This document shows positions 1 through 32,000 of a stretch of DNA of 32,000 nucleotides, one piece after another. The stretch covers positions 3,180,001-3,212,000 of the forward strand of contig NC_011979.1 in assembly GCF_000022265.1 (NCBI RefSeq), in the 5' to 3' direction. Every line of letters begins with the position of its first letter. The stretch's first letter is position 1. The notes beneath the pieces are model-generated. The model ran no database searches and was not told the DNA's origin. It saw only the letters and a list, made by a program, of their open reading frames with translations. This DNA is from Geotalea daltonii FRC-32. Its GTDB lineage: Bacteria > Desulfobacterota > Desulfuromonadia > Geobacterales > Geobacteraceae. The position numbers and the translations under genes are program-made.

Positions 1-413
1 CGGTATTCACCGGCATAGTCGAAATTCAGATCGCCGTAATAATCTTTGTCGTTAAGATAGTTACCGTCCAGGGTAAATTTAAGGTCCTGCCCCAGCCTGT
101 TGTAACTGGCACCGCCAATAATACCTGAATGCAGATAATTGTATTTGGAAGCGCGTCCGCCATAGTTGTCGATGGTCAGAAATCTGTATCCGGTGTATCC
201 CTCCAGCAAAGAATGGGTCTCTGCAGCTTTTGCAGGAAATGCCTCTTGCAGCAGGGCTTCATCCAGCTCCGATAATTCGGAGCCGTCAGCAAGGTGGTTT
301 TCTGTCTCGGTCGAAGTATCTGGTTTCTCCGAAGCCAAAGCATTGATAACCGAGAGATTAAACACAACTAATGCTGCCGCAAGCAAACAGGTCAATCTTA
401 AGAGCTTTATCAC
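1..413 (-). CDS. Outer-membrane beta-barrel protein, N-terminal 137 codons only (runs off the window edge). Candidate MtrB/PioB-type partner of the adjacent decaheme cytochrome.
   Basis: Absent from the ORF track because it is open at the window edge. Hand translation of the minus strand starts at GTG 413, with AAGGAG 7 nt upstream. It reads VIKLLRLTCLLAAALVVFNLSVINALASEKPD...LEGYTGYRFLTIDNYGGRASKYNYLHSGIIGGASYNRLGQDLKFTLDGNYLNDKDYYGDLNFDYAGEY, with no stop through position 1. A signal peptide is followed by G/Y/N/D-rich alternating segments typical of barrel strands. It lies 35 nt downstream of the MtrA-like gene. Confidence 0.5.
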   Translation of the reverse strand, partial: MIKLLRLTCLLAAALVVFNLSVINALASEKPDTSTETENHLADGSELSELDEALLQEAFPAKAAETHSLLEGYTGYRFLTIDNYGGRASKYNYLHSGIIGGASYNRLGQDLKFTLDGNYLNDKDYYGDLNFDYAGEY

Positions 414-448
414 CAGCAATCTCCTTCTGCGCAAACGGAACGGTTTTT

Positions 449-1444
449 TTACTGACGCATTGTGCCCAGGCCGGTTACACCAGTTGACGGAATATCACTT
501 CCATGAATCTGTGAATGGCAATCCGTGCAGCGATTGGAAAAGAGCTGTTTTGTTCCAGTGGTTCCGGCCATATGACCTGCATGGCACTGCAGGCAAAGAA
601 ATGGCATCGTTGTATTCAGAAGCTGGTTGTTGGTTGACCCGTGGGGGGAATGGCAATTGGTGCAATTCTCAGTGACATCGCCATGCTCGAAGACGAAGGG
701 ACCCTGTTTCTCCATGTGGCATTTCGTGCATGTTTCCTTTGGAGTATCGCCTTTAAGGAGGCTTTCCTGTGTGGACCCGTGGACATCATGACAGTCGGCA
801 CAGGCCATCTTTTTCTCCACCAGGGGGTGATGTGAATACAAGTTGTTTTCAATTCTTACCTGTGGATGGCAGCCATAGCATAACTCAGCCATCTCTTCAT
901 GCTTGACTTTCTGCTGTGGCCCCTGATGCAGCTTATGGCAATCAAGGCAACTCACGTCACTCAATGCGTGGGCACTGGCATTCCAGTGGGCCAGGGTCGG
1001 GATGGAAGCTGCGGAATGGCATTTAAGGCAGATAAGTGACTGGGCCTGGGCGGGGAGGTTCAGAATATCGAGGAATGTCTTGGAATCGCATTTTGTTTTC
1101 CTGGCGTCGTTCAATTCAGGGTCTTCAGGAAGGTCCATTATGGCAAGGCTTCCCGGACCATGGCAAGATTCGCAGTTGACCAGCGGCAGTCCTGTTCCCG
1201 GTTTTATCTGCTCACCATGGACGCTGTGCCGGAAATCGTCGGTTATCTTGTCATGGGCATGGCATTTGGCAACGCAATTGTCGGTTCCCACATAATCCGC
1301 ATCAAACCTGCCGACGATCATTCTTTCATAGTCAGAAACCGGCAGAAGCGGTTTTGTCTGCTTCAGCTGGGAACAGGCTGCCGACAGCACAGCAACAGCC
1401 ACGGCAATGAAAACACGGCACAGCATTCCCCTGTTGACTGTCAT
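449..1444 (-). CDS. Decaheme c-type cytochrome, MtrA/DmsE/MtoA/PioA-like
   Basis: 331 aa with ten CXXCH motifs: CVAKCH, CESCH, CLKCH, CLDCH, CYGCH, CADCH, CTKCH, CTNCH, CLQCH, CTDCH. N-terminal signal peptide MLCRVFIAVAVAVLSAAC. Size and heme count match periplasmic MtrA-type decahemes. Confidence 0.85.
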   Translation of the reverse strand: MTVNRGMLCRVFIAVAVAVLSAACSQLKQTKPLLPVSDYERMIVGRFDADYVGTDNCVAKCHAHDKITDDFRHSVHGEQIKPGTGLPLVNCESCHGPGSLAIMDLPEDPELNDARKTKCDSKTFLDILNLPAQAQSLICLKCHSAASIPTLAHWNASAHALSDVSCLDCHKLHQGPQQKVKHEEMAELCYGCHPQVRIENNLYSHHPLVEKKMACADCHDVHGSTQESLLKGDTPKETCTKCHMEKQGPFVFEHGDVTENCTNCHSPHGSTNNQLLNTTMPFLCLQCHAGHMAGTTGTKQLFSNRCTDCHSQIHGSDIPSTGVTGLGTMRQ

Positions 1445-2287
1445 CTAATCCCCTCGTATTCCCTTTGTTGTCGTGTAGATGAAACCCTTTACGATCGGAT
1501 TCTCGCTCTTTTTGATCTGTGCCGGAGAGCCTACCTCGATAATCTTGCCTCCATGCATCATGGCAATACGGTCTGAAATGTAGAGTGCAAAATTCAAATC
1601 ATGGGTGACTATAACGGTCGTATTTTTAGTAGTTTCCTTGAGTTTCAAAATAGTATTGGCAAGCTCGTCCGTAGTTACCGGGTCCAGCTCTGCAGTGGGC
1701 TCGTCATAAAGTATCAGATCAGGGTTCATGGCCAGGGAACGGGCAATGGCAACCCTTTTTTTCATCCCCCCCGAAAGTTCGGAGGTCCTCAAATTTTCCG
1801 TGTCCTGCAGGCCTACCTTTTCCAGTTTTTCAGTTATGATCTGCCTGATCCTCACTTCCTTGCAGATGCGCTTTTCGCGCAACCAAAGACCGACGTTTTC
1901 GCCAACTGTCAGTGAATTAAAGAGCGCAGAAGACTGAAAGACCATGCTGTAGCGGTAGTCTCTGATGGAGTTGTTTTTAATCCTGTTGAAAATGGGATTG
2001 CCGTCAATATAGATCTCACCGCTGTCCGGTGTTTCAAGCTTGACCACATGTTTCAATAAAACACTTTTCCCGGTACCGGACGGACCGATTATACTGAAAG
2101 TTTCACCGGCCTTTATCTCCAGATCGATATCCTGTAGAACATGCTTTTCACCAAAATACTTGTTCAGTTTGTCGATCCTGATGTCTACACCACGGGTATC
2201 ATTAAGGTTGACATTGCATTCCATCTCATTGTCAAAGATGGAACCGGTGAGGCCATGCTTTATTTTTTCAAACACAGAAGCTCCCAT
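1445..2287 (-). CDS. ABC transporter ATP-binding protein, MlaF/Ttg2A-like; no cognate permease adjacent
   Basis: Walker A GPSGTGKS, signature LSGGMKKR, Walker B LILYDEPT, H-loop VTHD. Single ATPase domain with an N-terminal extension of about 35 aa. Its stop codon directly abuts the ATG of the cytochrome gene. Confidence 0.9.
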   Translation of the reverse strand: MGASVFEKIKHGLTGSIFDNEMECNVNLNDTRGVDIRIDKLNKYFGEKHVLQDIDLEIKAGETFSIIGPSGTGKSVLLKHVVKLETPDSGEIYIDGNPIFNRIKNNSIRDYRYSMVFQSSALFNSLTVGENVGLWLREKRICKEVRIRQIITEKLEKVGLQDTENLRTSELSGGMKKRVAIARSLAMNPDLILYDEPTAELDPVTTDELANTILKLKETTKNTTVIVTHDLNFALYISDRIAMMHGGKIIEVGSPAQIKKSENPIVKGFIYTTTKGIRGD

Positions 2288-2297
2288 GGGACTAAAC

Positions 2298-2798
2298 TTA
2301 AAACAGATATTTATGTCTGTTGGTAAAATAATGCTTGTGGCGGTAGATAAACTGGGTCAGAAGAAGAATGGCCAAAGAAGCGGCAATATTATTAGTCCAC
2401 AATGACTCCAGCTGAATCCTGGAACCGATTAGCTTTTCAACCTCCTGGGGCTTTATGAATGTGAGGTTGATTATGGTGTTGACTACCTGGAACAGGTTGT
2501 AAAGAATCAGCATGTACCACGTAAGCAATTGACGCTTCATCGTTCCAAGAAAAAGGTACAGACACATCAGACAGTCGATGAAAACCATCATTTTGGCCGA
2601 AGAATCTGTATAGATATCGCCTAAGAACGGATAAGGATTGCCGAAGGTTGAAACAGAAACCAGGAAAAAAAAGAAATAGAGCCCGGTCAGTAGTGTCAAT
2701 CCCAAAGGGCGGCGCAATTCTTCGCTGTCTACCATCAAAATATCCTTTAAGGGTGAACTCCGGTGCTGTCTGTCATGCCTGATGTTACAACGGTGCAT
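2298..2798 (-). CDS. Hypothetical integral membrane protein (about 4 TM helices)
   Basis: 166-aa ORF with four hydrophobic segments: LGLTLLTGLYFFFFLVSV, MMVFIDCLMCLYLFLG, LLTWYMLILYNLFQVV, IAASLAILLLTQFIY. No family recognised. The start is ATG 2798 or ATG 2735. Confidence 0.6.
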   Translation of the reverse strand: MHRCNIRHDRQHRSSPLKDILMVDSEELRRPLGLTLLTGLYFFFFLVSVSTFGNPYPFLGDIYTDSSAKMMVFIDCLMCLYLFLGTMKRQLLTWYMLILYNLFQVVNTIINLTFIKPQEVEKLIGSRIQLESLWTNNIAASLAILLLTQFIYRHKHYFTNRHKYLF

Positions 2799-2799
2799 T

Positions 2800-2901
2800 T
2801 CACTTGTTTTTCCTGTTCATATCGCTGATGGCCACACAAGCGAATATTGTAACCATTACCAGGGCTATGAACAGCCAGTCTCCCGAGCTAAATCCGAACA
2901 T
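2800..2901 (-). CDS. Small single-pass membrane peptide, 33 aa, below the ORF-track cutoff
   Basis: Hand translation gives MFGFSSGDWLFIALVMVTIFACVAISDMNRKNK. AGGAG lies 5 nt upstream of the ATG and overlaps the stop of the TPR gene. The peptide's own stop is 1 nt from the next ATG. It has a hydrophobic core and a basic C-terminus. Confidence 0.4.
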   Translation of the reverse strand: MFGFSSGDWLFIALVMVTIFACVAISDMNRKNK

Positions 2902-2908
2902 AAATCTC

Positions 2909-3871
2909 CTAATACAGCTGATCTAATGCAGCACGGGCCTCGTCATAGGCCGGATTAATTGCGAGCGCTTCCTGCAGATATTCTTCCGCATATTTGGGCA
3001 TTGCCATGTTCTTACAGCACAACGCCAGGTAGTAATATAATTCCGGCAAGGGAAACTGCTGGCAGAAAGCAGCATCATCGATAATATCCTGGTAAATGGC
3101 CGCCGATTCTTCATATTGGCCTGCCTCAAAGAGAGACATGGCCACCGCCACGGCTTCAAGGTAATCAACTACCGGTATGCGCGGGAATTCGCCCGCCTCG
3201 ATCTTTTTGAGGCGTGCCTCCAGCTTTTCAGCCTCAACTTTGTCGAGCTCCGAAATGATCCCGCTCCAGCAGGACAATGCCTTATCATACTTCCCAAGCA
3301 GATAATAGACCTCGCCCAAGGTATTTTGTGCAGGCATATGCTTAGGATCAAACTGACGTGCCTTTTCGAGAAAATCCACTGCACGGTAGAGGGAAATTGT
3401 CGAAAGATGCAAGGCGGAAAGTCTCATCCCTTTGTCCAGCAAAGTCTTGCCGATCTCGAAGGGAAACTGCGCATTTTCCGGCTCAATCAAGGCAAATATC
3501 TTCAGATAATTTATTTTTCTGTCCAGGTATGTGACTTCCACATCTTTTTGATCCAGCATGACAATGTGGCTTGCCAGTTCGGAAAGGTAGTGGGGATAGG
3601 CTTGCTGCAACAGGTTTGCATAATTGCTGCTGCCAACGGCATCCGGGTTAGCCCGCAAAAGTTGGTATATGCCCCTCCCCACTGCGTCATAACCGGGTGA
3701 AGAAGCGCCAAGGGCAGAGTGATCCTCTGCGAGTAGCGGAATGGGCATACTGCCAATGGGAATATGAATCTTGCCATCAAGTCCGTCAAGGATGGCGTCT
3801 GCCGAAGGTTCATAATAAACTATTCCTGTAACGGGTGTCATATCGGTGATGGTTAAGCGTCTGATGGTCAT
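2909..3871 (-). CDS. TPR-repeat protein
   Basis: 320 aa. The C-terminal half has TPR-like helix pairs: AQNTLGEVYYLLGKYDKALSCW, LFEAGQYEESAAIYQDII, YYYLALCCKNMAMPKYAEEYLQEALAINPAYDEA. The N-terminal 150 aa or so are unassigned. The start overlaps the upstream stop as ATGA. Confidence 0.8.
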   Translation of the reverse strand: MTIRRLTITDMTPVTGIVYYEPSADAILDGLDGKIHIPIGSMPIPLLAEDHSALGASSPGYDAVGRGIYQLLRANPDAVGSSNYANLLQQAYPHYLSELASHIVMLDQKDVEVTYLDRKINYLKIFALIEPENAQFPFEIGKTLLDKGMRLSALHLSTISLYRAVDFLEKARQFDPKHMPAQNTLGEVYYLLGKYDKALSCWSGIISELDKVEAEKLEARLKKIEAGEFPRIPVVDYLEAVAVAMSLFEAGQYEESAAIYQDIIDDAAFCQQFPLPELYYYLALCCKNMAMPKYAEEYLQEALAINPAYDEARAALDQLY

Positions 3872-4710
3872 TTCTCCAGTCTGTCCCCATCGGGAAAGGT
3901 ATTGACGCCGGCTGAGCGGCCAATCATCTTGTATATTTTCACATCATCCCACGGCTCATCCATAATACCGTCATGGATGGACCAGCTGCGGCCAAAGGCT
4001 GTTGCCGCCATTTCCGGACGGCGAAAGGGATTCGAGTTATCAAGCCTTGCATACAACATGCCCCCCGGCTTGAATCCTTCGTTTATATCCTGCATTAATC
4101 GCTTGCCCGTAATATAATCGAATCCGTATTTTTCATAACGCAGGGCATTGTCATAGGTCAACGGCTCGGCCACGATCATTTCCATCCCCAAACCATCCAC
4201 AAACAACTCCAGAAGAGTGAAAACTTCCCGGAACATCCTCAGGCCACGATGGGTCTGGTTGGGGAAAAGACCGGCCTCCATGGCCCTGATTTCCTCCGGG
4301 ATGTTCCTGCCGGTGCTGGCAAAGCAGTTGTCTTCGCCCGATTCGTCCTTGTCCACATTATAACGTGGTGCGGACAGGTCGTTGATGATGCAGAAGGATA
4401 GTTCCATCTGCCGGTATTGGGTGTCTGCCAGTTCAAGAAAAAAGACCCGTTCCTTGTCGGCAGAACTAATTCTGGCTTCAATTCGCATGAGGCCCAAGCC
4501 GCGAGGTGCTATAAATTCGATTTTTGCATTTCCCTCTGCTTCGCCAAAGGTTCCCGGCCTGATCCCAAGCACATGATAAAGCCGGTCAGGAATGAGCCTT
4601 GAATATATTCTTTTTTTCTCCACGGCATCAAGAAAACTGATGTCTCTCAGGGAAAAGAGAGCATTCCCTCTTAAATCGGTCAGCTGCTCATTTCCCGGAA
4701 GTTTGGCCAT
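3868..4710 (-). CDS. Hypothetical protein with a divergent GNAT-like (acyl-CoA N-acyltransferase) C-terminal core
   Basis: 280 aa. The segment LFPNQTHRGLRMFREVFTLLELFVDGLGMEMIVAEPLTYDNALRYEKYGFDY fits the GNAT motif A/B pattern, including the N-x-x-A-x-x-x-Y-E-K-x-G-F signature. The Q/RxxGxG/A loop is degenerate (HRGLRM). It overlaps the deacetylase gene by 23 nt. Confidence 0.65.
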   Translation of the reverse strand: MAKLPGNEQLTDLRGNALFSLRDISFLDAVEKKRIYSRLIPDRLYHVLGIRPGTFGEAEGNAKIEFIAPRGLGLMRIEARISSADKERVFFLELADTQYRQMELSFCIINDLSAPRYNVDKDESGEDNCFASTGRNIPEEIRAMEAGLFPNQTHRGLRMFREVFTLLELFVDGLGMEMIVAEPLTYDNALRYEKYGFDYITGKRLMQDINEGFKPGGMLYARLDNSNPFRRPEMAATAFGRSWSIHDGIMDEPWDDVKIYKMIGRSAGVNTFPDGDRLEK

Positions 4711-5845
4711 ATGGTCCGATAATCACAGGAAAAATGGATTTTCTTACTTTGGCAATGGTCCTTTCAACAGCATCCAATGCCCGATTGCGGTCATCATCTT
4801 CCGCCCAGTGCATTGCATCCAGAAGCATCCTGTGCGGGAACCCCATCTGCCTGATCATTTCCACGAAGGGCCCCGGCAGAGATGGAGCCAGGTCCTTGCC
4901 GTTCATCACCGCCCAGACAATTGTCCAGGCCCGTGCCACGTTCATGTTGTCGTATCCCCCTCCCCCCACCGCCAACCAGGGAATTTGCAGTGCCTTTAAT
5001 TTTTTGACAATGTACGAGTAGGCGTGGGTGGTTATCTCCAGCTTTGTCAAGGGATCGGTGCGAAAGGTATCGGCTCCCATCTGGGTTACCAGCACATCCG
5101 GGTCAAATGCAGCGATCAAAGGGAATGCAACCTCATCAAAGGCCTTCATGTAGATGGCATCGTCGGTATGTTCCAGAAGTGGCACATTGACTGTATATCC
5201 GGTGCCTGCCCCTGTACCGATCTCTTCTTCAAAACCGGTACCAGGAAAAAAATAAATCCCGCTCTGGTGAAGGGAGATTGTCAGCACCTGATCATTTTCG
5301 TAAAAAGCCTCCTGAACCCCATCTCCATGATGGGCATCCAGGTCCAGGTAAACCACCCTCTTCCCTTGGGCAAGGAGGTAGTTGATGGCAACGGCAGCGT
5401 CATTCAGGTAGGAAAAACCCGAAGCCTTGCTGCGGTGCGCATGATGCCAACCACCGGCAAGATTGAATGCAGCCTTGTAACCTTCCTCGACGATCAGCCG
5501 GGCGCCTTCCAGTGTGCCTGCCGTTCCCATGCAGGCCCAATCATACACACCTTTAAAGATCGGGTTTTCAGTATCACCAAGGCCGAAACGGAAATCGGCC
5601 CTGGACTCTTCAGCGGCACTGAATTCCTTCAACCTGGCCAGATAATCATGGGAATGGAAGGTCAGCAACTGTTCATCGGTAATGGTGCCACAACGGCATA
5701 CGCTGACGTCGGGAAGGCATGTAAGTCCATAGGCATGAATAAGCTCGTAGGCTAGCTTATACCGCTGGACTTTGAATGGATGATCAGTCCCATAACAGTA
5801 GGAGCCACAGTCCGGCGAATAGATCAGGGCGGTTCTGGCGGTCAA
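4688..5845 (-). CDS. Histone deacetylase-family (AcuC / class I HDAC-like) zinc deacetylase
   Basis: Catalytic and zinc motifs GGWHHA, DLDAHHGDG and GGGGYD are present. The ORF track extends to a TTG at 5926. I prefer TTG 5845, giving (M)TARTALIYSPD, because GGAGA lies 5 nt upstream and a promoter-like element sits inside the 5846-5926 extension. Confidence 0.88.
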   Translation of the reverse strand: MTARTALIYSPDCGSYCYGTDHPFKVQRYKLAYELIHAYGLTCLPDVSVCRCGTITDEQLLTFHSHDYLARLKEFSAAEESRADFRFGLGDTENPIFKGVYDWACMGTAGTLEGARLIVEEGYKAAFNLAGGWHHAHRSKASGFSYLNDAAVAINYLLAQGKRVVYLDLDAHHGDGVQEAFYENDQVLTISLHQSGIYFFPGTGFEEEIGTGAGTGYTVNVPLLEHTDDAIYMKAFDEVAFPLIAAFDPDVLVTQMGADTFRTDPLTKLEITTHAYSYIVKKLKALQIPWLAVGGGGYDNMNVARAWTIVWAVMNGKDLAPSLPGPFVEMIRQMGFPHRMLLDAMHWAEDDDRNRALDAVERTIAKVRKSIFPVIIGPYGQTSGK

Positions 5846-5894
5846 AGGTCTCTCCGGCTGTCGCCACAGTGGCGAACTATCGTGAATTGTTGAG

Positions 5895-5923
5895 AATTTA
5901 CAATGTAAGCTTTTAAGCGTCAA
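5895..5923 (-). promoter_or_regulatory. Sigma-70-like promoter for the deacetylase-to-cytochrome gene string
   Basis: Minus strand reads TTGACG (5923-5918), then 17 nt, then TAAATT (5900-5895). This is about 50 nt upstream of the TTG 5845 start. Confidence 0.35.
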
Positions 5924-6043
5924 CAACTATTTCCGCTCCCGCAGTCATGTTTTTAGGCACTGGGGATGAATTTTTGAGCACTTGGCAGATAAAAAAGAAA
6001 GCTACTGAAAGTTTATCCCTGTAATTTCAGTTACCTGCACAAT

Positions 6044-6059
6044 TGGCAAAAAGGTTGCT
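6044..6059 (+). promoter_or_regulatory. Sigma-54 (-24/-12) promoter upstream of the ammonium transporter
   Basis: TGGCAA-AAAGG-TTGCT matches the TGGCAC-N5-TTGCW consensus, with correct GG-to-GC spacing (G6045 to G6057 is 12 nt). It lies 60 nt upstream of the amt ATG. Confidence 0.6.
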
Positions 6060-6119
6060 ATGGCAAAGACCGTGTCTTACCCAAAGGCGGGTAAAGAGCT
6101 TTACCACTGGAGGTAATAA

Positions 6120-7340
6120 ATGGAAGCAATGCCAACGCCGGCAAATCTACACAGCAGTTCCGACGTCCTTTTCCTCATGCTTGGTGCCGTCATGGTCTTC
6201 GCCATGCATGCCGGTTTCGCCTTTCTCGAAGTGGGCACTGTTCGCAAGAAAAACCAGGTAAATGCCTTCGTCAAAATCATTACCGACTGGTCGGTCTCAA
6301 CCATTGTCTATTTCCTCATCGGTTTTCCCATTGCATACGGCATTTCCTTTCTGGTGCCAGCCACCGATCTCCTTGGCGCCAATCAGGGATACGATCTTAC
6401 CCATTTCTTTTTTCTGCTCTGCTTCTCTGCCTGCATTCCGGCAATCATCTCCGGAGGTATAGCGGAACGGGCGAAGTTTTGGCCTCAGGTGCTGGCCGGC
6501 GCAATTTTTGCCGGGTTGACCTATCCCATCTTCGAGTCCCTGATCTGGGGGCAGAATTCTGCACCGCTACAGAGTTTTTTCAAGACCTACGGGGGAGCCG
6601 AATTTCATGATTATGCGGGCTCGGTTGTAGTCCATTCCATTGGCGGTTGGCTCGCCCTGCCGGCAGTGATCATCCTTGGACCCCGAATGGGACGCTATCT
6701 TCGGGGCAAATCGCATCCGATTCCAATAAGCAATATACCCTTCCTTGCACTGGGTTCCTGGATACTTGCCGTAGGCTGGTTCGGCTTCAATGTCATGAGC
6801 GCCGGACACCTGGAGAAGATATCCGGACTGGTTGCGGTAAATTCATTGATGGCCATGGTCGGCGGCATTCTAGCGGCACTTGTAGCAGGCAAAAACGACC
6901 CCGGCTTCGTCCACAACGGCGCTTTGGCCGGCCTGATTGCCGTTTGTGCAGGGAGCGATATCATGCATCCTCTGGCGGCATTCATCACCGGATGCATCGC
7001 TTCCATTATCTTTGTCTACGGTTTTCATCTGGAACAGGAAAAACTGAAGATCGACGATGTGCTTGGCGTCTGGCCTCTCCATGGGGTGATTGGTTCCTGG
7101 GGAGGAATCGCTACCGGGATCTTCGGTCACAAATTTTTCGGGGGCATGGGGGGAGTCACCTTCATGTCACAACTTATGGGATCGGTGCTGGCAATTGCCT
7201 TTGCCCTTGTCAGCAGTCTGATTGTCTATGGCTGCCTTTCCAAAACCATCGGCGTCAGGCTGGATGAAGAACAGGAATTTGCCGGAGCCGATTTGAGCAT
7301 CCATAGTATCGGTGCATATCCGGAAGATCATGTCCGGTAA
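6120..7340 (+). CDS. amtB: Ammonium transporter (Amt family)
   Basis: 406-aa polytopic protein. Amt signatures: DYAGSVVVHSIGGW (first pore His) and LGVWPLHGVIGSWGG (second pore His). GGAGG lies 6 nt upstream of the ATG. Confidence 0.95.
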   Translation: MEAMPTPANLHSSSDVLFLMLGAVMVFAMHAGFAFLEVGTVRKKNQVNAFVKIITDWSVSTIVYFLIGFPIAYGISFLVPATDLLGANQGYDLTHFFFLLCFSACIPAIISGGIAERAKFWPQVLAGAIFAGLTYPIFESLIWGQNSAPLQSFFKTYGGAEFHDYAGSVVVHSIGGWLALPAVIILGPRMGRYLRGKSHPIPISNIPFLALGSWILAVGWFGFNVMSAGHLEKISGLVAVNSLMAMVGGILAALVAGKNDPGFVHNGALAGLIAVCAGSDIMHPLAAFITGCIASIIFVYGFHLEQEKLKIDDVLGVWPLHGVIGSWGGIATGIFGHKFFGGMGGVTFMSQLMGSVLAIAFALVSSLIVYGCLSKTIGVRLDEEQEFAGADLSIHSIGAYPEDHVR

Positions 7341-7366
7341 CGGGAAAAACCTTAATTATTTAATCT

Positions 7367-7392
7367 AAGGCCCTGAAACGGGCCTTTTTTTT
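7367..7392 (+). terminator. Rho-independent terminator after amt
   Basis: Stem AAGGCCC (7367-7373), loop TGAAAC, stem GGGCCTT (7380-7386), followed by a T-run. Confidence 0.75.
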
Positions 7393-7469
7393 ATTTTTAG
7401 TATATAATTCCCCGGAAACTGTCGATAAAGCGGTTGTAGGCAAATCAATGAGGAACGGGACAATCAACT

Positions 7470-8294
7470 ATGAAAAAACAGCTGGGAGATTTATTGGTAG
7501 AAGCCGGAATCATCACCAATACTACCCTGGAAAGGGCTCTGCAAAGACAAAAAGGAACAAACAAACGTCTGGGAACAGTGCTTGAGGAAATGGGGGTGGT
7601 CACTGGTGATGAACTGGTCACTGCCGTTGCCGGACAGTTCGGCCTGAAAACGGTCAAAAATGTTGCAGCTTTTTCCTATCCCCAAGCATTGCTTGATCTT
7701 ATCCCTGAAGATATGGCCCTGCAGAAACTGATTTTTCCGTTGAAACAAAAGGAAGGGCTTCTTGCCATTGCCATCGCTGATCCTTTTGATACCGATTCAC
7801 AAGATTATCTGGCAAAGAAAACAAGCTGTAAAGTCATACCGGTACTGGCCACGCCGGAAGACATCATGGCTGCCGTGAAGAAGTTCTATCTGAAGGGAGC
7901 TGCAAAATCCGACAGAACGATGGTCTTGGTGGTCGATGATTCAAAATCCGTGGCAACAATAATCCAGGTGGCTCTTGAGAAGGAGGGATACCAGGTGGTT
8001 GTGGCCAGTGATGGGGTGGAAGGCCTGAAGCTGGCTATTCAACATAAACCGACGCTGGTGATTTGCGACTCGGTAATGCCCCGCATGGATGGATTTGCTT
8101 TCAAGCGTGCTTTGAAAGCAAATCCCGACACCGCCGATATCCCGGTAATTCTTCTGACTTCCAAGGCCTCACCCGAAGAGGAGCATGCCGCATTGACATC
8201 GGGTTTCCTCGATTTCATTGCCAAACCTGTCATGCCCATGCGGGTGATTTCCCGCGTCAACAGAGCCATGGAATTGATAAAGCACATAAAATAA
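7470..8294 (+). CDS. Response regulator: N-terminal T2SSE_N/MshEN-type domain fused to a CheY-like receiver
   Basis: Residues 1-150 look like a GspE/PilB N-terminal domain (LGDLLVEAGII...RLGTVLEEMGVV...LIFPL...IAIADPFD). Residues 160-274 form a canonical receiver: VVDDS, phospho-acceptor in ICDSVMPRMDG, LLTS, AKP. Confidence 0.85.
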   Translation: MKKQLGDLLVEAGIITNTTLERALQRQKGTNKRLGTVLEEMGVVTGDELVTAVAGQFGLKTVKNVAAFSYPQALLDLIPEDMALQKLIFPLKQKEGLLAIAIADPFDTDSQDYLAKKTSCKVIPVLATPEDIMAAVKKFYLKGAAKSDRTMVLVVDDSKSVATIIQVALEKEGYQVVVASDGVEGLKLAIQHKPTLVICDSVMPRMDGFAFKRALKANPDTADIPVILLTSKASPEEEHAALTSGFLDFIAKPVMPMRVISRVNRAMELIKHIK

Positions 8295-8296
8295 AA

Positions 8297-8324
8297 AATG
8301 GTTACCGCTCCGGCGGTAACCATT
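8297..8324 (-). terminator. Terminator hairpin between convergent genes, mainly serving gltX
   Basis: 12-bp perfect stem AATGGTTACCGC / GCGGTAACCATT with loop TCCG. On the minus strand it is followed by TTTTTTAT. Confidence 0.7.
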
Positions 8325-8347
8325 GCCCAGACATGGCTTCACCCGTG

Positions 8348-9754
8348 TTACTTTTTATCGATGAAAGCTGCCGCTCTCTCCAGTCTCAGACAGGTTTCCT
8401 CTTTACCCAGTACAGCCATGACCTCGTAAATACCTGGAGCCGCTGTGCCGCCACACAAGGCAATGCGGACCGGTTGAGCTATCTGTCCAAGCTTGAATCC
8501 CTTTTCTCCGCAGATATCTTTAAAAACAGACTCAATACTGTCATGGTCAAAGGTATCCAGCTCCGAAAGTTTGCCTATCAAAAGACGGTAAAGTGAGGCG
8601 GTATCAGGGGTGAAGAATTTCTCCACCGCTTTTTCATCATAAACAAAGTTACGCTGGTAATAAAATACAGCTCCTTCCGCCATTTCCACGAGGGTCCTGG
8701 CCCGTTCCTGGAGAGTCTTAACCACCTGGATCAGATCCGGCCCCCCCGTTAAATCGACACCCTTGTCGGCTAGAAAAGGAGCCAGCAGGTCGGCAAGGCG
8801 TTTTTCATCGCCGGTCTTGATATAGTGAGCATTCAGCCAGAGTAGCTTGTCGGGGTTAAATACTCCGGCGGAACGGCCGACCTGTTCAATATTGAATTTT
8901 TCAATAAGGTCTTCCTTGCTAAAGATTTCCTCGTCGCCGTGGCTCCAGCCAAGCCTGACCAGATAATTGACCATCGCCTCCGGAAGAAATCCCATGTCCC
9001 GGTATGCCATGACACTGGTGGCGCCATGACGCTTGGACAGACGTGTCTTGTCGGCACCGAGGATCATGGGCACATGGGCAAAGGCAGGAACAGGGTACCC
9101 CAGTGCTTCATAGAGAAGTATCTGGCGGGGGGTGTTGTTGACATGGTCATCGCCCCGGATAACCGTTGTTATCTCCATGGTCGCATCGTCAATGACAACC
9201 ACGAAATTATAGGTCGGGGTACCGTCGCTCCTCTGGATGATGAGATCATCCAGTTCGTCATTGTTGAAGGAGATCCTCCCCTTGATGAGGTCATCGAAGG
9301 CGGTCACTCCATCCTGCGGAGCCCTGAAACGCACCACATGGGGCCGGTCATCGAGAGCACCGGCAGGGAGATTGCGACAGGTGCCGTCATATTTGGGTTT
9401 TCGCCCTTCCTTGAAGGCGAGGTCTCTTTTCGCTTCGAGTTCTTCAGCCGTGCAGTAGCATTTATAGGCTTTTCCGGAATCAAGAAGTTTTTGCACAAAT
9501 TCCTTGTAAACCGGAAATCGTTCAGACTGATAGAACGGGCCTTCGTCCCAGTCAAGGCCGAGCCACTCCATCCCCTGAAGTATGGCATCAACAGATTCCT
9601 GGGTTGAACGGGCCACATCCGTATCCTCTATGCGGAGGATGAATGTCCCTCGCTGCTTTTTGGCCAAAAGCCAGTTAAAAAGAGCAGTCCGCGCTCCACC
9701 CACATGAAGATAGCCGGTCGGGCTGGGAGCAAAACGGAGACGTACTTGTGACAT
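8348..9754 (-). CDS. gltX: Glutamyl-tRNA synthetase
   Basis: Class I motifs [19 protein letters not shown] (HIGH-type) and RLSKRHG (KMSKS-type). The ORF track starts at TTG 9760. ATG 9754, with AAGGAG 6 nt upstream, is the better start. Confidence 0.95.
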
Positions 9755-9794
9755 ATTCAACTCCTTCGATTGATAGATTATAAGAGCAGACAGA

Positions 9795-9974
9795 CTAGTT
9801 GTCGTCTTCGTCCTCAGACGGTTTTTTTTCGCCAGGAATTTTGTAGTTTTCGGAAAACCAGGAACCGAGGTCGATCATTTTGCAACGTTCCGAGCAGAAT
9901 GGACGATGGGGATTGTCCTGCCATGACACTTCCTTCTGACAATGGGGGCAAAAATGTTTAGCTGTTTTTTTCAT
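9795..9974 (-). CDS. yacG: DNA gyrase inhibitor YacG (zinc-finger protein), 59 aa, below the ORF-track cutoff
   Basis: Hand translation gives [59 protein letters not shown]. It matches the YacG pattern CPxCxKxVxW...RPFCSxRCxxIDLGxW...IP followed by an acidic tail. The ATG overlaps the upstream stop as ATGA (9971-9974). Confidence 0.8.
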
Positions 9975-10957
9975 GGCAAAGGTTGCTCTGAGTCTTGATA
10001 CCAGCGGACGAAATTGGCGATGCCTTCTTCAATGGGTGTCACCGGTTTGTAGCCCAAGACGGACGACGATTTTTCTATATTGGCAAAAGTTCGTTCCACG
10101 TCTCCCGCCTGCATCGGCAGACACTCAAGAACCGCTTTTTTGCCCAGTTGATGCTCGATTATCTTAACGAGACGGTTTAGAGCGACTGGACTGGAACCGC
10201 CCAGGTTGAAAATATCATAGCGTTTCTCGCCCGTATTTACCCACTGCAATGCCTTTTCTATCCCGGCAACAATGTCGCCGATGTAGGTGTAATCTCGACT
10301 GGTGCTGCCATCTCCATAAAAAGGAATGGGTTTTCCCTGCTCAATCAGTCTGACAAATTTGCTGATGGCAAGGTCCGGGCGTTGCCTGGGCCCATAAACG
10401 GTGAAGAATCTGAGACAGGCGATGTTGATGTCGTAAAGGTGATGATAGGTATGGCAGATTAATTCGCCAGCCTTTTTCGTTGCAGCATAAGGCGAAATGG
10501 GATTATCCACCGGATCAGCCTCGGCAAATGGCACTTTCGGATTGTTTCCGTATACCGAAGAACTGGAGGCAAAAAGAAAAAGCCGCACTCCGATTGCTTT
10601 TGCGGCCTCTAGAAGATTCATTGTCCCCCGCACGTTGACTTCCTCGTAAAGCAGCGGATTGTCGATGGACGGTCTTACTCCGGCGGCAGCAGCAAGATGA
10701 ATGACGGCATCAGGCAGCTCCTGGGTGAATATGGCACGAATAAATTCCTCATCCCGAATATCGCCCTCGCACAGGAGAAGTCGACGTCCGCAAGCCGCGG
10801 CATTGCCGGCAGTTTCTGTAAAATTCCGCCTCTTGACAGCAGGGGAGTAAAAATCGTTGAAGTTATCTACTATGATAATGTCATGGCCGCAGAGAAATAA
10901 CCGCTCTGCCAGGTGAGATCCTATGAATCCGGCGCCACCGGTTATCAATATCCGCAT
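9971..10957 (-). CDS. NAD-dependent sugar-nucleotide epimerase, UDP-glucuronate 4-epimerase-like
   Basis: Contains [37 protein letters not shown] (YxxxK) and [16 protein letters not shown]. This set is characteristic of the UDP-GlcA 4-epimerase subgroup of SDR epimerases. Confidence 0.75.
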
Positions 10958-10973
10958 GAAAGCCCCTTATATC

Positions 10974-11654
10974 TCATTCGGCAATGACAATGGCGCCCTT
11001 GCCCGCTTTTGCGGCGAGTTCGCCTGCTTCCGACTGTTTCAGATGCTTGCCCATACGCACCCGGTACCAGGTTCCCTTGCCCTGCACATTCGACTCCAGG
11101 ATGTAAGCCGCCTGTCCTTTGGAAAGCAGGTTGGTCCTGATGGCCTCAGCTTCCGTCTTGTCCCTCAACGATGCAATTTGCACGCAATAAGTGCCTTCTC
11201 CAGATGCCTGGCTCTTTGCAGGCGTTTTAGGGACAGCGGCTGTCTCTGTATTCGCCTCGGATTTAGGAGGGGCACCTGGCGATAAAAGCTTTTGCTCCTG
11301 AAGGTTTTGTGGTCCGGGTGTCGCCTTGTTTTGTTCCTCACCGGCCTTCGCCGGATTAAGGCCGCTGCCTATAACGGCTTTTGCCCCATTCGGCAGGGTC
11401 TGATAAAATGTCAGCGGCACATCCTGCCCTGCAGGTTGTGCTTGAGGTGCGAGCGAAGGTGTTACTGCAGGTTTGGCAGTAGTCTTTTCATATGTATTCT
11501 TGACCGCTCGACCGCCAAAAAACCATCCGCCGGCAAAACCCCCAACGAACGAGATAATGACTGCCCCGGCAACTATAAATACCAGAATTCCAATCGGTTG
11601 CTTTTTGGGACGGTTTTTGCTGACCGGCCTGCGTTCACAATAGTCCAGCACCAT
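10974..11654 (-). CDS. SPOR-domain (septal peptidoglycan-binding) membrane protein
   Basis: N-terminal TM segment (IGILVFIVAGAVIISFV), then a Pro/Ala/Lys-rich linker. C-terminal SPOR-like domain YCVQIASLRDKTEAEAIRTNLLSKG...WYRVRMG. Confidence 0.8.
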   Translation of the reverse strand: MVLDYCERRPVSKNRPKKQPIGILVFIVAGAVIISFVGGFAGGWFFGGRAVKNTYEKTTAKPAVTPSLAPQAQPAGQDVPLTFYQTLPNGAKAVIGSGLNPAKAGEEQNKATPGPQNLQEQKLLSPGAPPKSEANTETAAVPKTPAKSQASGEGTYCVQIASLRDKTEAEAIRTNLLSKGQAAYILESNVQGKGTWYRVRMGKHLKQSEAGELAAKAGKGAIVIAE

Positions 11655-11665
11655 ACAAGCCTCTG

Positions 11666-13351
11666 TTACATTTTCTCAGGAGCTGAGATCCCAAGCAGGT
11701 TCAAAGCATTTTTCAGGGTCAGTGCCACACACTTCAAAAGGAACAGCCTCGCGGCAGTCAGCTGACTGTCTTCGGTGATAACCCGGTTTTTGTTATAAAA
11801 GCCATGAAACAGTCCGGCCAGTTCCTGAAGATAATTGGCAATCCGGTGGGGCTCAAAATTGGCGGCGCTCCCCTCCACCACCTCCGGAAAGAAGGCAAGG
11901 GCCTTGACTATGGCCATTTCTTCAGGCTCGATCAACTGGTCAAGATTCACACCGTCGGCCCCGGGCACGACAAATCCCTTCTCTGCTGCATTCTCGAAGA
12001 TACTGCAGATCCTGGCATGGGCATACTGGACATAGTAGACCGGATTGTCCAGGGATTTCTGCTTTGCCAGATCTATGTCGAAAACCAGCTGCGAATCGGG
12101 CTTACGCATGACGAAAAAGAAGCGGGTCGCATCGCGACCGACTTCATCTATGAGGTCACGCAGAGTAACGTAGCTTCCGGCGCGCTTGGAGATCTTTACC
12201 TCTTCGCCGCCGCGCAGAACAGTCACCATCTGGTGAAGCACATATTCCGGCCATCCGGCAGGAATTCCCGCATCAAGGGCCTGCAATCCCGCACGAACCC
12301 GGGTAATGGTACTGTGGTGATCTGCCCCCTGCTCGTTGACGACACGGGTAAAGCCTCTCTCCCATTTGCGCAGGTGATAGGCGACATCCGGAACAAAATA
12401 GGTATAGCCTCCCCCCGATTTCCGCATCACCCGGTCTTTGTCATCGGCAAAGGAGGTGGTGCGAAGCCACAGGGCATCGTCCTGTTCATAGGTGTGGCCG
12501 CTGTCGACGAGACGCCGAACAACCCTTTCAACGCTGCCATCGGCATAAAGGTCCGACTCCAGGGAATAGACATCGAAATGCACATCGAAAGCGGCCAAAT
12601 CCTGGTCCTGCTCACGACGGAGAAAGGCAACGGCAAAACGCCTGATTGCTTCCAGATCCTGGGGGTCGCCTGCGGCGGTCACATGTTGATCGTCTGCATG
12701 GACCGTCTCGCGGGCCATGTAAGCACGGGCCACGTCAATGATATATTCCCCCTGGTAGCCGTCGGAAGGCCAGCCAGGATCGTCCGGGCCATTGCCAAAG
12801 CAGCGGGCCTGCACTGAAAGAGCCAGATTGGCAATCTGCTGTCCGGCATCATTGTAGTAGAATTCACGGGTAACATCCCATCCGGTAGCTGACAGAAGAC
12901 GGCAGATGGTATCACCCAGGGCAGCTCCGCGACCATGACCGATATGCAGAGGGCCTGTGGGATTGGCGCTGACGAACTCAACCTGGATCTTTTTCCCACC
13001 ACCGACCCCGCTTTTTCCGTACTCGAAGCCGATCTGGTCGACCTCCAGCAGAGTCTGCCTCCAGGCTTCGTCCTTTAGATGAAAATTAATAAACCCGGGA
13101 CCGGCAATCTCTATTTTTTCACATACTCCCGATCCGTCGGCCAGATGGCTGACAAGTGTTTCAGCAACCATTCGAGGCGCTTTTTTTTCCGCCTTGGCCA
13201 AGAGCATCGCCACATTTGTCGCAAAATCCCCATGGTCGGCATGGGCAGGCTTTTCAATAATGATTGATGGGAATTCGCCGGAAGAAAGGCTTCCGTCGGC
13301 ATAGCAGCCTGCCAATCCCTGGGAGATCAAAGTGCGGAGTAATTCCTTCAT
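11666..13351 (-). CDS. argS: Arginyl-tRNA synthetase
   Basis: Contains [16 protein letters not shown] (HIGH) and a C-terminal DALR-type anticodon-binding region. The ORF track begins at GTG 13354. The ATG one codon in (13351) gives MKELLRT. Confidence 0.95.
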
Positions 13352-13524
13352 CACTCCTCCTGTTTATCTTTGGATGAACTGTCTTCTTGAACAGTATCTT
13401 TGATTGAAATATCCCTGGTGAAGTCCGGACAATGGGCGCCATTGTCGGAAACACAGAATTTTTTCGCGCAATTTTCACGCCAAGCACAGATGGCGCAGAA
13501 TTGCCGAGAGGTTCTTATATTCAC
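13351..13524 (-). CDS. Small Cys-rich protein, 57 aa, GTG start, below the ORF-track cutoff
   Basis: Hand translation gives (M)[60 protein letters not shown] lies about 7 nt upstream of GTG 13524, and an in-frame TAA lies two codons upstream. Its stop TGA shares one nucleotide with the argS ATG (TGATG). Confidence 0.4.
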
Positions 13525-13631
13525 ATTTTATCCTTTGATTTGAGTGCTCGGTAAATAGATGGAGCCAAAGTTGAAACAGGTCCGTGGGGGTAACCAGTTC
13601 CGGCTCGCTTATAGAAGAGCGGCCCCAGAAT

Positions 13632-13931
13632 TTATTTCTGTGTCAACTGGTCTTTCTTCTCCGGTGGAAACTGGTAAATCACCTCGTTTTGCCTCACCAG
13701 CCCGAAATCTCGCCGGGCTATGCTCTCCAGGTAGCGACGATCACTGCGCAAGGCTTCGATTTCGCGCTTCAGTTTCTCATTTTCTGTCTTCAACGATTGA
13801 AGATGTTCCCGAATCTCCTTGTTATCCTTGTTGAGGTGATAAATGCGCAACAAACCTCTATCACCGAAGATGGTAAAAAACAGGATGAAGACGATGATAC
13901 CGGCAGGTATAAGAAGCATCCGCTTCCGCAT
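13632..13931 (-). CDS. ftsB: Cell division protein FtsB/DivIC (septum formation initiator)
   Basis: 99 aa. N-terminal TM segment (LLIPAGIIVFILFFTIF), then a coiled coil (HLQSLKTENEKLKREIEALRSD) and the YLESIARRDFGLV motif. Confidence 0.85.
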   Translation of the reverse strand: MRKRMLLIPAGIIVFILFFTIFGDRGLLRIYHLNKDNKEIREHLQSLKTENEKLKREIEALRSDRRYLESIARRDFGLVRQNEVIYQFPPEKKDQLTQK

Positions 13932-13949
13932 GATGTCAGGTCCTCCGGA

Positions 13950-14888
13950 TCAACGACCTTGAGTAAGGAGGGAAGCAAAATAATCGATGGTTTTTTTCAG
14001 ACCTTGTTCCACGTCAACGGTCGGCCGCCAGTCCAGTTTTTGCTGGGCCAGGGAAATATCAGGCTGTCGCTGTTTCGGATCGTCTGCGGGCAAATCCTTG
14101 TATATAATCTTTGATGTGGAACCGGTAAGCTGAATGATCCTGTGTGCAAACTCCACAATGGTAGTCTCAGTGGGGTTTCCCAGATTCACCGGTCCGATAA
14201 AATCTTCGCATTCCATCATCCTCATCATGCCATCGACCAGGTCATCAACATAGCAGAAGGAACGGGTTTGCTTTCCTTCTCCATAGACCGTTATATCTTC
14301 CCCGGCCAGCGCCTGGACAATGAAGTTGGAAACAACCCTGCCGTCGTTGACGGCCATGCGGGGACCATAGGTGTTGAAGATGCGGATGATCCGGATATCA
14401 ACCCCGTTCTGACGATGATAATCCATCATCAGCGTTTCAGCCACCCTCTTCCCTTCATCGTAGCAACTTCTTATACCGATAGGGTTCACATTACCCCAGT
14501 ATTCTTCACGCTGGGGATGAACCTGCGGATCACCGTAGACCTCGGATGTGGAGGCCTGAAGTATCCTCGCCCTCACCCTTTTTGCCAGACCCAGCATATT
14601 GATGGTGCCCATGACGCTAGTCTTTATGGTCTTTACAGGGTTGTACTGGTAGTGAATGGGGGATGCCGGACAGGCCAGATTGTAAATGCGGTCGACCTCC
14701 AGCAGAATCGGCTCGGTGATATCGTGGCGGATGAGTTCGAAGCGGCGGTCATCACACAACTTCTCAATGTTTTTCTTGCTGCCGGTAAAGAAATTATCGA
14801 GACAGATAACTTCATTGCCGGAGGCAAGAAGTCTTTCACAAAGATGCGAGCCGATAAAGCCGGCGCCGCCAGTAACGAGAATGCGCAT
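13950..14888 (-). CDS. UDP-glucuronate decarboxylase (UDP-xylose synthase)
   Basis: Contains [29 protein letters not shown] (YxxxK), IFNTYGPRM and VSNFIVQAL. This pattern is typical of UXS-type decarboxylating SDRs. Confidence 0.85.
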
Positions 14889-14913
14889 AGTGAATCCTTG
14901 GTTCCCTCTCTAT

Positions 14914-16266
14914 TCAACAGGCAGTGCTGAAATGTTTGCCGTTTCGGCCGATGGGCAGATATTCAAAGCCGGCTTCCTTGATGCGTGATGGTTCATAGAG
15001 ATTTCTGCCATCAAAGATGAGTGGCCTCTTGAGCAAGGTCTTGATTCTTTCAAAATCAGGGGTTCGATATTCGTTCCATTCGGTTACAATGGCCAACGCA
15101 TCGGCTCCCTTGAGTATCTCGTACTGGTTGTTGCTGTAAGTGATACGATCGCCGAAGATCTTTCGTGCCTCTTTGATGGCCTCCGGGTCATGGGCGCAAA
15201 CCTTAGCACCCAGTTCAAGCAAGCGGCTTATAATAACCACGGATGGGGCTTCACGCATATCGTCTGTCCTGGGTTTGAATGACAGTCCCCAAATGGCAAT
15301 GGTCCTGCCCTTGAGGGATTCGGTCGAGCCGTCACCAAGACAGCGGATGATCTTGTCGGTCAATACCAGTTTCTGCAGTTCATTAACCTCTTCCACGGCC
15401 TTCAGGAGCATGAAATCATAGTCATTCTCCTCGGCGGTTTTGACCAGAGCCTTGACATCCTTGGGAAAGCAGGAGCCACCATAGCCGACACCAGGAAATA
15501 AAAAATCGTAGCCGATGCGCGAGTCGGAACCAATTCCTTCTCTGACTGCCGAAACGTCGGCACCCATGCGATCGCAGAGGTTGGCTATCTGGTTCATGAA
15601 GGAGATTTTGGTCGCCAGCATGGCGTTGGCTGCATATTTGGTCATCTCGGCGCTACGGATGTCCATAATGATCAACCGGTTTGTTTTGCGCATAAATGGC
15701 GAATAGAGTTCCTTCATGATCTCGCCGGTGCGCACATTGTCTGTGCCGATAACCACCCGGTCAGGTTTCATGAAATCGTCAATGGCAGCGCCTTCTTTCA
15801 TGAATTCAGGGTTGGACACCACGTCGAATTCAATGTCCCTGCCTCTCTTTTGAAGTTCTTCCCTGACAACGCCACGAACTTTATCTGCCGTGCCTACGGG
15901 CACTGTGGACTTATCCACCAGTATCTTGAAGCCTTCCATATTGCGGCCTATTACCCTGGCCACATCCAGAACGTATTGCAGGTCAGCAGAACCATCCTCG
16001 CCTGGCGGAGTCCCCACAGCGATGAAATTTATCAAAGAAACCTTGACTGCGGCTGCCAGATCGGTGGTGAAAGATAGCCGTCCTTCGGCGAAGTTCCTGA
16101 TGACCAATTCTTTCAGGCCGGGCTCATATATGGGAATGACACCCTGCTTAAGCCCTTCGATCTTGGCTTCATCCACATCAACGCAGATGACATCATTACC
16201 GCTTTCGGCAAAACAGGTCCCGGCAACAAGCCCCACATAGCCTGTTCCGATAATGCAGATTTTCAT
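14914..16266 (-). CDS. ugd: UDP-glucose 6-dehydrogenase
   Basis: Rossmann fold [10 protein letters not shown], catalytic Cys motif [10 protein letters not shown], 450 aa. Confidence 0.92.
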
Positions 16267-16368
16267 TGAAGGATGCCTCCTCAGGCAGGTGGTTTAGCAG
16301 TTCTATATACCACAGAAGATGTCACTTCGCCAGCGTTTTCAGGGTAAAAACTAGAAATTTTAAATAGT

Positions 16369-17196
16369 TCATGGACTTTGCCTTTTCTGAAACGCCAGGA
16401 CTTGCCTGGTAAGTTGAGCGTATTCTTCCAGGGTAAGGGTCTCCCCCCTGCGTCCTCCATCTATGCCCGCCTGGGACAAAATGAGATTCAAGTCATCATT
16501 GTCAGCAATCAGGGCTGACCTCAGACAGTTGGCAAGGGTCTTGCGACGCTGACTGAAGGAAGCCTTGACCACCTGCCTGAACAGGGTCTCGTCACCAACA
16601 TCCTGCCGTGGTGCAGCCAGCGGGACAAATTTGAGTACTACCGAATCTACTTTGGGTATCGGTCTGAAAGACCCGGGCTTCACGATCAGCACCCGAGAAA
16701 TATTGAAGTGCAGATTGCAGAAAACGGACAGAATGCCGTATTCCTTGGTGCCTGGAGAAGCTATGAGCCGGTCGCCGACCTCTTTTTGCAGCATTAAAAT
16801 CAATGACGAAAACAGCGATACATTATCAAGAAATTTAAAGATCACCTGACTGGAAATATTGTAGGGGAGATTAGCCGCGACCTTCCATCTTCCGTTCCAG
16901 CGGCTGCCCAAGACTTCAGGAAGCTCAATCTTTAGGATATCACCCTGGATGAATTCCACGTTGTCTGCCCCAGAGAATTCCTTCTCCAGTAATGGAACCA
17001 GTTGACGATCCAGTTCCACAGCCAGTACCTGTTCGGCTCTCTTTACCAGCAGGGAGGTCAATGCACCACGACCGGGGCCGATCTCCAGCACCCTGTCGGA
17101 CGGCTCAAGGACCACTGCCTCCACGATCCGGGAAAGCACATTGCCATCAACCAGAAAGTTCTGCCCCATGGATTTTTTAGCACGTATTTTCTCCAT
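16369..17196 (-). CDS. rsmA: 16S rRNA (adenine1518/1519-N6)-dimethyltransferase
   Basis: Contains QNFLVD, the SAM motif VLEIGPGRGALT, and NLPYNISS. Confidence 0.93.
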   Translation of the reverse strand: MEKIRAKKSMGQNFLVDGNVLSRIVEAVVLEPSDRVLEIGPGRGALTSLLVKRAEQVLAVELDRQLVPLLEKEFSGADNVEFIQGDILKIELPEVLGSRWNGRWKVAANLPYNISSQVIFKFLDNVSLFSSLILMLQKEVGDRLIASPGTKEYGILSVFCNLHFNISRVLIVKPGSFRPIPKVDSVVLKFVPLAAPRQDVGDETLFRQVVKASFSQRRKTLANCLRSALIADNDDLNLILSQAGIDGGRRGETLTLEEYAQLTRQVLAFQKRQSP

Positions 17197-17200
17197 GGAA

Positions 17201-18226
17201 TCAATTTCCTCCAGTTAAAGAGATAGCATCAAGTGGCCATACGGGCAGGGCATCCAGTTCAAAGCCGCAGGCAATATTGTTGCAAAGATAATAGTCGCCG
17301 GGAACGGCAAGCATCGCTGCATTATCGGAGCATAGAAGCGGCGAGGGTATGAACAGTTCAGCGCCTTCTGTTTCGGCAAAGGTGGCCATATCCCTGCGCA
17401 ATCCACTGTTGCATGCTACGCCACCTGCAACGACCAGTCTCTTGATGCCGCTTTGGATAACGGCTGCCCTGGTTTTACTCACCAAGACCTCACAGACGGC
17501 GGCCTGAAATGAAGCACAGACGTCGTTCAGTGCCGAACCTTCCATGGCAGCGGGATTTTTACGGACATAATTCAAAACGGCTGTTTTCAGGCCACTGAAA
17601 CTGAAATTGTAATTATCCTCATGCATCAGTGGCCGCGGAAACTTTATCGCCCTGGGATCGCCTTCAGCCGCCAAGCGGTCGATAAGGGCACCACCGGGGT
17701 AAGGTAAACCCATCAGCTTGGCGACCTTGTCGAAGGCTTCTCCGGCCGCATCGTCAAGGGTCTGGCCGATAGTCCTGTAACGGCCGATGGCCTGCACCTC
17801 GTAAAGATGAGTATGGCCCCCCGAAACGGCAAGGGCGATGAAAGGAAATTTCACATCACTTTCAAGCATAATGGCGAGGATATGGGATTCTATATGGTTC
17901 ACCCCTACTACAGGGATATTGAGTCCATATGCCAGAGCTTTGGCCGTGGATATTCCCACCAGCAACGCTCCTGCCAGGCCGGGTCCCCGGGTGACGGCTA
18001 TTCCTTCGATGGCCGATATGGGTAGATCTGCCTTGCGCAGTGCCTCTTCAATGACGATGGAAATGGTTTCCAGATGTTTGCGCGAGGCTATTTCCGGCAC
18101 TACCCCCCCGTAATCGGCATGGATGCTGATCTGTGAGGCGACTATGTTGGAAAGGATTTCCCTGCCATTCCTGACAACGGATGCAGCAGTCTCATCACAT
18201 GAAGATTCAATTGATAAAAGCAGCAT
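17201..18226 (-). CDS. tsaD: tRNA N6-adenosine threonylcarbamoyltransferase
   Basis: Contains IESSCDETA, the metal site GVNHIESH, and a GGVACN-type C-terminal motif. Confidence 0.95.
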   Translation of the reverse strand: MLLLSIESSCDETAASVVRNGREILSNIVASQISIHADYGGVVPEIASRKHLETISIVIEEALRKADLPISAIEGIAVTRGPGLAGALLVGISTAKALAYGLNIPVVGVNHIESHILAIMLESDVKFPFIALAVSGGHTHLYEVQAIGRYRTIGQTLDDAAGEAFDKVAKLMGLPYPGGALIDRLAAEGDPRAIKFPRPLMHEDNYNFSFSGLKTAVLNYVRKNPAAMEGSALNDVCASFQAAVCEVLVSKTRAAVIQSGIKRLVVAGGVACNSGLRRDMATFAETEGAELFIPSPLLCSDNAAMLAVPGDYYLCNNIACGFELDALPVWPLDAISLTGGN

Positions 18227-18233
18227 AAACTAG

Positions 18234-18257
18234 AAGGGCGTGATTTTACACGCCCTT
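18234..18257 (-). terminator. Hairpin between the PIN-PhoH gene and tsaD (weak terminator or attenuator)
   Basis: 9-bp stem AAGGGCGTG / CACGCCCTT with a 6-nt loop. On the minus strand it is followed by CTAGTTTATG, so the T-tract is poor. It ends 8 nt before the tsaD ATG. Confidence 0.35.
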
Positions 18258-18287
18258 ACACCTTTCGATTATTGGGGGTCCTATTGA

Positions 18288-19604
18288 TTATAGAAGATTG
18301 GCTGCCAATTCGGCCAGCTCCGAACGTTCCCCTTTTGTCATTGTTATATGTCCGGCAATGCCTTGTCCTTTAAACCTTTCCACCACATAAGTCAAACCAT
18401 TGCTTGAGGAATCCACATAAGGGTTGTCGATCTGGTAAGGGTCACCGGTAAGAACAATTTTCGTCCCTTCACCTGCACGGGTGATAATGGTTTTGATCTC
18501 GTGGGGGGTCAGGTTTTGGGCCTCGTCTACAATCATGTACTGATTGGGGATGGACCGGCCACGGATATAGGTCAGTGGCTCTATGTCCATGATACCCATG
18601 GCCATCAATTCCTTGTAGCCTTTGCTATGGCGCTTTTCCCCTTCGTGGCCGGTAAGCAGAAGTTCAACGTTGTCGAATATTGGCTGCATCCATGGTGTGA
18701 GTTTTTCTTCGATGTCGCCGGGCAGAAAACCCAGGTCCCTTCCCATGGGGAATACCGGGCGGGAGACGAGTAACCGGTTGTAAATATTTTCTTCTGCAGT
18801 CTTGTGCAATCCTGCAGCGATGGCAACCAGCGTCTTGCCCGTACCGGCCTTGCCGACCAGAGTTACCAGCTTGATGTTGTCATCCAGCAGCGCTTCCAGG
18901 GCGAAAGCCTGTTCGCGGTTCCGGGGATGAATGCTCCAGATACCTTCTTTACCAGCCCTTTTGATGGCAAAAACTTTATTCTCCTTATCGTCGTATCTAC
19001 CGATAGCCGTGTGGGAAGCATTCAACTGGTCTTTGAAACATACGAACTGGTTGGGGTAGAAGTTTTGTTCCATGGATAACCAGCCCTGGCCATGGAAACG
19101 GTCAATCACATCAGCTTCGGCTTCGATTTCGATATATCCTGAATAGAGATCTTCGATCACAACCTTGTCGGATTCGTAATCTTCGGCAACAAGGCCTATG
19201 GCATCTGCTTTGATGCGCAGGTTGGTATCCTTGGTTACGAATATGACTGGTTCTTTCTCATTTTTTGCCTTGACGTCAAAAGCCACCGCAAGAATGCGAT
19301 TATCGCCCCGCTCTTCGCGCAGCTCGGGAGGGAGCCTCTTCATCACTTTCTCTTCATAGATCTCGACGCGAATATTACCGCCATTTTCCAGCTTTATTCC
19401 TTCAGACAACGAGCCTTGCTTGCGCAGGTCGTCGAGAAGCCTGGATATTTGCCTGGCATTGCGCCCCGTTTCATTCATATCCTTTTTGAAACGGTCAATT
19501 TCTTCAATCACGGTGATGGGAATGATAATGTTGTTTTCCTGAAATTTGAAAACAGCCTGTGGATCATAGAGAAGTACGTTGGTGTCCAGTATGAAGTGTT
19601 TCAT
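18288..19604 (-). CDS. PIN-domain / PhoH-like ATPase fusion (YlaK-type)
   Basis: N-terminal PIN domain (FILDTNVLL...), then a PhoH core with Walker A GKAGTGKT and Walker B IVDEAQN. Start chosen at ATG 19604, which has AAGGA just upstream. The ORF track uses ATG 19619. Confidence 0.9.
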   Translation of the reverse strand: MKHFILDTNVLLYDPQAVFKFQENNIIIPITVIEEIDRFKKDMNETGRNARQISRLLDDLRKQGSLSEGIKLENGGNIRVEIYEEKVMKRLPPELREERGDNRILAVAFDVKAKNEKEPVIFVTKDTNLRIKADAIGLVAEDYESDKVVIEDLYSGYIEIEAEADVIDRFHGQGWLSMEQNFYPNQFVCFKDQLNASHTAIGRYDDKENKVFAIKRAGKEGIWSIHPRNREQAFALEALLDDNIKLVTLVGKAGTGKTLVAIAAGLHKTAEENIYNRLLVSRPVFPMGRDLGFLPGDIEEKLTPWMQPIFDNVELLLTGHEGEKRHSKGYKELMAMGIMDIEPLTYIRGRSIPNQYMIVDEAQNLTPHEIKTIITRAGEGTKIVLTGDPYQIDNPYVDSSSNGLTYVVERFKGQGIAGHITMTKGERSELAELAANLL

Positions 19605-19624
19605 GTAATCCTTTCCCATTCAAT

Positions 19625-19894
19625 TTATCTTTCCGAGACAGACAGCACCAAGCCCCTTGATGTGGCAAGAATCTTAAGGTAAACAGGCTGTTTCTTGTAT
19701 TCTGCATCCAGCACGACCTCACCATCCTTGTTCAATGCTGCAAGCACACGTTCCGGAGACTCTTTTATCCTGTAAAAATTATAGATGCCGGTACGGTAGA
19801 GTTCTTCCTTTTTCACCGGGCGCTCAGGAGGTAGAGAGCACCCGAAGCAAGTGAGCAAAATAAGGCAAAGTGTTGAATAAAACATCCTTTTCAT
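19625..19894 (-). CDS. Small putative lipoprotein
   Basis: 89 aa. Signal peptide with the lipobox-like sequence LLTCFGCS. No family recognised. Confidence 0.55.
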   Translation of the reverse strand: MKRMFYSTLCLILLTCFGCSLPPERPVKKEELYRTGIYNFYRIKESPERVLAALNKDGEVVLDAEYKKQPVYLKILATSRGLVLSVSER

Positions 19895-19908
19895 TACCGA
19901 TCCTTTCC

Positions 19909-21048
19909 TTAATGAATGATGCTGCGCAATGCATCCAGCAAGAAGGCTATGTCTTTGTCGGTGTTGAAAAACCCTGGACTTACCCTGACAGTCCCATGGG
20001 GATAAGTACCGATGGTCTTGTGGGCCATGGGGGCGCAGTGAAGTCCGACCCTGACGCTGATATCGAAATCGGCATCAAGATGAAAACCTATGGTTGCAGG
20101 ATCAATACCCTCGACAGTGAAGGATACGGCCCCCCCGCGAGATTCGGCATTATACGCTGTAAAAGTCTTAACCCGTGGGAGTTGTTTCAGGCCATCAAGC
20201 AGCAGGGACACTAGTTTAATCTCCTTCTGCCTGATATTGTCGATGCCTGTTTTCAGAATGAATTCCACACCTGCTTTAAGTCCGGCTATGCCCGGGGTAT
20301 TCAATGTGCCGCTTTCGAACTTTTCCGGCATCGTCTCGGGCTGTGCCGTATCCGACGAGGAAGTTCCGGTCCCGCCCAAAAGAAACGGCGACAGATCGAC
20401 ATGTTCTGCGATATAAAGAAGACCTGTTCCCTGGGGACCCAACAGTCCCTTGTGGCCCGGTACTGCCAGCAGATCTATCTTCTGGTCCATGATGTTGATC
20501 GGCATGCATCCAGCGCTCTGGGCAGCATCAACCAGGAAGAAAACTCCTGCCTTTCTTGCCGTGTCGCCGATCGAGGCAATGGGTTGGATAGTGCCGGTCA
20601 CATTGCTGCAGTGGGACAAGGCTATAAGCTTCGTTTCCGGGCGAAGTGCAGCAGAAATCGCAGCAGGGTCAATGCTCCCATTCCTGTCGGCAGAGACCCA
20701 GGTTATTTGCACGCCTCTGTTTTTTGCAGCATACAGAGGGCGGACAAGGGAGTTGTGTTCCATTGTCGTCGTAACAACATGGTCGCCAGGCTTTAACAAG
20801 CCATTGACTGCGATATTGAGTCCTTCGGTAGCACTGTGGGTAAAGACCAGGCGGGATGAATCGGTAATACCAAAGAAAGATGCCAGTATCTCGCGCGCCT
20901 CGAAAACAAGTCTTGATGCGGCCAAGCTTCTTTTATAACCGCCCCTGCCAGGGCCTACGCCTATTTCTCGGAGGGCATGCTCAACGGCTCCATAGACGGG
21001 GTCAGGCTTGGGAAAAGTAGTAGCCGCATTGTCCAGGTAAACTGACAT
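19909..21048 (-). CDS. Class V aminotransferase, cysteine desulfurase-family protein
   Basis: YLDNAATTFPKP N-terminus and PLP-lysine context PGHKGLLGPQGTG. 379 aa. Confidence 0.88.
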   Translation of the reverse strand: MSVYLDNAATTFPKPDPVYGAVEHALREIGVGPGRGGYKRSLAASRLVFEAREILASFFGITDSSRLVFTHSATEGLNIAVNGLLKPGDHVVTTTMEHNSLVRPLYAAKNRGVQITWVSADRNGSIDPAAISAALRPETKLIALSHCSNVTGTIQPIASIGDTARKAGVFFLVDAAQSAGCMPINIMDQKIDLLAVPGHKGLLGPQGTGLLYIAEHVDLSPFLLGGTGTSSSDTAQPETMPEKFESGTLNTPGIAGLKAGVEFILKTGIDNIRQKEIKLVSLLLDGLKQLPRVKTFTAYNAESRGGAVSFTVEGIDPATIGFHLDADFDISVRVGLHCAPMAHKTIGTYPHGTVRVSPGFFNTDKDIAFLLDALRSIIH

Positions 21049-21089
21049 TCTTAATCTAGTAACATTTTAAGGCATGTTTGGCAACTCTT

Positions 21090-22139
21090 TCATGGGTGCT
21101 TACTGAATAGTTTTTCCGGTTTCACCTTGGACATTGCCAGCGCCTTGAAAAGCCGATCCGTCAGTATCCGTTCGAGCTTGAGCATTTCTTCCACAGACGT
21201 AGAGACCTTATCCACCTTGCCACCCGCCATCATACCATGCCCTCCGGCTGTCCCCATCCCGTCCACCAGTTTTTTGATGATTTCTCCCACATTGGTATCA
21301 TGGCGTATGGTACGCATGGATAAAATCATCTCATTATTGTAATGTCCCATACAAAGCACGGTCTCGATCTTTTCAAGTCTAAGCAGGAAATCGGCAAGCT
21401 CGGCAACTATTTCAGGAAAGACAACCATGCGCAGGTTTGCCACCAGTACAGTATCGTATATTCGGGTATGTTTGAGGGCATTGTTCAAGGACAGGAAGTA
21501 TTCAGCAGGGAGTTTCGGATGACAGATCTCATAGAGAAGCAGTTTGTTGGTGAGGGGAAAAAGCTTGTGGTACGCTTCTCTGTCAGGTCGATTCGCCTCG
21601 CGACCCAAATCCTGGGTCTCCGATTTAATGGCATAAAAAAGGGCTGTGGCAAGTTTGGTACCGATGGGAATGTTTTCTGCCACCAGATATTCATAGAGGA
21701 TAGTCGCCGTCACGCCGTAATTCGGACGTATATCCACAAAGCGACAGTTCATGCTGGTTTCTCTTACCGGATGATGATCGATAAGAATGTCAACTGCTGT
21801 GCCAGGAGGCAATGAATTGTTGCCGACGCCAGGTTGAGTATCTACCATGCAGATCACCTGGAAATCGCTTATATTCAGAATTGCAAGGGGGGTAAGCGGT
21901 ATCTGCAGTTCTTTAGCCATGGCCAGGTTTTCACTTCGGCCAATCATCCCCGAGAATGAGAGGACTGCTTCCCTGTTCAACTTCATGACAAAAAGGTGAT
22001 TCAGGGCCATTGCCGAGGCGAAGCAATCGGGATCGGGATTATCGTGAACAACAATGAGGATTTTGCCTTTTCCCCTGACCCACCTCAACATATCTTCCAC
22101 ATACCGGTTGAGGCTGGAGCAGTCAGCTGCAATGGACAT
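21090..22139 (-). CDS. DHH/DHHA1 phosphoesterase (NrnA-like)
   Basis: Contains HDNPDPDC (DxD), LIDHHP (DHH) and GTAGGHGMMAGG (DHHA1 GGH). Start set to ATG 22139 (MSIAAD...), which has GGGAG 5 nt upstream. The longer track ORF would read through a terminator hairpin. Confidence 0.85.
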   Translation of the reverse strand: MSIAADCSSLNRYVEDMLRWVRGKGKILIVVHDNPDPDCFASAMALNHLFVMKLNREAVLSFSGMIGRSENLAMAKELQIPLTPLAILNISDFQVICMVDTQPGVGNNSLPPGTAVDILIDHHPVRETSMNCRFVDIRPNYGVTATILYEYLVAENIPIGTKLATALFYAIKSETQDLGREANRPDREAYHKLFPLTNKLLLYEICHPKLPAEYFLSLNNALKHTRIYDTVLVANLRMVVFPEIVAELADFLLRLEKIETVLCMGHYNNEMILSMRTIRHDTNVGEIIKKLVDGMGTAGGHGMMAGGKVDKVSTSVEEMLKLERILTDRLFKALAMSKVKPEKLFSKHP

Positions 22140-22211
22140 GAAAACTCCCATAAAAAAATTAATAAATTGTATCTGAAGGTGCTCCCGATACAATATATCA
22201 GCCGAAAAAGG

Positions 22212-22239
22212 CAATAAAAAAGGGGGCAGGCTGCCCCCC
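22212..22239 (-). terminator. Rho-independent terminator after the zinc-ribbon gene
   Basis: Minus strand reads GGGGGCAGCCTGCCCCC, a GC-rich 7-bp stem with a 3-nt loop, followed by TTTTTTATTGCCTTTTT. It lies 24 nt downstream of the stop at 22263. Confidence 0.6.
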
Positions 22240-22262
22240 ATCTTCATGAAGATTTTTACATC

Positions 22263-22418
22263 TCAGCCCAGAAAGCTGTTGTGATTCCTTGCCCTGTTGG
22301 CAAGAATGGTGGGATCGAGCACCTCACCACAGCAGGTGCACTTCCAGGCATCAAAAGACCTGACAAAGTCATAGTATTTCTCGGCAAACATTCGACCTTT
22401 ACACTTGGGACATTGCAT
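22263..22418 (-). CDS. Small zinc-ribbon protein, 51 aa
   Basis: MQCPKCKGRMFAEKYYDFVRSFDAWKCTCCGEVLDPTILANRARNHNSFLG has two CxxC pairs. GGAGG lies 9 nt upstream of ATG 22418. The ORF track's longer version lacks an RBS. Confidence 0.55.
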   Translation of the reverse strand: MQCPKCKGRMFAEKYYDFVRSFDAWKCTCCGEVLDPTILANRARNHNSFLG

Positions 22419-22559
22419 AATAAATAACCTCCAGAGGGTGAAATAATTAATCAAAGTGTCCTCTGTGGTATTCATCATACATGCCACGACAAAGCAGATT
22501 AGAGGGAAAGATAAAGCTATACTTATTCGACAGTAAAAATCTTTTACAATTTTACATAG

Positions 22560-23129
22560 TTACTTACTCATAAAAAATCCCCTAATTTTTTCTACCTTCC
22601 CTTCAGAGATACCTTTTACGCTTTTCAGTTCCTCGATGGAACAAAAACCGCCATTATCTTGACGATAATTAACGATATCTTTTGCTGTTGTTGGTCCGAT
22701 ACCAGGCAAGGCTTCCCAATCATCCTCTTCCATTAATCCCAGGTCAAGGGGGACTCCCAGGATCAGACGTTCTTTAGCCTTCATATAACTTATGGATAGC
22801 ACGTACTTTTTTAGCCCTTTTTGTTTAACATCCAAAATCATGCCGGGTTTCAATAATGTCTGAAGATTGACATCAGGTGCAGGAAGAAAGGCCGGATCAA
22901 TGATCGTCATATTTGTGACGGTCCCTACGGTAGAACCGTCAGGTAATCGATAAATGCCTGAGCGAGGCACATCTCCTTTAACTCTCACAGTGACTCTGCC
23001 TGTTGACCAAGAAAGAAAGGCCACTGCCGGTCCGGTTTTCGCCCGTAAGCAGTGGCCTTTATACAAAAGAGATGCAACAAGAAAGAGTGCAAAGAGCCAG
23101 ACTATGAAGCGCTGGCTTCTCACCGTCAC
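22560..23129 (-). CDS. ComEA-like helix-hairpin-helix DNA-binding membrane protein
   Basis: N-terminal TM segment ([15 protein letters not shown]). C-terminal tandem HhH motifs ([19 protein letters not shown]...[16 protein letters not shown]). The GTG start overlaps the cimA stop as GTGA. Confidence 0.75.
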
Positions 23130-24712
23130 TTTCTCGACGCCTCGCTTTCCTCATCCTTGTGCAGCTTGAATTCGATGCAATCGATCAGAGCTTGGTAAGA
23201 GGCGTCAATGATATTGTCCGAAACGCCAACCGTGCCCCAGCGGCTTTGTTTGTCGCCCGACTCGATCAGCACTCTGATTGCCGATGCCGTGCCCTGACCG
23301 GCAGGAAGAACCCTGACCTTGTAATCCAGCAGTTTCACCTCTTTGAGCCGCGGGTAGAATTTCTCCAGTGCCTTGCGTATGGCATTATCCAGCGCGTTGA
23401 CCGGGCCATTTCCTTCAGCAGCGGTATGCTCGACCTTGCCGCCCACCTTTACCATGATGGTCGCTTCCGAAATCATCTTCTGGTCTTCGTGACGTTTCTC
23501 ATCGATGACACGGAAACCAATCACTGAGAAGAATTTCTTGTGGGTGCCAAGCGCCCGTTTCATCAGCAATTCGAAGGATGCCTCAGCCCCTTCGAATTGA
23601 TATCCCCTGTTCTCCATTTCCTTGATGTTATCGAGGATTTCAAGGGTTACCGGATCTTTGCTGTCCAGGTTGATCTGAAATTCCTCAGCTTTTGCCAGTA
23701 TGTTTGCTCTGCCCGAGAGGTCGGATACCAGTACCCTGGTGCTGTTGCCCACCAGTTCCGGCCGCAGGTGTTCATAGGTTTCCGGGTGTCTCTGTATGGC
23801 GCTGACGTGTACCCCCCCCTTGTGGGCAAAGGCTGAATTACCCACATAGGGTTGGTGCTTGCTTGGCGAGAAGTTGGCCAATTCATAGACATACCGGGAC
23901 AGTTCGCGCAGCTTCTTCAACTTTTCCCCAGGAACCGACTCCTTATGCATTTTCAGCTGCATGGCCGGGATGATCGAGCAGAGATTGGCATTGCCGCAAC
24001 GCTCACCGAAGCCGTTGATGGTGCCCTGCACCTGAACGATGCCCAGGGAGACAGCCATAAGTGAGTTGGCAACCGCACACTCGGAATCATTGTGGGCGTG
24101 AATGCCAAGAGGGGTCTTGATGTGCTTTTTCACGTCCTTGATGATGTCGGCCAAATCGAAAGGCATGGTGCCGCCGTTGGTGTCGCAGAGAATGATGCAA
24201 TCGACCTTTGCCTCCTCTGCAGCCTTGAGTGTCTTGATAGCATATTCCGGATTGGCCTTGTACCCGTCGAAGAAATGTTCGGCATCATAGAAGACTTCGG
24301 GTGCATGAGCCTTGAGATACTCCAGGGAGTCGAAGATCAGCTCCAGATTCTCGTCAAGGGAAATACGCAGCGCTTCGCGAACATGGAAATCCCACGTCTT
24401 GCCGAAAATGGTGACAACGTCGGGCTGGGCCTGGATCAGAGTAATGATGTTCTGATCCTTGTCAGGCGTAATCTTCGCGCGCCTAGTGGAACCGAAGGCA
24501 GCGATTTTGGCCTGGGAAAGCTTTTCCTTTTTTATATCCTTGAAAAAAGCCACATCCTTGGGATTGCTGCCCGGCCATCCCCCTTCGATATAATGGACGC
24601 CGAATTCATCCAGTTTATGAGCAATGCGGACCTTGTCTTCAACAAGAAAAGAGATATCTTCAGCTTGGGTACCATCTCGAAGGGTGGTGTCGTAGATTTT
24701 TACCAGACTCAT
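23126..24712 (-). CDS. cimA: (R)-citramalate synthase
   Basis: Contains [16 protein letters not shown] and the HxH site GIHAHND. At 528 aa with a C-terminal LeuA-dimer-type domain, it fits the long CimA type characterised in Geobacter rather than LeuA. It sits next to aspartate kinase, as in Geobacter. Confidence 0.9.
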
Positions 24713-24743
24713 GTTTTCACCTTTATATGCGTTGTAGTTCCTC

Positions 24744-24797
24744 AGTTAAACAAAAGGCACAGAAAACATCGACGGAATCTCTGCATTTCTGTGCCTT
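24744..24797 (-). terminator. Long-stem hairpin plus T-tract between aspartate kinase and cimA
   Basis: Minus strand reads AAAGGCACAGAAA, a 20-nt loop, then TTTCTGTGCCTTT, a 13-bp perfect stem. It is followed by TGTTTAAC, so the full run is TTTTGTTT. Confidence 0.5.
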
Positions 24798-24834
24798 TCA
24801 GGTTATGTCGCTTTATGACGAATTGGCTTGCAGA

Positions 24835-25320
24835 TTATGCAGCTTTACCGGACAAGCCGAAAATATCGTGGAGCACACGCACGGCAAGTTCGGTGTACTT
24901 GGCATCTATTACCACTGAAACCTTTATTTCCGATGTGGAGATCATCTGGATGTTGATCCCTTCCTTTGCCAAGGACTGGAACATTCTGGTTGCCACACCT
25001 GCATGGCTTCTCATGCCGACGCCAACCACGGAAACCTTGCTGATATTCTCGTCCGTCACGACCTCTTTTGCATCGATGCCTTTGGCTGCTTCATTGGTGA
25101 TTGCCAGAGCCTTCTTGAAATCGGCCTTGGTCACTGTAAAGGTGAAATCGGTCAGATCTGCTGCACTCACATTCTGCACTATCATATCAACCGAAATGTT
25201 GGCTTCGGACAAGGGCGATAGTATCTTGGCTGCAATACCAGGCTTGTCGGGCACCTGCATCACGGCAATTTTGGCCTCGTTTTTGTCATATGCTATTCCT
25301 GAAACGAGAACTGCTTCCAT
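24835..25320 (-). CDS. Possible nested in-frame aspartate kinase beta subunit (161 aa, ACT domains only)
   Basis: In-frame ATG at codon 247 ([13 protein letters not shown]...), preceded by AAGGAGG and then 8 nt (AAGGAGGATAAAGATATG). This layout is known for B. subtilis aspartokinase II and C. glutamicum LysC. Confidence 0.4.
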
Positions 25321-26058
25321 ATCTTTATCCTCCTTGGTAACCATGGTTCCTGGATTGTCGTTGAAGCTGGAGCGCACATGCACATCCACGTTGTATTTCT
25401 TGGCAAATTCCACGGAGCGGATCTGGAGGACCTTTGCCCCAAGGCTTGCCAGCTCGAGCATCTCATCATAGGAGACCTTCTCGATCTTCTGTGCATCCTC
25501 ACAGATATTGGGATCGGTGGTATAGACGCCATCAACATCGGTGTATATTTCACAGACGTCGGCCTTGAGGGCTGCCGCCATGGCCACTGCAGAGGTATCG
25601 GAGCCGCCGCGCCCGAGAGTGGTGACGTTACCGTCACCGTCTACTCCCTGAAAGCCGGCCACAACGAGAATAGTCCCATCCTTGATGTCGGCACGTATCT
25701 TCGTATCGTCGATTTTTTCGATGCGAGCCTTGCTGAAAGCGTTATCGGTGATTATGGGAATCTGCCAGCCATGATATGACTTGGCTTTATAGCCCATGGA
25801 TTTGAGACACATGGCCAGGAGGGCGATGGAAACCTGCTCTCCCGATGCAACCAGGACGTCGTATTCCCTGTTATCCGGAAACTCGCTTATATCATTGGCC
25901 AGGGCGACCAGCTTGTTCGTTTCACCGGACATTGCCGAAACGACTACCACCATGTCGTTGCCGGCATCGTATGTTTTAGCGACCCTTTTGGCAACATTAC
26001 GAATTCGCTCTATTGTCCCCATTGAACTGCCGCCATACTTTTGGACCACCAGTGCCAT
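24835..26058 (-). CDS. lysC: Aspartate kinase (monofunctional, two C-terminal ACT domains)
   Basis: Contains [10 protein letters not shown] and [16 protein letters not shown]. 407 aa with C-terminal ACT repeats. Confidence 0.95.
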
Positions 26059-26139
26059 GCAAGTCCTCCTCCCTTATTTAATGAGCAACATGCCCTAATT
26101 TATTCGGAATAACCTTATTACCAAGAATCAATCTCCCGG

Positions 26140-26625
26140 TCAAAACATTTTTTCATTATCATCATCCATGAGAAGCCGGATCAATTGCTCCCCCCTGCTT
26201 CCCGAAGATGTAAAAGAAAGACTTCTGCAGTCATCACCCACATGAGACATCGTTATGAGAAGGTAGTCGTCAGGCAGCATCTCCTGCAGGCGCTCGGCCC
26301 ATTCCACAAGACAGATGCCATCGCCATGGAAATATTCGTCAAAACCGAGATCAAGCAAGTCCTGGCCACCATGCAGCCGGTACAGATCGAAATGATAAAA
26401 GGGAAGTCTTCCCGAATAGACATTGAGAAGGGTATAGGTCGGACTGGTTACGGGGATGGACGGATCGACCCCCAATCCTTCGGCAATCCCTTTGGCGAGC
26501 TGGGTTTTTCCGGCGCCCAGTTCACCCTGCAAAGCAACGAAATCGCCCCCCTGAAGAAGGGTTCCCAGCTTTTTTCCAACAGAGACCGTCTCTTCGACGC
26601 TTTTGCTGACAAGCGACCAGGTCAC
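26140..26625 (-). CDS. tsaE: tRNA t6A biosynthesis ATPase TsaE
   Basis: Walker A GELGAGKT, SPTYTL and HFDLYRL motifs. The ATG overlaps the upstream stop as ATGA. Confidence 0.9.
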   Translation of the reverse strand: MTWSLVSKSVEETVSVGKKLGTLLQGGDFVALQGELGAGKTQLAKGIAEGLGVDPSIPVTSPTYTLLNVYSGRLPFYHFDLYRLHGGQDLLDLGFDEYFHGDGICLVEWAERLQEMLPDDYLLITMSHVGDDCRSLSFTSSGSRGEQLIRLLMDDDNEKMF

Positions 26626-27077
26626 GGCTCGATCATGCTGCGGATAAGATCGATGCGACTGACGACACCCACCAGTTTCTGCCCTTCCACCACCGGAAGA
26701 GCATGAATCTGCCTTTTGCTCATGATGTCCGCCACCTCGTTCAGTGGTGTTGAAGTATTGACGCTGGTAACGTCCTCGGAGAAGATGTCACCAACAGTCT
26801 GCCCGGTCATTTTCTTCAGCTCTTTTTCAAATTTCTTGTCGCTTTCAAGGTATAAGACCCAGTCGAAGATAGATATCACCGTTGGAATGTGCAGGCTTTT
26901 GTCCTGCTCTATCAGATCAGTCTCGGTAACAATGCCGACCAGATGGTTATTCTCATTGACCACGGGAAAACTGCTCACCCTGTGTTTGGTGAACAGTTCG
27001 GCCAAGGTCCGCACGGTCGTTTCCCTGGTAACCGTAATAATATTGTCTTTTGTCATCACATCGGCAGCAGTCAGCAT
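26622..27077 (-). CDS. CBS-pair domain protein
   Basis: 151 aa with two CBS repeats (VSSFPVVNENNHLVGIVTETDLI and IHALPVVEGQKLVGVVSRIDLI). Confidence 0.85.
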   Translation of the reverse strand: MLTAADVMTKDNIITVTRETTVRTLAELFTKHRVSSFPVVNENNHLVGIVTETDLIEQDKSLHIPTVISIFDWVLYLESDKKFEKELKKMTGQTVGDIFSEDVTSVNTSTPLNEVADIMSKRQIHALPVVEGQKLVGVVSRIDLIRSMIEP

Positions 27078-27093
27078 GTTTATCTCCTCTTGG

Positions 27094-28653
27094 TTATGAA
27101 GAACCGTTCATAGCATTGGAAAGCAGTGTTTTAAAAGCATAGGGCAGCGATTCCTGCACATCCACTGCCGAAATGCCGATCTCCCCTTTTTCAGTGGCGA
27201 CTAAATCGCCTGAGAGGCCATGGATAAAGGTTCCAAGGCAGCAGGCAAAAAATGGCGGGTAACCTTGACCAACCAGTGCCGTGACAACCCCTGTCAGCAC
27301 ATCTCCCATCCCGCCGGAAGCCATGCCCGGATTGCCGCTGCCGTTGATGGCAATTTCTCCGTCGGGGGAGGCAATGATCGTTCTTGCCCCCTTCAGGATC
27401 AGAAAGACTTTATACCTGCTGCTGAAGGACTTGGCAACTCCAATTCTATCCCCTTCCACATCGGCTACGGTTATTCCGGCAAGTCTCGCCATCTCTCCCG
27501 GATGTGGTGTGAGGATGACAACGGACGATTTTCTTGCTTGCAGCACTTCTGGCTGTGCAGCAATGGCATTAAGTCCATCGGCATCAACCACCAGCGGCAA
27601 TGCCGCTTGGCTCACTATCTTCCGTACCAGGTCGGCAGTTTCGGGCTCAAATGACAATCCGGGGCCAACGGCAATAACGTCTTTCCCCGCCGCAGCTGTC
27701 ATGATCCCCTTGAAAGCATCCCCGCAGAAAAAGCCGGTTCCGCCGTCAGGCACAGGCAGAGACATGGCCTCGGTGGTTTTGATCTCCATAGTAGGATTAA
27801 GCAGCGCCGGAACAGCCACGGTGACAAGGCCGGCACCGGCACGGACCGCAGAGTTGGCCGCCATGGCAGCAGCGCCGGTTTTCCCGCTGGATCCGGCAAC
27901 GATGAGACAATGGCCGCATTGGCCTTTGTGGGTTTGCCTCCCCCGCGGCCGCAGCAGTTTGCGGGCAGCTGCATGGTCCATAAATTCACATCCTGGCGCA
28001 TCGGCAATTACCTGTTCCGGTATGCCGATGTCAGCCACCTGCAGCGTGCCACACAACTCCGCCCCGGGATAAAGAATGCAGCCCAGCTTGGCGGCAGCGA
28101 AGGTTACCGTCATATCTGCCCGGACAGCCTTGCCCAGAATCTTGCCGCTTGCCGAATCAACGCCCGAAGGAATATCCACGGCAAAAACCGGGGCCGAAGC
28201 CGAATTGACCAGATCTATGGCTTCTGCATAGACTCCCCTCACCTCTGATTTCAGGCCGGTTCCCAGAATGGCATCCACTATCACCCCGGCACCTGCGAAA
28301 GCAGAACCGTGCTTGGCCAGATCGCCGGGTCTGGGGCAGGCGGTAATCATGGCCTCATCAAGCCTCTGCAAGTTAACGGCCGCATCACCCGTGATCTCTT
28401 CCGGAGAACAGAGGATAAAAACCCGCACCTGCCAGCCCTGTCCTGATAAAAGTCTGGCTATGACAAAGCCGTCGCCGCCATTGTTTCCCTTGCCGGCGAC
28501 AATGACAACTTTTTTGTTGCCGCCATAAGCGGCAGTTATGGCTCCAGCGCAGCAGCGGCCGGCATTTTCCATGAGGATCAGGCCTGAAATGCCCAACTCA
28601 TCGATGGTTCTGCGGTCCAGCTGCTGCATGGTCTCGCCGGTCACAGCCTTCAT
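27094..28653 (-). CDS. nnr: Bifunctional NAD(P)H-hydrate repair enzyme (epimerase / ADP-dependent dehydratase)
   Basis: YjeF_N motif GKGNNGGDG. C-terminal carbohydrate-kinase motif ASGGMGDVLTG. 519 aa. Confidence 0.92.
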   Translation of the reverse strand: MKAVTGETMQQLDRRTIDELGISGLILMENAGRCCAGAITAAYGGNKKVVIVAGKGNNGGDGFVIARLLSGQGWQVRVFILCSPEEITGDAAVNLQRLDEAMITACPRPGDLAKHGSAFAGAGVIVDAILGTGLKSEVRGVYAEAIDLVNSASAPVFAVDIPSGVDSASGKILGKAVRADMTVTFAAAKLGCILYPGAELCGTLQVADIGIPEQVIADAPGCEFMDHAAARKLLRPRGRQTHKGQCGHCLIVAGSSGKTGAAAMAANSAVRAGAGLVTVAVPALLNPTMEIKTTEAMSLPVPDGGTGFFCGDAFKGIMTAAAGKDVIAVGPGLSFEPETADLVRKIVSQAALPLVVDADGLNAIAAQPEVLQARKSSVVILTPHPGEMARLAGITVADVEGDRIGVAKSFSSRYKVFLILKGARTIIASPDGEIAINGSGNPGMASGGMGDVLTGVVTALVGQGYPPFFACCLGTFIHGLSGDLVATEKGEIGISAVDVQESLPYAFKTLLSNAMNGSS

Positions 28654-29031
28654 TTATTTCTCCAATACCAGCATGGCCACAGCCATGTTGCCGTCGTGGG
28701 AAAGGGAAAGAAAAATCTTTTGCAGGCCCGCTTCGGCAAAGAGCTCACCGGCCTTGCCGGTTAAAAGCATCTCCGGCTTCCCCAGCCGATCGTTGACGAT
28801 CTCCATATGCTGCCAGCTGACCCCCCCCCGGAGACCGGTGCCCAGAGCCTTGAGAAAAGCCTCCTTGGCGGCAAAGCGCAGGGCGAAGTGCTGGGCGCTG
28901 TGCTTTTTGCCCGAGCAATATTCCAGCTCGCGGGGGGTGAAGACCCGCTGCAGCAGGGAAGTATTGTTTTCGCTGACAAAGCGCTGGAAGCGGGAGATAT
29001 CAACTATGTCGACACCGGTGCCGTAGATCAT
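28654..29031 (-). CDS. acpS: Holo-[acyl-carrier-protein] synthase
   Basis: [15 protein letters not shown] start and [12 protein letters not shown] motif. ATG 29031 overlaps the stop of the upstream lipoprotein gene as ATGA. The ORF-track start at 29058 is 9 codons longer. Confidence 0.9.
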
Positions 29032-29462
29032 TGAATGGTAGTTGTCCCTTGTGGACAAGGATCAATCGAAGATTTAAAGGAAGCACTTTTTCCGGCAATC
29101 GTTAAAGTTGTGATCGTTATTTTTGACGTGGCATCCTGAGCCGCATTCTGATGGGACACGGAAACAGTTTCGCCTGGGCGGATAACGCCTTGGTCGCTCC
29201 TTGGTGATTGGTTGGTTATCGTATACTTACTCGTTGCAGTCCCGGATACGCTGATGGTTGCAGAAGTCTGGAGATTAAATATCTGTATCGGACCGGAGTC
29301 CGCAAATGAGCCTGGCGACTGACTGCACTTATTCGTCCCCTCAAAAGAGAAGGAAACATTACTATTTTTGCTTCCCGACGTGGTACTATCCTCCGGAAAC
29401 CACTCAACGCCGCACCCGGCAACAACCACAACCAAAAGCACCGCCACAATCCACTTGTTCAT
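29028..29462 (-). CDS. Putative lipoprotein, Ser/Thr-rich and beta-rich, unknown function
   Basis: [18 protein letters not shown] has a lipobox (VAGC). GGAG lies 7 nt upstream of ATG 29462. The mature part of about 125 aa has two Cys residues. Confidence 0.6.
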
Positions 29463-29584
29463 GTCATATCTCCACATCCTGCATAAGGTTTGAATATTTG
29501 AACCTTATAACACGTTCACCGCCTCTGTTAAACCCATTTTTGAGGGGATGCATAGAAAATGACAGGTTCTGCGGATAGGGGAGA

Positions 29585-30295
29585 TTATCTGCTTTCGACA
29601 GAATGTTCTTTAAGGAGGATGTACTTGTTGTCGAGTATCTCGATCTTGCTCTCTTTGGCAAAGCGGTTTAAAAGACGGGTGACCGTTTCGCGGGAAACGT
29701 TGGCATAGCCGGCGATATCCTTGTGCATCAGTTTCAGGGCGATGATGATGCCCCGTTCATCCCGTACACCGTTCAATTTCCCCAATTGATCGAGAACCGC
29801 TCTCACCCGCTGCTCGGCGCTTGAAAAGCTCATCACCTTCAGCATCAGCCATGACTCTCTCAATCGGTGGCATAACATGGAGATAAGCTGATTCATGACC
29901 TTTTCGTTCTGCAGGAGAAACTTTTCGAAACTCTCCCTTGCTATGAGCTGGATCAGGGAATCTTCCATGGCAATAACCGTAGCCGGCGCGGTTTTACCGT
30001 CCAGAATAGCCATTTCGCCAAAGTATTCGCCCTTCTTGTGAATGGCGAGGATATGCTCCTTGCCATCTTCACTGGACTGGACGACCTTCACTTTGCCGGA
30101 GGAAACGATGTACATATATCGCTGGGTATCCTCCTCCCAGAGAATGACATTGTTCCTGAAGAACTTTTTTTCTTCGATAATGCCCATCAGGGAAGAAAGT
30201 TGATCATCCGTCAGTGAGGCAAAAATCGGGATGCTTCTCAGAAAGGCAAAGGTCTTAGCATTGTTGTTATTGCTGGCCGTATTGGATACCGTCAT
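29585..30295 (-). CDS. Crp/Fnr-family transcriptional regulator
   Basis: cNMP-binding beta-roll (YMYIVSSGKVKVV...GEYFGEMAIL). C-terminal HTH (IAGYANVSRETVTRLLNRF). There is no N-terminal Cys cluster, so it is not a classical FNR. Confidence 0.9.
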   Translation of the reverse strand: MTVSNTASNNNNAKTFAFLRSIPIFASLTDDQLSSLMGIIEEKKFFRNNVILWEEDTQRYMYIVSSGKVKVVQSSEDGKEHILAIHKKGEYFGEMAILDGKTAPATVIAMEDSLIQLIARESFEKFLLQNEKVMNQLISMLCHRLRESWLMLKVMSFSSAEQRVRAVLDQLGKLNGVRDERGIIIALKLMHKDIAGYANVSRETVTRLLNRFAKESKIEILDNKYILLKEHSVESR

Positions 30296-31691
30296 TTGTG
30301 CCCTGCCTTTCGGGGTTTGGTGAAAGCCTGCTGAGGCTGTACTTTTTCATGAGGTCGTAAAGGGTCGGTCTGCTGACACCTAGAACTTCCGCCGCTTTAG
30401 CTATATTGCCTTCCTGGCGGCCAAGGGCGGAGATGATCATTTCCCTTTCCAGCCTGTCTCTTGCGTCTTTCAAAGTCACACAGCCCATGGGCGGCATCAT
30501 CAGCGGCATGCTGTTTTCAGTAAGCCCAAGATCAGCCGGCTCTATCAGTGGGGAATCGGACATGATCACCGCGCGCTGCACCCTGTTCTCCAGCTCTCGC
30601 ACATTTCCGGGCCAGGTGTAGTTTTTCAGGATTTTCAAAGAAGAAGTACTGAAGCCTCTGGTCTTTTTGCAGAATTCCTCCGTCGCCCTTTTCAGGAAAA
30701 GGTTTGCCAGCAGCATGATGTCGTCCCCCCGCTCCCGCAATGGGGGAAGATTTATGGTTATGACGGCAATCCTGTAGTACAGGTCTTCCCGGAACAATCC
30801 TTCGCCGATTGCCTTGGCAATGTCCATGTTGGTTGCCGAAATTATTCTGGCATCAACGGCTATGTCTTCCCTTCCACCTACCCGCTGCAGAACCTTTTCC
30901 TGAAGAAAACGGAGAAGCTTTACCTGGAGGTTACCCGGCAGTTCCCCTATTTCATCGAGAAACATGGTCCCCTTGTGGGCATATTCCGCCTTGCCGAGAA
31001 TCCTGGCATGGGCGCCGGTGAAAGCGCCACGTTCGGTGCCGAACATCTCGGATTCAAGGAGGTTTTCGGGGATTGCGCCGCAGTTTATGGGTACGAAAGG
31101 GCCGTTTTTCCTGAGGCTCATATTGTGCAGGGCCTTTGCCACCAGTTCCTTGCCGGTGCCGCTTTCACCTGTGATGAACACGGCTACATCCGATAAAGAT
31201 ACCTTTCTGATCATGGAAAACACCTGCAACATCTGCGGACTTTTGCCGATGATGCCACCGAAACCGCACCCCTTCTGTTCCAATACCGACTGCTGCCGTG
31301 CGTTGTCCTCTTCCATATCCAGCAGGTTAAAAGCCCTGTTGATGATCACCCTCAGTTCACTCATATGGATCGGTTTCCGACAGAAGCCATATGCGCCTGC
31401 CTGCACAGCCCTGAGCCCGATGTCACGGCGTTCGTGTTCGGTAATGACTATTACCCTGGTAGTGGGGGAATGACTGAGAATCTGCTCCAGACAGCGAAAA
31501 CCTTCGACTATTCCATTCTCGTCAGGAGACAGGCCGATACCCAGAGTAACTACTTTGGGACGATACCTGTAAAATAGAGCAATGGCTTCTTTACAGTCTC
31601 CTGCAAACATGACGTCATATTCTTTTCCAATTCCCCGTTTGAGCTGTTTGCATAACTCGCAGTTGTCTTCGATGATGAGGAGTTTGTTCAT
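30267..31691 (-). CDS. Sigma-54-dependent transcriptional activator (NtrC family, PrsR-like) with a degenerate receiver domain
   Basis: AAA+ core with GESGTGKE, intact GAFTGA, FLDEIGELP and FREDLYYRI. C-terminal Fis-type HTH (NIAKAAEVLGVSRPTLYDLMKKY). The N-terminal receiver reads VVTLGIGLSPD where family members carry the phospho-acceptor Asp. Start ATG 31691 has GGGAGA 5 nt upstream. The ORF track uses TTG 31718. Confidence 0.9.
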   Translation of the reverse strand: MNKLLIIEDNCELCKQLKRGIGKEYDVMFAGDCKEAIALFYRYRPKVVTLGIGLSPDENGIVEGFRCLEQILSHSPTTRVIVITEHERRDIGLRAVQAGAYGFCRKPIHMSELRVIINRAFNLLDMEEDNARQQSVLEQKGCGFGGIIGKSPQMLQVFSMIRKVSLSDVAVFITGESGTGKELVAKALHNMSLRKNGPFVPINCGAIPENLLESEMFGTERGAFTGAHARILGKAEYAHKGTMFLDEIGELPGNLQVKLLRFLQEKVLQRVGGREDIAVDARIISATNMDIAKAIGEGLFREDLYYRIAVITINLPPLRERGDDIMLLANLFLKRATEEFCKKTRGFSTSSLKILKNYTWPGNVRELENRVQRAVIMSDSPLIEPADLGLTENSMPLMMPPMGCVTLKDARDRLEREMIISALGRQEGNIAKAAEVLGVSRPTLYDLMKKYSLSRLSPNPERQGTNDGIQYGQQ

Positions 31692-31860
31692 CGTCTCTCC
31701 CGATGACTTGTTCGCCAACCTGCAGACCGCCCTTTTAAAACCAGACCTACAGCATCGCGCATTTAATTAAATAATAATAATATACTCCTATAGGATAATT
31801 TATTTACGGGAAAATTCAATGACAGCTGGAGATATTTGTAACGGTGCCGGCATAAATGAA

Positions 31861-31894
31861 AAAGGGTGCCGAGATTATCCCCGGCACCCTTTTT
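31861..31894. terminator. Hairpin terminator, possibly bidirectional, downstream of the truncated right-edge gene
   Basis: Stem AAAGGGTGCCG / CGGCACCCTTT with a 10-nt loop. It is flanked by an A-run on the left and a T-run on the right. Confidence 0.65.
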
Positions 31895-31918
31895 AAGAAC
31901 ATTGCAATGTTTAGCTCA

Positions 31919-32000
31919 TTACCAGCTGACGAGCCCCACTGCCCGCTGCAGGATCAGGCGGGCATCGTTCAGATTAATCACACCATCCCCCTTGGGCTTG
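31919..32000 (-). CDS. C-terminal 27 codons of a truncated gene; the tail resembles a dockerin-type Ca-binding repeat
   Basis: Hand translation of the minus strand gives ...KPKGDGVINLNDARLILQRAVGLVSW, with the stop TAA at 31919-31921. The GDGxINxxDxxLILQ pattern resembles a dockerin / EF-hand-like repeat. Confidence 0.4.
   Translation of the reverse strand, partial: KPKGDGVINLNDARLILQRAVGLVSW

Follow-up and report, generated by a model that had tools for sequence, protein, structure and literature searches.

Outer-membrane electron conduits of the MtrAB, PioAB and MtoAB type (Shewanella, Rhodopseudomonas, Sideroxydans) are encoded by a DmsE/MtrA decahaem cytochrome gene followed by a gene for an MtrB/PioB-type barrel of about 700 aa. 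The same pair occurs in the Geotalea daltonii FRC-32 locus described here which, like pioAB and mtoAB, has no MtrC gene in its cluster. The locus differs from these systems in the first haem motif of its cytochrome (CX3CH), in a barrel too divergent for the PF11854 and TIGR03509 models, and in its neighbours, which code for an MlaF-type ATPase, a PF04392 protein, a receiver and a deacetylase/GNAT pair and not for CymA-, MtoD- or PioC-type carriers. The Pcc clusters of Geobacter (ombB-omaB-omcB; ext) are also outer-membrane electron-conduit clusters with a regulator gene nearby (PMC4245776), but they consist of unrelated families (8-haem OmaB, 12-haem OmcB, OmbB porin), and the list of pcc clusters of G. 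daltonii does not include the locus described here.

Other parts of the locus resemble AcuA/AcuC (and Pat/CobB) and MlaFEDB. As in the former, an AcuC-like deacetylase gene is coupled to a gene for a predicted GNAT-fold protein, here called p280, whose paralogues lie beside an AMP-forming acyl-CoA ligase, the classical target class. However, p280 has no similarity to AcuA or Pat detectable with Pfam or NCBIfam and is, at 280 aa, the larger protein, with 50 inserted residues and an extended C-terminus; neither AcuB nor a ligase is encoded in the cluster, and the pairing here is a predicted one. MlaF proteins are the closest solved relatives of the cluster ATPase, which has outgroup orthologues (67-69% identity) flanked by MlaE and MlaD; it differs in scoring 169 against a cutoff of 441 with the E. 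coli MlaF equivalog model, in a conserved N-terminal extension of about 35 aa, and in that MlaE, MlaD, MlaB, MlaC and MlaA are absent from the window (the whole 32,000-nucleotide stretch analysed) and from all Geobacteraceae loci. That MtrA/MtrB operons of Geobacterales contain genes for ABC ATP-binding and substrate-binding proteins has been mentioned in two sentences that suggest metal uptake (PMC11492766, BMC Genomics 2024). The deacetylase, GNAT-fold, TPR, p33, 4-TM, receiver and Cys-rich proteins are undescribed there, and neither the Mla ancestry of the ATPase nor the modular variants are covered. We found no published description of these remaining genes, and the claim of a sequence-only reading that no described system combines such elements has to yield on the ABC genes.

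An eleven-gene string in Geotalea daltonii

Eight minus-strand ORFs are present where they had been placed beforehand, and all the gene identities proposed for them (deacetylase, GNAT-like fold, TPR, MlaF-like ATPase, MtrA/MtrB-like pair) were borne out:

5895..5923, minus strand: candidate sigma-70-type promoter, TTGACG-17-TAAATT, upstream of the deacetylase gene (consensus scan and cross-genus conservation)
4688..5845, minus strand: class I histone-deacetylase-family amidohydrolase (AcuC/HDLP-like), predicted 385 aa (PF00850, 293 bits; ORF open to 5926)
3868..4710, minus strand: p280, 280 aa (Geob_2917), predicted GNAT fold (structure model and Foldseek)
2909..3871, minus strand: cytoplasmic TPR protein, 320 aa (TPR_2/TPR_1/TPR_19 matches; no signal peptide in the sequence)
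2800..2901, minus strand: p33, 33-aa single-pass membrane microprotein (one hydrophobic segment; conserved in position)
2298..2798, minus strand: 4-TM membrane protein, 166-aa ORF (no family match; orthologues at 40 loci)
1445..2287, minus strand: ABC ATPase, assigned as MlaF orthologue (PF00005; best solved relatives MlaF)
449..1444, minus strand: MtrA/DmsE-family periplasmic decahaem cytochrome (TIGR03508, 274 bits, cutoff 192; 6R2Q chain A)
1..413, minus strand: divergent MtrB/PioB-type outer-membrane barrel, first 137 codons of 701 aa (cut by the window edge)

Beyond that edge the barrel gene is completed (L001:14298-16403) and is followed by genes for a PF04392 binding protein, a CheY-like receiver and a Cys-rich 130-aa protein (p130), the last two forming one part of the cluster; the window thus holds the first eight genes of a string of 11, not a string of eight.

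Most junctions are as tight as had been read. The deacetylase and p280 genes overlap by 23 nt and the p280 and TPR genes as ATGA, the TPR stop TAG sits within TAGGAG 7 nt ahead of the 33-aa ORF, 10 nt separate the 166-aa ORF from the ATPase gene, the ATPase TAG directly abuts the cytochrome ATG (1445/1444), and 35 nt lead to the barrel gene, which has a GTG start preceded by GAAGGAG. The 1-nt gap after the 33-aa gene holds for the ORFs, but the 4-TM protein probably starts at ATG 2735 (AAGGA Shine-Dalgarno), which would give about 145 aa and a gap of about 64 nt; the 21-residue N-terminal extension of the ORF is not conserved, even in an 81%-identical orthologue. The deacetylase start proposed at 5926 has to be replaced: it is almost certainly TTG 5845, given a GGAGAG Shine-Dalgarno and the gene call on the identical contig L001, and this start places the promoter upstream of the gene and not inside it.

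As a 9/12 consensus match alone, the promoter at 5895-5923 is at chance level, such matches being no commoner than expected (11 found against 8.7 from shuffles), but its position and sequence are conserved across genera: GTTGACG-N17-TA(A/G)A(T/G)T recurs 25-54 nt upstream of the deacetylase start in many of them, with diverging flanks. In agreement with the earlier reading, no convincing terminator-like hairpin was found inside the string, where weak 5-7 bp stems are about as frequent as by chance (9 against 7.7), and Rfam gave no match. A sigma-70-type promoter upstream of the ATPase gene is conserved in most other genera (20 of 25 loci). In Geotalea this promoter is gone together with the intergenic gap, a collapse confined to this genus. 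The single-operon state is therefore specific to Geotalea, and co-regulation is not obligatory, since the ATPase promoter is independent in most genera. For Geotalea itself, one transcript from the conserved upstream promoter is plausible.

Products of the cluster

The best solved relatives of the deacetylase are RPD3, HDAC2, HDAC8 and Aquifex HDLP (E 1e-64 to 1e-71), and the alignment retains every one of its HH dyad, D-x-H, D and GGGGY motifs, by which it is predicted to be a catalytically intact class I (AcuC-like) enzyme. Its partner p280 is 100% identical to Geob_2917 and has no family match in Pfam or NCBIfam. Its AF2 model is a confident one (pLDDT 93.9), and the top Foldseek matches of this model in the PDB are without exception GNAT acetyltransferases (with a probability of up to 0.98 at E 7e-3) or regulatory domains of a GNAT-like fold; we predict a new GNAT-fold family without a model in either collection. 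The scores are low, with a best E of 7e-3 and a TM of about 0.45 to the target. In the acyl-CoA pyrophosphate loop, Q152-x-x-R-G-L stands in place of the canonical Q/R-x-x-G-x-G/A, and about 50 inserted residues lie between this loop and beta4. These features suggest that p280 might bind a ligand without being catalytic, as in the case of the ICL2 C-terminal domain, which is also among the matches. Some homologues carry an N-terminal PF00583 GNAT fusion, and a GNAT-HDAC fusion is found in L076. Paralogues are located directly upstream of an AMP-forming acyl-CoA ligase gene or within a liu-like acyl-CoA catabolic cluster; such positions are the genomic signature of AcuA/Pat-type regulators, as in the B. 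subtilis acsA-acuABC system. More distant homologues (41-46%) occur in unrelated contexts, and no obvious acylation target is encoded in the cluster.

Regarding the small proteins, p33 keeps its place in 57 loci, with the conserved sequence MFGFSxxDWIFIxxVxxVIFxCVAISDMRKK, and accompanies almost every HDAC-p280 cluster variant, and the TPR protein always co-occurs with the 4-TM protein in the loci compared. The latter has orthologues of 35-81% identity at its 40 loci, with polar residues conserved in the hydrophobic segments, no Pfam or NCBIfam match and no similarity to MlaE.

Among solved structures, the ATPase aligns best with A. baumannii MlaF (7d06_B, 6z5u_K, 6ic4_I; E 1.4e-48), its Walker A/B, signature and H-loop motifs are intact, and the genes for its relatives flanked by MlaE (PF02405, 253 bits) and MlaD (PF02470) lie in L076, L068, L109, L128 and L159; by these comparisons it is an MlaF orthologue. 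Its description as a permease-less orphan is right for the window and the Geobacteraceae loci but not for its origin, which lies in complete MlaE-MlaF-MlaD sets; MlaE and MlaD were lost in Geobacteraceae. The cytochrome matches MtrA (6R2Q chain A, E 8e-43) and does have ten haem motifs, as had been read, although the first is CX3CH (C57-VAK-C61-H) and only the other nine are CXXCH. The barrel itself has no Pfam match, but 11 of 22 orthologues match PF11854 MtrB_PioB (best 1e-11), NCBI names orthologues MtrB/PioB family, and its C-terminus is an aromatic residue. Most likely the conduit works like MtrAB/PioAB, moving electrons through the outer membrane with no MtrC as partner.

Conservation and modular variants

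The neighbourhood survey bore out the linkage of trio (deacetylase, p280, TPR), ATPase and conduit in several genera and in Desulfuromonadales outgroups. Geotalea, Geomonas, Citrifermentans, Geobacter and Geomobilimonas together account for at least 20 species-level genomes that keep the cluster order, and metagenomes, which keep it too, hold additional full copies; the arrangement recurs in dozens of independent genomes, beyond chance, and two look-ups made in reverse, with homologues of the barrel, lead back to this cluster. Because the same gene set recurs across so many Geobacter relatives the linkage is real, and in G. daltonii the electron-conduit pair shares what is plausibly one packed operon with a deacetylase, an ATPase and small proteins. 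Among the 57 GTDB-species loci with enough flank, 47 have HDAC-p280, accompanied by the receiver in 44, the ATPase in 37 and the cytochrome-barrel pair in 23. An identical 11-gene order is found in 15 loci and the same order plus a CoA_binding_2 gene in four others, one of which (L069) has no detectable 4-TM gene. Across full loci the p280-TPR, TPR-p33, cytochrome-barrel and barrel-binding protein junctions stay tight, and the p280 gene overlaps the deacetylase gene in 16 of the 16 measured.

The persistent core is HDAC-p280-33-aa peptide-receiver, and the conduit, the TPR/4-TM pair and the ATPase are each absent from some clusters. About half of the HDAC-p280 clusters lack the conduit, 14 being reduced to HDAC-p280-(p33)-ATPase-receiver and seven lacking both ATPase and conduit; L084 has the conduit set without HDAC-p280 and L072 the conduit without the ATPase. 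Reduced variants nest within full-length lineages in a neighbour-joining tree of p280, which implies losses. The outgroup loci L076, L109, L128 and L159 read HDAC-p280-TPR-(CoA-binding)-X-MlaE-ATPase-MlaD-cytochrome; the barrel follows in L076 and L128, the stretches compared for L109 and L159 stop inside the cytochrome gene or shortly behind it. Geomonas, Citrifermentans and L076 clusters have an inserted PF13380 CoA-binding gene, which L084 has as well. We conclude that the cluster is an ancient, vertically inherited, modular locus of Geobacterales/Desulfuromonadia.

Proposed role and alternatives

What the whole cluster does we can only infer. Our preferred explanation, to which we give a probability of roughly 0.45, is an ancient modular locus joining an acyl-CoA pair to an Mla/Mtr envelope module. 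One part comprises the acyl-CoA-linked deacetylase and the translationally coupled GNAT-fold protein with TPR, p33 and the 4-TM protein, a second the MlaF-orthologous ATPase, cytochrome, barrel and PF04392 periplasmic binding protein, and a third the receiver and p130. The second part still has MlaE/MlaD in outgroups and lost both in Geobacteraceae. In Geotalea, with gaps and internal promoter collapsed, the conserved promoter ahead of the deacetylase gene would be the only one from which all genes are read. The deacetylase and p280 could be an AcuC/AcuA-like eraser/writer pair or an acyl-CoA sensor that, with the TPR scaffold, p33 and receiver, ties activity or assembly of the envelope module (Mla-derived ATPase, MtrAB conduit and its binding protein) to the acyl-CoA/acetate status of the cell.

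It is unlikely, though to be taken seriously, that trio and conduit are neighbours by descent without a functional link, the Geotalea packing being genome streamlining. Regional synteny is high, as the flanks (gltX - MshEN receiver - amtB - cluster) are syntenic across genera, the modules are separable, and both the internal promoter of most genera and the restriction of gap collapse to Geotalea fit this reading. The possibility of mere packing, already raised in the sequence-only reading, is countered by the same order across genera and outgroups: the association persists in the four outgroup loci with different flanks, the cluster keeps its internal gene order in changing surroundings, every look-up, the two barrel-seeded ones included, placed this clade's conduit inside the cluster and nowhere else, and the CoA-binding gene stays in the cluster where HDAC-p280 is missing. 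We are more doubtful of an envelope lipid system, in which p280 and the deacetylase would make or remodel an acylated small molecule or lipid, and the Mla-type ATPase, with MlaE/MlaD encoded elsewhere, would move the product to or from the outer membrane in support of MtrAB insertion or function. Aminolipids are made by GNAT-fold N-acyltransferases such as OlsB, in L068 a complete MlaE-MlaF-MlaD set adjoins the trio with no conduit present, the Mla set stands between trio and conduit in the four outgroup loci, the MlaD there is a long protein of 362 aa whose C-terminal extension is helical, and HDAC-p280 pairs of another lineage precede an outer-membrane protein that is FadL-like by eye only. 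However, neither the window nor any of the Geobacteraceae loci encodes MlaE or MlaD, the nearest relatives of the deacetylase are class I protein/polyamine deacetylases and not lipid deacylases, variant C clusters keep the trio without the ATPase, and the cluster has no lipid-synthesis genes.

Equally doubtful is redox-coupled uptake, where MtrAB would reduce a metal or other substrate outside the cell or in the periplasm, the PF04392 protein would bind the product, the 4-TM protein (perhaps with p33) and the ATPase would form an unconventional ABC importer, and p130 would be a cytoplasmic metal receiver. The full variant does have a binding protein, membrane proteins, the ATPase and p130, with its invariant C-terminal CHNCGCGC and C82-x-G-H85; the former is similar to CXXCGC, the site where E. 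coli HypB binds Ni with high affinity. The polar residues within the 4-TM segments are also consistent with transport, as is the transport/metal-uptake role proposed for the ABC, SBP and MtrA/MtrB association (PMC11492766). Against this, the ancestral partners of the MlaF-orthologous ATPase, MlaE and MlaD, are not importer permeases, and the 4-TM protein and ATPase need not occur together: the ATPase is found without the 4-TM protein in 14 clusters and the 4-TM protein without the ATPase in at least nine. Family searches with p130 did not connect it to metal systems. The ligands known for PF04392 proteins are organic and not metals, and the sole NCBIfam model matched by the binding protein is tryptophan-binding TrpX, at 145 bits, below its 390-bit cutoff.

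Gene content and extent of the cluster

All eight minus-strand genes that had been proposed from the sequence alone were present in the window, and the junctions described between them were exact (-23, -4 as ATGA, +7, +1, +10, 0 and +35 nt), including the +7 nt step from the TPR gene to the microprotein gene, where the TPR stop codon TAG is embedded in TAGGAG. Three details of that reading had to be revised, namely the start of the deacetylase, the start of the 4-TM protein and the first haem motif of the cytochrome. For the deacetylase the most likely start is TTG 5845 (385 aa), where a GGAGAG ribosome-binding site is found and where the same start was called on an identical contig, L001, so that the promoter at 5895-5923 would precede the gene by about 50 nt. 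For the 4-TM protein it is ATG 2735, with AAGGA before it, and the first 21 codons of its ORF are unconserved even in the closest relative. In addition, the string is longer than the eight genes claimed. L001 is a 47.6-kb metagenome contig that reaches past the window edge, and this leftward extension shows the full barrel gene and three further cluster genes, followed by a convergent gene. As these four genes complete and extend the string, the unit comprises 11 genes and about 9.3 kb.

Genes of the cluster, in order of transcription
Minus strand, from TTG 5845 (most likely start): deacetylase (HDAC)
Minus strand: p280, 280-aa GNAT-fold protein
Minus strand: TPR protein
Minus strand: p33, 33-aa membrane microprotein
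Minus strand, from ATG 2735 (most likely start): 4-TM protein
Minus strand: ABC ATPase
449-1444, minus strand: MtrA-type cytochrome
Minus strand, complete on L001: barrel protein, 701 aa
L001, 7 nt past the barrel gene: PF04392 periplasmic binding protein (SBP)
L001:17399-17782, outside the window, 31 nt past the PF04392 gene: CheY-like receiver, 127 aa
L001:17815-18207, just beyond the left window edge, 32 nt past the receiver gene: p130, Cys-rich protein of 130 aa, last gene of the operon

The microprotein p33 is a genuine gene: 57 loci keep MFGFSxxDWIFI...SDMRKK in the corresponding position. The receiver matches PF00072 (51.8 bits) and has the acidic pocket, the phospho-acceptor Asp and the conserved Ser/Thr and Lys of the receiver fold (D8-D10, D53, S83 and K104). 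The p130 family had no Pfam match and its profile retrieved nothing meaningful from PDB sequences; its invariants are a C-terminal CHNCGCGC and C82-x-G-H85. A p130 profile search returned 1930 clusters, and the 120 matches listed were all unnamed or 'hypothetical' proteins of about 130 aa, with the named homologues among them belonging to Geobacteraceae or Desulfuromonadales; these matches gave no hint of a function.

Conservation, modularity and transcription units

The linkage of these genes is real and old, but modular, as indicated by the variants among related loci, by look-ups seeded with barrel homologues and by metagenome copies. A total of 80 loci were collected from species-representative genomes by homology to p280 and the cluster genes were mapped on them; among the 57 with enough flank the linkage proposed from one genome recurs, in 15 cases with identical order.

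Gene arrangements among the 57 loci with enough flank
15 loci: identical 11-gene order
4 loci: 11-gene order plus a PF13380 CoA-binding gene (Geomonas, Citrifermentans); L069 without a detectable 4-TM gene
2 loci: 11-gene order minus the last gene only
14 loci: HDAC-p280-(p33)-ATPase-receiver
7 loci: HDAC-p280-TPR-p33-4TM-receiver, Trichlorobacter type
9 loci: p280 paralogue alone
6 loci: single variants, e.g. Pelotalea without the ATPase

Of the two barrel-seeded look-ups, one gave the full cluster in Geobacter sp. AOG1 and the other gave TPR-p33-CoA-binding-4TM-ATPase-cytochrome-barrel-SBP-receiver-p130, with no HDAC-p280. A metagenome scan yielded additional copies of the full cluster, along with a minimal form, HDAC-p280-p33-receiver.

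A consensus scan inside the string gave promoter- and terminator-like matches at the level of shuffled sequence, in agreement with the sequence-only reading, which had seen no terminator there, and Rfam had no match in the whole window. The promoter placed before the deacetylase is conserved across genera as GTTGACG-N17-TA(A/G)A(T/G)T with diverging flanks. In the 16 full loci the HDAC and p280 genes overlap in every case (16/16), and the p280-TPR, TPR-p33, cytochrome-barrel and barrel-SBP intervals are short. The gaps flanking the ATPase gene in these loci have medians of 106 nt before and 51 nt after it, and only in Geotalea do they measure 5-10 and 0-3 nt. Furthermore, an extended -10 promoter (TTGCnn-N14-15-TGnTAnnAT) is position-conserved before the ATPase gene, 64-93 nt from its start, in 20 of the 25 non-Geotalea full loci, and this motif is absent from the window, where the gap is 2288-2297. 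Since the gap has shrunk and the motif is gone, Geotalea appears to have fused two transcription units by deletion, and the ATPase gene would have been shortened at its 5' end in the process. This would make Geotalea a clean example of fusion through loss of an intergenic promoter region. The single operon deduced from the sequence is thus plausible as one transcript in Geotalea, but it is not the general state across genera, most of which have the promoter upstream of the ATPase.

The conduit and the Mla ancestry of the ATPase

The cytochrome scores 274 bits against TIGR03508 (DmsE/MtrA family), above the cutoff of 192.2, and 245 against the GSU2203-family model, under its cutoff of 325. Its residues 52-320 align to MtrA of 6R2Q (6R2Q_A residues 62-327, E 8e-43). 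It has ten haem motifs, nine of them CXXCH and the initial one a CX3CH (CVAKCH, residues 57-62, also present in the L072 and L076 orthologues), located where Shewanella MtrA has, in contrast, its first CXXCH. The barrel gene lies immediately downstream and encodes a protein with a hydrophobic N-terminus and a C-terminal aromatic residue (...SAKW). The G. daltonii barrel gave no match to the MtrB/PioB models PF11854 and TIGR03509 at E<=0.1, and a profile of its orthologues retrieved no MtrB chain from PDB sequences; 11 of 22 orthologues (42-73% identical) match PF11854, the best at 1.1e-11, and NCBI names the orthologues as MtrB/PioB family. The barrel is a predicted divergent member of this family.

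Geobacter relatives were long thought to rely on Pcc/Omc systems, which are unrelated to MtrAB, and MtrAB-type conduits have been recognised in them only recently. The cluster belongs to the MtrAB/PioAB type of porin-cytochrome locus and is not a new kind of system. It had been thought that no described system combined such genes, but the occurrence in some Geobacterales of ABC ATP-binding and substrate-binding genes in MtrA-type and MtrB/PioB operons was reported, as a surprise, in 2024 (PMC11492766). We found no description in the literature of the deacetylase/GNAT-fold/TPR front end, of the microprotein, 4-TM protein, receiver and Cys-rich protein, or of the ATPase's origin in Mla, the modular variation of the cluster and the Geotalea promoter loss. 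Searches by locus tag (Geob_2912-2918) returned no papers, those on GSU2203/2204 and OmcI returned expression tables only, and the cluster is not described in Baker 2022, Shi 2014 or He 2017. The conduit clade is inherited with a fixed accessory set (Mla-type ATPase, binding protein, receiver and deacetylase/GNAT pair), whose members are testable candidates for regulation, assembly or use of the conduit in respiration, uptake or sensing. New families are also defined here: a GNAT-fold family with a putative tie to acyl-CoA metabolism, the conserved 33-aa microprotein and the Cys-rich p130 family.

The ATPase has intact Walker A (GPSGTGKS), signature (LSGGMKKR), Walker B (ILYDEP) and H-loop (VTHD) motifs. 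Its top PDB matches, 7d06_B, 6z5u_K and 6ic4_I (E 1.4e-48), are labelled 'ABC transporter ATP-binding protein'; from their entry codes we take them to be chains of A. baumannii MlaFEDB complexes. MlaF-labelled chains rank lower (P. aeruginosa 7ch8_I, E 1.8e-41; E. coli 6xbd_I, E 1e-38) and are outranked by amino-acid ABC transporter and ABCB1 ATPases; against the NCBIfam equivalog NF008809 the ATPase scores 169.5 bits, under the cutoff of 441. Neither MlaE nor MlaD was found in the window or in any Geobacteraceae locus. Both stand beside the ATPase only in five outgroup clusters (L068 and the Desulfuromonadales-like L076, L109, L128 and L159), which are the most distant ones and whose ATPases are 67-69% identical to that of the window. 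Thus the ATPase is permease-less at this locus, as had been noted, but its orthologous outgroup clusters carry both partners. The outgroup order is deacetylase, p280, TPR, a roughly 500-aa secreted protein, MlaE (PF02405, 253 bits), ATPase and a long MlaD (PF02470). Except in L068, the next gene after MlaD is that of the cytochrome (four of the five clusters). L076 and L128 continue with the barrel gene, and L076 alone shows the binding-protein gene as well; for L109 and L159 the sequence obtained stops inside the cytochrome gene or shortly past it.

In a rough neighbour-joining tree of p280, midpoint-rooted and without support values, the reduced variants nest within full-set lineages, and the outgroups carry Mla genes together with the conduit. 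The simplest reading is an ancestral cluster of the trio (deacetylase, p280 and TPR), MlaEFD, MtrAB and SBP, from which the Geobacteraceae lost MlaE and MlaD, with several later losses of the conduit. The 4-TM protein was considered as a cut-down or degenerate MlaE and this was rejected, as BLASTP against the L076 MlaE showed no similarity. The secreted protein is conserved, is unmatched in Pfam and stands before MlaE in every one of the outgroup clusters (L076:12349-13839, L068:4154-5788, L109, L128 and L159).

The deacetylase-p280 pair and possible functions

The deacetylase belongs to the class I HDAC family (PF00850, 293.5 bits), with RPD3, HDAC2, HDAC8 and Aquifex HDLP as its best solved relatives. 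In the alignment to RPD3, WHHA, DLDAHHGDG, MGAD and GGGGY are all present, providing the HH dyad, the Zn ligands D-x-H...D and the catalytic Tyr in GGGGY.

Its partner p280 is identical (100%) to Geob_2917 of Geotalea (Geobacter) daltonii FRC-32. It matched no Pfam or NCBIfam model, and its profile retrieved nothing meaningful from PDB sequences. An AF2 model from 18 close homologues only was unusable (pLDDT 52.7), which was fixed by adding representatives of 35-57% identity; with the resulting 40-sequence alignment the model reached a pLDDT of 93.9 and a pTM of 0.90. GNAT enzymes and GNAT-like regulatory domains make up almost all of the 50 PDB matches listed by Foldseek for this model, which contains the GNAT core (beta1-4, alpha3, beta5, alpha4, beta6-7), so that the label 'GNAT-like' given from sequence was right at the level of fold. 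The Foldseek scores are weak (best probability 0.98, E 7e-3, TM 0.45-0.50 normalised to target) because some 50 inserted residues interrupt the core, which is also extended at its C-terminus. The canonical loop Q/R-x-x-G-x-G/A is not found in p280, whose conserved loop, Q152-T-H-R-G156-L, is one residue longer. As this acyl-CoA loop is non-canonical, p280 is a predicted GNAT that may be non-catalytic.

Several observations point to acyl-CoA as a theme of the cluster: the predicted GNAT fold, the fusion of some p280 homologues to a canonical GNAT domain, and a GNAT-HDAC fusion on L076. A CoA-binding gene is inserted in several clusters, also where HDAC-p280 is absent. Moreover, a paralogous p280 clade without deacetylase (L043, L044, L059, L063, L066; L036, L038, L064, L071, L074, L077) occurs either directly upstream of an AMP-binding (AMP-forming) acyl-CoA ligase or flanked on one side by a DUF6125 gene and on the other by genes for enoyl-CoA hydratase, acyl-CoA dehydrogenase and carboxyltransferase; distant homologues in metagenomes lie in unrelated gene contexts. 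The B. subtilis AcuA/AcuC switch is marked by a GNAT gene beside an AMP-forming ligase and an AcuC-type deacetylase, and the likeness lies here in the invariable overlap of HDAC and p280 and in these paralogue contexts. On this pattern we favour a role in which deacetylase and p280 would be a putative writer/eraser pair or an acyl-CoA sensor, acting on or with the envelope module.

A wider reading, to which we give about one chance in five, is an unrecognised envelope-spanning machine. In it, an Mla-derived ATPase would have exchanged MlaE and MlaD for p33 and the 4-TM protein and joined the PF04392 protein and the MtrAB conduit, so as to couple electron transfer at the outer membrane with ATP-driven transport or signalling, and the whole would be under the control of two enzymes that sense the acyl-CoA pool, a GNAT-fold acyltransferase of a new class and an AcuC-like deacetylase. 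The CHNCGCGC of p130 is similar to CXXCGC, the high-affinity nickel site in HypB of E. coli. This C-terminal motif would fit metal or solute uptake by the cluster, an idea from the literature (PMC11492766), but the Mla ancestry of the ATPase and its non-obligate pairing with the 4-TM protein speak against uptake. A lipid-trafficking role inherited from Mla is a further rival, to be weighed with MlaE and MlaD being present in the outgroups and missing from Geobacteraceae, and mere synteny of trio and conduit has to be set beside both the recurrence of the full order and its modular variants. Among these, the writer/eraser or acyl-CoA-sensing role remains the favoured one for the first two genes.

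The L076 fusion (L076:2643-4499, from a Desulfuromonadales MAG) encodes 618 aa with an N-terminal GNAT (PF00583) and a C-terminal histone deacetylase domain (PF00850); the HDAC-p280 cluster is located a few kb downstream of it. HDAC-p280 pairs of about 52% identity occur on metagenome contigs L100, L127 and L132 with no TPR or ATPase genes next to them, followed by FadL-like outer-membrane and Na/Pi-cotransporter-like genes, as read by eye only. On the other side of the cluster in the window, an ammonium transporter gene (amtB, 6120-7340) is divergent from it and is followed by a strong intrinsic terminator at 7367-7396 (+), AAGGCCC-TGAAAC-GGGCCTT then TTTTTTATTT. Beyond it, 7470-8294 (+) encodes a 274-aa protein with a receiver domain and an MshEN domain (PF05157), a c-di-GMP-binding module, and in many genera this gene shares synteny with amtB and the cluster.

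What the first reader, a model, noticed from the sequence alone, without database searches (positions are those of the whole stretch)
2909..5845. Overlapping AcuC-type deacetylase, GNAT-like protein and TPR protein: a possible reversible acylation module
The HDAC-family enzyme keeps all its catalytic motifs (GGWHHA, DLDAHHGDG, GGGGY).

The overlapping 280-aa ORF carries a GNAT-like core (…RGLRMF…GMEMIVAEPLTYDNALRYEKYGF) behind an unrecognised N-terminal 150 aa or so. The third overlapping gene is a TPR scaffold.

An acetyltransferase/deacetylase pair is known from the B. subtilis acuABC operon, which controls acetyl-CoA synthetase. This GNAT-like protein is not AcuA-like in size or sequence, and a TPR partner replaces AcuB.

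The target is unknown. It could be a protein lysine, a polyamine or another small molecule.
Basis: partly seen in the sequence, partly recalled or inferred. Interest (0 to 1): 0.65.

Follow-up and report, generated by a model that had tools for sequence, protein, structure and literature searches.

The report
AcuC deacetylase with novel GNAT-like partner
In Geotalea daltonii an AcuC-type protein deacetylase gene overlaps a gene for an undescribed protein family with a predicted acetyltransferase-like fold. In other bacteria that family is fused to, or sits next to, the acetyltransferase AcuA, so it is probably an unrecognised part of the bacterial protein-acetylation switch.

Summary
Three overlapping minus-strand genes exist: an AcuC-type class I Zn-deacetylase (4688-5845, all catalytic motifs intact), the 280-aa Geob_2917 (3868-4710) and a TPR protein (2909-3871).

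- **No named family.** The 280-aa protein matches no Pfam, NCBIfam or PDB sequence.
- **Fold.** A confident AlphaFold model (pLDDT 93.7) has GNAT strand/helix order across the whole protein, with about 50 inserted residues between β4 and α3. Fold searches return almost only GNATs, but weakly (best E 0.012).
- **Family size.** It is small and undescribed: 278 clusters at 50% identity.
- **Link to AcuC.** The family lies directly downstream of AcuC in 72 of 79 related genomes.
- **Links to AcuA.** It is fused to genuine AcuA in NC10 bacteria, and divergently adjacent to AcuA in three loci whose AcuA relatives are named Actinomycetota.
- **TPR.** The TPR gene is optional (47 of 79).

Because the family co-occurs with intact AcuA, it is not simply an AcuA replacement. 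I slightly favour an acyl-CoA-binding regulator or adaptor of the Acu enzymes (about 0.4) over a true acetyltransferase (about 0.35). I rate it a new variant of a known kind of system.

The parts
4688..5845 (-). AcuC-type class I Zn-dependent deacetylase, 385 aa from the TTG at 5845. The mechanical ORF extends to 5926.
   Evidence: Pfam PF00850 at 2.4e-87, covering the full-length domain. The best solved relatives are RPD3, HDAC1/2/3/8 and Aquifex HDLP, E about 1e-71 to 1e-64. The exact 385-aa sequence is WP_012647989.1, 'acetoin utilization protein AcuC'. Motifs: GGWHHA 131-136, DLDAHHGDG 168-176, GADTF 257-261, GGGGY 294-298.
3868..4710 (-). 280-aa protein Geob_2917, a member of an undescribed family with a predicted divergent GNAT-like fold and genomic links to both AcuC and AcuA.
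   Evidence: No Pfam, NCBIfam or PDB sequence match. AlphaFold2 model: pLDDT 93.7, pTM 0.90. Foldseek hits are almost all GNATs, E 0.012-0.15, probability up to 0.98. 278 clusters at 50% identity. AcuC lies directly upstream in 72 of 79 loci. AcuA fusions and AcuA neighbours.
2909..3871 (-). 320-aa TPR protein Geob_2916. It is a lineage-specific, optional third gene of the cluster.
   Evidence: TPR_2 at 9.8e-11 and TPR_1 at 5e-10, in residues about 154-316. Its start overlaps the 280-aa stop (ATGA). A full-length orthologue lies directly downstream in 47 of 79 loci and is absent from a clade where the ABC ATPase follows directly.
4688..4710 (-). 23-nt overlap between the end of the deacetylase gene and the start of the 280-aa gene, suggesting translational coupling.
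   Evidence: Sequence read. The same abutting or overlapping arrangement is seen in the 72 linked loci, where the tblastn ends lie -23 to +35 nt from the 280-aa start.
5846..6119 (.). Intergenic region between the deacetylase operon and the divergent ammonium-transporter gene, presumed to hold the promoter.
   Evidence: ORF map. One sigma-70-like site at 5923..5895 on the - strand, but site counts are not above shuffled expectation. This is inference only.
2298..2798 (-). Conserved small membrane-protein ORF downstream of the TPR gene. Whether it belongs to the module is uncertain.
   Evidence: No Pfam or NCBIfam family. A tblastn orthologue lies downstream of the TPR gene in about 40 related loci at 36-68% identity.

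Best explanation
The locus is an Acu-type reversible lysine-acylation module of non-Firmicute design.

**The eraser.** The first gene encodes an active AcuC-type class I Zn-deacetylase.

**The partner.** The translationally coupled 280-aa protein belongs to a new family that forms a single, highly divergent GNAT-like domain. Its most conserved sequence falls on the elements that bind acyl-CoA in GNATs: the loop before α3, then β5 and α4.

**Proposed mechanism.** I propose that it binds acetyl- or acyl-CoA (or CoA) and acts as a partner subunit. It would couple the Acu enzymes to acyl-CoA status or to particular targets. In Desulfuromonadales it would gate or target AcuC. In NC10 bacteria and in the clade with Actinomycetota-named AcuA it would do the same for AcuA. 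This role resembles the sensor domains fused to other bacterial lysine acetyltransferases, and AcuB's control of AcuC in Bacilli.

**Accessory and targets.** The TPR protein is an optional scaffold. Likely targets are acyl-CoA-forming enzymes such as AMP-forming ligases.

**Shown versus inferred.**
- Shown: gene structure, the deacetylase's identity, family novelty and the genomic associations.
- Inferred from a model: the fold.
- Inferred: acyl-CoA binding, complex formation and a regulatory rather than catalytic role.

The broad claim, that this is an Acu-system component with a GNAT-like fold, I hold at about 0.7. The specific regulator/adaptor mechanism I hold at about 0.4.
For: **Deacetylase identity.**

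**Pairing with AcuC.** AcuC and the 280-aa gene form a conserved, overlapping pair in 72 of 79 assessable Desulfuromonadales-type loci. This includes Desulfuromonas soudanensis.

**Independent links to the writer AcuA.**
- 450-490-aa proteins of NC10/Methylomirabilis carry an N-terminal AcuA domain (P0127 vs PDB 2q04 at 2.8e-26 and BsAcuA 9g7f_C at 2e-24) fused to the 280-aa domain.
- In those fusions the residues aligned with AcuA E102 and W140 are kept. Mutating E102 or W140 abolishes AcuA activity (PMC11255334).
- A standalone AcuA (1.3e-32 to BsAcuA) is divergently adjacent to a standalone family member in L086, L091 and L092. The close relatives of that AcuA that carry names are Actinomycetota.
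- So the family accompanies, rather than replaces, a competent writer.

**Surrounding genes.** These loci also carry CBS and Usp genes and ADP-forming acetyl-CoA-synthetase-like genes. A CoA_binding_2 gene follows the TPR gene in L084, L064 and L075.

**Fold.** The model has pLDDT 93.7 and GNAT topology. Fold hits are nearly all GNATs and include the acetyl-CoA-bound M. tuberculosis ICL2 structures (6edz).

**Residue conservation.**
- The canonical GNAT catalytic positions vary: β4 Glu in 22 of 33 and α4 Tyr in 16 of 33 diverse members.
- G147, P150, Y186, E193, Y199, R241, W243 and D247 are invariant.
- Motif A is non-canonical: Q-x3-G.

**Precedent.** AcuB is an AcuC-binding inhibitor encoded in the acu operon (PMC13121692, PMC13039410).
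Against: - No binding, complex or activity data exist, and no complex prediction could be run.
- The GNAT assignment rests on a predicted model and on Foldseek E-values of only 0.012-0.15, with poor RMSD. No HMM supports it.
- Many members stand alone without AcuA or AcuC nearby: next to SmpB in L081, L090 and L093, and elsewhere in L082. That fits an autonomous enzyme better than a dedicated regulator.
- The AcuC-linked clade itself keeps both Glu103 and Tyr192, which is compatible with catalysis.
- The very strong conservation of many polar residues looks enzyme-like.
- CBS proteins, which resemble AcuB's Bateman domain, are also present in some AcuA-linked loci. The family is therefore not obviously 'the AcuB analogue' there.
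- I could not determine whether Geobacter genomes encode AcuA or Pat elsewhere.
Confidence: 0.4

Rival explanations
1. One reading: the 280-aa protein is itself the writer. It would be a divergent GNAT lysine acetyl- or acyl-transferase that uses acyl-CoA to modify the proteins AcuC deacetylates, for example the catalytic lysine of AMP-forming acyl-CoA ligases. It would thus be a functional replacement for AcuA in Desulfuromonadales.
For: - GNAT-like topology and fold hits, including protein acetyltransferases (Ard1, Naa50, HP0935).
- Conservation sits at the α3 N-terminal loop and in an 'N-A-x-x-Y-E-x-x-G-F' α4 motif.
- The AcuC-linked clade keeps Glu103 on β4 and Tyr192 on α4.
- No AcuA homologue was found in any of the linked loci.
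- Copies not linked to the deacetylase lie next to AMP-binding ligases that carry the PMTASGK lysine motif in L038, L040, L062 and L070, and next to a ligase in L087.
- Standalone members in many phyla suggest an autonomous enzyme.
Against: - Elsewhere the family is fused to, or adjacent to, an apparently competent AcuA. A second writer would be redundant there, and tandem GNATs usually have one inactive domain (my own knowledge).
- The canonical catalytic Glu and Tyr are not conserved family-wide. Tyr192 is Phe in the clade that neighbours AcuA.
- The Q/R-x-x-G-x-G/A pyrophosphate loop is not canonical.
- About 50 residues are inserted exactly between β4 and α3.
- No GNAT HMM hit in 68 members. 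hhalign probability is 0.8%.
Confidence: 0.35
2. The pair acts on a small molecule rather than on proteins. The GNAT-like protein would N-acylate a polyamine, amino acid or other amine, and the HDAC-family enzyme would hydrolyse it.
For: - HDAC-family enzymes include acetylpolyamine amidohydrolases (PMC11532494).
- The weak fold hits include SpeG and nourseothricin or aminoglycoside acetyltransferases.
- The divergent neighbour is an ammonium transporter, conserved in many loci.
Against: - The deacetylase is closest to class I lysine deacetylases (RPD3, HDAC1-3, HDAC8, HDLP), and no polyamine deacetylase appears among the 60 best PDB matches. NCBI names it AcuC.
- The family's other partners are AcuA, a protein lysine acetyltransferase specific for AcsA.
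- No polyamine or biosynthetic genes are in the cluster.
Confidence: 0.1
3. The 280-aa protein is the regulated target of the Acu enzymes, playing the role AcsA plays in Bacilli. That would explain why it is divergent from acuA, fused to AcuA, and co-transcribed with AcuC.
For: - In L086, L091 and L092 its divergent orientation to acuA mirrors the acsA/acuABC arrangement in Bacilli.
- AcuA forms a tight complex with its target AcsA (PMC11910552 abstract). A writer-target fusion is therefore conceivable.
Against: - No lysine is invariant or nearly invariant anywhere in the family. An acetyl-lysine switch therefore has no conserved site.
- No enzymatic function can be assigned that would need such control.
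Confidence: 0.05

Closest known systems
Bacillus subtilis acuABC system: AcuA writer, AcuB inhibitor of AcuC, AcuC eraser, acting on acetyl-CoA synthetase AcsA
   Same: Both have an AcuC-type class I Zn-deacetylase at their core. In both, the deacetylase is co-transcribed with a small partner protein. The partner family is also genomically tied to AcuA in other lineages. Both sit in a context of acyl-CoA and energy-sensing genes.
   Different: The window has no AcuA and no CBS-ACT AcuB. The partner is a 280-aa GNAT-like protein with no detectable sequence similarity to AcuA (hhalign probability 0.07%) and no CBS or ACT domain. A TPR protein is added in about 60% of loci. No acsA gene is adjacent.
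GNAT (Gcn5-related N-acetyltransferase) superfamily
   Same: The predicted order of strands and helices is the same across the whole protein: β1-α1-α2-β2-β3-β4-α3-β5-α4-β6-...-β7. Nearly all of the weak fold-search hits are GNATs. Motif-B-like 'NA..YE.YGF' sits on α4, and a Gln/Gly-containing loop precedes α3.
   Different: No GNAT HMM matches at any threshold. About 50 conserved residues are inserted between β4 and α3. Motif A is Q-x3-G instead of Q/R-x-x-G-x-G/A. The usual catalytic Glu and Tyr vary. A family-specific C-terminal 'RGRSWAIHDG' block is invariant.
Multidomain bacterial lysine acetyltransferases with fused sensor domains: Pat with an NDP-forming acyl-CoA-synthetase-like domain, and ACT-GNAT or cNMP-GNAT enzymes
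   Same: The NC10 proteins are an AcuA catalytic domain fused to a second, non-AcuA domain. This matches the pattern of a writer plus a regulatory domain. ACT-GNAT is described in PMC6434083 (abstract). The rest rests on my own knowledge.
   Different: Here the fused domain is itself GNAT-like and belongs to an uncharacterised family. In Desulfuromonadales it is a separate protein paired with the eraser, not the writer.
Non-catalytic GNAT-like acetyl-CoA-binding domains, for example the C-terminal domain of M. tuberculosis isocitrate lyase 2
   Same: The ICL2 structures, including the acetyl-CoA-bound form (6edw, 6edz), appear among the fold hits. They would set a precedent for a GNAT-like fold used to sense acetyl-CoA rather than to transfer it. 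That the match falls on a GNAT-like C-terminal domain is my own knowledge.
   Different: The fold match is weak (E about 0.1) and there is no sequence similarity. Ligand binding by Geob_2917 is untested.

Membership tests
Class I / AcuC-type Zn-dependent deacetylase (Pfam PF00850) | Full-length arginase/deacetylase-fold domain | tested here: met
   Hist_deacetyl at 2.4e-87, profile positions 1-297 of 298.
Class I / AcuC-type Zn-dependent deacetylase (Pfam PF00850) | Catalytic His-His pair, Asp-His-Asp Zn ligands and the catalytic Tyr of the GGGY loop | tested here: met
   GGWHHA 131-136, DLDAHHGDG 168-176, GADTF 257-261, GGGGY 294-298. The assignment of residues to roles follows established HDAC8/HDLP knowledge.
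Class I / AcuC-type Zn-dependent deacetylase (Pfam PF00850) | Closest to class I enzymes rather than to class II or polyamine deacetylases | tested here: met
   The best solved relatives are RPD3, HDAC1/2/3/8 and Aquifex HDLP, 1e-71 to 1e-60. NCBI names the exact sequence AcuC.
Class I / AcuC-type Zn-dependent deacetylase (Pfam PF00850) | Lysine deacetylase activity | not testable with these tools
   Needs an enzyme assay.
acuABC operon (Bacilli) | AcuA acetyltransferase and CBS-CBS-ACT AcuB encoded with AcuC, and acsA divergent | tested here: not met
   No AcuA, CBS, ACT-AcuB or acs gene in the cluster or elsewhere in the window. tblastn with AcuA domains finds nothing in the AcuC-linked loci.
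GNAT superfamily (for the 280-aa protein) | Match to a GNAT sequence profile | tested here: not met
   No Pfam or NCBIfam hit for the protein at E<=10. None of 68 family members hits any GNAT family. The profile finds no GNAT in PDB sequences.
GNAT superfamily (for the 280-aa protein) | GNAT fold: mixed β-sheet with β1-α1-α2-β2-β3-β4-α3-β5-α4-β6-β7 order | tested here: inconclusive
   The model (pLDDT 93.7) has this order of elements, with a 111-159 insertion. Foldseek returns almost only GNATs, but at E 0.012-0.15, TM 0.3-0.5 and high RMSD. I had no coordinates to inspect.
GNAT superfamily (for the 280-aa protein) | Pyrophosphate-binding motif A, Q/R-x-x-G-x-G/A, at the β4-α3 junction | tested here: not met
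   The family consensus before α3 is A-G-L-A-P-G-Q-V-R-R-G-L-R. Q152 and G156 are invariant or nearly so, but the spacing is Q-x3-G and the last position is R/K/G. It resembles the motif without matching it.
GNAT superfamily (for the 280-aa protein) | Conserved general base (Glu/Asp on β4/β5) and general acid (Tyr on α4) | tested here: inconclusive
   Glu103 in 22 of 33 and Tyr192 in 16 of 33 diverse members. Both are kept in the AcuC-linked clade. Many GNATs lack these residues (established knowledge).
GNAT superfamily (for the 280-aa protein) | Acyl-CoA binding and acyl transfer | not testable with these tools
   Needs binding and activity assays, or a ligand-bound structure.
AcuA | Sequence similarity to AcuA, including the E102 and 138-WHW-140 region | tested here: not met
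   No PDB sequence hit. hhalign vs the AcuA domains of the fusion proteins gives probability 0.07%.
TPR repeat proteins (third gene) | Tandem 34-residue TPR motifs | tested here: met
   TPR_2 and TPR_1 are above their gathering scores, with two stretches each. The N-terminal part, about 150 aa, has no family.

The most novel reading that the evidence does not exclude
Geob_2917 would found a new protein family: a GNAT-derived, acyl-CoA-responsive subunit that binds AcuC-type deacetylases and, in other phyla, AcuA acetyltransferases. That would make it a previously unknown fourth component of bacterial Acu-type acetylation switches and the non-Firmicute counterpart of AcuB. Alternatively, it would be a new kind of lysine acyltransferase that no current GNAT profile recognises.
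Probability: 0.55. Interest if true: 0.75.

Novelty: new variant of a known kind. Interest (0 to 1): 0.6.

Why it matters
How AcuC-type deacetylases and AcuA-type acetyltransferases are controlled was worked out only recently, and only for Bacilli. There, AcuB senses adenine nucleotides or Ap4A (PMC13121692, PMC13039410).

Outside Firmicutes, AcuC genes are common but have no known partners. This locus points to a conserved, uncharacterised partner family: at least 592 confirmed hits in the species-genome collection and more than 1300 clusters at 90% identity. Three independent kinds of genomic evidence tie it to both the eraser and the writer.

If the family senses or transfers acyl-CoA, it would link protein acetylation directly to the acetyl-CoA pool in metal-reducing Geobacter and relatives, in methane-oxidising NC10 bacteria and in an uncultured clade whose AcuA relatives are named Actinomycetota. 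It would also add a sequence family that current GNAT profiles miss.

Tried and rejected
**Approaches that led nowhere**
- Sequence searches of the 280-aa protein and of a 68-member profile against Pfam, NCBIfam and PDB found nothing.
- A first AlphaFold run on a shallow alignment of close relatives gave pLDDT 55 and uninformative fold hits. It was superseded by the run on a diverse alignment.
- hhalign against the AcuA domains of the fusion proteins gave probability 0.07%. The register was sensible but not significant.
- The promoter and terminator scan gave counts no higher than in shuffled sequence.
- Literature searches found nothing on this family or on Geobacter AcuC.
- The last homology search, using the AcuA of L092, found only close relatives; those with names are Actinomycetota. 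It could not tell whether Geobacter has an AcuA.

**Ideas considered and rejected**
- The 'target of acetylation' idea, because the family has no conserved lysine.
- The TPR protein as an obligatory part or an AcuB replacement, because it is absent from 32 of 79 loci.
- The N-terminal 150 aa as a separate unknown domain.

Full report
**What is there**

The window comes from Geotalea daltonii FRC-32. The 280-aa ORF is 100% identical to Geob_2917. Three genes lie head to tail on the minus strand:
- A histone-deacetylase-family gene. The mechanical ORF is 4688..5926. The start used by NCBI is the TTG at 5845, preceded by GGAGAG. The resulting 385-aa sequence is WP_012647989.1, 'acetoin utilization protein AcuC'.
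- The 280-aa gene at 3868..4710.
- A 320-aa TPR gene at 2909..3871 (Geob_2916).

The first two genes overlap by 23 nt. The second and third share ATGA. The neighbours are:
- Downstream: a small conserved membrane ORF, an ABC ATPase and a multihaem cytochrome.
- Upstream and divergent: an ammonium transporter, then a response regulator with an MshEN domain.
- The rest of the window: housekeeping genes with no acs, AcuA or AcuB gene.

**The deacetylase**

Pfam Hist_deacetyl matches at 2.4e-87 over the whole domain. The closest solved structures are class I enzymes: RPD3, HDAC1/2/3/8 and Aquifex HDLP, with E from 1e-71 to 1e-60. Graf et al. place bacterial AcuC proteins of Gram-positive and Gram-negative taxa in sub-cluster 2c, beside the eukaryotic class I enzymes (PMC11532494). 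This part of the finding is correct and ordinary.

**The 280-aa protein: sequence level**

It has no Pfam, NCBIfam or PDB sequence match, even at E<=10. A 68-member profile finds nothing meaningful in PDB. None of the 68 members hits any GNAT Pfam family.

The family is real and strongly conserved:
- 1082 and 1332 clusters at 90% identity in two searches.
- At least 592 confirmed stretches in the GTDB species-genome collection.
- Only 278 clusters at 50% identity among 1.84 billion representatives.

Every source calls the standalone members 'hypothetical protein'. Invariant or nearly invariant residues across phyla include R116, R135, N136, E140, G147, P150, Q152, G156, Y186, A189, E193, G196, Y199, R230, R241, W243 and D247. 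No lysine is conserved.

**The 280-aa protein: fold level**

A shallow alignment gave a poor model (pLDDT 55). A diverse 68-sequence alignment gave pLDDT 93.7 and pTM 0.90.

The order of secondary-structure elements matches the GNAT topology across the whole protein:
- Short N-terminal strands, then helices 29-39 and 42-48.
- Strands 64-67, 74-79, 90-96 and 102-110.
- An insertion at 111-159, which includes helix 137-145.
- Helix 160-173, strand 178-181, helix 186-194 and strand 198-201.
- Further helices, then strand 258-262.

So the 'unrecognised N-terminal 150 aa' is the first half of the same domain plus an insertion of about 50 residues between β4 and α3.

Foldseek against PDB gives no hit at E<=1e-3. 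Even so, almost all of the top 50 are GNATs. They include nourseothricin acetyltransferase (E 0.012, probability 0.96), Ard1, Naa50, HP0935, SpeG and AAC(6'). The M. tuberculosis ICL2 structures, including the acetyl-CoA-bound form, are also there. The viral library gives the same picture.

It does place 'AGLAPGQVRRGL' on motif A and 'EPL.Y.NAI..E.YGF' on motif B. Motif A is not canonical. The usual catalytic Glu (β4) and Tyr (α4) are conserved in only 22 and 16 of 33 diverse members. Both are kept in the AcuC-linked clade.

My reading is that a GNAT-like fold is probable, and that membership of the GNAT superfamily by sequence criteria is not shown.

**Genomic associations**

1. *With AcuC.* In 80 related genome loci, an AcuC orthologue lies directly upstream, abutting or overlapping, in 72 of 79 assessable cases. 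One further locus has a truncated match. The same holds in Desulfuromonas soudanensis.
2. *TPR is optional.* It follows in 47 of 79 loci. A whole clade goes straight to the ABC ATPase. In L084, L064 and L075 a CoA_binding_2 gene follows the TPR gene.
3. *Copies without AcuC.* Seven loci carry a family member without an adjacent intact AcuC. In L038, L040, L062 and L070 it sits next to an AMP-forming ligase with the PMTASGK lysine motif. In L032, L071 and L079 it sits next to ORFs that look by eye like acyl-CoA dehydrogenase and carboxylase genes.
4. *Fusion to AcuA.* Proteins of 450-490 aa from NC10/Methylomirabilis carry an N-terminal domain that matches solved AcuA structures at 2.8e-26 and 2e-24, fused to the 280-aa domain. 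The residues aligned with AcuA E102 and W140 are retained. Mutating E102 or W140 abolishes AcuA activity (PMC11255334).
   - One fusion locus, L088, has a CBS gene directly upstream, further CBS and Usp genes, and an ADP-forming acetyl-CoA-synthetase-like gene.
5. *Neighbour of AcuA.* In L086, L091 and L092 a standalone AcuA is divergently adjacent to a standalone family member. The L086 copy scores 1.3e-32 to B. subtilis AcuA and keeps the WHW motif.
   - L092 has a CBS protein immediately downstream, and an ADP-forming acetyl-CoA-synthetase-like gene lies 3-4 kb away.
   - The named close relatives of this AcuA are from Actinomycetota.
   - Matching contig lengths suggest several more such pairs.
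6. *Standalone members.* In L081, L090 and L093 the gene follows smpB. In L082 (Geothermincolales) it stands alone. L081 and L090 are from Anaerolineae by their source names.

**Interpretation**

The family is tied to both enzymes of the Acu switch by three independent kinds of evidence: an operon with overlapping genes, gene fusion, and divergent adjacency. I hold the claim that it is an Acu-system component at about 0.7.

Its role is open. It accompanies an apparently competent AcuA in two lineages. The canonical catalytic residues are not conserved family-wide. Lysine acetyltransferases are typically joined to sensor domains. AcuB sets a precedent for an operon-encoded AcuC-binding regulator. 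On these grounds I slightly favour an acyl-CoA-binding regulatory or adaptor subunit (about 0.4).

Several points favour it:
- The AcuC-linked clade keeps Glu103 and Tyr192.
- Standalone members suggest an autonomous enzyme.
- Ligase neighbours fit the classical targets of reversible lysine acetylation.

A small-molecule acylation cycle (about 0.1) and the family being a target of acetylation (about 0.05, given that no lysine is conserved) are less likely.

**Novelty**

The literature searches found no description of the family. The system is a new variant of a known kind: an Acu-type module with a new partner family and an optional TPR accessory.

**Limits**

- I had no coordinates for the model, so I could not inspect a CoA pocket.
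- I could not establish whether Geobacter encodes AcuA or Pat elsewhere.

Noticed in passing
L085 6001-7422, L088 7001-8359, L089 659-2038 (proteins P0376, P0369, P0308; also P0124, P0125, P0127, P0128, P0272): NC10/Methylomirabilis proteins of 450-490 aa are fusions of a genuine AcuA acetyltransferase domain with the Geob_2917-family domain. Sources annotate them only as 'GNAT family N-acetyltransferase'.
   Followed up: yes
L086 5147-5851(-), L091 5067-5786(-), L092 3670-4401(-): A standalone AcuA gene lies divergently adjacent to a standalone Geob_2917-family gene. The named close relatives of this AcuA are Actinomycetota. L092 also has a CBS-pair gene (5535-5954) directly after the family gene, and an ADP-forming acetyl-CoA-synthetase-like gene lies 3-4 kb away in all three loci.
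   Followed up: yes
P0155 (511 aa) and P0174 (563 aa): Two other fusion architectures exist. P0155 has an N-terminal HEAT-like helical-repeat region (weak Pfam hits, about 1e-3) fused to the family domain. That recalls the separate TPR partner in Geobacter. P0174 has an N-terminal region of about 310 aa with no Pfam family.
   Followed up: partly
L032, L071, L079; proteins P0091, P0095, P0108: A sub-group of family members carries an insertion of about 13 residues (…ELSVDKVLDEPWE…) before the last strand. The three loci shown are not linked to the deacetylase. Their neighbouring ORFs look by eye like acyl-CoA dehydrogenase and carboxylase genes.
   Followed up: partly
L081 5531-6822, L090 5508-6789, L093 5549-6840: In these loci the family gene directly follows smpB, abutting or overlapping it, downstream of two S41 PDZ peptidase genes. 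L081 and L090 are from Anaerolineae. The meaning of this arrangement is unknown.
   Followed up: no
window 2298-2798 (-): A small membrane-protein ORF with no Pfam or NCBIfam family is conserved downstream of the TPR gene in about 40 related loci.
   Followed up: partly
window 449-2287 (-): An ABC-transporter ATPase gene (1445-2287) abuts a multihaem c-type cytochrome gene with paired CXXCH motifs (449-1444). The pair is conserved downstream of the cluster in many relatives. In D. soudanensis the equivalent ATPase sits between MlaE and MlaD genes.
   Followed up: no
window 7470-8294 (+): A response regulator has an N-terminal MshEN domain in front of its receiver domain. It lies next to the ammonium transporter gene (6120-7340).
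   Followed up: no
window 18288-19619 (-): A PIN-domain/PhoH-like ATPase fusion protein lies among housekeeping genes (TsaD, KsgA, UDP-glucose dehydrogenase).
   Followed up: no
L084 7855-8406, L064 about 7998-8441, L075 about 4202-4579: A standalone CoA_binding_2 gene follows the TPR gene in Desulfuromonas soudanensis and in two Geomonas loci. This adds a CoA-related gene to the cluster in some lineages.
   Followed up: partly
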